Assembly: GCA_051362555.1 (NCBI GenBank)
Contig: CM120649.1
Location: forward strand, 310,001 to 374,000
Length of the DNA stretch: 64,000 nt
Reading direction: 5' to 3'
Origin: Lingula anatina
Taxonomy: Eukaryota > Animalia > Brachiopoda
This document shows positions 1 to 64,000 of this stretch, one piece after another. A program made the translations under genes and the position numbers. The notes below the pieces were generated by a model. It saw nothing but the letters and a program-made list of their open reading frames with translations. It was not told where the DNA came from and ran no database searches. Position 1 is the stretch's first letter. The number at the start of each line of letters is the position of its first letter.

Positions 1-1802
1 CAAATTAAGTCTAGTTGGTTGACATTTCTATTGTGACAAAGCTACGAAAACGAAAAGAAACGCTTCCTGAAAGAAAAAACGTAGACATGATTTCAGATAT
101 TTTTTGTCAATTGTCTTGAGAATTTTCATTTTGTGCATACATGTACATGTGCACAACATTTAACTTTTCCCTTTGGAACATCGTTTGTCTTTTTAATGGC
201 CATAGCCTTATGTAAGAAATAAACGATGGTTTTATCATTTTTTTTAAGTTTCTTAAAATTTGATATACAGAGAAGATCAATATATTTCTTCCATATTAAG
301 AACAAAGGGGTTCAAACTTTAAAGACACTTACTGTTTCAAACTGATGACATAATCCTTACATCAGATTATTTTGCACTCAGATGTCTTCCTGGCAATTGT
401 CCACAACTTAAATTTTACCTGCTCAAGTCAATGAAAATCAAATCACTTCGTGGTAAAGATCTTATCTGCGTCGTCTTGGGATTCCCATCAGCGTGAAAAG
501 CTCAACTCTATCAGTCAAACAAATCTCAGCAGCCAAAATTTGAAAATTTTCCACAGAATGTTTTTAACGCTGGTTACTTTTATATCGTGGTGCTATGCTA
601 TTTAAACGGTCTGATATTTTCAGTTTACTCCAGAATCTGCTATACAAGGGAATTAATCTCCATATTATGCAATGTAATCGCGTTGTTAAGTACACGTCGT
701 CATGGAGACCAGATAAAGAATAAAAGACTTTGCCTGTTGGGCTGCTTGCTTTGCTTGCTGTACTGAGAGACACCCTGCGTGTAACACGGTAGATCTGCCA
801 AGACTTAAATTTTCCTCCCCGTCTTCAAATCAGAAATAAAAGAAGACTACAGTTATAGCGAATGGCAATTAACTTCAAGTATAAATGATCACGATCTTTG
901 TACCCGGGGTTTGAAGGATACTCATGGCCTATTCAAATAACTGTAGAGAGCTGATAACGAAGAAAAGATCGGTTCAGTTAAGGAGAATGCTGTGTTGATC
1001 ACACATAAAAAAACACCCTGAGTCTAGAGCTCTAGGGTGATTGGCCTGTATAAAAAAATGAAAAAGAATGAAAAATTGTGTTCAGATTGTTTAATAAACC
1101 TATTTACATTTATTTGTCCATATGTACAAGTTTTTTAAAGGCGAGAGAGATAGAAGGGGGGAAGTTAGAGAGGGGGGGGGAGGGACTCTTCGAATTAACT
1201 TCGAATTCCACTGTTGTTCAGATAAAGAAAACGATATCTTTCGAAAACAACATTTCTTTAAATAAAGAGAGAAGTTAACATAATTAAGCTACATAAATAG
1301 GCTTACAAGCATCCCAAAAGTTGACAAGTTAAAATAAGTAAACACAATTATGCTACCTGTATACATGCATCTTAACAGTTGCAAGTTAAATATTCACAGT
1401 TTAAAACGTGTGCAAATATATATCCTCTTCACCTGAACTAGTCTCACCCTCACTGTTGGGTTTGTACACGCAACTTTCAAATAAGGCGACTTGTGACGTC
1501 ATTTAAAACTAAACCAGTCCCAGGTCAATTACGGTTTATGACGCTGTGGGTGATGTTCCAGGTGTAGTTATTGCCATATATAAGCCAGTTTTCCTTTATG
1601 TCGCTTACGGTTTATTAAGTACCACCTGTACACACTACATTCCTTTTACAATCTCATGGTTCTATTACCATTGTCTACACAAAGCGGCCAAAGAATGAGA
1701 AAATACATATTATCTCCCCAACTATTTAATCAATATAAAATAATAAAGCAGATCTATACAACAAACTGTAATTTACATCATCAGCGTCTAATGGTTGAAG
1801 TT

Positions 1803-3524
1803 CTAAATGTGTGAGATATTTTCCGTCAAACTGGCAGCACCAATGTCATTTTCATAAATGCTATCAACAACGTAACAGTAAGAACCGTCTCTCTGTCCCA
1901 GGGGGATGCCGTGGTCTTTTGAACCGATGTACGAGTAATCATACGTTTTATTTTCTAAATCACCACAGGAAACATGGGGCTCATGCTCGATTTGATTATG
2001 ATATCTTTGACCTGGAACTTCTCCTTGTTCCTGACCTTTACCTTCACCTTGACCTCTAAGTAAAGACTGGTAATTATGAGCGGTATGATCAGAGGGAAGA
2101 ATAGACTCATACTGGTTGGAATAACTATGTACATGTATTTGTCCTTGGCCTCGGTCCTGATCACAAATTCTAATTTTACCTTCATTCTGACTTTTTAGTA
2201 AAGACTGGTAATCAACTTCACCTTCACTGCGACCTTCACCTTCAGTTTGACCTTCACCGCGTGCTCTGAGCAAAGCCTGGTAGTCATTATTACACACTTG
2301 GTTGTGAGAGGCGGTTACTTCATGTAGCTCAAGATCATTTTGAAACTGTCCTTTCTGATCTTCATAGTTTCCGTGACCTTGACCTCCACATCCAGATTCG
2401 TCACGACCTTTATTTTTACCATGGACTATGAGTTCTGCCTTTCGACACCCGCAACATTTGAAAATGCAGAAAATGCCAACAAAAAGAAGCACCAAAAAAC
2501 AAAACCCAGCTATTATGGGGACCACAATTAATAAATGTGGATCTAGAGAAATTATGCCGGGTTCATTTGTTGCTGATGCTGTGGTGGGGTTAGTATTACT
2601 TGATGTGACGTCAGCTATTCTGATTGATCTAATATTGGAAACCGTGGTGTGGGAAATGTTGATATCAGTCGTTCGGTCCATCATGAGACTGGCTGTTTCA
2701 TGAGAAGTGCAGTTATCTGGCATTATGCTACATTTGGATAAGGGGTTTGCCCTACACTCTAACGCAATCCGAAAACCCAGAGAGAAAGACGTTGCTAGCT
2801 TGACGCTACCATTTACGTATAACCACTGCAGAACGCACGGGCACTGTCTCGCGGCAACGATAGGATTCATATCGAGAAAAACATATCGCAGATTGGGCAA
2901 AATTTTAAAAGTACAGTAGTCAATTTCAGCAATTTGATTTTCTCGAAGATCCAGACCCCGCAAACTTGTCCCGATGTGAACAAATGCTGTAGGTGAGACG
3001 GTCGCAATCTCATTGCCATTCAGCGTCACAACCGCCAGTGCCCTCCAAGCACCCTGGAAATCCCGTGCTTGTAAGGAGCGGATTTGATTAAAACTAACAT
3101 GCAATTCAATCAGAGAAGACAACTCGGGAAGTAGTGATTCTCCGGGTATATTTGTCAGTTCATTATAGTCTAGATAGAGGTATTCTAGAGTCTCTAAGTT
3201 AGAGAATGCATTCTTTTCAATCGTCCGTATTCGGTTATGTCGAAGTTGTAGACGTGACACGTTTAGTAGTCGCATGTTTTGGAATGCGTTTGCGGGGAGG
3301 ATGGTTAGGCTGTTATTATCCAGAGATAGCCTGCTAACTGTACCTTGTGTTTCCGAACTAAAAATAACAGGTATGGTAGTTAAGCCTAGGTTTATGCAGT
3401 CTACATCGGTCACAGGTGGGTAGTTGTTGACATCGCAACTACACACGCTTGTCACTGATGAACAAACATTCCCACAGGTTTCCTGAATCAGTATGAGAAA
3501 CAACAGGAACGATTTTATCTTCAT
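1803..3524 (-). CDS. Leucine-rich-repeat single-pass transmembrane receptor-like protein (573 aa, no intron in the CDS)
   Basis: Signal peptide MKIKSFLLFLILIQETCG; LRRNT (CSSVTSVCSC...VDC); about 7 LxxLxLxxNxL repeats (e.g. LEYLYLDYNEL, LIELHVSFNQI, LRGLDLRENQI); LRRCT (NPI...CPCVLQWL); Ser/Thr stalk; TM LLIVVPIIAGFCFLVLLFVGIFCIF; ~215-aa cytoplasmic tail with no TIR domain. A likely 5'UTR acceptor (ttccttttcag) precedes 3574. Confidence 0.9.
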   Translation of the reverse strand: MKIKSFLLFLILIQETCGNVCSSVTSVCSCDVNNYPPVTDVDCINLGLTTIPVIFSSETQGTVSRLSLDNNSLTILPANAFQNMRLLNVSRLQLRHNRIRTIEKNAFSNLETLEYLYLDYNELTNIPGESLLPELSSLIELHVSFNQIRSLQARDFQGAWRALAVVTLNGNEIATVSPTAFVHIGTSLRGLDLRENQIAEIDYCTFKILPNLRYVFLDMNPIVAARQCPCVLQWLYVNGSVKLATSFSLGFRIALECRANPLSKCSIMPDNCTSHETASLMMDRTTDINISHTTVSNIRSIRIADVTSSNTNPTTASATNEPGIISLDPHLLIVVPIIAGFCFLVLLFVGIFCIFKCCGCRKAELIVHGKNKGRDESGCGGQGHGNYEDQKGQFQNDLELHEVTASHNQVCNNDYQALLRARGEGQTEGEGRSEGEVDYQSLLKSQNEGKIRICDQDRGQGQIHVHSYSNQYESILPSDHTAHNYQSLLRGQGEGKGQEQGEVPGQRYHNQIEHEPHVSCGDLENKTYDYSYIGSKDHGIPLGQRDGSYCYVVDSIYENDIGAASLTENISHI

Positions 3525-4589
3525 CCTTCAGGCTTGTATCTTGGATGCAAGTGTTTTTGTTTTTTTCACGATAGCTGAAAAGGAAATGAAGTAATTCTTA
3601 TTATGAAAGACAATGGGCAGTTTATAAAGTTCTCTGGCTGTTGAAATGATCTAACCTGTCCAGGTTAAATAAGATTTAGCTGCACTACCAACGCCGTAAA
3701 AGAGAAATACATTTATAGCAATCAATGCGACCCGCAACCTGAACCTTAAAGGCCTTTTAGACTCAGAGACTGTTATGTATTAAGTTTAAATCTCATTAGT
3801 TACATTAATTAATGAGATTTAAACCAAAATTAAAGATAACACCTCTGTAAAGGTCATATAAAGTTGCGTTTAATGAATAGTTTGATTGGAATTTGTATTT
3901 AATACTATGCACTTTACATTTTTCTACATAGTATAAATATCAAGTATAATGTGAAACAAAACAACAAATGTCTGTGTTGTCACATGCATAGTCACCAGTA
4001 GGCCAACGTAGTTCAACATCTTTAGTAGACAAACCGATTAACTATTAACGCTCTTCACGTCGTTGGATGCCAATTTCACTTACACACTGTAGCCTACAAT
4101 CCTCTCTTGGATATACAAAGACTTACGTTTAACTTATTCTTGCAGAGTTGGTATTCTTATAGACAAACTGCAATGTTCTTCCTCTCTCTCCTGTCGTTTA
4201 GCTTGGAGTCTGTGTACGCAATACATTTTAACAAAATCCACTTCACTGTCACGTGCCCCTATTCCGAAACAAAGACGTGAGACCTCACCGCATCCGGGAA
4301 CTATTTTTAGCGCAAACAAGGAAATCTGAGTACAACTTTACAAAATAAAGGCTACAAGAAGTATGTGCTTATACAGTGTATGTAAACAGCAAAGTGAAGT
4401 AGTTTAACGTGACAGTCAGAAATAAATACTCACGATTTTATTTTTTTTTTCAGTTGAGTCATGACTCGCAAGCATCTAAAAAGACGCAGTGGGAACTAGA
4501 CCACCTCATTCTCGCGGGAAGCAGGTGCATGGGTTTGTGTCAATTTAGATAAAATAATGCTTATCAATGACGTGGTTCAATAAGTGGAA

Positions 4590-4592
<3 letters not shown>

Positions 4593-4625
<33 letters not shown>

Positions 4626-4631
4626 GTGTGT
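4593..4631. repeat. (GT)n microsatellite
   Basis: Direct read. Confidence 0.9.
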
Positions 4632-5975
4632 CTTGGGTTGGGAGGAGGGGTTTAGACCCTTTTAACAGGGAGAGCAAGCGTAGGACCGCTATATAAAATA
4701 AATAAAGGAAAGAATTTAATCAACACTGATGGATTTTACTAAAGAGGAGGCAATACGAGGAAAAAACGAGTGGAAGGGGGATTAAGGAAGGATGTTTATG
4801 TTGTCCTGCTGCGCAGACAACCTTGTAGTTTTCAATTTCCAGTATTTTTTTATGGTAAATAAGATAATTAATCAATGGATATATGCTCTCGTTATATACA
4901 AATTAAAAACCTAATGCACTCATTATGGAATAATTGGACGGGCTAATGCCTGTTGTTGGATCAAATAAAATTTACGTACAATGTCACGTTTACATTCGTC
5001 ATTACAAAAAGTGAACATTTTGGTTTAACTGGTCATTTTTTTAATCATTAAACATGGTGACAAAATTAGCATGCCCATATGCACTCTGAATAAATACGCT
5101 TAAATAAAACGTGTTTAAAATAAATATTCTACTATTGCAAATAATACATTAATACTGGGTATTTATAACAGTTTCTTTATTATCAGAATCAAAATATTAA
5201 TGATAAAACAGCATATTTAAACGTATAATTTTCACGAGCTGCCCAAATTCAGCGGAGTAGCGGAGAGAAATTCGGGAGGCGGTCGCCGTTCGGATACACG
5301 CATTGCTTCTGGCTGGGGAAAGCTCCCATAACTAGAGCGTCCTAGCGCTCCACGGTACCTGGTCACTGGCGCACGCTGGGGGAAGTACTTCTCAGGACCG
5401 GGGAGCTTTTCGTGGCCCTTACCTGGAATACATTAGATATAAGCTTATTAAAAATAACTACCATTAATAATCGGTTATTTACACTGGTACTGCCATAGAA
5501 GGCTTTATAATTTAGTGATACACGATATGACCCTATTTATATAACGAATGGTACTATTTATATTTATAACGTACGCTGCCACCGGACATATGCTGCAATA
5601 ATCTATATTATTATACTGCGTTCTATAATATCAGTGAGTTGTGTTTAAGTTTTTTTAGATATATTTCTTTTTACTTTTGATTGATTGTTAAATAAAATAC
5701 GGAAAATGTGGTGATTATACGGGTACGTTAGAAACAAGATGGAAGGAGGCGTGTTAATCTGTTAATCTGATAACATTCAGCAAGACTCCCTGTAGAGTAA
5801 GTACGCACTAGCTAGGACGATAGGTTCATTGTGAACTCACCCATCATGGCGTTAATCATACATGTACCATAACCCTCAGGTCTGTTTACTGCTGTACTGT
5901 CGTCTTTAAAACACTGGTGTACAGCCCCCAGGTACGTGACGTCATTCTCAGCTGAAAGAACGACAGAAAATGGTG

Positions 5976-6522
5976 CAAAGGCATTCACAATGTAAGTTTT
6001 CTACATCTCAAGGGGCATGTTGACTTGGCTTCTGTATGTTTCAAACTTGATTTGTTAACTTTGATACACTGCCCTTGACTGCAAAAGGGCATAAAATATT
6101 GTAAAGTACAGTACATAGGTATGCATTGGTAGAAAAATCGTTGAAGCCGAATATGATATTTTTGTAACGACCCAGAAAAATAGACATGCATATGTTATGC
6201 TGAATACTTAAAAGTTTTGTTGAAATATTGATAAACGCAGTACAAAGACATTCACACTGTAAGTTTTACATATGTCACGCTGACTTGGCCCCTGTACATG
6301 TATGTTTCAGATAAGACTTATGTTGTCATCTTAAAAACACCGTCCTTGTCCGCAAAGAATCACGTCACATAAAATATTATGAAATACAGTACATGAGTGT
6401 TCAATCCGCTGCACTGGTTAAAATATCGTTGAAGTCATACATGTAATTTTTTGTAAGTACGATCCAGAAAAATATAAATGTATATAATAAGATAAAGACT
6501 TTTAAAAATTGTTGAAATTGAT
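5976..6522. repeat. Diverged tandem duplication, unit about 270 bp
   Basis: CATTCACA.TGTAAGTTTT...TGACTTGGC...CATAAAATATT...ATCGTTGAAG..CCAGAAAAAT...TTGTTGAAAT occurs twice. Confidence 0.75.
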
Positions 6523-8749
6523 TCTAAAAGTTTAAAAATACGGAGGTTATTGAAAAGGATGATTTAAGGATTAATTAAGTCTGCAAGATCAAACGGAAAA
6601 CTCCCCTCTTTCATATTCTTGTGCATATTTCTTACCATAAAAATAGCAGTCCCCATTTTTGTTACAAGGGACATTTTTAATGCACTTCCCTGTCCAGGCT
6701 TGGCACAGCGTGCGGCCGTCAGGGTCGTGACAGTCCAGTGACGTGGTACAGGGGACCTGAATTAATAACAGTAAATTTCCAATCTGTGCCTTAACATTTT
6801 CAGCTCACTGGTTCCTACGACTAAGACTATTATGGTTCAGAAATCTACGCTGCCAACCCTCTACAAGGAATCAGCTGAGTGAAGACGTCAACTACGTGAG
6901 CACATTCTCGATGGACAGTGCAGAAAAGTGAACAAAACTAGTCTGAGAATTAACTGAATATCTGTAAAAATTATTCCATGACCCTGATAGAGTACAGTGT
7001 ATACACAGCATACAATGAACACGATGAAAACTATGCTTAGTGAAATACAATGTCAAATATTTGCAATCGTTAAATAAAGTGAGTACAGTGGAATAAGCGA
7101 TTATTTACAGCAGTATTACACTTTTCGGGAAGTATTAAAGATACATGCACTAAACGGACCCAAAACTACAGCTGGGGACCTGATAATTAACATAAAGCAG
7201 CAGAGGAGTTTCAATACAGAACTACCAATAAAAGTTACGTGCTATAATAAGGAGTTAAACTAATACAATCTTAGAATGTGCTTAATTAATAAGCCAAATT
7301 ATAAAACTTACCGCAATTGCTGAAAAGATACAGGTAACAAAAACGAAAATTAACAAAGCAGTATTTGCCATTTTAGCGGAGGGACCGATCTACCCAGTAA
7401 GCGCTGTTGAAAACTGTAGCTCAGCGTTAAATGCGAACTTCGTTTATAGGCCTTCTGCTCACATTTATAGACAATGTTCTAATACAATGACATAAACTCG
7501 ATTTGGAAGTTATTTCCCCTCATTTGCATTGACAAGTCTGGAAACATTAAAGTAATAAAAAATAATAATAATGTCTATTATGTACATGCTGGTGTTCAAC
7601 GAAGTCTATAATTTCTATCAGGGCATTTCCTGGCTATCCGGAGCTTAAGGACAAGGACGGATCCAGGATGATTGCTTATGTTACAGGACTGGAGGGGGGC
7701 ATGGATAAAAATGATTGCCGCAGCTTGTTTTTTTTTCCCGGCAAATAAACCAGAAAACAAGGGCAAATTAATGTTTTAGCATGTTAAAACATGTTGGGTA
7801 CAGGGATGAAAAAAACTAACTTGATTTTTTCTTGTTTCACTGAGGAGGAAGATACAGAAAGTGGTTCCTCAGAGATTAATTGAGGGACACGTGTCAGGTG
7901 CAACATTCTTCTCCGCCATGACAATGCTGGAAGGCGACATCAGTAGATAGGCTATATATATTATAAGAGCCGTAGTAACATAAAACGGCACCGACATATG
8001 TTCAGGCAGCCGTAGAAGAGAGATGATCGAGTTTCTATGGACCTCCTTCTATAAAACTCAAGGTGATCAAGTGCATTACCCAAATCCTGCTTGTTGGATA
8101 TTTTACTCATATAGCCTATTAATTACATTATATTGTATTAGGCCTATAGCCTATAGGGCCTACGTCCCTATGTGGTTTCCAAACGCGTGTTGGGGTCTTC
8201 ATGCCTAACTGTAGGTTAATTATTAATGTTGCTTTTCATTTCATGTGACCCCCCCCCCCCCAAAATCAGCTAGAAAGGTGGATTAATATAGATAGGGCCT
8301 ATAACGCTGTATAGGCCTATAAACACAGATTGCACCTTTTATAAACTCATAACCCCCCTCCTTAAATATTCAAATCATATTTGATGTACAAGCTGTTGTT
8401 AAAGTTTGATTATGTGAGAAAATGGGCTCACCGACCCAAAGTATTTGTGTTCAATAAAGTCGTCTTTAAGCTGAAAGGACCAAGCAGAAAAAGTGATTAG
8501 AACTATGGCCAAGAGAACACTTGTTGGTGTAGGTTCGAAAGCGAGGCTTGTATTTGGATTTTTCACTAGAATGACTGCTTGGAGAGTATTTTGATTAATT
8601 TTCGTATTGTAACATTTTAAACGATATGGTGTAAATGGTGTTATGCATGTTTATACGATAATTAATAATGTACTTGAAAATATTGTTTAGAAATAAAATG
8701 AATAGACTTTTAGTATTTTAATTATAAGAAATGATATAAGATAGGTATA

Positions 8750-8784
8750 CCGGAAGTTCTGTCAAAGCGAGGTTAATCCGCCAT
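8750..8784 (+). promoter_or_regulatory. PSMD1 core promoter motifs: ETS/GABP CCGGAAGT (8750-8757) and YY1-like CCGCCAT (8778-8784)
   Basis: Motif matches 80-115 nt upstream of the ATG, typical of TATA-less housekeeping promoters. Confidence 0.55.
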
Positions 8785-8864
8785 ACTACTTCATGTGGTG
8801 ACACCGGCTTTTTGTTTTGAATCAAACATTCAGCGATTACGACGTTTCTGGAGAATCAAAAATA

Positions 8865-9680
8865 ATGAGAATGCAGATCACGTCAGCAGGTAATATTCCC
8901 TATCTTTTATATATAGTGGTTTTACGCATATTTTACTATTTAAGAAAATACTTGGTTTTAAATACAGCGGTAGAATTGTGCGTCTGTTCATTGTGTGCTG
9001 AGTCACTGTCAGGTTCTAGATTTATTTCTAATAATGTGAGTGAAATGCTTGAATTTTAGTATTTATACAGTGATGAAACCCATGACAATACGTTCAACAT
9101 TTTTCACTTTAATCCATTTGTTTTTATTTTGAACAGAAATATATATGGTGTATTTTTTTTCTTGGCAACAACATCATTGAAGATGGTTTTGAAATTATAA
9201 TATTGCTGAGATTTAGAGCTCAAACACAACATATGTGGATGTATAGTACTTCTGTTTAAAATATTTTAAATAATACTCTACTGAATGTTAATTCTAGCTG
9301 GCATACTTGCCCTGCTGGAGGAACCAGAGCCTGAAGTTAAGGTAGGTGGATACAACATGCAGCGATCTCATGTGTGTGTATGGTCATGTGTGTGTGTGTG
9401 TATGCTCATCATCATGTGTGTGTGTGTATGCTCATGTGTGTGTGTGTGTGTATGCTCGTGTGTGTATGTGTGTGTGTGTGTGTATGCTCATGTGTGTGTG
9501 TTATAGTGACTGGCCAGTAAAGACCAGGCTTGATAGCTCAGTGGTAGAGCACTCGTATGGTTAGCAAGCATCCCAGAATTGGTCCTCAGTCAAGTCAGGC
9601 ATATTCCCCCCAAAAAGGCATTACAATGGTGGCAGCGGTGTACAGAGTGGTGGACTCCATCCTTTGGCTTTTGAGAGAGT

Positions 9681-9715
<35 letters not shown>

Positions 9716-12700
9716 CTGGAGTTACTGGCCAGGGTAGACCTCTGCTCCAAAGTTTAGTGGTAGAGCACTTCCATGATAAGCAAGTCTGTGAGGTTCAATT
9801 CTGGTCTGGTCAGGTATTTTCTTAAAAAAAATTACTGGTTGGCTTTATAAAAGTGTGCAAGTTGAGGAGATGAGAGCAAAGATAAAAATTCAAGAGCTCC
9901 CATATCACATTTTGTGCTACTGAGCATGTGTGTTACAGTGTAAGTGAATGTATGATTATGTCTTATTTTATACATTTATTTGATTGTAATCACTGATGAC
10001 ACACACAAGCACACTCATTTATGATTGAATGAATAAAGTGAAAATTAAAGTTAAATAAAAGAATAATAATATAATGTGTAAATGAAGATAGATAAATTAA
10101 TACCTTGCTAATTAATGAACCATACACCATTTGTGACTGCTCATTACCTTTTCTGTATATTTTAATATTAATTTTATGTTAAAGCACTGTAAACAAAGAC
10201 TGAAATGGTTATTTTAGATACAATTATCTCTTAATCAAGTATTTACTCTCGTATGATATTTCAGATTGATATGGCTTTATGCATGTAACCTGGGATTATT
10301 TACTTTGCAGGTTTTCTCATTGAATAAACTGAACACAGTTGTAGATGAATTCTGGGCAGAAATCTCTGAGGCAGTTGACAAGATGTAAGTGAATATGCTT
10401 GTTTGTTATTGTGCTTTGTCTGCTGGACCATCTTAAGTTGGTCATGAAACACTAATATCTCTGGCCCCATTCAGAATAGGGGACTAACTAATCCGAGGGT
10501 CAAATATGGCCAACCCACTTGAATACTTCCCCACAGGATATCTTTTCAGTGTCTGTCAGTGGATTAGACGGCAAGCTTGGTAGTGGGTCACCATATTTGA
10601 CCCTTGGACTAGTTAGTCCCCTATTCTGAATGGGGCCTTAGGCAGACTTGTCTAACTTTTTGCCTGCCAGCCAAATTAAGTTGAAACTCTTGAAATCGCA
10701 TGGTACATCCCCTCATAAGATTTACAAAAAAATACTAGTACCAGTAAGTTAAATAACTATAAATGTTTCTTATTCTGTATGTGAAACTGAAAACAGCAAG
10801 TATTTCCTCTGTCACGTTATGTGCTCAAAGTTACAGTTACTGTTTCAAGGGTGTAAGTAACTCCAAACAAAGTGTTTGTTTGAGGAAACAGCTTTTTGTA
10901 AAGTAAAAAATGCTAATTAAATAAAGTGTAAGTTTTCAGCTCCCAAACTCTGGAATAAATATATAAATATTGGCTTTAAGGGGCAATTTTTTCACTTGGA
11001 TGATTGAATAGCTAAAATGAAATGAAGTTTACATATATGTATGTGTTGATACATGTGTTGTTATCTTACAGTGAGATGCTGTATGAAGATACCACCTTCA
11101 AGCACAGAGAACTGGCAGCTCTGGTGGCTTCCAAGGTAACGTACACTATACATAGGAACAATTATCTTGGTTAAATTATGTTTTTTACTTTTTTGTTTTG
11201 TTTTCCTGCCTACGTGTTCTGTAGATGTTAAAAAAGTTAAATCAGTTGCTATATGCTTTTGTTACAAACTGCAAAATTACTCACATGAGATATTTCCATG
11301 GACAGTCAGGTATTTTCATCGTGTCCCATAGCCGAGAGTATTTGGTGCTGCCGAGGTTTTTCCAGTATTAGCACTCTTTATGAAGATTTTCTCAAAACAG
11401 GGGAGATAGTTGTCTCTTATTTTTCTCACCAATTATCTCTTCTATTTCAGACAAAGCTCTGCAACCTTTACTTTATCTTTTACAGAAAGTGTAAAGAATA
11501 TATTTTTATTTAGGGGTACTATCACCTTGGCGCCTTTGAAGAGTCAGTCATGTACATGCTCCTCAAATGTAAAATATTTCATAATTATGTTTCTATTTTA
11601 GGTGTACTACCATCTTGGGGCCTTTGAGGAGTCCGTCACCTATGCCCTGGGCGCTGGCTCTCTCTTTGATGTCAACGACACTTCGGAGTATGTTGAGACT
11701 ATTATTGGTAGGTAAAGCTTATTGATTAAAAAAAAAAAAATAAATACTAAGGTAAATAGATAATTAAATGGATAGATAAATGAATAGATATTTAATATAT
11801 GCATCATACTGGTTATGGATTTGTGTGTGAAAAGAAACTGGCAAGACTTGGGCATATAAGTATTTAACATCAGGATAACAGAGACAATGAAAATGACAAG
11901 GTGCCCGCAGATGCTTGACATTCTCAGCAATAAAATTCAATAAGGTAGACATTTTAGAAAATGCAGTCCAATTTCCCTTCTATTTCTTCAGCAAAATGCA
12001 TTGATAGTTACACTAGAATGAGAGTCCACAATGCAGAGAGCGATGATGTTGACCAGAAACCCATGGATTCCCGTCTGGAGGCAGTGGTGAACCGAATGTT
12101 CCAAAGATGTTTTGATGACAAGCAGTTCAAACAGGTTAATGTCTCATATCTTCAGATTAATTTATTGTCATCTAGAAATTCTTTTCAGTGTAGTAAATTG
12201 ATTAGATTATGAGTTTTAAAATGTGTAATTTGTCTGTTAATAAATGAAAAACAGTTGAATATAATGGTTAAATTTCTTTCTCTGGTACTGTGGATTATTG
12301 ATGATAGTGATAAAAACTTGCAGATTTTAAATACACAAATTATTGTTGTTCATGATGTGGAACACTCAGAAATTAATGTGCTATACTTTGCCAATTTCAG
12401 GCTGTAGGCATTGCCTTAGAGACCAGGAGAATTGACATCTTTGAGAAGGCCATTCTGCAACCTGTAAGTACCTGTCTATAGAAATGTGGAGGGGTTTTCA
12501 ACAAAGAAAATCATAGTCTCATCACACCAGTGGGGCAAACATTTTGTGCAATACTTGCATAACTATTTGATGCCATTTTGGTTACTGATGTTTTCTTTTC
12601 ACTTTTGAAATTTACCTAAAAGTAATGTGTGAAGCAGAGAAAATGGTTGGGAAGGAATTAAAAAATGTGCAAATATGACACAAAATGTGAGCATCACTCA

Positions 12701-13250
12701 GACAGTCACATTCCTTAATGGAATGACCTGCCAAAATCTTTTAGTCTACTGGCCCTGTGAGAAATCAGGGACTAAGAAAGCTGAATCAGTGGCTGTTATC
12801 TGATCAGAGTTATTTTACTGACCTTCACATTTAAGTTTGTGGCTGGTGTTATGGCTGCAGTCAATTGCTTTGCAAAAGTAATTTAAACTAAGAGTTGACC
12901 TGAAGATTTTTGAGCTAAATTTTTGTCTACTTTGATCCAGGATAATTTAGTATAATTCAGGTTTACTGCCTTGGTCTACTGCTCTCTTTATTATAAAACT
13001 TGTTAACTTTTTAACATGTTTCAGTGATTGATCACTGAATGAATTATTTTATGTAATTCCAGGATAGTGTGTCAGACATGATGACGTATGCCTACAAGGT
13101 GACGATGTCCTTGATTCAGAACCGTCAGTTCCGTAACACCATTCTCCGCGTGCTGGTCAAGATGTACATGGGACTCGCCACACCTGACTATATTAATGTC
13201 TGCCAGGTAATTATTTGGCTCTGTTATCACATGGTTTATTATGGACCTGT

Positions 13251-13289
<39 letters not shown>

Positions 13290-16200
13290 TTTGTTTGTTT
13301 GTTTGTTTGTTGTAATGTAAGCCAGATAATTTATATATATGAAAGCTTGCCTTAGCTTCACTTTATATTACGTCTACCATGAAGAACTTTTACCACTGTA
13401 CTGTATATTTCAGTGTTACATCTTCCTGGATGAACCTCAAGCTGTGGCAGAGATCCTGGAAAAACTGGTCAAGGACAGTGAGGTAGGTGAATGGTTTAGT
13501 TTTCCAACTCCTTTTTATTTCCTTCACATATTTTTTCATTTGTTTCAATGACTTCACATGGTAGTTTCTGCAATATTGGCCTCAAACTGTTTTACTTATG
13601 AAAATGTTTTATGACTTCTTTTGTTCCTTCAAATATTTTTGATGCGTTTGAAGGACTAAGCAGGTAATTTTTTGCAATATTGGCCTCAGAGCATTTTACA
13701 TATAATTGACCCACAGTAAATATACTAGACATTCCAAAATAAGTCACTTTAGTCAGTGAGAGTTTCCCTCCCTCCCTTTCCAGGAGAGTACCCTGATGGC
13801 GTACCAGATCGCCTTTGATCTATACGAGAGTGCCACTCAGCAGTTCTTACAGCGAGTGCAGTCAGCACTGAGGTCCACAGCGCCCATCCCTATCCCAACA
13901 ACGCCAGTCGGGAAGGCAACCAAACCAGAGGACTCCAAAGAGAGGTCAGTTGTTTTTAAAATGACAAGATGAAACTTATTAAGACTCTAAATTAAAGTAA
14001 GAATGACCAAAAATTTTCAGCTAATATGTGACACATGAGGCATCCATTTTACCAAGAACCCTTAAAATAGAAATAATTATATTAGTTTAGATTATATATT
14101 TAAAATTAATATAGTTAAATGAAGTTTGTGGTAATAAAATTGTGCATTTTAGAGCTGAAACTGTAAAACAAATGTTGTCTTCATGTCATAAAGGTAATTA
14201 TCATGTTGTTTACAGTACTATGGAGACAGAAGACAGCACAGTTGATGCAGACAGTGGGAAACCTGCTGAGAGTGCCACACCCAAACTGGAGGATTTGGTG
14301 AGTGTTCCAGAGAAATATTTGAATGTCAGTTATAAGTTTCTTTTCAGAGCAGTTGAGTTAAATACTTTATGGAAAGAAGTGGCCTTTAAGCAATTGTGTT
14401 GTAGATTTCTTTTCTTTTCTTCTAATTTTGTTTTTTATATTACCCCTTTATTAGTATGATATATTATTCACAGTTGTGAAAAAAATTGTTCGCAATTGCA
14501 AATTGATCTTAAAAAGAAACAATATTAGGATATACTTTGCAATAGTTTGTAAAAGATCAAGTCAGAGCACAAGTAGAGGTGGCAAGCTGGTGAATGTATA
14601 ATGTTGTTTAAAAAAAAAAAAAAATAATGATGTAATATTGTTGTTATTCCAGAGTGAATCTGACCGTAAGCTCCAGGAGCAGTTCACCAAGCTCCATACT
14701 ATCCTGGGAGGTGACTTCAGTATTGCTCTCAACCTGCAGTTTCTTATCAGGAACAACAAGACAGACATGTTGATACTGAAGAATACCAAGGTAACCTTCA
14801 CTGTTTGATGGATCTTTTGGATCTAATATGATTAGATTGTGTGTAGGTTGTGCATGAAAACAATATAGCGGGAACAATAATTGATTTTTTTTAATGTGGT
14901 ATTGTCACCTTACCTTTGACCTTCACCTTGACCTTGACCTTGACCTATATCTATTTCCAGGAGGCAGTACGCAACTCTATCTGCCACACAGCCACTGTGA
15001 TGGCCAACGCCTTCATGCATGCCGGCACTACATGTGACCAGTTCCTCAGGTAATAGATAATAATGATGATAATAATAAGATGATGATGAGGATGATGATG
15101 ATACTTGTTAAGATCTGATTTTTAACTGAATTGGCTCTGATATGTTCATAGAGCTGTTGATATTTGTATATAAAAAAAATAATAATAAACAGGGCATTAA
15201 ATAGTAAATAATCATACTATGATGTTAAAAAGTTCTTATATTTTTAACATATGACAAAAAATTCATAAAATGAAACTTTCATGAGGATTGCTTTATTTCT
15301 GAAAAAAAAAAAAAAATTAACTGTGATGTGAAGTGTAGTTTTCTTGGGTGCAAAATACACTGACCTTGACACTGACCTACTTCTAGGGACAACCTGGAGT
15401 GGCTGGCCAGGGCCACAAACTGGGCCAAGTTCACGGCCACTGCCAGCCTCGGTGTCATCCACAAGGGTCATGAGAAGGAGGCTCTGAACTTGATGTCCAC
15501 CTACCTGCCCAAGGACACTGGTCCGGGGTCAGCTTACAGTGAGGGTGGTGGTCTGTATGCTCTAGGTAAGTTATCAGGAATTTTTCTGGCTGACAGCAGG
15601 AATCTGTGTCTCCTTTCTTTGTCTTTTATTTTAATGCAAGATGGAAATAGTGGTCTTGGAAAGAGTGGATTTTATTTGACGATGTGTCTTTGCATGAATT
15701 GATGCTTGCTTTGTGCTCTAGGTAAATGGTGTCAAATATTTTTGAAAGTCAACTGAAATTTATAGCTGTTTTTTTTGTCTGTTTTTGCAAACAAAATCAA
15801 AGAAAGTGTAGATTCTGCATTACTTTGCTTTCTGTAAGGGCTAAATATATCTATATAAAATAAATAATTGGAAATATTTTTTGTGACAACTGTGTAACTT
15901 TTTGTAATTTTTGTAACATGCTATGACAGATAGAGTGGATTGTCTTTTTATGTAAGTCTTGACTTATGGTGTTTATAATGCTTTGTTTTGTTTCCTATTA
16001 TTCAGGTCTTATCCATGCCAATCATGGCGGAGAGATCACAGAGTACCTGCTCAACCAGCTCAAGGATGCTTCCACTGATGTAAGTGGAACATACTCATTA
16101 CTTCATAAATGTACATTTTTAGTCTAGGTTTAACCATTTTACCAGGTTAAGTAAGTTATGTATAAGTGTGCCTAAGCAGATGAATGCACACCAATCTTTA

Positions 16201-18324
16201 AACTGTTCATTTTGATAAAAAAAAAATGGATTTTCCTGGGGTAAACATGATTTTCCCATTCCTACTAAAGTTAGTCCATAATATTTTTTCTAAAAGGCTT
16301 GACTTTCTGTAATAATCGCTTAAGAGATTACTACAGAGGTATCACCATCTTTGAAGGTCCACTTGGTCTGTGATGGCAAGCACCAATTCCAGAATAATTG
16401 TGATAACCAATGTTTTGATGGTAAAATGGAATTTAATATATTTCTATGAGGTGTTTACAATGTATTTAAAGGAGTCTGGTATGAAGAGTTGTTATCAGTT
16501 TGAGATAGCTATTGATGTTGTATTATTTCAGATGGTCCGTCATGGAGCTTGTCTTGGATTGGGGCTGGCTGCTATGGGGACTGCCAGACAGGGTGAGTGA
16601 TGTGTAATAAAGCATTGTCTAGAAATATCATCAGTCCTTTCATTTGTATTGTACTGCTGCTTTGCTTGATGATGATGAAAAATGTCAAAAGATGAATCTA
16701 AAAAAAAAAAAAAAGAATAATAATATAGTAAATTGATATCTGTGAGCACTTTCAAGTTCAGGTTAGACGAAGATAACATTTCTTGCTGAGATAACATGCT
16801 TAGCAGTGGTGCTTGTTGTTATTGGGACATTGGTCTGGCTGTGAGTAACTTGAGGTCAACCTATATCAAGATGACACAGTGACTGCTGAAGCGGCAGGTC
16901 TTGTATTCCAATACTACCCTTTCATGTCATCTATATTCTATACAACTCTGAAAAGCTCAAGTTGATCTTATATCAAGATGATACTGTTACTGGAGAGCAT
17001 TCAAATATTAACCTTTCATGTCATCTATATTGTAGACATCTATGAACAGCTCAAGTTCAACCTGTACCAGGATGACGCAGTGACGGGAGAGGCGGCAGGT
17101 CTCGCTATGGGGCTGGTAATGTTGGGCACCAAGTCTGCCACTGCCATTGAAGATATGGTGGCTGTGAGTAGTTTCTACATCATCACTGATAATAACCTTG
17201 ATACATGATGTTGTTGACTTGAATTCATAATCCCTTATATTTTCTATAGTATGAATGCTTAATTGAATTTTTTGAAGTCATGTTAGGTGTTCAGATTAGA
17301 TATATCTTTAAAGAAATTTTTGACATAGCTGAATACATTCATCCAATGTTATAATTTTTTTTTTAATAATTTAGATTTGATAATTACCAGAGAATGTTTA
17401 AATCTTTTACAAATGTTAAATATTTTATTTTAGTATGCCCAAGAGACTCAGCACGAGAAAATTCTCCGTGGTTTGGCTGTGGGCATTGCACTGACCATGT
17501 TTGGTAGGCTGGAGGAGGCCGATACCCTGATTGAGAGCCTGTCACGTGACAAAGACCCCATCCTACGCTGGTCAGGAATGTACACGGTTGCCATGGCGTA
17601 CTGCGGAACAGGAAACAACAAGGCTATCAGGAAGTTGTTGCATGTTGCTGTGAGTAGTGTAGCCATAGTAACAGTGTTGTAACAATGTTTATATTGTGAG
17701 ACTATGATAAAGTGACCTAGTGCTACAATGCTTAAATGTTTAAAAAAATTATGACTTGTGGAAATTAAAAGAAAATATTTTTTCTCCATATAGTTGTATT
17801 GATAACAGTAGTATCTCCATAACAATAGTGTGACAATACTGATACAGTGACTGCATGATAAAACAACAGTAGTGTAACAATGTTTATTGTAGGTATTGCT
17901 TACTGAAGCTATGAAAAGGTTTTCTCTCCATGTAATCTTATTTGATTCACAGTTATCGTTTAACAATGATGTCATTTAAAGACATATCCACCAACTGGTG
18001 TATTTATCAGCCAAGCACACACATTTGATAATTTCGGCATTGTGGTAATTCTCTTTCCCTTTTGTATTCTCAGTGTTTCACTGAAGTGTCCCAGTTTTTG
18101 TGGGCATACACATTTTCCTACATGGATTATTTTATCTATAGCCTTTGTGGCAATTGCTCAAAGCTACAGCATAGAAAAGGAATGTGGTGTTTTATTAATG
18201 GACATTAATGGACACAGAGGCTGGATGTTACAATGTTGTTGTTGTTGTTGTTTTTCCAGGTCAGTGATGTCAATGATGATGTCAGGAGAACGGCCGTCAC
18301 TGCCCTCGGCTTCTTGCTATTCAG
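8865..18324 (+). CDS. PSMD1: 26S proteasome non-ATPase regulatory subunit 1 (Rpn2), first 19 coding exons; gene continues beyond the window
   Basis: Exons with GT-AG boundaries and consistent phase: 8865-8889, 9298-9341, 10311-10384, 11072-11135, 11602-11707, 11992-12134, 12401-12463, 13063-13206, 13414-13482, 13784-13944, 14216-14297, 14653-14790, 14961-15049, 15387-15565, 16006-16079, 16532-16592, 17036-17163, 17434-17649, 18260-18324 (1925 nt). The translation [17 protein letters not shown]...DEFWAEISE...[29 protein letters not shown]...[22 protein letters not shown] matches PSMD1/Rpn2. The start could be ATG 8865 or 8871. Confidence 0.97.
8996..9006 (-). promoter_or_regulatory. Antioxidant response element (GTGACTCAGCA) in PSMD1 intron 1
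   Basis: Perfect match to the CNC-sMaf consensus RTGACTCAGCA, about 110 nt downstream of exon 1. Confidence 0.65.
9371..9500. repeat. Compound (TG)n microsatellite
   Basis: TG runs interrupted by TATGCTCA. Confidence 0.9.
9502..9836 (+). mobile_element. Degenerate TRIM (miniature LTR retrotransposon) with tRNA-like LTRs, Helenus-like
   Basis: Direct repeats at about 9502-9625 and 9717-9836. LTR1 has A-box TAGCTCAGTGGTAGAGC; LTR2 shares AGTGGTAGAGCAC and has B-box GGTTCAATTC. LTR1 ends TTACA and is followed by PBS TGGTGGCAGCGGTG (9627-9640). A purine/G tract (9673-9715) abuts LTR2. Confidence 0.72.
10463..10637. mobile_element. MITE family A, copy 1 (long TIRs)
   Basis: GGCCCCATTCAGAATAGGGGACTAACTAATCCGAGGGTCAAATATGG...CCATATTTGACCCTTGGACTAGTTAGTCCCCTATTCTGAATGGGGCC, a ~47-57 bp near-perfect inverted repeat followed by TTA. 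Confidence 0.85.
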
Positions 18325-21300
18325 GTAGGACCCAAGTTTTCTATATGCTTGCTTTCTCTTCACATTGGCTTTGGTGCTGTGATATTTTCAGGGAAAGATT
18401 GACAGAATTGTAACATTTATGAATATGGTAGTGTGAATATATTTTCAGCATTATCTGCATTTGGGAAAATGATACTGTACATGTACAGCCAGATTATAGA
18501 GGTTGTGCTGAGAATGATGGTGTTAGAGAAGATCTGAGAAGCAATCAGGTGTGCTGCTGCAGCACAACCAGTACAGCCCTGTGCACCTTTTGATTGAATA
18601 TGTAACAGAATATGTAACAGAATGCCATATTTTTTCATATCATGTCATTGTTCTGAGAACATCATGTTCTGAGAACATAATTGCTCTGTTGATCTTGGGA
18701 AATGTATTACCTTGCACAGTACAACACTTGATTCTGTTGTTATATGTATTGTGGAACAGTCTTTTTGACTGTTCTACCTCTCTTTTGTCATATTACACCT
18801 AATAGACAGGCAGAGAAACAGGTAGACAGATATAGATTATGAGATGTAAAGAATGTGAGAACGAAAAACATCAACATTAAAAATTTAATAATGTCAGGGG
18901 TGTAATCAAAGAAAAAAGGAACACCCCAATATATCATGTCAGAAGCCTGAAAGCTGTGTATTATACCAGCTTCTAAACTGCAGACATGGATGTAACTGTG
19001 TTGTGAATTTGTACATTATGCAAATAGTGTTTTATCATTTGCTATACAAATTAATACCATAACCTATCCAAGCATTCAAAGTTGATTAACCTCAGATGGG
19101 GCCTTTCTTTGATTATGGATGCAGGGAGAGTTACGTTGCCACCTACAGTATTGTTTTTAATTAGAGGAAAAGTTTGTTGCTAAGCAACTAATATGCTATT
19201 ATCAGTACTACTGTTCATGAATAACTGATATCTCTCAAATTTCTCGTTTGTTTTACTCTTAGACTAGTAGAAAGTTATATTTTCAATATAGGTGATAAGA
19301 TGATAAATGAACTATTGTGAATAATGTAATCAGTTCATCTGGCAGTTGCTCTTCATGACTATGCCAGAGTAACGAGGAGAAATGTAGGATGTTGTTAGCC
19401 AGATTCTCTTGTCCTGTGACGTATGAGAAAATATAATTAATTATTGAGAAATACCAATGTTTTGATTATGGTTTATCAATTACAGCCAAGACAACAGGTT
19501 GGTACCATGCATTACCAGTATGTGTTCCTCAGGTACTTGCTGAACATGGAAATCATACTCCTGGAAATAATAGCGTCATTTTGATGGCGGTTCACCCACA
19601 GGTCATCGTGTCCTTGGACACATCATTTAAGAGACAACTTGAGTGATGGATGACCTCCTGATATCATATTGAAATTGTCTGATTCTGATGGATTGTCTTT
19701 ATAAGTGTACTTTTATTGGTGTTGTACACAGACGTAGTGGTCATTTGCTGTTGAATGGCAATAGACAGAACCCAGTTGGGGGGAGGGGGGGTATATGTGT
19801 ATTCCCAGATTGTCAGAGGTTTCTCCTTTTGCTCTGCCAATAAACAACAAAACAGTACAAAACCAACCCATTTTTCCATCTCCGTCCCTAACATACATAA
19901 GAAAATTGCTGGAGTATACTTTTGTATGTTTTCTGAGTGAAGTACTAGCAAGGCAGTTTTTTTCCTTGTTCACCCTCAGTTAAATTCTGGGTCCTTAATT
20001 GAGAGCCCCATCTCATTCCCATGTATAAAAGTGGTTTGTTGGAGGAATTATTATTATTTGATTGTCACTGTTGTTGGTGCTAAACGTGTTGCAGGAGCAT
20101 TTCCACAGCTGTAGGTAATTTTCTTGAAGTTGTCACACAACAATTTTCCAAATCTTATTGGCACAAACAATCTTAGATCATAAAATGATCTGATATTTCT
20201 GAGAAATGATACTCCATCATCATCCATCATTTACCTTTCAATAAACACCAAGGTCATCATCAGTGGACCTCTTGTGATACTGACCTGTCGTGACTGTAGA
20301 CACAATGACCAAGGCAAAATGGCCTCTTATTATGTATAATAACGTTTGCTTATCTTATAATTGTTGTTCAGAGAGATGGCAAGTTTTAAAATTGGTTTAC
20401 CAACATCCCATTCATGACCTTCAAATTATAATAGTTTTTGTACTCTGTGAAAGTATTTGGTTGTGTTATATCTTGTGTTGATAGGAAGAAACCGTAGCCA
20501 TGCAAGAAAGCGTAGAAGCAAAAATGCTGAAAAAATCCATCACATTCATTGCCTCCCTATTGGTTGCCAATTATCTGTCTACTCCTTGGTTGTTCTTCTC
20601 CTCCTCACTTCTGCTGGCACAATCTCAGATTCAATCAGGCACAATTAGATGAGCCAGGAGACTCTGTAGGAGGGGTTATTTATAGAAAGTTTTCTCACCA
20701 GAACTGCTAGAGTGGCAGCATAGGGTGAGGAACTCTCTCTCTATGGGCTGATGGAAGTCTTGCCTGGGGTTGGTGTCTTAAAAGGGTTTCATCTAAAAAC
20801 TTGGGCTTAACTTTTAGACTAGAAATTTAGTCACCTAAATTTGAGACAAATCAGTTGTAGTCTACTTTAGATAAAGTAGGTACTAATCTGAATCATAAGT
20901 CATGTCTTTTTTTTGTTATATAACTATATATAACTAGCAGATTATTTTATTTAAGTAGTGTGTCACTGGTTTGGCTGGGGTCAGAGGTGACAGTAGTGTG
21001 AGTTTTGACATAAAGTTGTATAGAGCAGTGTTTTAAGGTTGACTTTCTGATTCTGAACACGTTATTTTCTGTTTGGATTTTTGTCACTTTTTTATGTGAT
21101 AAGTTGTGATAAGTTCTCTTATGTCATGGCCCTATGGGGCACAAACTAATGACCTTTTATTCTGCAAGTAAGTCTTTTTTGAAAAATCTGTTTACAGAGA
21201 TTATGTTCTCAACCCCGTTGGGGGTCAGCAATAAAGATATTATTTTTATATCAGCTTCAATGTTTTAGTTCACAAAAGACATTTTGCAGAACTTGTTAAT

Positions 21301-21951
21301 CATATTTCACTAAAATCTTTATTACCTGGCATCATGTGCATGTTGTGGATTTTCATTAGTGTATTTTTTTTTTTTCGTTTTTACATGTGACTCCAGCAGC
21401 TTTAGAGGGTGCTGCTGAGCATGGCAAGAGTAAAGAAGCAATTTAGAATGGACATTATGTGCTGGAAGGTGACTGTTTTATAGATAGAAGAGGCTGTTTT
21501 CTGGTTCAACTGTTCTGCTTTTTAATCGAAGACATTTTTTATTTGTATATGAGGCCCATGAGTCTTGGGTGGCATTGCACAAAAAGTTTGATGTGTTTTA
21601 AGCCTTAACTTAGCTGACTAAATATGGTGAAGCTGACTGTGGTAATAGCCAGTACCTTGTAACTTTGATCTAAGAGCATTTTACAGGGAACTGACCTACA
21701 AGAAAAAGGAGTTAGCTCATCTAAATGGTCTGTTGTTACCACTGAGGATAAAAATGTTCCTCAAGGCGGTCTAAATCAGCTTGTTAAAAGACTGAATGAA
21801 ATGGGATAAGGGGCCTTACAAATTCTCTCTCAAATGAAACTTTGTGGAAAAAACTTAATAGCATTCTTTGCTCAAATTGATGTACATGTTTTGTGAAATG
21901 GATCCTTGATGGTTATTGTTGAGCTTATTGTAAATAGAAACAATCAATAAA

Positions 21952-22157
21952 GCCCCCCTTTACACTGGATGGTGGCCCATAGCAAGGCTTCATCTGAGAG
22001 AACAAAATACTACTTTACATGCCGACAACTGGCTGATCATTGAGTATTCATTCTGCAACCAAAGCGATTCCGTGCCTCCTTACTTCGACCACAGCGATCC
22101 CAGTTTAATGTCGCAAGAAAGGACTCAGAAAGGACGCCGACCAGTGTAAATAGGGCC
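21952..22157. mobile_element. MITE with short TIRs (Harbinger-like)
   Basis: GCCCCCCTTTACACTGG ... CCAGTGTAAATAGGGC terminal inverted repeats with TAA/TAG flanks. Confidence 0.6.
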
Positions 22158-23571
22158 TAGTTTTAATGTTAGTCAGCAAGATAATGGAGAGGAGAGTGGT
22201 GTGATGCACTCCTCCTTGGCACTGCACAGTGTGCAAAGTTTTCATTTCTCTTTTTTTTACCTCTCAGAACATGCTGACCTCTACACCTTGAGTAGTTCAC
22301 AGTTTTCATTTTCCCTTCAGATATTACCGTTCTTGTTTACTCAACACTCAGGGTATTTAGCACACACTGTGTTGAATCACTTACTTGTTGTGTTAAGGGG
22401 TAAAATAAATATGTTATAGGAGGATTTTTGTATCATTTTCCTCAGGAAATGTTGCCATTGCGCAGTCCACTGCGTAGGTCAGTAAACTCCAAGAAACATT
22501 TCCTTCCAACTAAGTGCTAAATAGACTAAAATCTTCTGATGTTAATGTACAAAATGATCTGTGTTTGGGCCAACTTTTTTTCTGTACTTTGCCCACACAG
22601 TCTTCAAGAAGAGTTCAGTACCATCAAAGGAGAACAACATGTGGACTGTGTATGCATCAGATAAAAAAAATCTCCAGCAATTGGGCAATAATTTTTTTGA
22701 GTTCTCTTTCTGTTTTGAGATCATATTCTTTGCCTTGTCATAAAAGTTCATCAACCTAAAATAGAGAGACTTGCAGGTCAGTCACCAGTCAAGGTATATT
22801 TGGCTTAGAAGGTGGAAAAAATTTCTGTAACTTTTGGATTTCTTCTTTTTGCAAACTCTCCGTTCCAGTTTAGTGACCTTAAGCCAAGCCATCTACAAAC
22901 TATTTATTAAACAAATTAAATCCTGCTTGTCCTGAGTTGATGCATCTAGGTTAGTTTTTTTCTTGGCCAACACTGGAAGGCAACCTTTGGGTCAAATTTT
23001 GTCTTCATTTACAAGAAAATCTACACATACTCAGTCTTGGCTAAAGATTCCAGGTGTTTTGTGAGCCATCACTCTACCTCTGAAATAGGAATTTTGGCAG
23101 ATGTTTTCTTTATTTGTGAAACTTAGAAACCATGCACTTATTGGGTTGATTGAGGCCAAATTTCATTGAAATAATATTATTAATTTTATATTGATTTGTT
23201 ATGCTCATCAAAATGATTAGATGAATGAATAAAAAATAACATAAACGTAATTGATAAAAAATACAGATGTTAAGTAAAAAGGGATTAATAAAATGAAAAG
23301 GAAAATTAAAAGCAATGTGCCAAATAAAGTCTACTTATTTCACTTTTTGTAACATAACATTTTTGCTCACCAAAACAAACAAAATATATTCATTTCATGC
23401 CAGGCTGGTCAAATGTGAGAGATTTTTTCTCTGTGTATAAGTAATTTTCGAAAAAGTAAATCATCTGATTAGGAGCGACATTTGCCAGATGGACATTGAA
23501 GTGCTTTGGCTAGGTGAGAAATTTGGAGTGCTTTTCCAATACAAACTGTCACCCAAACAAGGTGATTGCAG

Positions 23572-23856
23572 AAGAATAAAAACACTGGTTACCAGGTTAA
23601 TGATTGGAGAGCTGTTGTCCCATGTGTTGTTCTAGGTAGAGAGGATAAAAACACTGGTTACCAGGGTGATGATTGGAGAGCTGTTGTCCCATGTGTTGTT
23701 CTAGATAGAGAGGATAAAAACACTGGTTTCCAGGGTGATGATTGGAGAGCTGTTGTCCCATGTTGTTGTTCTAGATAGAGAGGATAAAAACACTGGTTAC
23801 CAGGGTGATGATTGGAGAGCTGTTGTCCCATGTTGTTGTTATAGGTAGGGAGGATG
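23572..23856. repeat. Minisatellite, 4 copies of a 69-70 bp unit
   Basis: GAGGATAAAAACACTGGTTACCAGGGTGATGATTGGAGAGCTGTTGTCCCATGTGTTGTTCTAGATAGA repeated. Confidence 0.95.
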
Positions 23857-23899
23857 AAGTTGAGAGGTTTATGCTAAACATAAAGCCTGTCTATGGATG

Positions 23900-24127
23900 T
23901 ATTCAGAACATCGACAGCATTAACAACCAAAGTTGATTCATGGACTAACAGATCTGCAGATCAAATATGGATGACTCACTTGAAAGCTTGCCACATAATC
24001 CCCTAATAGCCTCTGATCATTCCCCGTAGATATTACGCAGCAAACTTTTAACTGGGTCTGCCGTATTTGATACATAGATCTGTAAGTCCACGAATCAACT
24101 TTGGTTCTGAATGCTGTCAGTGTTCAA
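23900..24127. mobile_element. MITE family A, related copy 2
   Basis: Inverted arms (AACCAAAGTTGATTCATGGACTAACAGATCT.. / ..AGATCTGTAAGTCCACGAATCAACTTTGGTT); shares GGACTAAC..TCAAATATGG..CACTTGAA with the 10463 copy. Confidence 0.7.
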
Positions 24128-24901
24128 TGATTTAAGCAGAAAACTTTCCCAGCTGCTCCTCTGGGAACAAAATTGATTTACAGAAGATAACTCTGCCATC
24201 ATTAGGGTTTAACTTGGTGAGAAAAGTTTTATTCCTCTTCTGAGCAAGTTCTGCCCCAGCGCAACTAAATGTTTTAAATAACATTTTGGGTTTTCCAAAG
24301 CTTTTTCAAATTTTCATGTTCATGGAGATCCTTTTTATAAAAAAGAACAATGTTTTTATGCATTTCTCTGTGGCATAGAAAGCTGAGTGTTTTCAGTGTT
24401 TTTTTTTTAGATTAAACTGTTTAGCACTTTTTTAATTGTCCTTTATGGGCATTGGAAGTTGAGCATTTTCCAGTATTAAGACTGTTGTCTCATTTTTTTC
24501 CTTTTTTATCTTTTTTACTCTGCCACCAGATTAATGTGAAACAATTTAGGTGTGCATAAATAGTAAGAAGGTTTTAGTGCCAGGTGAAGAATGAAAAATC
24601 TGCCTGTCAGAGGTTTGAAGGTTTCCTGCAAGGATTACCAGGAATCATTATGTTTAACCTTAAATTTTCATGACATCCAGATTTTGTTTTCCAAGATATT
24701 AGCCAAGATATGTCAGGTTGGGAGGGGAAAATTTCTTAGAAGGATAATTGAAAACTGTGTTAATTTTGATTTCAACGACATGACATGTCTTGTTGCTATC
24801 AGGTTACATTTCAAAGGTGATTTTTCTAAGAAGAAAAAGATGGTTTTCCATCACACTTTATTGGTAGAATGTTTTATTGGCAGATATGTCAGTAGAAACA
24901 T

Positions 24902-24934
<33 letters not shown>

Positions 24935-26391
24935 GCAGGCTGACAGACAGACAAACACACAGACGAATAAGAAAAGCTTAATTTTATCTCTGTAAAACCC
25001 AGTGAAATAATTATATCTCTGTAAACCCCAGTGAAATACCACACCAGTTAAGAGTACTTCTAACTCCAGACAAGATCCTTTACCTGGAGTATCTTCACTG
25101 ATTCAATGATATCCTCTACACAGTCCACTGATTTGTACTGATGACAAACAGGAAATGAACAACTACTGTTTCACATTAGCTGAGATAAAACAGTAACTCA
25201 ATCAACTCTCAATTCAAAGAGCCCCTTTAGAGAAGATGCTTTTTTGCTATTTCTGACTTTTGCCTTAACCATTTCGTACAAATTGTTGACAAGACAAGAA
25301 TGTTGACTGGATTATGTCACGCTGGGGTCAAAGACCATAAAAATCAGAAAGTGTCAATGGAAGGGCCTGTTGACTGTTGATTACTTGGCTGCATGCTGTG
25401 AACCCACACTGAGTGATTGATTGCAAGTGGAATAAATTGCTCAGGTGAGGAACTAAAGAATGACTTTGGTTTTTCTTTCACTAAGGTTGAAAATTTGTTC
25501 TTATTTCTATGTCTACAAATATATTTTTAATGGAGAAATAGAAAAATAAATCTTAAAATATCCCTATCTTTGAAAATTACTGAAAAATCCATTAAGTGTC
25601 CTTATTACATAATACAAACTGACTCCAAAATTATTCTGACGAATTCATTATTGTTTATATGTATGTTTTTTAATGTACTCCTACTAAATAAAAGAAAAAA
25701 AAAACATGCAAATTGATTTTTGAGTACTGCAGAAATGCTAGGTAATTGGCGTTACATAACAGTTTTGGCAGTAAGCAGAGAGGTGTGCCTGAGTATGCCT
25801 TCTCAAGTTGACGTGAAGCAAAGGTTGAGGGAAGAGCTCGTTTAATCTACGCATTACCATCTTATGTGATTGGAACAGAGATACCAGGATATTTAGGGTA
25901 ATGGATTTTATAGAGAGGGAAGAAATGGGGCAATGACCTCTGGATATTACAGGAAAGGCTAGATAATTGACTAGGGAAGAATTGTGACAGATTAAAGAGC
26001 ACAGATTATTGGTTGTAGATCGAGGGTTATTGATATTTCCTTATTATGGATGTTCAAAGATGTGAATGCAAGGATGTCTGTCTCCCCCCCCCCCCCCCCC
26101 CCCATGCCCCTGCCTATGACAATTGGTGTCTGTACATATACACAGTAAAAAAACATTTTTGGCTGGTTTCTATTTCTGTTAAGATTGTTTTGAATATGCC
26201 AAAAGCTTAGGATACAACATAGGAACAAAGTAACTAATACATGGATGGGTGCATCCATTTGTGCTCATTTTCTTTTGACCAATCATCATTCAATTTGAGG
26301 TGTGTGGGAGATTTGGTATTTAAAGTCTTCTTTTTCTGATTTTGATTCTAAGACTTGTTTAAAAGTTGGGGATTTGAGTGGGCATATGGAG

Positions 26392-26446
26392 TGAGAAAGA
26401 GAGAGAGAGAGAGCGAGAGATGGAGAGAGAGAGAGAGAGAGAGAGA
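26392..26446. repeat. (GA)n microsatellite
   Basis: Direct read. Confidence 0.9.
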
Positions 26447-29400
26447 ATTAGTTTTAGAATGAAGAACTATGCAATGGACTAGGTTTTATGATTATTGTAA
26501 AGTGACTGAATGGAGAGTCAAATTGGGAAAACCATAGCAATACAAGTACCTAAACATACAAACCATCAAAGCTTTCTACATGGGTAAAATAAAAGTGCTT
26601 GGGAAGACCTTACCAATGCGAGCAATACTCATTAAAGATAAACCCATGTACTTTTATGCTTGAGAACTCCTTGAAAAATGGGCATCAAAAGAGCTGATAT
26701 TGCCCTTTGCCATTCACTGGTAGTAAAGTGTTTCCTGGAGTATCAGATACATAAGGGTCTGACAATCGTAGATCAGTCTGTTTCTTGTTCTTATTTGTCT
26801 CACGTATCCTATGAATAGTTACTGGCTTAGTCACTGACAGATGAAGGTGCGAGCTTCATTTTATCAAAATGTTGACAGCTTTTAATCTTTTTAAAATTTC
26901 TTTGATAGAGAAATTAGGGGTGGTTTCTCCTGCCTGACCACAAGGTTGAGACCTGCACTGCAGGCGTCACCTGTATTTGAGAAACATCAAAGTTGAGGAA
27001 GTATTAATAAATACCTTTTCATAAATTGATCAATAATTTTTGATATATTGCATGTAAAAGCATGTCTGTGTGTGGTCTCGTACACTGTCCAAAAGGCTCA
27101 GACTTATCATGTTCTTATGCACTACTTTTTGTTTATAAAAGGTGAAAAGTGAGAACAGAGTCTGTCATTTTTTCTTTCTTTCCCCCTCTGTACTACACCA
27201 GAGTATAAAAGATAATTTGTACTCATAAAGTGTTAAAAAAAGAGAGCTGAACATTTCAGTTTTTCTCCCCCCTCTCCCCCTGCACTTCTGAGGCCCGTTG
27301 AGGCTATTTGCTTGCCAAATTTGATATTAATCGCTTTCCTAGTCAGAAAGGTGTCTTTCATAGTAAAATGGCCATGTCTGCAGACCTGGACATCTTGAAG
27401 AGCTGCTTCCTCTTCACCAAGGTCTTATTTTATCTTATCACCGGGGAACTATGTTGATGGTTTTCTATGTGCCTGAGTTGGGCTCACTCTTCTGTGTAAA
27501 TGTTAAATTACATTGGTCTAATGTGGAAGGCCCTTTAGCAACATGTCTTACATTGGGTGAAAATATTGCTGGGATTATATTAGATATTTTGCCTGCAAAT
27601 TGGCTTACAGTTTGATAAAAATAAGTAGGGACAAATGATGGTGAAGGTTTCACAAAGGAATAGGGTTATATTTGAAACAGAAAATTTTGGGACATATACT
27701 GAAAAAGAATTTTTGATGAAATTTCTAAAATAAGAAGAAATGAATAAATGAAGTAAGATTAAAAACAGAAAAAGTCATGAGTTCAGGTAAGTCAATGAAA
27801 AATATCAACTCATAAAAGTGATATTATGTCACAGACACCCAGGTGTTGATATAAAGTTAGGATTCTGGAGGGTATGTCAAATTGTGACTGATTGTGTTTA
27901 GTATGAGGAACATTTTACATTGATTGCAATCCTTTTCTTCAGCTACTTATCTGTCTCTACAAGAATAATACTTTCTTGAATTTCTTGTTACACAATTTCC
28001 ATCGAGCGTCTAGGCTATTATAGGCCTCCTGATCTTTTCTTCCAGTGAGAAGAGAGATTTCTCATAGGTTTTTCTCAGTCGTCTTACGTAACTCTCACCT
28101 CCGTTCCGACAGATAGGATTGCAGAGAGTGTTCATGTGTCTGGAAAAACTCGGGGGGAAAATGATTCTTTTAAGCCTTTAACAGTTTCAGTACTCCAGTG
28201 GGGCATTGCATGAAAAAAGTAGATGCAAAAAAAGAATGATGCAGACCTCAGGGGTTTAACCTTTGGGCCAATTCAATGCATTTCTCTTTCTGTCTCTCTC
28301 TGCATTTACTTCTTTAACTCTTTTTGTTCTTGCCACTTACTTTAGGGGGTTCCTGCATTGTTATTTCCCATTTCTCTTATAATGTTTATTTTTTCAATAA
28401 AGCCATGCTCCTTGTTTGTCTGTAAATGTTTTTTATCATTTCAGCAGAAAAATAAACATATTTTAATATTTAGATAAAATTCGCAACTTTGAAATCAGTC
28501 TGCATTTCATGAGTGTAATAGTTTTGATGAAGGAATATTCAAGTAATTGCCTTTTTAAAAGTTCATTGACATCAAACAATATTAATGTTGCTTTCAGAAT
28601 AACTGTGTTTGCATGCTGTTTGACATTGGAATTACAACATTTACTCTGATGTATATATTCATAACAACAAAGTATGGTTTATTGACTGAAGAATGGTAAT
28701 GGTTTAAAATGCCAGGAGTTATTTTTACTAGATTGCATCAGTACTTCCTAGCAGTGTAGTTTGAAGAGTGAAGGTATTATACATTTAGTATCAAAGATAA
28801 ATGTCTATTTATTGCATCAGGACATCCATTAAGATACTTGTCCGTTAAAAGATGTTGTTAAGGACATCAAACCAACATGATAATTGACGAAGTGTTGATA
28901 AGTTTATCAGTCCATGAAGAGTGTTGGTTTAGGAAGTGCTTACAGTTGATCAATGTGAGTGTGTTGATTTAGGAAGTTGTAATTTCTTCACTAGATAGTG
29001 CTGAAACATCCAATTATGTAACTGAAAATAATTCTCCCATGCAATGTAACAAAGTGTTTTCCCTTGATGTTCAACTTTTGGCATTTCTGTGCAAGTCGGC
29101 ATCTTTGATTTTGTGTATTTATTGCTGACATTTGTTCTCAACCTTTTCATAGCACAGGCATCTGCTGATAAGCCGTTTGCTTTTAAAAAAAGGGTGGACT
29201 TTATGTAACTTTTTTTCTTGGTATGTTTAGTGGTTAATAATATGAAGTAACGTACTAGTAGGTGTGAAGTAGGCAAATTATTTGTGTCAACATCAACTTC
29301 AGCTAGTTTTGTAATTGATAGATACCTACGAGTTTAGAGTTTGCAATCCTTTAAACATTCATGTTGGGCAAAATGTAAAAGGAACTAAGAAAGAAGGCAT

Positions 29401-30182
29401 TATACAAACAGTCTCTATATAGCAAGCCTTAGTAACAAATTAAAATAAATTTAATTCATAAAATTGAAATTAAAAAAAAAAAATTGTAAAGAGTAAATTG
29501 AAGATATATTTTTCATAAGAAAATTCTCTTTTTTTTCCCAAATCTTTAACCTGCTGTTGTTATATTACAGTCAACAGCAGGAGTACCAGAAAAGTTCTTG
29601 ATTGCCATTAAATTACATCAGATTTTTATTAATGCTTGGATATTTTGAACAGTGCATCAGTTTAGTATACAGCTGGATGTGAAAAGAACCAAAGCTGTCT
29701 ATGGTGAGCACAAAATAACTTCATCAAATTGCCCGCTGAGCAAGGTGGGTTACCTAGACACCCAGTTTCAGAGAGACTCCTACATTTGCCTGCCTTAACC
29801 ATTTATTGTCATGTTCCAACTTTAATGTATGGACATCAATCAAATAGCATGGCAGCTGGGACACGATAGGCCCACTTCACTTTGATCAATGAAAACTATA
29901 AGCTACAGCTTGATAGGGTTGTTATCAACATCTTGTATCAGACAGAACTTCATATCTCTGGTTTTTATAGTCCGTTAGATAAAGAATCATTAATCTTGGG
30001 TTCTTATATTCAGTATGAGCAGGAAGGATTGAAAAGGTGATGTGACTGGAATGTTTCTCTATACAGCAACCATTGAGCTCTGTTTTCTGAGTAACTTGGT
30101 AATGCTTTTGTGTAAGGGAAGAACTATAGCTTTTATTTTTTTTCCTCTGGCAGCCCTACCCCCTTAGTATGAGATTGTCAAA

Positions 30183-30348
30183 CAGGTCCGTAGCCAGCAA
30201 TTTTAAAAGGGGGGGTCTTTTTCTGAAAAATTGGACCTTTTCCCATAAAAACGTCATGTACCTAGATCAAATTTAACCCAGAGTGGACCTTTTCCCAGCA
30301 AAAGGGGTGGTTCTTTCGAACCCCCGAATCCCCCAGGCTACGGGCCTG
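30183..30348. mobile_element. MITE with CAGG-type TIRs (hAT-like)
   Basis: CAGGTCCGTAGCC ... GGCTACGGGCCTG; internal TGGACCTTTTCCCA repeated; flanks TCAAA/CCAAA suggest a 5-bp TSD with one mismatch. Confidence 0.72.
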
Positions 30349-31390
30349 CCAAATAATGTTAAATGTCTAGAGCATAACACATACCATGTCACCAATACTT
30401 GAATACAATATTATATTGGCTTAGTTTTATTACTGATTAATCAGCAGAACACCTACAGCTAATTTATGCTATATGGAAGCTGTTAAAATTGGCTTGGCTT
30501 GAAAATAAGCCATTCTGAAGATTATAACATCATAGTGTTCTCTTAGGATGTTCGTAGAAAAAGACTAAGCTTTTTGTTTCTGATTTCAATAATTTAAGTT
30601 AAAAAAAAGGATAACAAAGAAAAAAAGTCAAAACAGTACAGTTCCTAGAAGTGTCTTGTCTTCTTTTATCAACAAATCTGCTTGTAGAAATTATGTTTTT
30701 AATTGTATCAAGCATAATGAGAACAGACAAATTCAAGCAGGTATGTCAGCACTGCTCTCAAAGTATCAAGTAATCTTCTAAAAATATCTCCTTCAGATGT
30801 TTTTATCTTTTGAGATCAATTTAGAAACATTTTCAAAGTTGTCTGGTTAACCTTGGTAATCACAGTGACAGTTTTTCCGTTCTTATCAAGAGCCAATTAA
30901 ATTGGCTGTAAATAAACTCTGCTAAATTGTGAAGCAGCTAAGAATTCTTGGCAAAAAGCACCATCAGTATGAAAAACTGGTCATTTAAAACAAATGTGCA
31001 TCCTTTGGCCATCTTTAAATTGAAATGGTGAAACAGTTTGATGCAGAGAAAAAAGTTTTACAAGAGGTTGCACAAAACCTTTTATCAACAAAATAAAATA
31101 TATTTTTCAGTTAGTCAGGAGTTGGCATTAAACAACAAATCTGCCACTTTGACATCAAGAGAAATTAACTAAGAGTTCAAAGGTACAACTATGTATCCAT
31201 GTATGTTCCTTCATTGACGTAATGTTCCTTTATGTGACTTTATAATGGTCGATGCTGTGCAAAGTACCATGAAATAGATTAAATGATCAGTGCACTGAAG
31301 AATGGAGGAAAGCATCCCTGTCATTTTACCAACAATACTCCATCTTTTATGAACCATGGGTTTACAATAAGTAAATGTTAAGAAGGGTAA

Positions 31391-33885
31391 TTATTCCCTC
31401 AGACTCATGGATCTGTGTCTCACTCTGTGCTCCGCAGCAAGTGTCCTGCCGTAGTGGTAATGATGATGATGACGGTGAGTTTTCTTACACGTCAAAATAC
31501 GAATAAAAGCCCTCCGAAATGAAGTATTAAACATGGTATAGATGATGGGGTTGGCCAGTGAGGCCACGTAACCCAGCCAAACAAAGACGGTAAACGTGTC
31601 CTCTGTTGTTTCTGCCATGCATGGAGTACAGGTGACAGATAAGACATTCAAGACAAAAAAAGGTGCCCACAAGATCACAAAAATGGCAAAGATGATCCCA
31701 AGCACCTTGGATGCCTTCTTCTCGTTGCTTGCTCTGTGACGAGACAGTTTGTTATTCCTTCGTAGGCTTTCCAGGGATATCTTTTTGTCCACAGTTTTAG
31801 CTGCTGCACAACTGAGACGACAGCGGTGCACGAAATCAAGACCCGTCTGACAAAGCGTCTGTACAGGTTCACAACAGGTGCCAAATTTTTTGGTTGGCAC
31901 ATTAGGAGGCTGTGGTTCATCAGGGTGTATGACAACCCCGTTACTGGAACTACTGTGGTTAATATCGCTGTGAGCCTGGAACACAACGGAGGAATTCCTG
32001 CTGGCGTTGTTGATTGTGGTGGTGCCACCTACCTGCAGATGGGTGACAGCCTCCACAGGACCAGGAGGCATCAATAAGTTCTGATTCTCCTTTGGCACTG
32101 TAACTGTGGGAGTGGTATTGTCTTGTCCATTGTTGATTTGATTTTCTGAAACTCTCGTTTTGTAATCCCGAAATCTGGTAGCAAGGATTTCCCAAAATCT
32201 AGATTTCTTTTTATTTGTGTTTGGTTTTGAAAGCCTTGTTGAATGATCCGAGCTTTCCTCGTGGTCAGAACGCAGTATGTCTGTCTCTTGCACAGAGTTT
32301 GGAGCGCTGCCATTAGTCAGAAAAGAATGGGCGTGGCCGTTACTAGGTGGGTCTGAAGGAACATAGCCATTGCTTGGGGGATCAGATGGAACATACCCAT
32401 TGCTAGGGGGATCCCTTTGCTCCACAAAGCAATTGTTTGGAAACTCTTGTCTTAAAACTTTAATTCCAGAATAAATATTAGAAGATGAAGAAACATGAAG
32501 ATTGTCACTAGCTCCTGAGTGAACAGATGTGGTGGAAGCGTGAGAGCTGGTAGATTGAACAGTGTTTTGTGAAGTATTTATAACATCTTCAATTGGAAAA
32601 CTAGGACTTTTCAACTCCAGGTTACTGTTTGGATTTATACCATCATGAATATGGTGATTTTCCTGGTTATTATTACTGAAGGAATGGCAGTCTTGTTCAT
32701 AGTTAATGGCAGACCTGTGCTGCTTTTTATTTTGTTCAGCATTGTAATTACCAGGTAATTGTCTCTCTTTGTTATTGTTATCATACAGATGATGTTCATC
32801 ATATTCCATACTCCCATCATCGTCATTAGCAGCATTATATTCCTTGCATTCTGCACTAGAGATTGAACTACTTCTACTCCCAGGTGGTGAATTTATATGC
32901 AGGAAAGGTCCCGTTGTTGAGTCAGGGCGACAAAATGGCTGCCTTTCCTCTGGATTTTTGCTGTCGTTTTGACTCCAGTTACTACCTTGGTGCGATGACG
33001 ACAGTCTCTCTATGGTATCAGCTACCATGGATGAAAACGAGTGAGCCTTAATGTCAACGAGATCCTCTTTTGGTTTCAGCTCCAGAGGGGTTCCCATAGT
33101 AACCAACAGGGATAGGAAGGCATTTTTTGTCAAATTTTGTAAAGGGTTCATGCTAACAGTCTGAGAGCGCGGCCTTGGTGGTGTATCACTTGATGTCCCT
33201 CTTGATGTGAGCATAGTGCAAGAAGAGGCCCTGTTAATAGCACCAGTTTCCAAATCTTCCACTGAAAACTTTCGACTGTTGCCGCCATCACTGCTTATAC
33301 TGCTAACACTGCTGCTAGTTGATTGGTGAGAAATTCGCTGTGTGCGAGCTTCTGATGATTTTTGTTTCTCAATAGAGATAGGTTCCTCCTGTATCCCAGA
33401 CAATTGACACTGCATTATAGTCGCCGTCTGACCAACATTTGATCCTATAGATGAGCGGAAACTGTCACTTTTACTGTGCCTCATTTTAGAGTTGTGCATG
33501 TGTTTCTGATTGCGATACAAAATCAGCAGCGTCAAAACGTATGTCACAATCATGATAAGAAGAGGGATGTAAAAGGCAAAGAGAGATCCATAAATAATGA
33601 AATTAGTCATGGTAGGAACACAGACACCATTATTGAAAACATTTGAATAATCCGTGAATCCTGAGATAGCTATCGGGCTCGATATCGCCAGTGAAATAAT
33701 CCAGACACTGCAGATTTTCAGTGCCACCATTTTCTTGGTCTTGTTGCGTCCATATTTCATTGGATAGCGGAGAGTGAAGTAGCGATCCATGGACATGGTA
33801 CACATATGCCATATGGAGGCTGTGCACATGCATACGTCTGTCATAGCCCAGATGACACAGAACGCTGGATCCAGGGGAAAGTAGC
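31391..33885 (-). CDS. HTR2: 5-HT2 receptor coding exon 2 (ECL1 to C-terminus, 2495 nt)
   Basis: Acceptor ttttctattttccag|GC TAC TTT CCC gives (G)[16 protein letters not shown]... The frame stays open to TAA at 31393-31391. Confidence 0.93.
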
Positions 33886-36800
33886 CTGGAAAATAGAAAA
33901 AAAAATATTACGCATTTAAAAATGTTTGCTCTATTTTATCTTATAATGTCAAATAATAATAAATTATAGTGGAATCTGCTAATTACCTTATGATACCTTA
34001 CAGTTATTTACAAAAAAATAAAAAAAAAATATTATTTTATCTTTGGAATTGTGTGAAACATTGACTAACAAGGATATTTGTGCAACTTTTATAGATTTTA
34101 CTGCAGTCCCAGTGTATCCAAAGTAAGCAGAATCTGCGGTGTTATTAAGTACAATTGCATCTCTAAGATGAGTCGCATTGAGATTAGCGAGATAGAAAGT
34201 GATCTTGAACTCAGTTTTTTTTTTGTTCTTTTTATCCAGAAATTGAGAGACGATAACTTGGCAGACACAAGTAATATGCAAGACCCCAAGTCTTAGCATG
34301 TGTCAGAAGCTGAAGTGTCCTTACCTGTGCCTTGTACATTTCACCTATAGGAAATGTCAAGGTTTAATGTAATTTACTGCATCAACAGTTTCAACACTTA
34401 ATAAAAGCCTTAAGTGATTATGTGCAATGTTCTGATGTGGAGTATGGCCTAGCAAGTGTATGTTATAAGGTAGAGTCTATTCTGCACTGTAGTTCACGTA
34501 GTTGATGTTATTTATTGCTTCAACAGTTTCTGCGTGTTACTGCGACATTGTGAAGTGTTTCAGTTTGCATTTTTATGGCAAGGTAATTGTAATGTTCTTA
34601 GACAGGTAGACTTAATCAGACTTCAGTCTGTTTGCACTAAGAGATAGTTTTGATGCACTCAAAAAACCTGAAGGACGTTTTGATTAATTAGATAAAAGAC
34701 AAGGAATATCTCGTAAGTGCTGTGCACATGTAATGATGAATGCGTGAGTCTGGTTTTGATTGCTTTCTTTTTTTTTCTGATGGTTTACAGTTTTACAAGC
34801 ATGACAGCAGACGTGGCTTAGAGAAAGCCAAAGCTAATATTTTTCACTTTCTATCCGAGTTTAAAAATTTGCCATTTTTTTTTAAATTTTTCAAAAAAAA
34901 AAAGTTTTGTGATCAGTAGTGAGTAATGATCATTACTGAATTCATCAGTCGCTAAATTAGTCAGTGAATAAAACCAATCAGTGACTGAGTTGATCACTTT
35001 GTTATTGAACCAACCATTCACTAAGTCTGTCAAATACTCAGTTATACAAGTGATATCTTGACATGCCCCCCCCCCCCTCTCCCCGACCCCTCCACTGCCC
35101 TTTGGGTGTTTACACATATAATTCCATGTAATCCTGGAATGGTGTGGAAGCTATGTATTGTAGACATGAAGACAGCATACCTCTCATAGCAGTAACATTG
35201 CTGGCATGGTTGAAGATACTCACCTTCACTGGAGTGAGGTGGAATGCAGTTTGACTGACCAGGACATGTGTGTATGGGGGCTGGTCCTGATGCTGGGGGG
35301 GTGCTTTACATATATGGTCAGTGGGGGAGAGAGGGGGGTCAGTTGTGTGGAAAAGCAGGGAGGTAGAGGATTAGGAAGAAGAGGAAAAGGGGGGAGACAG
35401 AATGAATGAGGTTGTATAATGTGTGTGTTTGTATATGTGTGAAGAAGAGAATGGATGAATAAAGTTTTACAAGAGAGAGAGAAAAAGAGAGAGAGAGAGA
35501 GAGAGAAAGAAAGCAGCATTTGTGTTTCAGTCAAATATACACCATCAATAAACTGACATTGTCTTCAGCATTCAATTTTAGCAATTATACAGTTGCAAGA
35601 GAGAGAAGATGCATTTTTTTCTGTTCTATTTTTCTTCTTCTTCTGCATTTGTTTGCACAATAGATGAACCGTAAAATCCTCTTGTTTCAGCCTAAGAAAT
35701 GGAGGACATCAAGCATATTACAGAAATTTGACAAGATTATGGGAACAACCTTTTGCCTTTTCAATAACACCACAAATTTATCATAAAACCTGCTATTTTG
35801 GAATTGCTGCAGCCAGTAATGGCAGATGTACTGACTGAGGCAGAGAAATTGGATTACAATAAGTAGGCAGTCTAATGCAGTTTTCACATTACCAGCTCAC
35901 TGTTAGCCTCCCTATTTAGATCTAAATGTCTTGTCTAGTTTCCGCTAACACAAATATCATGCTGGTTTTAGAAACCTGATAAGGGTTAAAAAGCAATTTT
36001 AGAATTTTCACAGCAATTATTTGACTGTGCCCACTTATAACACCATATACTTCTTTCAATTTAGATTTGAAAAACATCGAGCAATTCCAGGTAAATGAAA
36101 TATTTCCCCTGCCGCTATCAGAAATTTGATAATTATAAGAAAAGACGTTTTTAATTTTCAGCGCAGTTTCACATCTGGCAATTTTTGTGCTGTGTTTATT
36201 TGCTCTTTCAGGAGTAGATTGGCTATGCTGGAGATGGTCGTCTAAGTGATTTATTGTAATATATAGCAAGCAGTTTGAGGATGAATTTGTGCTAAAACAG
36301 GTGTGTGGCCCCTCAAGGCTGGACAGCCATGGGGATTTATATGTGGGAGTAACCTGTGGAACTTGTTTAATTGGTGGCATCGTAAATAAAGGCATTACCT
36401 GAAAAATGTGGGCAATTTTCCAAAATATTTTCCAAACATTTTTCTCATGTGGTTGTCCTCATTTATGTTGCAATTACTGTAGCAGAATGTATTGATATAG
36501 AAAGTAACATGTACATAAAGAGTAAATTCCTTTTGATGAGAACTCCATTGTTAAATAGGTATAGGTGTAGGATTGCATGTGCTTGCCTTGGTGTGCGTTT
36601 GCATGCATATTGAGAATGCCTCATCAGATGGGCGTATCATAGATTCATTTTGTAATTAATAAAATTGAATGATATTTTTATCTCATAATGCATGTATCTG
36701 TCAGGAAAATAAATGAACTGTGTCCGTCCACTGAGGTTTTAACTGGCATGATTAAAATCCCCAGTGAACTGGAAACCTGCATTTTGTAGCAAGATCATTT

Positions 36801-39800
36801 GAACCTGAATCAAACTGTAGTAGTAAGTGGCACTGTGAAGAGGAACTGCTCCAAAGCAGCTGTATTACATGTGAACTATCAGTTTATTTGGCTAATATAA
36901 AGTACTTGCGTAAATATTCACGTAAATACTCACGTGTCAAGTTGTAGAGAATTAATGCACATGACAGCTGCATTGCATAGAACACGTCTTGTTTCGCCGT
37001 TTGATTTGCTACTTTCTTGTGGTGTCTGTAGTTTGTTATAAATAAGTGATGGCATGTCAGAAATATGTACATGTGTACTGAAATTATAACATTGTGGTAA
37101 CATGACACATGCCAACGATGGCACAATTACATGGAATTTGGTAATTTTTACACAAACCACATTGCTTCCCCAAAGACAGCAGTATAGTAAGTAACATGTG
37201 ATTGGAAACATGCATGAGCTTACTGTTTCAATCTATGTTGAATATCTAGAGCTCTTCTAAAATAAAAAAGAAAACCAATGGATGTTATTATCAAAGAAGC
37301 CTTGTTTTTGATGTTATGTTGTGAACAGCTCATTTTTTTATGTGCAAAGTATCCCAGTAAAAGTGAGGCAAATAATTTTTCTCATTTGGAGATGTGAGTG
37401 AAACCGTATCCCAACTTAATGAAATTTCCATCTAAATCAAAATCAAAGTCACTTCTTGCTTGTTAGCACAGTTGTTCTTAGGTTGATCTGATTTCAAGGT
37501 CAGAGGTCAAGGTCAAGGTTGTGACCTTGCCATGCCCTGGTCATAGATCCTGCAGAATTGATGACACATTTTACCTTTGATATTTGTCTAACTAAACCCT
37601 GGCTAATTGGACTGAAGTGAAACAGCATGAGGAAGCGGAAGACGGTATCACCACTTGTAGTTTACATGGTGAAAAGGTGACAAACTGAGAGCAGAGGTTA
37701 AAGTGGTCTAGAAAGAAAAATTCAAGAAGAAAAATAACTTTGAAGTTTTGTAAGCATCTTTCATTTGCCATAACAATACAATAGTAATTTTTAAAAAAAA
37801 TTAACATCAATTCCGAATTTATTTTAAGAGATGAATTTTAACTTGCTTTCATTTCATTCACTGATGAGACTTTTCTGACTTTTGTCGGAATTCAGACTTT
37901 TTCAAGGTCATTTGGATCATTCTTGTGAATCCTGTACCCTGGACCCCCAGCCAATCTTCTTACTTTTTTGAGTGAGGACTGGTCTTATTCCTGTTCACTG
38001 ATAGGGCAATGGTAATTACTTATAAAAAAAACCATAATCCCAGACCAACCAGTGTGGCTGTCCTGGACAGTCCCTAGACTTTAGTAATAAACACTACCGG
38101 CTAGCCAGATCTATCTGCTGTCAAAAAAGTCTTCCTCCTTTGAAGAGTTTGATGGGCATCTGGTGTGTAAGGGGATTGATGATCGGATTTGCTGCTGTGG
38201 AACTATCAGTTAATCTTTTTTCTTTTCCCGAGGTTTGTTAAGGTGGATCTGGTAGAGAGTTATGAGTGTGTTTAGAGGTTTTTAGGGCATTCATCAACAA
38301 ATCTTTCTCTGCCAGAGAGCGCTTATTGCCAGACAGCAGGATAGGAAACTAGGAGAGAGAGAGAGAGACGACATGGATTCTTATGTTAGACAAAATTGAC
38401 TGTCTGTGTCTTGAAACCATTTGCCATTAAAGTGTTGGCTCATTCCTGTAGTAACCAGAGAACAAACACCACTGATATGCCTAGTTAATTTGTTTGCGAT
38501 GCCTTATCAGATCACCCGTCAGTCAGTTAAAACTGCCACCATTGCTGGGTTTCTTGCCCTTCTGTTCATGGCTTTAGTTCAACATAAAACCTGCCTGCTA
38601 AGTAAGCCTGGTGGATGCTTGCATGTCAGTTTGCCTATCACTACTGGACAGTAATCAGTTACATGGATATTTTCTATAGGTTAGACTGACAGCTTTCTCA
38701 AATTAAGCTCAGCATGGTTTTGGGGTTGTGGCTTCAATTAAGGTGTTACAGGAAACAGGTTCTGTCCTGGTTCGAAAGCATTGATAATATGGGGGTAATG
38801 AGGTCCTTGGATTATAACGCGTCTGTAGTATTTTCACCATAAGATTTTGCTGTGGTGGGTTACAGAAAAACACTGCCAATAGGTCATCGTAAAATTAAAT
38901 AAAAACCTCTTCTCTCATGGAAACAATTGGAATACAATTACGGTATTGTTGTCATGAATTTGGCCTAACCAGATCAAGTCTTTGACCTGGTAAGGCGAGG
39001 CAAGCAGGTGGTCTTAATGTCCTCCTGAGATGTCAACCCTATCAAGTAATGGACAGAGATAATTTCATTTACTATAGCCTTTGGTGGGTTCCATTGATTT
39101 AACTTTAGTCCAAGAACTTAGTGTTACATTAGGAGTGATTGTTTCAGATGTTTGACTTTGTGACGGTTGACATGATTCTGGTGGGATGGAGTATTGATCT
39201 GCGTGATGTTAGCTTTATTGGTTGAATAATGGAATAAAATTTCAAATAGATTTTGATTCGGTTCACTGATTAATCAATGCAAACCTTCCTCTTTGCTATA
39301 ATTTCTGTCCAGATTGTATGAAGTATTACAGTATCACCAACACACAATGGGGTTTATCAGCAGTTTGACAGCTTAATTATGACTAGAATCACTTGGAATT
39401 TTTTTTCTCCAGAATTGCAAAGTATATAGGATAAGATGAAAAATGAAATTAAACTTAGAGAAGATGAGCCTCACACCTATATCAGATCCCCCTAAACTAA
39501 AATGAAAAATAAAAAAATTAATTTAGAATAAAAATAAAACAGCCAAAAAACGTGCAAATAAGATAAACAGACAGCCAAAGTATACATGAATTGAAATAAA
39601 GTGGAATATGAATATAATTTATTATTACTGTATAGTCTTAGTATATATCTAACACAGGAGGATAATATTTAGCTGGACTTTGTGGACCACACTTTATTTC
39701 TTCCCTTTTCCTGGAAGGACAGTTAATGGGAGAAAGCAAAGACACGTGTTACTTAACAATGACTGAAAAATAGATGGTGGTTTTTACGTTACAAAAGTCA

Positions 39801-40021
39801 GCTGTCAGGAGATCTAATAAAGGAGAGAAACAGTCTTTGAATGCAGAAATAATGGCTTGTGTTGATGGAGCATGGTTGAATGCTATTGTGAAGAAAGAGA
39901 AAAAATTGGCCTAACATGCTGTTGGTTTTGTAGTAGATATTGAACTTTTTAACTCTCTGTAGGCTGAGCTACAGAAACATCCAGCACAGAGTGATTCGCT
40001 TTCTCCCCATTCATTGTTTCA

Positions 40022-40081
<60 letters not shown>

Positions 40082-42564
40082 AACAAAGACAAATAATATA
40101 ATAACAATATAATATACTATAGTAAAAAAGCAATTCTTCTTGTTCTCTAATACATAATACAGTGGTAAAAATCCAGGTACCTTAATTTATGTTTGAAAAA
40201 GAAAATTTCCTAGAAATTCCAAGGTCACATCCACCCTAGTAATCCATCTCTTATCCCTGAGTCTGATCCGTGCTGTCTTAATTCAATCAAATTGTACTCA
40301 GTGCATGTGTCACATAGCATTAACTGCCTATCTATGTCTGATACAGTGTTACAGAGGGATTACACCAGCACAGTGTTCACATGGCGGCATTCAGATCCAG
40401 CAAACTCAGGATAGGATCCTTCCAATTAGATCAAAGAATACCTACATCATGCCTGCGTATTTATATAATTGTTTATGTATGGTTTCAACTTTTTTATGGT
40501 CCAGCGTTTTTACACTTAAGGTATTAGCGGATAACAGTACCATTCGGTTTCAGTCAGAATTTTATTTCATTACCTCATGCAGAGATTAACTTTTCTGCAA
40601 TCACATGGACCCATTGCAAAAATCTCCATGTAGACAGCAAATAGAAAGTATTTGAGACAGTGTGAATTGCGCCATTTTGTCTGATGGAGAATTACATCGT
40701 AAAGCTCCAGTCTGTGCACTGCATCTAGGGAATACTGTAATTGCTGTATCATTAAGATTCATCAGGCAATGAGGCAGGTAATCAGGACTGTTTTACCGGA
40801 GGTAAATGGTGCGATTTCTTCCTCTCTGTCTCTTCTCTTTCCTTGCTTACACATTTGGTGCAGGGATAATTTGAGATTTGTTCTCTTGCAGGAAATTATG
40901 AATTAGTTAATAGGGAGATTAGGCCTGTTGTGTTCAGTGTTATTTTGTTGTTGCGCTATTCTAGAATTGATACATGATTACTCGGCCAATCATTGTACTC
41001 ATGTCCATGATGAATTGAAGCAATTAAAATGAAAGGGAGAGGGACTAGAGATTTGGTTTCTTTTTGATATTTTTTATCAGTTTGTAAAACAATCTGGTCT
41101 ATTTTCTGAGTAATGGGCTTAAACCACTCCGTACTTAGTATACTTTTCTGATAATCATTATGTAGTTATCTTCATTGTGAATATTATACAAATCAGGTTC
41201 TACAGTCATGGCTTCAATAAAGAATTATCATGGCCACAGTCCTCTGAAAAAATAATTATTCTTATTCATCATTTTTTTTTATTTTAGTGATACATTATGC
41301 ATTATTCATTATCTTTTCCAGGGTTTATATTTCCGTGTCTGAAAGCAAAATCCAGTATTTCGTTATGAAAAGCACTAGTTCACTTTTCCCCACATACGGC
41401 AGCACCAATTTTAATCACGTATGGAGATATATTTAGATCTCCTGAAAAGCGTTAAACCCTTGGGGAAATTATAGCAGAGAGATTTGTAATGTTGTCAGGC
41501 TCCCTTTTACAACTGGGGAATGAGAGCAGGCTATTAATATTGGAGAAAATGCAAGAAAATTATGAAACAAGTTCTTTTTTAATTTGATTTATTGAAATGA
41601 AGAGATACTAAATGGTGATAGAAGCTAGATGTTTCAGCTCTTAATAGACCTTGTGAGATGAAAAAAAGGAAAGAAAAGAAATGAAATATTAACTGCTTTC
41701 CTTCTAATTTTTTTCAAACGTCTAAGATCCTTTGTATTGCCTAATTGTTACAGCTTCACTCTGTAAACACCAACTTAGTCCACAGTAGGATTTCTACCTG
41801 ACTTATGTAATCTGAGGTCACACCTCTGAGGTCACAGCACTAAGGTCACTGCTAAGGTCACACCACTGAGGTCACAGTACAGAGTTTGCAGCACTAAGGT
41901 CACTGCTAAGGTCACACCACCAAGTTCACAGCACAGATTTTGCAGCACTAAGGTCACTGCTAAGGTCACACTACTGAGGCCACAGCACAGAGTTTGCAGC
42001 ACTAAGGTCACTGCTAAGGTCACACCACTAAGGTCACACAGCCAAGGTCATATTGCTAAGGTCTTACAACTTATTGCTAAAGTCAACAATTGTAGTTGGC
42101 AAGACAACAGTGATGTTGGTTAAGCTTCATGCTGTTTTACAACAGTTTGTGAAAATGTCATAACTTGACCAGAAATCTGCCCTTGTGTGAAATTGTCAGG
42201 TTTCGTAAATTAAATTTCTAGTATTAACCGTACACTTTGTTCTATAATAAAACCAAGTGGTCCAGAGTTCTGTCCATGGAGACCCCATCTCTCACACTTG
42301 TCTGCATTTACATTTAGATTTCTATAACTAAATAATACAGATCTGCCATCCAAAGCCTAGAATAGACCATGCAATTTTCTGAAATCAGACCTCTGGAAAT
42401 GAACAGATATTCCCTTGTCTTATTGAATCAGGATTGCTGGTCTGATTTTCTGTTGATTCCATGAATTTATAAAGCATGCACTTGTTATGGTTTGGCTGTT
42501 GTTTCTATAAGATGAGAGAGAGAGAGAGAGAGAGAGAGATACAAAGATATATATATACACACAA

Positions 42565-42598
<34 letters not shown>

Positions 42599-45500
42599 GG
42601 GGGTGAAGAGGTAAAAGAAATCACCACCAGCCCATAAACAATATAATTACAACATTTTTAACTATAAAAGTTAACATCTTGGTATCAAGAAATGATAAAC
42701 AGGTAGCAAACTCTAGGATATTAGAAACAACTAAATTCCCAGCTCTTGGTCTTTCATCTCCCCCCCCCCCCCTCCGCCCCCTCCCCCCTCCCTCCATTAT
42801 CCACAGCCACTAACATTATCCCAGTAGATTCACATTCTATGCCAAGCTTCACCTTGAAAGTAACTTCTTGGTATTCAACAACAAATGGCAAACAGCTCAC
42901 TCATCCTCCTCACACAAACAGTATGTAACCTGTTGGTAAACAGCTTAGATACAAACATTACACAGCCTAGGGGTGGATGTGTAGAGCTGTGTTCACACTC
43001 ATCATGCTACAAACATTACACAGCCTATGGGTGGATGTGTAGAGCTGTGTTCACACTCATGGAATAAACTGGCACCTACACAGTCCATTTCTGGGGCATT
43101 CAAACACAGTGGAAGTCACAATTCTTTATCACTTTCAGGTTGACTCTGGAAGTGGAGATGTACTCAGGATTGGTCAGTTTTGGGAGCAGGGAGAATCAGT
43201 TCTAATAAAACGTGTCAACCTTATGTTAGCAATGTGTTAATGTAAAGGTGATGACAGGATAGCAGAGGTGTAGAATTGTACCTTCATATACAAGACATTT
43301 ATTATAATGTTAAGCTGATGACAGGATAGCAGAAGTGTAGAAATGTACCTTCGTATACAAGACATTTATCATACCCCTGTAGTTTTACTCTCTTGAGTAG
43401 GGGGCTATCTTGAGATAAGAACACCACGTGCCCTATTGGTGAATCTATCTGGTCCAAATAGTATGTAGTCTGTAAGTTTAGGCCTTGAACACACCTGTTT
43501 GTATGTGTTTGTTACAGGCAATTCCAGATTTAGAAAGAATTCCCAGCTGCAGATCTGGGTGTCAGAACACTGATACCTTTTGTTCCTTTGTTACAGTATT
43601 AATTTTGAGTTCAAACACCCCTTCCTCCATAAAAAACGTAACAGTTATAATGCCATTATGCATGGTTTAAAGTATTGTTAGGTATAGCTTAAAGTAAAAA
43701 CTTTACTGTAAGCTGGCTGTAGTCTGCAGTTGTTAGCAAAGCTGTTATTTATATTAATTTATATTCTAAAAACAAGTTTGCTTTAATAATGCAGTCAACT
43801 TTTTTTATTTATTTCATTAACATCTTTGTTTGAATTGGTAATTGCCAATTATCAAAATTTGCATTTCTTGGTCGTTTGTGTGAAAATTAAGTGGCAGTGA
43901 TGTAGAGGGTGGGTAATCAGCTTATCGTAACAGCAAGGGCATCTAGGTGTGCAAAGATTATGTCTACAAGCCGCTCGTTCCTTTTCATCGTATTGCTCTG
44001 TGTGAAATGGCAAGCAGGCGGTTTGTGTCGGTTCAAACATGTAACAAATAGGGAAATGTTGATATGTATATTTTTTCCTAGCAGCAATAGCATAAAGACA
44101 TTGATTGGTTGAAGATGGGTGGTTATCTAATGAATTGCAATCGATAGAGATTGCAAGTGGTAAAGTGCAGCAGAAACAAACTGTTAGATAACTGGAATGC
44201 TTAAAAAGTTAATGATTGAGGGGTATATTTAAGAGAGAGAATGACCAGTGCAATGTTTAAAGAACAAAGATTTTTCAGTGCAGTACTGCATTATTCTTTT
44301 TTTTTTTTTTTTTTTTGTGAAAGACATGTATAAATTTTTTCCTTGGGTTGAAGCAAGGGTAAAAAGGCCAGTTTTGTAAACCCCTCCCCCCCTCCTCCTC
44401 TCTGCCAACAGGTCTGAACAATAAACACGTGGCCTGATTGCCTCTATCACTCAGCAAAACCAATAGAAATGAATGTACTTGCATGTTAACAGGACTGCAG
44501 GCAGCAATCAAGTCATTTGATTAACACTTAATGTGAAATTATCACAACACTGTGTAATGGGATTGGTAGCACTCAAACATACCAGCACTGTGGCTTACTG
44601 CTGTGATAGATGGGATTTAATTAAGTTGTTAACAGTCAAGGGAATGACCCTAACACAGGGACAGGTGTGGTGTTCTAATTAGCTGCTATGTCTTAAAGCA
44701 GTACCATAGAACAGTTAATTGACCAATTAATAAAGGTTGAAGTGGCATTAACCAGTGATAGCCTGTGTTAACATACCAGTAAGCCACCCTTACGCTGTAA
44801 TAAACATATTGATTGACTCATTTAGTTGATTTTTCCTATAGATGTGATCTTCTCTTTCTATTTTCTTCGGGTGTTGGTCGTTTTTCTCCTTTCTTTCTCT
44901 CACTCTGGTTTTCATTTTAGGTCTGTGACAGCTGATTTCTATTTCCTATTGTATATAATTTGTGTTAAAGGGGCTTCAGTACGATAGGAGAGGATTCGAT
45001 AGCTGTAATGGTTCACCTTTTCTGGGCAATGCTTTTATGCAGTTTAATGGACTTTGATATTTTGTGTTTATCATTTAAATCATTTTGATTAATATTTAAT
45101 TTTTCTTGGGAATAAGAATCCATTTGGAATGGAGATTCTTTTATAGTTGTGATGAACAGATTGTTGTCGGTGACCATAGAACACGCAGGGCTACAACCTT
45201 AGGATAAAAGTCACAAACACACGCCTATTTAAGGCTTAAGTGTAATATCTGTCATTGAAACTACTTACTGTTCAATTAATTCCTGTAATGGTTCAAGAAT
45301 CTATGGGGAGAGACACAAATTGCTGTATTATCTGTCTGGTGATCTATGATTCTATTGCTCTGAGTGGTTAGGTTGTTGGTGAAGGCAATAAGGAAGTGAT
45401 GTTTTTTTCTCCAGTTCCATAAATGCTAAGCTTTTAGTGGTTCTGTATTCGGAAACAGAGTGCTAATTTGTGAACAGAAATATCAGATCTTAATAGTCAT

Positions 45501-46528
45501 AAGTTGTTAAGTGGTTTGCAAGTCAGACATTTGTGTTTTCATTTAGGCTGGGCTTTTGTCTCCATTGCAAGAATGACTAGGTCTTCTTGGAGGGGGGGGG
45601 GGGGGGGGGTTGATAGATTGCCTGGTGCTTAATTGGTGACAGAGATATATCTTTTTAGTGTGATGATTATTGTTTTGTGAAGTGAAGTTATCAAATGTAT
45701 TTTTGTTCATTATTGCTGACATAGTATATTTAAAAATGAGTTACAGAAAATGACATCACTGGATAAAGATTAATGCAGAGAGAGAAAGAGAATACAAGCA
45801 TGTTTTTAAATGGTGATGTTAGAGGGCATTCCCAGATATTTAGATCAATCTTACTAGATCGACCTAACTCCCTGGGGGTTCACGCTAAATTGCAGTCAGC
45901 CAACCGCGCACGGAAGTTAATTACCCCCTTACAGCTTGTAGTAGGCGGGACGGACATTTAAGCTGGATTATCTGACAGTAATCTAGTGAGACTCCCCACG
46001 GGGATAGATCGATCTAAAATCTATGGGAATGTGCCCTTAGAAACCCAGAAACAATTATTTGAGTATTGAACAAAAATCTCTGTTTTTGAAACTGGGCTTA
46101 AGAAAACTGGACTTTCTGGATATGCGCCAAACCTTAACCATGATTATCATACAGTACTCACCATACAGAAGAACTATCATCCCTGGCGGCATCACCAAAA
46201 TAGCCACCAACAGGTCTGCAATTGCCAGCGACATCAGGAAATAGTTGGTCATATTTTGTAGTCTCCGTTCTCGTGACACTGCCATGCACACCAGTATATT
46301 CCCCAAAGCAGTACACAGAATGACGACGCACAGAGCCAGATATCCCCACTGGTACTCTCCTGATCCCGCCGTAGCCACCGGTGTTGTGGCATTGTGGTCT
46401 GAAATGTCCCCGTGACTTTGTCCTTTGTTGTAGTAGAAGTCCAATGGCTGAACTGTTGTTGTGATGGACTCATCTTCCCTTGTGGTCGTCTGTCGCTCCA
46501 ATGTAGCATAGATAGCTGTAAATGCCAT
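31391..46528 (-). CDS. HTR2: 5-hydroxytryptamine (serotonin) receptor, 5-HT2 type, class A GPCR; join(46528-46162, 33885-31391), about 953 aa
   Basis: TM1-2: [42 protein letters not shown]3 has the amine-binding Asp and DRY ([21 protein letters not shown]). TM5 [17 protein letters not shown]; [12 protein letters not shown]...LWAPFF; [18 protein letters not shown]. These are 5-HT2 family signatures. The phase-1 intron 33886-46161 has gtgagt...ttttccag boundaries. Confidence 0.93.
40025..40079. repeat. Poly(A) tract, 55 nt
   Basis: Direct read. Confidence 0.9.
41811..42063. repeat. AGGTCA-rich minisatellite (higher-order unit about 57 bp)
   Basis: CAGCACTAAGGTCACTGCTAAGGTCACACCAC repeated 4 times. 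Confidence 0.9.
42515..42598. repeat. (GA)n/(TA)n compound microsatellite
   Basis: Direct read. Confidence 0.85.
42950..43060. repeat. Two copies of a tandem unit of about 58 bp
   Basis: ACAAACATTACACAGCCTA(G/T)GGGTGGATGTGTAGAGCTGTGTTCACACTCAT occurs twice. Confidence 0.9.
43249..43370. repeat. Two copies of a tandem unit of about 67 bp
   Basis: TGATGACAGGATAGCAGA.GTGTAGAA.TGTACCTTC.TATACAAGACATTTAT occurs twice. Confidence 0.9.
45824..46036 (+). mobile_element. MITE family B, copy 1
   Basis: TIRs GGGCATTCCCAGATATTTAGATC / GATCTAAAATCTATGGGAATGTGCCC; internal GATCGACCTAACTCCCTGGGGGTTCACGCTAAATTGC. Confidence 0.75.
46162..46528 (-). CDS. HTR2: 5-HT2 receptor coding exon 1 (N-terminus, TM1, TM2)
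   Basis: First in-frame ATG is at 46528 (ggaATGg), with an upstream in-frame TGA at 46666-46664. Donor G|gtgagt at 46162/46161. The exon probably begins at 47193 after acceptor tttcatcttttcag. Confidence 0.88.
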
Positions 46529-47679
46529 TCCGCTGCCAACACTGACTCCATTCAAAACCACTTCAGATTTGTCCACTTCACTGGTGAGAACAGTTTTCAC
46601 TGCTTTGTGGCAGCTTCTGGTACCATTTAAAATTGTTTCAAAATTTTCACTGAACCAGTGAATTCAATAGACTTTCCTGGCTACAGGTGTGTTCTTTGTA
46701 ACCCTCTCCTTATGTATAAGCACATCAAAGGTCAATTAAAGTTCTGAACACTAACTGTGTTTTCCGAGACCTGCTTTTGGGAAGACCTTTACTGTAAACA
46801 TTAATTTACAACTGGTGTATTTCTTTTGAAGTTGAAATCAAAAACACCTAACTTTGTAGCATATCGGACCGTTTTCATAGGCTGAATAGGATTGTTGTTC
46901 AGAAGGCGCTTCAGGGACTGCTCCAATATCTTTCCAGCCTCCTGTCTGCCTTGGGAAGTATGCAGAAAAGAAGAGATGTTTTTATGTAACCAGTTGCTAA
47001 TAATAGATCAATTAGTTGTAAAATTCTGCTCAGCTGAAACCCTTTGCTTTGATCAAATTTTAGTGAAAATCTTTTTCTTGGAATGAGTGTCTCCTCAGCC
47101 TTGTTTGATGTCTTGTTTGATGTTTCTTTTATCTTTTTATTTTCCTCAGTTTGAAATGATGATTAACAGTCCTCTTCTGTTTTCTTAATGTACCTGAAAA
47201 GATGAAAAATTACGTAAATCCTGTCTGAAAATGTGTTGTGTAATGTACCGATGGTTAATTTTTTATCCCCTCTAATATTTTTTTCTATCTTAGAAGGTAT
47301 TTGAAACCCCCTTTTGCTCTGGCAATAAAATAGTGACTGTCATGAACATATAACCTGTGTTACATAACTCTCTTATCTTTCATCTTAACTTACAGTGACA
47401 GAATATCATTTGGGAAAGTGTTTAGTCATTCATATTCAAAGGAAGGAACTAGGGAGTAATTATATATTTTTTAATTACCCTCAGTTGCCATTAAAATTCA
47501 CAACCATCAGTTTTTAGTCAGTATAATTAAAATGGGAAAATAATCCAATATATTTTTATTTATCTCTGTGCAAAAATGAATTCATTTAAGCTATATATAG
47601 GGAGTTTAAAGGGCAGCAACCTTATGTTGTACTTTTATCCAACACTGGGAAGTTCAGGGAACCCTATGTTGTAATCTTA

Positions 47680-47809
47680 GACTGCATTCCCACAGATTTT
47701 AGATCGATATATCCTGGTCGTGCATGCTCGACTAACAGCAATTTAGTGTGAACCCCCAGGGAATTAGGTCGATCCAGATGGATCTATCTAAATCTGTGGG
47801 AACCCAGTC
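47680..47809 (-). mobile_element. MITE family B, copy 2 (inverted relative to copy 1), TTA target-site duplication
   Basis: TTA|GACTGCATTCCCACAGATTTTAGAT...ATCTAAATCTGTGGGAACCCAGTC|TTA; internal reverse complement GATCGACCTAATTCCCTGGGGGTTCACACTAAATTGC. Confidence 0.8.
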
Positions 47810-48593
47810 TTACCCAATGCTGGGAAGTTCAGGGAACCCTAAGTTATGATCTTACTTAAAGTGCTGGGCAGTTCAGTAACCTCTGTAGAGACCAGACGGT
47901 TATAAAGGGAGCTGGTGCTGAAATCCTAAGGGCAAATTTAAGCTAGAATCAATGATCAGGGAAGTGTGAGTTCCATGTGTCCAGGTGGGGAAAACATGAG
48001 GTGTCTGCGGTGATTAGTAAGATATCTGTCTGGTTGTTGTTAGTGAAATCCTCAGGGCAGCGCTTAGCTCAGGTTGATGGTCAGAAAAGTGTGATCCCCA
48101 CATGGAGATGATGTATCTGGGGCAGGAGTTCCCTTCAGATGTGTATGGTAATTACTCATAAATTTCAAACACCAAATTATTTTAATCATGTATACCTCAG
48201 TATTTACCAGTTGGGCTTCAAGGGGTATAGAGGTTGATTATGTAATATTTTATGATATATTGTTACAAATAAGCATGTTTAGAACTAAAGCAATATTTTC
48301 CTGATGATATTTGTGTGAAGATGTGGAGGAATTACCAGTACCACTGCTGGAAACATGTTTAGTAATCGTGTGAGGTTTGGGAGATCAATCAGTGAAGATT
48401 TATTGTCTGGTTTAAAAACCCTAGGAAAGATGACTGAATGCAAGATATCCCTGCCACCTTGGGAGACAAAAATACAGGTGAAAAAAAAAAAGGAAACAGA
48501 AAACATTTTGATTCCAAAGAGATGGTGAAATCTCTTAAGAACAGGTGTTCAGTTCTGAAGATCAAGTATGAGTAATTTACTGCTAAGAAAAAG

Positions 48594-48624
<31 letters not shown>

Positions 48625-48923
48625 GTAAAAAGACTGGCTTTAATCGGCCGGTCACTATGAGAAAGACCTCCTGTGATGGCCAAGGGCTGGAGTTGTCATC
48701 TTGCCTCATTGAGCAAGGATATAATTTTTGAAAAAATCAAATATTTCCACCATGTCCCAGGCTACACTTCTATGATTTTACATCTCTGTGATTTTCTCAA
48801 TTTAAATAACTAGGAAAATGATATATTTATAGTTACAGAGGAATAATGAATTTGTCATGAATACACACAAAGTGGCAAATTTTAATTTTTTTGCTTTACC
48901 AATCTTTGATGACTGACCATATC

Positions 48924-49114
48924 TAAGAGCGCATTCAGAACTGCTGACTAACAGATCCGCGGATCGAATATGGCCAAACCACTTGAATGCATGTTGCGTA
49001 ATCTCTGTGGGGGAATCCATTCAGTGTCTAATTGGGAATCAGTTGGCAAGCTTTTTAGTGGGTCACCATATTTGATCCCCAGATCTATTGGTCAGATGTT
49101 CTGAATGCACTTTA
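48924..49114. mobile_element. MITE family A, related copy 3
   Basis: GCATTCAGAA..GACTAACAGATC..GATCGAATATGGCCAAACCACTTGAAT...GGCAAGCTT..TAGTGGGTCACCATATTTGA..TTCTGAATGC, flanked by TAA/TTA. Confidence 0.78.
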
Positions 49115-49319
49115 AACAGAAAATAATTTGAGGTGACCATTAAAGGACTGATGGATATGATAGTGTCTACACTTTTGAGGTTCTAACCTTATGCTCTTCT
49201 GTTTTAACCATTAAAGAGAGCAGGATAAGAAAGATGGCTGGAGGACGTTAACAGTTGTGTGTGTCTTTACCAACCTCTGAGTCTGGACTCGAACCACTTT
49301 GTATGACGCATTCACCACA

Positions 49320-49780
49320 GGTAAAAATATTGGAAAAATTACCAGAATTGATAGTAGGCAGAAATACTGCAGCAGTGGGATATGTGTGCAGTTAGCAATT
49401 TGCCTTTGGGTGTTTCTTGATTCTGCAGTATTTAGTCCATGAAAGTGCTTAATGATGAAATATATACCATGAGTAAAAAATGGAAAAGATTAGCACAATT
49501 GATGGTAGACTTAAAAAAAAAAAAAAAAAGATGGCAGCAGTTGCGTGATGTTAGCAATCTGCCCATAGGGGTTTCTCAGTTTTGTACCACTTAGTAAAAC
49601 AAACTGTGGAGTGATAAATTATACCATGGGTAAAAGATTGAAAAAATTAGCAGAATTGATAGTGGGTTAAAAAAAAGATGGCAGCAGTTGCGTGATGTTA
49701 GGAATCTGCCCTTGGGGGTTTCTTGGTTCTGTACCACTTAGTAAAACAAACTGTAGAATGATAAAATATACGGCAGGTGA
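49320..49780. repeat. About 3 diverged tandem copies of a ~150 bp unit
   Basis: AAAAGATGGCAGCAGTTGCGTGATGTTAG.AATCTGCCC..GGGGTTTCT...TGTACCACTTAGTAAAACAAACTGT occurs twice, with an older upstream copy. Confidence 0.85.
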
Positions 49781-52700
49781 AAGTGATAGCTCTGATGCAC
49801 CGATAAGCTGTAATCTTTATTCAGGTAAATAATGTATTCCGGAATTAAGACAGGTAGTTGTGTGGTTTTTCTATAGAATTCTCCTGTGTGATGCATCTTC
49901 TGTGTTATCAATTAATACATGTTGTTTGTTCATACAACACTTCCTGTAGAAATCTGAATAACTGTGTCCTACAATAGTTATTATTTGTCTTTTCTGATAT
50001 TTTGATAAAATCAATGGGTAACAAATACTTTGAACTTAAAGATATAATTGCCTGTGCTGCAATTGATGAAGATAAATATTTAATTACAAATAAGAGTTAT
50101 GGGGTATTTGCTGTAATTACTGAAAATGGGATTTGTATTGATGATTTTTTATTACAGAAAGATGCAGTGATATCAGTCTTTGTTACTTACTATTACCATG
50201 TGCATTTCCCAACAATTTTGTATTGATAATTACACTAAAACTTATATAGAAATAATTTCTTTAATCATGCCTATTTTTTGTCATTTTTACATGGCTTCAC
50301 TAACTCTGAATCCATAACTAATAAAATACTGCTTTTCAAAGTAAGCTATGGCTCTGGCAAATCTCACAATATATTGTTCTTTAGTACATGTAAAAGTACA
50401 CTTGCAAAACTTAAAACTCCTTTCTCTTAGAAAATGCTAAAATCCACATTTAGTTCCAGGTAATAATTTATATACCCCTAGAAAGACGCTATTATCCACA
50501 AATCTTTGACTCTAGGAATTATTATGTACCAACCTTTTTATAGTTGTTACTCCTGGAGATTGCTTCAAAAATTTTAGTCCAGCTAATTTTTGTTTCATTG
50601 TTAAATATACAATGAGCTTGTCACTTCGATTGCAAGTCCTCTCAGTAACTAACTGTTATCAACTATAAGACCTCCAAGGAATGAAGCATCCTGCTTCAAA
50701 TAAATCTGTACAACCTACCAACCTTTTATTCCAGGTAAACTGTTATACTCCACAATGAACTCCGGCTCAGTAACAATTCCCTCCTCCTAGTAATTCACAG
50801 TAATCCACAATGAGCTTCTGCTCTGGCCATCCACATGTCCAGGTCCAGAATTCCTGGATTTCACATCTTGGTAATTTGTGCTTTCACGTGTGTATGGTTG
50901 TGGTGGAGAAAGCACGTGCACTCATACCAACGTGGATATGCAGAGACGTGTGTGTGTGTTCGTGTGTGTATGTGTTAGAGAAGGCAGGTTAGATCTGTTG
51001 GCTGTGTGTGTGGAGTTGTATGCTCTGGGTAAACTCACAGCTTTGATTTGTTGGTTGTGTTGTGATGTCATGAGTTAAGGCTGGGTTTGAGGCTACAAAA
51101 GGGGGGGGGGGGGGGCGATTTCTGTGACCTTTTGTGTGAGGATCCAAACTGTGGGTTGAGCAGGCAGACAGGTACTTTTCCATCTTTATTCCTCTTTTTT
51201 CTCTTTCTTTCATTTTTTGAAAAATGAATTCATTCTGTTAGATCTTATCAAATAAGTAGAAAAGAACAGATTTAAACAACAAAAGAGAAACAAAACCACC
51301 TACGTCTGACCAGCACAAAAAAAAAAAAAAAAGGGGGGGGGGGGAAAAAACAAAACTATTGCTTACTGCAGTTCCATGGAAATCAGTTAATCTTCTTTTC
51401 CTCTTAATTGTCCAATTATGGAAATCTGATGAGCAATGACTATAGTTCCCAGGTGCTTGGGCTTTCTTCCCAGGGGAGTCTTGTGTCGGGGATAGTGGGA
51501 GAAAGCAGGTGTCTGGAGACGAGAGATTAAAGCATTGGAGAATGACATGAGTGGGGAGAGCATCAAAGAAAGTTCATCGTTTACGTAATGCGGGTGCATG
51601 TTCGTGTGTGTTAGTAGGGGGAATCAGGAAATGGGGTTGCTTTGGATTGTATTCATAATGATGAGGGAATCAATGGAGATGATATGGGATGAATTTCATT
51701 TTTGCGGAAAATTGATAACAGTTTACGTTGCACAGGGAGAGGGTTTCCAAAAGTTCACCAGCAAAAAATGAAAACTGGGCATGTTCACATGTAGACTAAA
51801 TTAGACCAGATGCGGACCATGTTGGCAATAGGGATAAATAAGATCAGACCATATGTAATAATCTTCATCATCATCATCATCATCATCTTCTTCTTTATCA
51901 GAGGCATAAGTTGGGATTCAAAGCCAAAGAGGCAGTAGTGATCCTTATTTTCCTGTCTGGTCTGGGTCAATCCTGTGGTGAATATGACCAGAAAGAGATG
52001 GGTATGTTGTCACAGGGAATGGGGTGGGGAGGGGGGGTAGACAGAGATATTAGGGTATGGGGGACAATCAGCAACAGTTCATTGGTACATAGCATCAGAA
52101 GCTGGTCAGGTGGGGAGAAGGGTTTTAATTTATCTTTGATGGGGTGGGTGGGGGGGGGGGGCTGTCAAGGGCCCCTTGGGAGAGAGATAAGGAAAACATC
52201 ACAGAATAGGTGGGAGGATCACCAGAAGGTCATTGATGTGATAAGAAGTATCTTATACAATAGATATAACTACACAGATTTCCTAGAAATCACAGTATCA
52301 TGGTGGAATTAATAGGAATGATAATACACTATGTGATAGGGCTATGCTGACTTGGTCTATACAGTCTGTATTTATTGACTGACCTTTGCTAAACTCAACA
52401 AAATATTATTTCTTGTGATCAGAGATGGAAACTGGACATTACGTGAAAGCCAGCATTGCTTCGAGGAAAACCAGGTCATCTTGAACAAAAATTGCATGAA
52501 GTGTTCCAGTTGCTGGTAATGCAATAGAAAACCATTCCCAGTGTAATTTCATTGATCTGGTCCTTATGCTTGAGGTATTTTACTCTGTTCAATGCTTTTG
52601 ATATATTTCTCATCACAAAACTCACTCTCTAAATCACTGTTATTGCTAATCATATGACTGTGCATTTCTATTAAATATGCTGAAGTTGATTTATTCACCT

Positions 52701-55700
52701 CCATTATTTTCACTCTGATACATTGTATTTTTATTGCACTATTTTGATACTTTTGGATTATTTTGATACTTTCTATTACTTTAATCATGACTTTGGCACT
52801 GTATCTCTGTTATTGGTGCTTTGTCACTTTTATACATTGTATCAATATTGACCTAACTTTTCCTGTCATTCATAAATGTTTGTTAACTTTGTATCTCCTA
52901 TCATTCCTTTAATTTTAGGTCATGATAGGATTTCATTATCAGTATTACCTCAAGTGAAAGACCTTCGGTGCGGTGTCAAAGTTTTCACTTGTCCTGTTGA
53001 TTGTTTGGTAAAAGAAACACGCAGGGTTGTAAATTGTATGAGATTCTACCCTAAGTTATTTACACTAAAGTTAACATATAGATTTACAGACCCATTTAGA
53101 CTGAATGCTTGGTTAAGTATGCGAGTGCTAGGCAATTTGCAAGGAAAATAATGATTTTTAGGGTAATTATTTGCCTATGCTTTAAAGATTCATATTTTTA
53201 TGAATGAATGTAATTTTTTCTTTGCACTAATGCCAAATGGGTCATCCAATTAATTAATCTATTTCAATTAGAAACTGTTACTTACATGGACTTAGCAATT
53301 TTGTTACACATATTCTGATATGGCCATTATTGAACAGTACATCTATTTTTGCCAGCTGTTAACCGGTACCGTACAAGATGCGTAGTGTTAGTGAATTGAT
53401 CAACTGTCATAGTGGACACCAGATTGTTCTCTCTCATGGTCAGTTTTGTCTGTTGTGTGGAGTTCACCCTGGTCACTGTGGCCCTAATGAAATCAACTCA
53501 ATGCACTGAGATGATAGTGATAGCTTGCATATAGGCTTAAAGAGTCCCATGATGCAGTTTATTTCTGTGTTAGGAGGCTAGATGGGGGCTAGATTACACT
53601 CTTTAGAGAAAAACTGAATATTTAATGCTGGGTTATTGCCTGGGAAGTTTTGTTATTGGATTTACAGATTTGAGTAGTAAAAATGTATATAAAAGGAATT
53701 GGTATGTCAAAATAATTTATTTTAGTATTGTTTGAACCTATAAACTAGTTATTCATTATGAAGAAAATGTTATTAAACTGATTTGACAAAAAAGTATTAA
53801 AATGTACTATTGGTATGGATTTCTACTGAAATCTGTTTTTTTTTTCTAGGAAACAAGGAAATTCATAAATGAAGAAGAATTAATTCAAAAGTTTACAATG
53901 TGAAATTAGTGGTCATAATAATATAAGGAAACCCTAATTAAAAAAAATCAGAAACTTACTTTTGAGTTCCTCAGCTTCTGTTTTCTTGTCTAGGTCCAGT
54001 TTGTAAGTGATAAAATAGTCGCCTTTTAGGATGTATGTTCAAGTTTCTGAAAGAATAATAAGTCATTTTAATATCTTTCTGTTTATCATTTAGCTTCTGG
54101 AAAATCAAAATTTCAAAATAAAGTCCTTATTGTTTTAATTTCAATGGTAACTATGAGTAATGGCCAAAACAACTACCTTAAGAATTTGAATATAAGAAAA
54201 AATGTTTAAGCCACTCTAAACTGTCCCCTTGTTGTACTTCGCCTGTGTTGTAATTGACAAGTTCAGTACAAGTCTATTAGTGGTTAGACTAATGTTAGCT
54301 TTGTAAGGTGGTTGGAGCAAAACACTCCAGTTCTGCATATTCCTTTCTAAAGGCCAAAGCACACTGACATGTGTGAGCTGAGCCACTGGCCTCATGATGT
54401 GTAGATCAGCCTCTTGGTGTGCTCTGCTTCTATATATCAGCATGTTAGATGTTTATCTTTTCCATACATTTAAAAAATAAAGGCAAATTAAACTAAACTT
54501 TTAACTTTCCTTCAGGTAGCTGAGTTCATACCTGAGAGTGTGTGCTGGACTTGAGGTATTTACCTCCTACCTATGGGTTGCTTACCTAATCTATGTACCC
54601 TGTCAATAACTGAGAGGAGAGAGATCTACCAATATTTGGACTGTTGACCACAGGGAGCTAATTTAATTGCTGTTCCTTTACAGTTACGTTTACACAGGGC
54701 AGGATTTGGAGCGGCTGCAATGGTGCTTCAAGTCTGGATCACTTGGTTAAGTCTGGATACATAACACCAGACAAAACATTTCTCTCCATTATCTTTTCTA
54801 TATGGGGTAATGCATTCAACCAACCATTGTGTTACAAGGAACAGATTAGACAGTATGTTGATATGAACTTAAAGTGGTTTCTGCCAGAAGTAATACAACC
54901 AGATCCATCCCTTTTCACTCTCTAGAGTCTCTACACAAGTCGGGATTAGCCAAGTGGACTCCTTTCAGAGCTGTGAAAATGTGCCCCCCCCCCCCCCACC
55001 CCCTGCCCTCGCTAATGGCTGCTAGTCATTAGGTGGGATATGATATCCATCAGCAGTGTCATCTCTGTCCATCAGACCGTCCATCTCTAAGTGGTCATCT
55101 CTACCCGGTCATTGCTGAGTACTTGATGAGGACTGTTTGTGAGTAATGACTTGATGATGAGCTGCGTGATCAGAGAGATCAGTCCTAGTGATCTGACAGA
55201 TCAGTTCTAATTGACCACAGATTGAGCATTTGGTCGAGTGCTGACATTATCATTGAGAAATCATTGAAGCAGGGAGCCAAGCCAAGGTACTTCAATACTG
55301 GAATCCAGACTTAGGATGTCATGTTTTTTTCACCATTGCCCGGCCATACCTGGTCATGTGTACAAAGCTTAGCTAACAAGACAGGGGATTTATCCTTGTA
55401 AACTCCTCCCAAAGTTTGTTTTGATCAGCAGAGCTAACAGTGATATGTCAGATGCTAAAGACTTGGCCTATTATAGTATCCGGTATCTTTGACTTCCCCA
55501 TAGTAAGACTTGATCAGTCCACTAACATTTACATTTTAGACATTATGGATATTGATATGTGTTAAAAGATCCGACGGTTATTGTGTTTGAGCACCAATGT
55601 TAGAATTTTCTATGGCATAATCTTTTTGACCAACGGGGACTCTTGAAGCAAATAGGAAACAACTAAAGGTACCATGGAACTTATAATCTGATTATGTAAG

Positions 55701-58700
55701 ACGTAATGTTCTTAAATGGGAAAGGATGGTTTGGGTACTCACTTTGAGATTACTTATTGTCAATATATCTATTGCTGATATAGAAAACACTTACTTTTTT
55801 TATCATTTTAGAAATAAATAAGTCAGTCCAGTCCAACTGTCATATTGGAGTACCTCAGGCAGGTGTTATGGAAATGAAGCTCATAATCTTTTTGATAAAT
55901 GCCCTGGCATCAAGAAAACAGGAAGTACTTAACTTTTGCATTAATAAGTCATTGACCAGCACTTTGTTTTGGGGACAGTTAAAAAAAAAAAAAGGCTGTC
56001 TAGAAAATGGTTTCTGTGTTTAAAGGTTATTATTTATATCAAGAATGTCTCACCAAGAATGTTAAACCAAAGTGCCTGAAATGGCCCGAATTTATTCTCG
56101 GATGTAAGGTTTGTTTATGCTCTGAGACTGTAAAAACCTGAAAGTTGAATCTTTTCGTAGAAGTGTGATTTAATAGATGGGAAAAACAATCTAGCCATGT
56201 TCTACAGATGCTAGAGACTACCACTCTTCATTTGATACATCATAGATGCATTATAAGCTAATTACATCATTCACATAATAATCACTGACAACAATTAATG
56301 CTCCATCAAACTGACATAATGATCTGAGTCCCGTGGAAATCTTACAGGTACAATTATGTTAAACCATAAAAGATTAACAAATAATAACCTAGTTTATATT
56401 TAGACAGCTACTTGAACTACAGAAAACAGTTCATAGATTTTAGACTTTCTAGAAGTTTGGTTATGCTGACTTACCTCATTTTAAGAAATCTTTACAAAAA
56501 TCAACCCTTGAAGTGTGTATCCCATTGATAGCAATACAGCAAGTTGGAGCCATTCTGGGAAGTGGGTAGCCTTTGCTTGGGATGTTCACTCTTTTATACA
56601 GGAACATTACCAAATGACACGGTCTAGTGAGAGACATCCCAGGCACATTATTAAGTGATCACATTTCTTTGGTATGTGATTTCTGGTGAAATTACCTGAA
56701 CTTTCAAATCAATAATGCAGTGATTTTGTAAACCTATACTACATATAACCATTTAAACAACCTACATAATTTTCCCGAAGTCAATCGTTAAGACTTGTCC
56801 TGTCCGTTAAGTTTGCCCCAGAATGGTAATTGATACAAACGGCAATCCCACCTATTGAGATAAGTTGACCAGGGATGAAATACAACTGCTTGAATTTGAT
56901 GGAGATTTTAATTCAGTACTTGGCTTCGACTGTAACTGATGATAGTTAAGTTTCAGAGAAAGTCACCTCGACCTGTCACAGGTGAGTAGGAATAGGGTCA
57001 TTTACATTATTCATTGCCCTAATTTCTTTCGGCCTTGTTCTCCAGGAAGAAGATCTCCTGGGGGTTTTATCAATAATTCATAGAATTAGGAAACCAATGC
57101 CTCTTCATTATACAATCCATGGCCTTTGTTTATGGATCATTTAAGCCATGGCCTTTTTTTGTATTGAAGTAAAGTTAGTGATTTATAACCAGCATTAGTT
57201 GATTTACTTATGTCACATTGAAAACATTTAATATCAATTGTTTTATAGAAAATAATTGATATCCCATAATTATCTTCTGAGCCTCATAGTGGTTAAGGAT
57301 GGTGAGCAGTGACATTCAAATTATTTGTTTTAATCTTTGTCAAAGTTGTTATTAAGGACTTTTCTTCAAAAGATGACTTTGTTGTTAATGAGTCTTTGTA
57401 AAACATGTTAGGAATTTGAGCTATCCAAGTTGTATTGCCCAAAGATTCGAAGAAGACCTACTCTTTTGTCCCTAGACTTACCTCCTTGAGGAAAATGAAA
57501 TTGTCTGAGCACTGATTATACTTTTAGTGGTGACAGTAGCTCATTTTGATGTACAAACTACATTTATTTGAGGTTGATCATTTAAATAATTGAAAATGTC
57601 CTATGACCAGTTTTGCTAAAATCCCCACTAAGTAGCTCAGTCCATTTCTGCTTTTAGCAATCAAGTAAAGCCCAGACCTTGAGATTTTCCTGAACCTGAG
57701 ATTTCTCATAAAAAACTACTCCATGGTCCACGATGCTGCTCACCTTAGTCTGAAGTAAATCATGAGGGGATACATGCAAGGATGCAGAACACGCTGTATT
57801 TCTTTGGCTTCATTATTTAAATGGGTCCAATGCATGATGCATCGAAGTTAAATTTTTATTTTGTTACAGATAGACCTGTATTGGTAATTTGATAACTATT
57901 TTTTTGCCATTTACACATACAAGTTGGGCAATAGGTGAGGTAGAAAAAAATCAATGTCGAGAAAGGATTAAGGAAGAAACATTTAAATTATCGACAGTGC
58001 AAAAAGGCCATGGCAAAAACTAAGTTCCACACATTTCTGTTTTTATTTAACACTGTTTATTGCCATGTTTTCTTGAGTAACCTCGATGCTTTCTTAGCCT
58101 TAGGCACCTAGTTGCAATTAGCAGAGAGGGACGAGAGGAGGAGGTGGAGACTTGAGTAGGAGGTGGAGACTACAGGAATGCTGCCTCTTGTCATGTACTT
58201 CCTCATACTTAGAGAAATAAATAACTTGTGTTTAACATGCACTAGGTTACCCAGAATTTTTTTCTTTGGAGGGAATTGCTTTTTTCTTTAGTCAACAGCG
58301 ATGATTTTGGAAGGAGAAAAAAATCAGATACATGTTTGTTTTCTGACTTGGAGTGATTTTTGTTGAATGTTAATGAATATAACCAATTCTGTTGTTGATG
58401 TTTTTTTACCAGTTTTTGTGTATATTTTTCTAACAGTTTTGAGTAACAAACACTAGCAAGTTTGCTTGGAGGTTTCCTAATTCTCAGTGACATTGACCTT
58501 TAGGATGATGCAGGAAGAAATTTGCCAATTTTATAGCCATCAGCATGGGAAGTTAATGGCGGTCCTGATGCCACTTTGGTTAATTTGATTTTTTTGAGGG
58601 GGAGTGAACAGTGTATTGATGTTTATTATTATTATTATTAATTTCTTTTTAATGGCAGATTGGCAGTGACTTGATGATAACAGGAAATGAGAAGGTCGTG

Positions 58701-59082
58701 GTTTTCCACCCAGTGAAAACAGTTGTCTATAATAAGTGTTATCTACTCAGGACTAGCAATTAATCTGTGCACATAGATTTTTGTGGATGACAACAGGAAA
58801 CAGAGGTGATTGATAATCACTAAGTTGCAATATATCACACCTGTTAGGTTGTGTGTGCGTGCATGCGTGCGTGCGTGTGTGTGTGTGAATTTATCTAGTG
58901 TTTCATTTCAAAATGCATCTGTATCAGAATGTGAATCCTGTGTAGTCAACTGACTACCTCTACCTATGTCTTGTTCCCTCTGTTAGTCATCATTGCTGAC
59001 ACTCTCTCCCTTTCGAAAAAGTCCTATAGAACCCTATAAGCCCCAATGGGATCCTATAGGAAATTGTACTTTTTTGTACAGG

Positions 59083-59084
<2 letters not shown>

Positions 59085-59134
<50 letters not shown>
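59085..59134. repeat. (TG)n microsatellite
   Basis: Direct read. Confidence 0.9.
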
Positions 59135-59136
<2 letters not shown>

Positions 59137-62100
59137 GATTTTTTTCCTTTTTCTTGAGGATTGACCCTTATTTCTAGGCGAACAAAAACTATGGACAGTA
59201 TGAATGGATAATTATAATAATAGGAATGAAATAGCGTGTTATTCCATTAATTATATATTACCAGAAGGAAGAAAGCTCCTATTCATTGTGTTCATGATGA
59301 TACGGAACCATGGCAATAGCAGTTTGAAGGTAGCAGACATGTACACACTACATAGTAAGACAAACATGCAGGTGTTTCTGGGGAGAGATTTCTTGTAAAC
59401 ATTTATATGACTTATGTTTATGATGTATGTCAACAGATGAATTCATATGTACAGCCACAACCCACCACAAATATACTATATATCAAACCAGAGACCATTG
59501 ATTATGTGGTTTTTGGCACCAATACCTCCTCACACATACATGTCTGTTTTGTCCATTTATTTATGAAACGAGATCCTTCGCATATATTACATATATATAA
59601 CAGGAATGTACTCTTAGCCTCTATACTTTGTACCAATTTATGAAAGTTAATCTCCAGTTATGATTATACTTCCATTAGACCCTGATCTTATTAATGATCA
59701 ATTTGAAGTACCATCACCTTTGATACATTTAGGGTTTATTTTCAGTAAAAATCTGTCACACAGCCACTATATCCCTTGAAGAACAATGAGCTGTGAGAGT
59801 TTGGTGATAGAGCTTGTTATCTTAAAGTGCTTTGTATATATTATACAACCAGATATACCTCTATACTGGAACAGTTTCAGCATTTGCACTGTCTGTCACC
59901 TATGGTGCCTAAACCCTTCACATAACTTCCTGAACCCTAATGATATCATTCCTGGATCAAACCATTGACTGCCAGCTTTGGGCTACAATTGCCTTAGGCA
60001 TATACATCATGTAGTGAACAAGGCCTCTCACATAGCCTCTCTATCATTCCAGTAATCTTTGCTGGTACATGCCAACACTTGAATAATGTGGTGTAAGGCT
60101 GGGCTAGAGTAGACATGAGTACAATGTACCTTCTCAGTTTACACATGGAATTGCCAGGGTGGTGGTGCTCTCTCCGCCTGTCTGAGCCTTATACCAAATT
60201 TGGAGGCAGCCCAGCACATTGTGTTGACTGATGGGTGGCTTATGGGGGATGTGATGTGAATGGTTCCATTTCTGCATTGGTGCACTCGTAGTAATTACTA
60301 GAATATCAATCAGAGTTGATGGTTGATTGCAATAGGGATTTTTTTTCGTATTGTGTTGTTCAAACATTTGGCCGTTGTGTTATGTCATTAAGGCCTGAAC
60401 CAGTTCAGGTTAGCACAATTCTAGAAATGAATGATTATCAGATTATTGTAAAAAGGCCAGAGGACTTATATACAGTGAAATAAACTAAACTCACATTAAA
60501 ACCCTGATTCTGGTATGAGACTGTGTTTTGCTGCATATTGAAAGGTGTATGTGAACTTAATAACTAATATTATGTTTCATACTACCTACTACTTTTTTTT
60601 AAAAGAAGTAGAATATGTATAATACCCATGTGTACCTTCACCTGGACAGCACTCTTGGAATGTAGATTTAGTCACGTGCTGGATTTTTTTTTTACTTGAC
60701 AATGAGAAATATAGAGTGAAATAATAATTGTGCTTTAGCCTGATTTTTTATCGATGAAGTTCTAGGCATTGATAAGGCAAAAAGTCATTTTATCAGCAAA
60801 TAAGCCCAGTGTATGTGTAGGTACATTTGGTCCCTTTTTTTTTTTTGCATGCATACTGAATGCCACAGACTACTTAAATCTGCCACTATTACCAAATTGA
60901 CGAGCAAAAGGCAACCCCATTGAGTAAACTGTATGTAATCAAACAGACATAAAAAGCACACAAACTGAAAGTCTGTTTTATTTTCTGTTTATGTTTTGAA
61001 CTCTAAGAGTCATCATAATTTGAAAAAGATTTCTTACAATTGAAGATCCAGATGAAACGAATCCCCAAAAAACCAATATATATTTGGTGACAAGTTTGGG
61101 TACAAATAAAGCCACTTCCTGCACATGACACACCCGAGAGTTGCATAAGGCAGAAGATTTATGGAGGTGAAAAGTTACACAGATTACGTGATCTGTTAAA
61201 TATTTTTGGACTAAGAGGCAGATGTCTGCAGTAAACTGTTTGCACTGAATTGGCAGACACCTTTATAACAGACAAGGTGAGAAAGTACTTTTAATTTGCT
61301 GGAAATTGTGAATGTTTCATTGGCAATGGAAATGTCTCTCAGAGGAAATGGCATTGGTACTTGTGCTGTTAATGATAGGAATATTTTGAGCAGCTTAAAA
61401 ATTAAAACGTCTGTATGAGCAGATGTTGGAGAAGTAAATTTAGTTGTCATATATGCCCCCGTTACTTTATTAAAACCAGTACTTTTAAGTGAAGGCTTGT
61501 GAAGGTTTTCATTCAGTTGTCTTGAAAAATCATTCGAAAGATAATATTCCTGATTGGCAGGAAGAATTATTATAAAGATAATTTTCCTAATATTTAAGAA
61601 TATTTTTTGTATTGATTAAATGTTATATAATTTGAACTACAAAAACTTAGTAAAAGAAATGGCTGTTAGGAAGAGATGCATTCTCCTTGCAGACATAATT
61701 TAGGCAAGTTCCTGGCATTTTTCCTTGGGGACTTTCATTTTCTTTATCTTTGCTCAACATGGTTAATGAAAGTCTAATTTTTGTGTTCTTGGATATCGTT
61801 GTCTTGTTCCTCACCAACTAATTATACAAACAGCAGCCTTATTGACGTCATTCCAGTCGCTACAGGATAAAATTAGAAATGGCGAAGGAACCGTGAAATG
61901 AACTGAATGCTGAATGCATGCAGATGAGGTTCCTGTTGCCATGGAAACTGGCTGTTAACCACGGCTTTAAGTTAATCTGGAGTTTAGGTCATTCATTCAT
62001 TCATTCATTCAATTATTTTTATGTACGCACATTTAATACTCACAGATTTTTTTTCATTAAAAATGTATGATTTAAGTGTTTATGAATCACACTTTCTTAG

Positions 62101-64000
62101 TAAGAGGACTTTTTGCACTTAAACTGCTCAGAAAATGCCTTTACCTTTTATCTGGGTAGACAGTAAGGGCAACATCAATCAGTGACTGCTATGAGGATTC
62201 ACAAAGCCTTAAAACTTTTGTTAACAGTTCAACTATCTTTATGGGTACATAGATCAAAGGAAAAGACAGACATTTACGTACAATGACACTGATTGAATTG
62301 GCTCCAATTTGCTGTTGTTCAATGAATAAAGGATTAGAAAATTAAAAAAAAAAAGTTTTCCTAAATGTATACCTAAAATTTTCACTTCTTATTTAGAAAA
62401 AAGGGGAGTTGTAATTTATTGCATTTTGAAATGGCAATTTACATGGTACTGTATTATTTGTAGTTCACTGCTGCAAAACGAGTCATTTACTTAAGAGCAC
62501 TGCCTTTTTGCTTTTGTTTCCAAAAAGAACTACAAATGAAGAAAAGCGGACATTGTTAACAAAGCCAGCTCTGTCTAGTCTGGGAAACAGACCAAAGAAA
62601 GAGTTGATCTTCATTTCTGAGCAGAACTACTACAGATTTGAAGCTCCTGCACCAGTGTGATGATAAAGTGATCTCTCAGGAATGGTTGTTGTATTTGTAT
62701 AATTCTCTTGATTGTTTCTCTCAGGGCTTTTTATACTGAAGAATAGGTCACAAGAGAGTCTGCTGACTGGTAAAATAAGGATTTTACAGAGAGATAAAAG
62801 ATTATTTAAAAATGAAATCAGTTTTTATGCTGGTACTAAAACAGTTTGTCTAAAAATATTTCTTATAGTGATTTTCTTTCAGACTGATAACTGAAGTTGT
62901 GGCTTCCCAGACAACATTTCAATGACAAAATGACCGAGTCTGGAATCTATATGTTCCCATTTCATTCTCATGCTACGTCTTATCTGTGCTTTTGATGCTG
63001 AAGAATTGGTCACTGGAGAGAATTTGTTGGAGTAAATTGGTAAAACACAATGATAAAACTGATTGTGAAGGTCTTCATGGGGCAACATGTTGATTTTGGA
63101 GAAGCATATTCTGGTCTTCCTTTTTTTCTTTGTTTTTTTCTTTTTTTTTTCCAAGAGAACTTTTTTTTCCATGGCATAAAATGGAATGGATAATGGACTA
63201 GAGTCTAATTCTAAGATTTCCCACGGAGACACTTAACCTGTCTGCGCAGATATTCAGCAAATTACTGTGCGTGGAACTGTAGTTTTCTCTTTCATGCCTA
63301 AGTTAAATCGGATGCATTCACACCAGAACTAAAATAGACCAAAAATCTGTTACCTGGTCAGCTGAGTTATTGTCAGACATGAGTTTTTTTCTGTGGAAAC
63401 ACAAAATTCTGCATTTTTTAATTAAATTCTGATGGTTCTTGAGATTTGTCAAGATCTGTCATGTTAAATGTTCAGTTTTTTTTTTCTTTTTTTGAAACCT
63501 AGGCTCATGTCTGTATTATCTTGTGTCTTAGCTGACCATAACTTCACACAAGCTGACCCAGTCAGTGGCCTTAAAACCCTGCTGGTGGGTGTACATGGGG
63601 ATTAGATAGGCTGCCTACTGTTAGAAATCCATACTTTATTATAATAATTATTTCCATTTTATTATAATTAATTTACTTTTTTATTATTAATAACATATAT
63701 TTATTTGTTGCAATTTAAGTTTTCCATTCTTAATTCATTACATTTGTTATATTCTTTATCTGTTCGCTTGTTTACTGATCAGTTTATTTGCTGGTGAAAA
63801 TTCTGTCAACATAATTGAAACCTAATTGAGCTAAAGTGATCTCCATCTGCTGCTGGCAGAAGATCACTTTGTGTTGTGGTGTGACACTTGAGGATAGAAA
63901 CAGGAAGTGTAGGAGGGGGATAAAAAAAGGAACTGATAACAACTCGGCCATCGGGGAACATTTATTAGAAGTAAAGGTTGAACAAAAGCCTGGCAGTAGA

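What the first reader, a model, noticed from the sequence alone, without database searches (positions are those of the whole stretch)
9502..9836. Miniature LTR retroelement with tRNA-like (Pol III promoter) LTRs, tRNA-Leu PBS and G-tract PPT in PSMD1 intron 2
Seen: two ~120-bp direct repeats (..ACTGGCCAG..AGACC..AGTGGTAGAGCACT..AGCAAG..GTCAGG.AT..TTAC) carrying tRNA A-box and B-box-like sequence. TGGTGGCAGCGGTG starts 1 nt after the TTACA end of repeat 1, and GAGAGAGT plus G35 lies directly before repeat 2. Established: TGGTGGCAGCGGTG is complementary to the CCA-containing 3' end of tRNA-Leu(AAG) and is a common gypsy PBS. TRIMs with tRNA-like LTRs have been named Helenus (TRIMp3). Inference: this is an old SINE/LTR hybrid element that would otherwise be misread as two SINEs or pseudo-tRNAs, and it may be an undescribed family in this taxon. 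No clean TSD is visible.
Basis: partly seen in the sequence, partly recalled or inferred. Interest (0 to 1): 0.7.

Follow-up and report, generated by a model that had tools for sequence, protein, structure and literature searches.

The report
Decayed Helenus mini-retrotransposon in Lingula intron
This is an old, decayed copy of Helenus, a tiny jumping element with tRNA-like end repeats already described in 2024 in the lamp shell Lingula, the animal this DNA most likely comes from, so it is ordinary, although it may belong to a subfamily not yet catalogued.

Summary
Two direct repeats (9502-9625, 9717-9836; 79 of 119 aligned letters identical) flank a primer-binding site with 14 of 14 letters complementary to tRNA-Leu(AAG) and a purine tract ending in G35, in coding intron 2 of PSMD1/RPN2. 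The host is Lingula (a neighbouring ORF is 97% identical to an L. anatina protein). Kojima 2024 (PMC10886601) lists three Helenus families in L. anatina; they are the only Helenus families in its supplement with this primer site, and they match this copy in size and, by eye, in sequence. Public DNA contigs show other loci, one with LTR end, primer site, ~55-nt interior, purine tract and next LTR start in order, so the two-SINE reading fails. No target-site duplication can be read: a microsatellite lies left, and another repeat overlaps the right end. This copy and the other loci share words absent from the published consensus set, so an uncatalogued older subfamily is plausible (about 55%). 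Pol III transcription and a Gypsy helper are inferred, not shown. Verdict: real, already known, low interest.

The parts
9502..9625 (+). 5' LTR (124 nt), starts TA (published Lingula families start TG), ends TTACA
   Evidence: by-eye match to Helenus_LAn LTRs
9527..9597 (+). tRNA-like segment in the 5' LTR: intact A box 9534-9544, decayed B box, 8-bp acceptor-like stem; not a working tRNA gene
   Evidence: Rfam RF00005 26.7 bits, below cut-off 29; ARAGORN none; fold z -0.30
9627..9640 (+). primer-binding site, 14 nt complementary to the CCA end of tRNA-Leu(AAG)
   Evidence: tRNA 3' ends printed in Figs S2/S3 of PMC10886601
9626..9716 (+). non-coding interior (91 nt; 56 nt without the G run)
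   Evidence: published Lingula interiors are 58-60 nt
9673..9715 (+). polypurine tract, with the G run likely expanded locally to G35 (9681-9715)
   Evidence: another locus has a short purine tract directly before TGTA
9717..9836 (+). 3' LTR (120 nt), starts TG, B box 9792-9802, T4 run 9817-9820, ends TTACT
9371..9501 (.). compound (TG)n microsatellite abutting the 5' end; obscures the left target site
9834..9907 (.). 5'-cut fragment of a different multi-copy repeat that overlaps the last 3 nt of the 3' LTR; obscures the CA end and the right target site
   Evidence: 15, 15, 16 and 15 contigs in the four runs share a variant at 9877 and run on unlike the LTR before 9834
9342..10310 (+). host intron: coding intron 2 of PSMD1/RPN2; the element lies in the gene's sense direction

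Best explanation
This is an old, decayed copy of Helenus, a non-coding miniature LTR retrotransposon with tRNA-derived LTRs already described in Lingula anatina, which was likely copied by RNA polymerase III from the tRNA-type promoter in its first LTR, likely reverse-transcribed from a tRNA-Leu primer by a Gypsy helper's enzymes, and is now likely inactive. Shown: two LTRs, A box in LTR1 and B box in LTR2, a 14-nt PBS, a purine tract, other genomic loci with the same parts, and presence on both haplotypes of one sequenced run. Inferred: an ancestral copy was transcribed from the start of the tRNA-like segment, through the T run that follows it in the 5' LTR, to the T run in the 3' LTR, so that the tRNA-like ~80 nt form the repeated end needed for strand transfer; a Gypsy helper supplied RT, RNase H and integrase; after insertion the LTRs drifted apart, largely by CpG decay, the G run grew, and both flanks were overwritten. 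It probably (about 55%) belongs to an older subfamily that is not one of the three published consensus sequences.
For: Host Lingula: 97% identity over 100% of a 572-aa query to an L. anatina protein. Helenus-1/2/3_LAn have LTRs of 132/127/132 nt and interiors of 59/60/58 nt; here 124/120 nt and 56 nt without the G run. The 12-letter PBS word occurs 4 times in the whole supplement: the three Lingula families and one goldfish Gypsy. By eye: first 15 interior letters identical to families 1 and 2; GTGGACTC at the same offset as in family 2; LTR1 start 13 of 16 with family 2 (all three changes G to A); LTR1 end 15 of 17 with family 3; LTR2 9792-9822 29 of 34 columns with family 1; of 10 contigs laid in X1, 8 were shown and 4 of these run on unlike the window (other loci); all 4 contigs laid in X5 do so. 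X1 record 6 carries LTR end, PBS, ~55-nt interior, purine tract and TGTA in order; X1 record 5 and X5 record 12 carry an LTR with a full B box. Age: K2P 0.44-0.46 between the LTRs, 1 and 0 CpG left in them, against 5 other letters in 134 nt between the two X1 haplotypes.
Against: No TSD can be read, and neither LTR has both TG and CA ends. The tRNA match is below Rfam's cut-off, and only E 0.25 window-wide; LTR2 has no tRNA-model match and folds worse than shuffles (z +1.30). The copy fits no single published family along its whole length, and that comparison is by eye only. The other loci are short contig pieces (30-47 aligned letters), only one of which shows the full order of parts. No Lingula Gypsy helper or Lingula tRNA-Leu was examined; no genome was held. 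Pol III use by Helenus has not been shown by experiment (PMC10886601).
Confidence: 0.9

Rival explanations
1. It is simply an old copy of one of the three published families (most likely Helenus-2_LAn), and the apparent mosaic is decay plus by-eye bias; no separate subfamily exists. This rival concerns only the subfamily question inside the best explanation.
For: LTR start, PBS, GTGGACTC offset and interior length fit family 2; many differences are G-to-A or C-to-T at CpG sites; K2P 0.45 between the LTRs leaves much room for noise.
Against: Independent loci share words with this copy (GGGTAGAC, GTCAGGTATTT, a 30-of-30 match at 9524-9553; only 4 differences over 9622-9657), while five such words, four of them from this element, have 0 hits in the published set (its 70-letter line breaks can hide hits). 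The middle and 3' LTR parts fit families 1 and 3 better than family 2.
Confidence: 0.4
2. The two LTRs come from different insertions (remnant of a tandem array, or gene conversion between subfamilies), so their 34% difference overstates the age and explains the missing TSD.
For: No TSD. One X5 contig holds two LTR-like pieces about 364 nt apart in register, near two LTR-plus-interior units (record 9). Tandem arrays are reported for zebrafish Helenus.
Against: Both LTRs have lost nearly all CpG, both X1 haplotypes carry the element, and both flanks are independently disturbed, which suffices to hide a TSD.
Confidence: 0.12
3. Two neighbouring tRNA-derived SINEs or pseudo-tRNAs with a chance spacer.
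For: Each repeat has a tRNA-like head and an A-rich end, and no TSD encloses the pair.
Against: A 14-nt PBS 1 nt after repeat 1 and a purine tract before repeat 2; the same spacer at another locus; each repeat has 25 nt before the tRNA-like part that match published LTR starts.
Confidence: 0.03

Closest known systems
Helenus-1_LAn, Helenus-2_LAn, Helenus-3_LAn (Lingula anatina; Kojima 2024, PMC10886601, Data S1 and Table S1)
   Same: Same host genus; same tRNA-Leu(AAG) PBS 1 nt after the LTR; ~125-nt LTR with a central tRNA-like segment followed by a T run; ~56-60-nt interior ending in a purine tract; shared sequence in all segments (by eye).
   Different: This copy is decayed (LTRs 66% identical, G35 expansion, broken ends, no TSD). 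It resembles family 2 at the LTR start and interior and families 1 and 3 in the middle and 3' LTR; other loci share its diagnostic words.
Other animal Helenus (bivalves, fish LTR-11_DR, chalcid wasps, nemerteans)
   Same: TRIM layout with tRNA-derived LTRs; Gypsy-type PBS.
   Different: None has this 12-letter PBS word in Data S1; a wasp family, Helenus-2_TheEle, has a shorter match to the same tRNA.
Cassandra and Ajax (5S-derived TRIMp3)
   Same: Small-RNA promoter inside the LTR; tandem arrays and read-through of LTRs reported for Cassandra (PMC7215508, passages).
   Different: 5S rRNA-derived, not tRNA-derived; plants and nemerteans.
tRNA-derived SINE2
   Same: A and B box head.
   Different: SINEs have no PBS, PPT or paired LTRs, and use LINE machinery (PMC10886601).

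Membership tests
Helenus (tRNA-type TRIMp3) | Under 1 kb, non-coding, two LTRs | tested here: met
   335 nt; 79 of 119 columns identical, far above shuffles
Helenus (tRNA-type TRIMp3) | tRNA-derived segment with A and B boxes inside the LTR | tested here: met
   Rfam tRNA 26.7 bits in LTR1; exact A box in LTR1, B box with 1 mismatch in LTR2; each LTR keeps only one good box; a full B box is seen at another locus
Helenus (tRNA-type TRIMp3) | PBS directly after the 5' LTR, complementary to a tRNA 3' end | tested here: met
   14 of 14 to tRNA-Leu-AAG of Apis as printed in Fig S2; Lingula's own tRNA not examined
Helenus (tRNA-type TRIMp3) | PPT directly before the 3' LTR | tested here: met
   9673-9715, 42 of 43 purines, then one C; short tract before TGTA at another locus
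Helenus (tRNA-type TRIMp3) | TG...CA LTR ends | tested here: inconclusive
   LTR1 TA...CA, LTR2 TG...CT; inner ends are right, outer ends altered; another locus shows TACA and TGTA at its inner ends
Helenus (tRNA-type TRIMp3) | 4-bp TSD (animal Helenus) | tested here: inconclusive
   GTGT against GGTT, but the left flank is a microsatellite and the right end overlaps another repeat; no empty allele was seen
Helenus (tRNA-type TRIMp3) | Dispersed copies with the same order of parts | tested here: met
   4 of 8 shown X1 contigs and 4 of 4 X5 contigs are other loci; 1 shows the full order
Helenus (tRNA-type TRIMp3) | Pol III transcription and mobilisation by a Gypsy helper | not testable with these tools
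   no genome held; also unproven for the group
Helenus-1/2/3_LAn (one published family) | High full-length identity to one consensus (the paper clusters at 75% and counts copies at 90%) | tested here: inconclusive
   by-eye comparison: different segments fit different families; about 43 of 60 interior letters with family 2; no computed alignment
tRNA-derived SINE2 | Single tRNA head at the 5' end, LINE-like tail, no PBS or PPT | tested here: not met
   25 nt of LTR sequence precede the tRNA-like part; PBS and PPT spacer recur at another locus
Functional tRNA gene | Cloverleaf with intact T arm, found by tRNA finders | tested here: not met
   ARAGORN 0 genes; Rfam below cut-off; no B box in LTR1

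The most novel reading that the evidence does not exclude
This copy marks a fourth, older Lingula Helenus subfamily that joins the LTR start and interior of family 2 with the middle and 3' LTR of families 1 and 3, a sign that Pol III-type TRIMs recombine between subfamilies; and the conserved T run after the tRNA-like segment acts as a leaky terminator, read through in the 5' LTR and used in the 3' LTR, which would set the RNA ends of all Helenus.
Probability: 0.35. Interest if true: 0.3.

Novelty: already known. Interest (0 to 1): 0.13.

Why it matters
Mostly for annotation: such copies are easily miscalled as pseudo-tRNAs or SINE pairs, and the published Lingula Helenus set ('at least three families') may be incomplete. 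No function for this copy in PSMD1 is indicated. The one open question it touches, whether Helenus is really transcribed by Pol III and how it passes the T run in its first LTR, is better tested on young copies than on this one.

Tried and rejected
Own genome: none held, so no copy count, TSD survey, solo-LTR count or helper search. Second copy inside the window: none; best non-pair tile scores 65-69; the weak hit at 48630-48658 (E 0.25) runs into an AT-rich repeat and was rejected. Expression: no RNA holder listed; laying about 6% of two RNA runs on 9502-9680 gave 0 reads (X15, no test) and 2 reads under 90% alike (X12): no evidence either way. Empty allele: none seen; X2 showed no contig of this locus among those listed, and X7's contig starts at 9824 with 27 unlaid letters, unresolved; X5 showed no contig of this locus over 9502-9680 but carries LTR2 unchanged, so that hole is not read as absence. 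Horizontal transfer from a brachiopod into another animal: considered when the Lingula match appeared, dropped once the host proved to be Lingula. Two of five PSMD1 exon pieces gave no Pfam match. Kalendar 2008 on Cassandra was not held. Earlier scan notes: five bacterial or phage tRNA notes sharing 4-5 of 144 words, unrelated; none by words.

Full report
Observation. The sequence at 9502-9836 is as described. LTR1 (9502-9625) and LTR2 (9717-9836) align with 79 of 119 ungapped columns identical, K2P 0.44-0.46. The local score is 110 against 46 +/- 5.7, highest 73, in 2000 shuffles, and each repeat's best non-self match among 3194 window tiles is the other repeat. The Rfam tRNA model hits 9527-9597 at 26.7 bits, under the cut-off of 29 (E 0.0028 locally; E 0.25 window-wide). 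ARAGORN finds no gene. LTR1 keeps an exact A box but no B box better than 3 mismatches; LTR2 keeps a B box with 1 mismatch and an A box with 2 (recalled consensus patterns). Neither segment folds better than shuffles (z -0.30 and +1.30), though LTR1 keeps an 8-bp acceptor-like stem. The PBS lies at 9627-9640; its first 13 letters match exactly once in the window. The purine tract ends in G35 at 9681-9715.

Host and gene. A single-exon ORF at 1806-3521 (minus strand) is 97% identical over its full length to a protein named as Lingula anatina; the next hit is 31% over a quarter of the length. The window is therefore Lingula, most likely L. anatina. The host gene is PSMD1/RPN2: coding exons at 8865-8889, 9298-9341 and from 10311; two pieces match RPN2_N below the curated cut-off, one matches PC_rep above it, and two of five give nothing; one piece matches human PSMD1 at E ~2e-33. 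The element lies in coding intron 2, in the sense direction.

What is known. I read the whole main text of Kojima 2024 (PMC10886601) and parts 1, 7, 10 and 11 of the 11 parts of its supplement, plus two word searches over all of it. It defines Helenus as TRIMs with tRNA-derived LTRs and states that L. anatina has at least three families, with LTRs of 132, 127 and 132 nt, interiors of 59, 60 and 58 nt and 4-bp TSDs. The 12-letter PBS word occurs four times in the supplement: the three Lingula interiors and a goldfish Gypsy. Fig S2 prints the tRNA-Leu-AAG 3' end of Apis, to which the window's PBS is complementary over 14 letters. By eye, the first 15 interior letters equal families 1 and 2; GTGGACTC sits at the same offset as in family 2 (about 43 of 60 interior letters match it); the LTR1 start matches family 2 at 13 of 16; GAGCACTCG matches families 1 and 3; the LTR1 end matches family 3 at 15 of 17; LTR2 9792-9822 matches family 1 at 29 of 34 columns. 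These counts are not from a computed alignment.

Other copies. No genome was held. The run search listed 21 runs, 10 holding the stretch or part of it, all labelled organism A, from 4 studies. On 9502-9680 at 80% likeness, X1 gave 10 contigs and X5 gave 4. Of the 8 X1 contigs shown, 4 fit this locus and 4 run on into unlike sequence; all 4 X5 contigs run on unlike. X1 record 6 matches 9622-9657 with 4 differences, is preceded by an LTR-like end and is followed by a short purine tract and TGTA, giving an interior of about 55 nt: the LTR-PBS-interior-PPT-LTR order at an independent locus, without a long G run. X1 record 5 and X5 record 12, probably one locus in two animals, carry an LTR with a full B box. 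X5 record 9 has two LTR-like pieces about 364 nt apart in register, possibly a tandem array. These are lower bounds from short, filtered contigs and give no copy number.

Age and flanks. Two X1 contigs cover the interior (0 and 3 differences) and two cover LTR2's 3' half (0, and 5 differences with 3 gap letters in 134 nt), so both haplotypes carry the element; X5, from another study, carries LTR2 unchanged. The LTRs differ roughly ten times more than these haplotypes and hold 1 and 0 CpG, so the insertion is likely old; no rate was available to date it. X7 is unresolved and X2 uninformative. The TSD cannot be read: the four letters are GTGT and GGTT, the left flank is a 131-nt compound microsatellite, and a different repeat, seen in 15-16 contigs per run, begins at 9834 and overlaps the last three letters of LTR2.

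How it likely worked. Shown: the parts and their recurrence. From established LTR-retrotransposon biology as summarised in the paper: the tRNA primes minus-strand synthesis at the PBS, the PPT primes the plus strand, and integrase inserts the copy. Inferred by the paper: animal Helenus depend on Gypsy helpers and use the tRNA-like part as a Pol III promoter, without experimental proof. My inference: the three published Lingula LTRs and LTR2 here (9817-9820) have a T4-5 run just after the tRNA-like segment, a Pol III terminator signal by recalled knowledge. A usable template must read through it in the 5' LTR and can end at it in the 3' LTR. The paper uses 'terminat-' only for Cassandra (2 occurrences); read-through of LTRs is presumed for Cassandra arrays (PMC7215508, passages). 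This copy, with one broken box in each LTR and altered outer ends, is likely inactive.

Subfamily. The copy fits no single published family throughout, and other loci share its words: a 30-of-30 match at 9524-9553, GGGTAGAC, GTCAGGTATTT, and the interior segment after the PBS. Five words, four taken from this element, have no hit in the supplement, with the caveat of line breaks. I put a separate older subfamily at about 55%, against a decayed copy of a published family at about 40%.

Literature. Searches for Helenus + TRIM + tRNA + LTR (5 papers, 4 listed), TRIMp3 (6 papers, 1 relevant) and Helenus + retrotransposon from 2024 (5 papers, 4 listed) showed no further work on Lingula Helenus in the held library; of these I saw passages of PMC12859917, which only mention the group, and listings of the rest. 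Passages of PMC13121700 report 31.7% repeats and recent LTR expansions in L. anatina (the paper came from the listing); its supplements were not read. Repbase and Dfam could not be searched and may hold further Lingula families.

Verdict. Real feature, right interpretation, already known in this animal. Interest 0.13.

Noticed in passing
window 9834-9907: Fragment of an unidentified multi-copy repeat (15-16 contigs per run share a variant at 9877); no second copy in the window; other copies extend further on the 5' side.
   Followed up: partly
window 10463-10637: MITE-like element with 47-nt inverted ends, 96% complementary, in the next PSMD1 intron; relatives at 48919-49107 (69%) and 23942-24016.
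   Followed up: partly
window 9817-9820: T4 run right after the tRNA-like segment, also present in the three published Lingula LTRs; terminator-like, and would have to be read through in a 5' LTR.
   Followed up: partly
X5 record 9 (828-nt contig): Two LTR-like pieces about 364 nt apart in register; possibly a Helenus tandem array in Lingula.
   Followed up: no
window 1803-3527 (-): Single-exon leucine-rich-repeat membrane protein, 574 aa, 97% identical to an L. anatina protein.
   Followed up: partly
window 31391-33907 (-) and 46055-46663 (-): Two exons of a rhodopsin-family GPCR (7tm_1) with a very long loop; resembles amine receptors by recall.
   Followed up: partly
window 6564-8050 (-): Short cysteine-rich exon pieces that look like a LIM/CSRP gene by recall, head to head with PSMD1; two pieces gave no Pfam match in the frames tried.
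   Followed up: no
window 9893-10262: High allelic variation in the intron among runs: many substitutions and indels of up to 9 nt.
   Followed up: no
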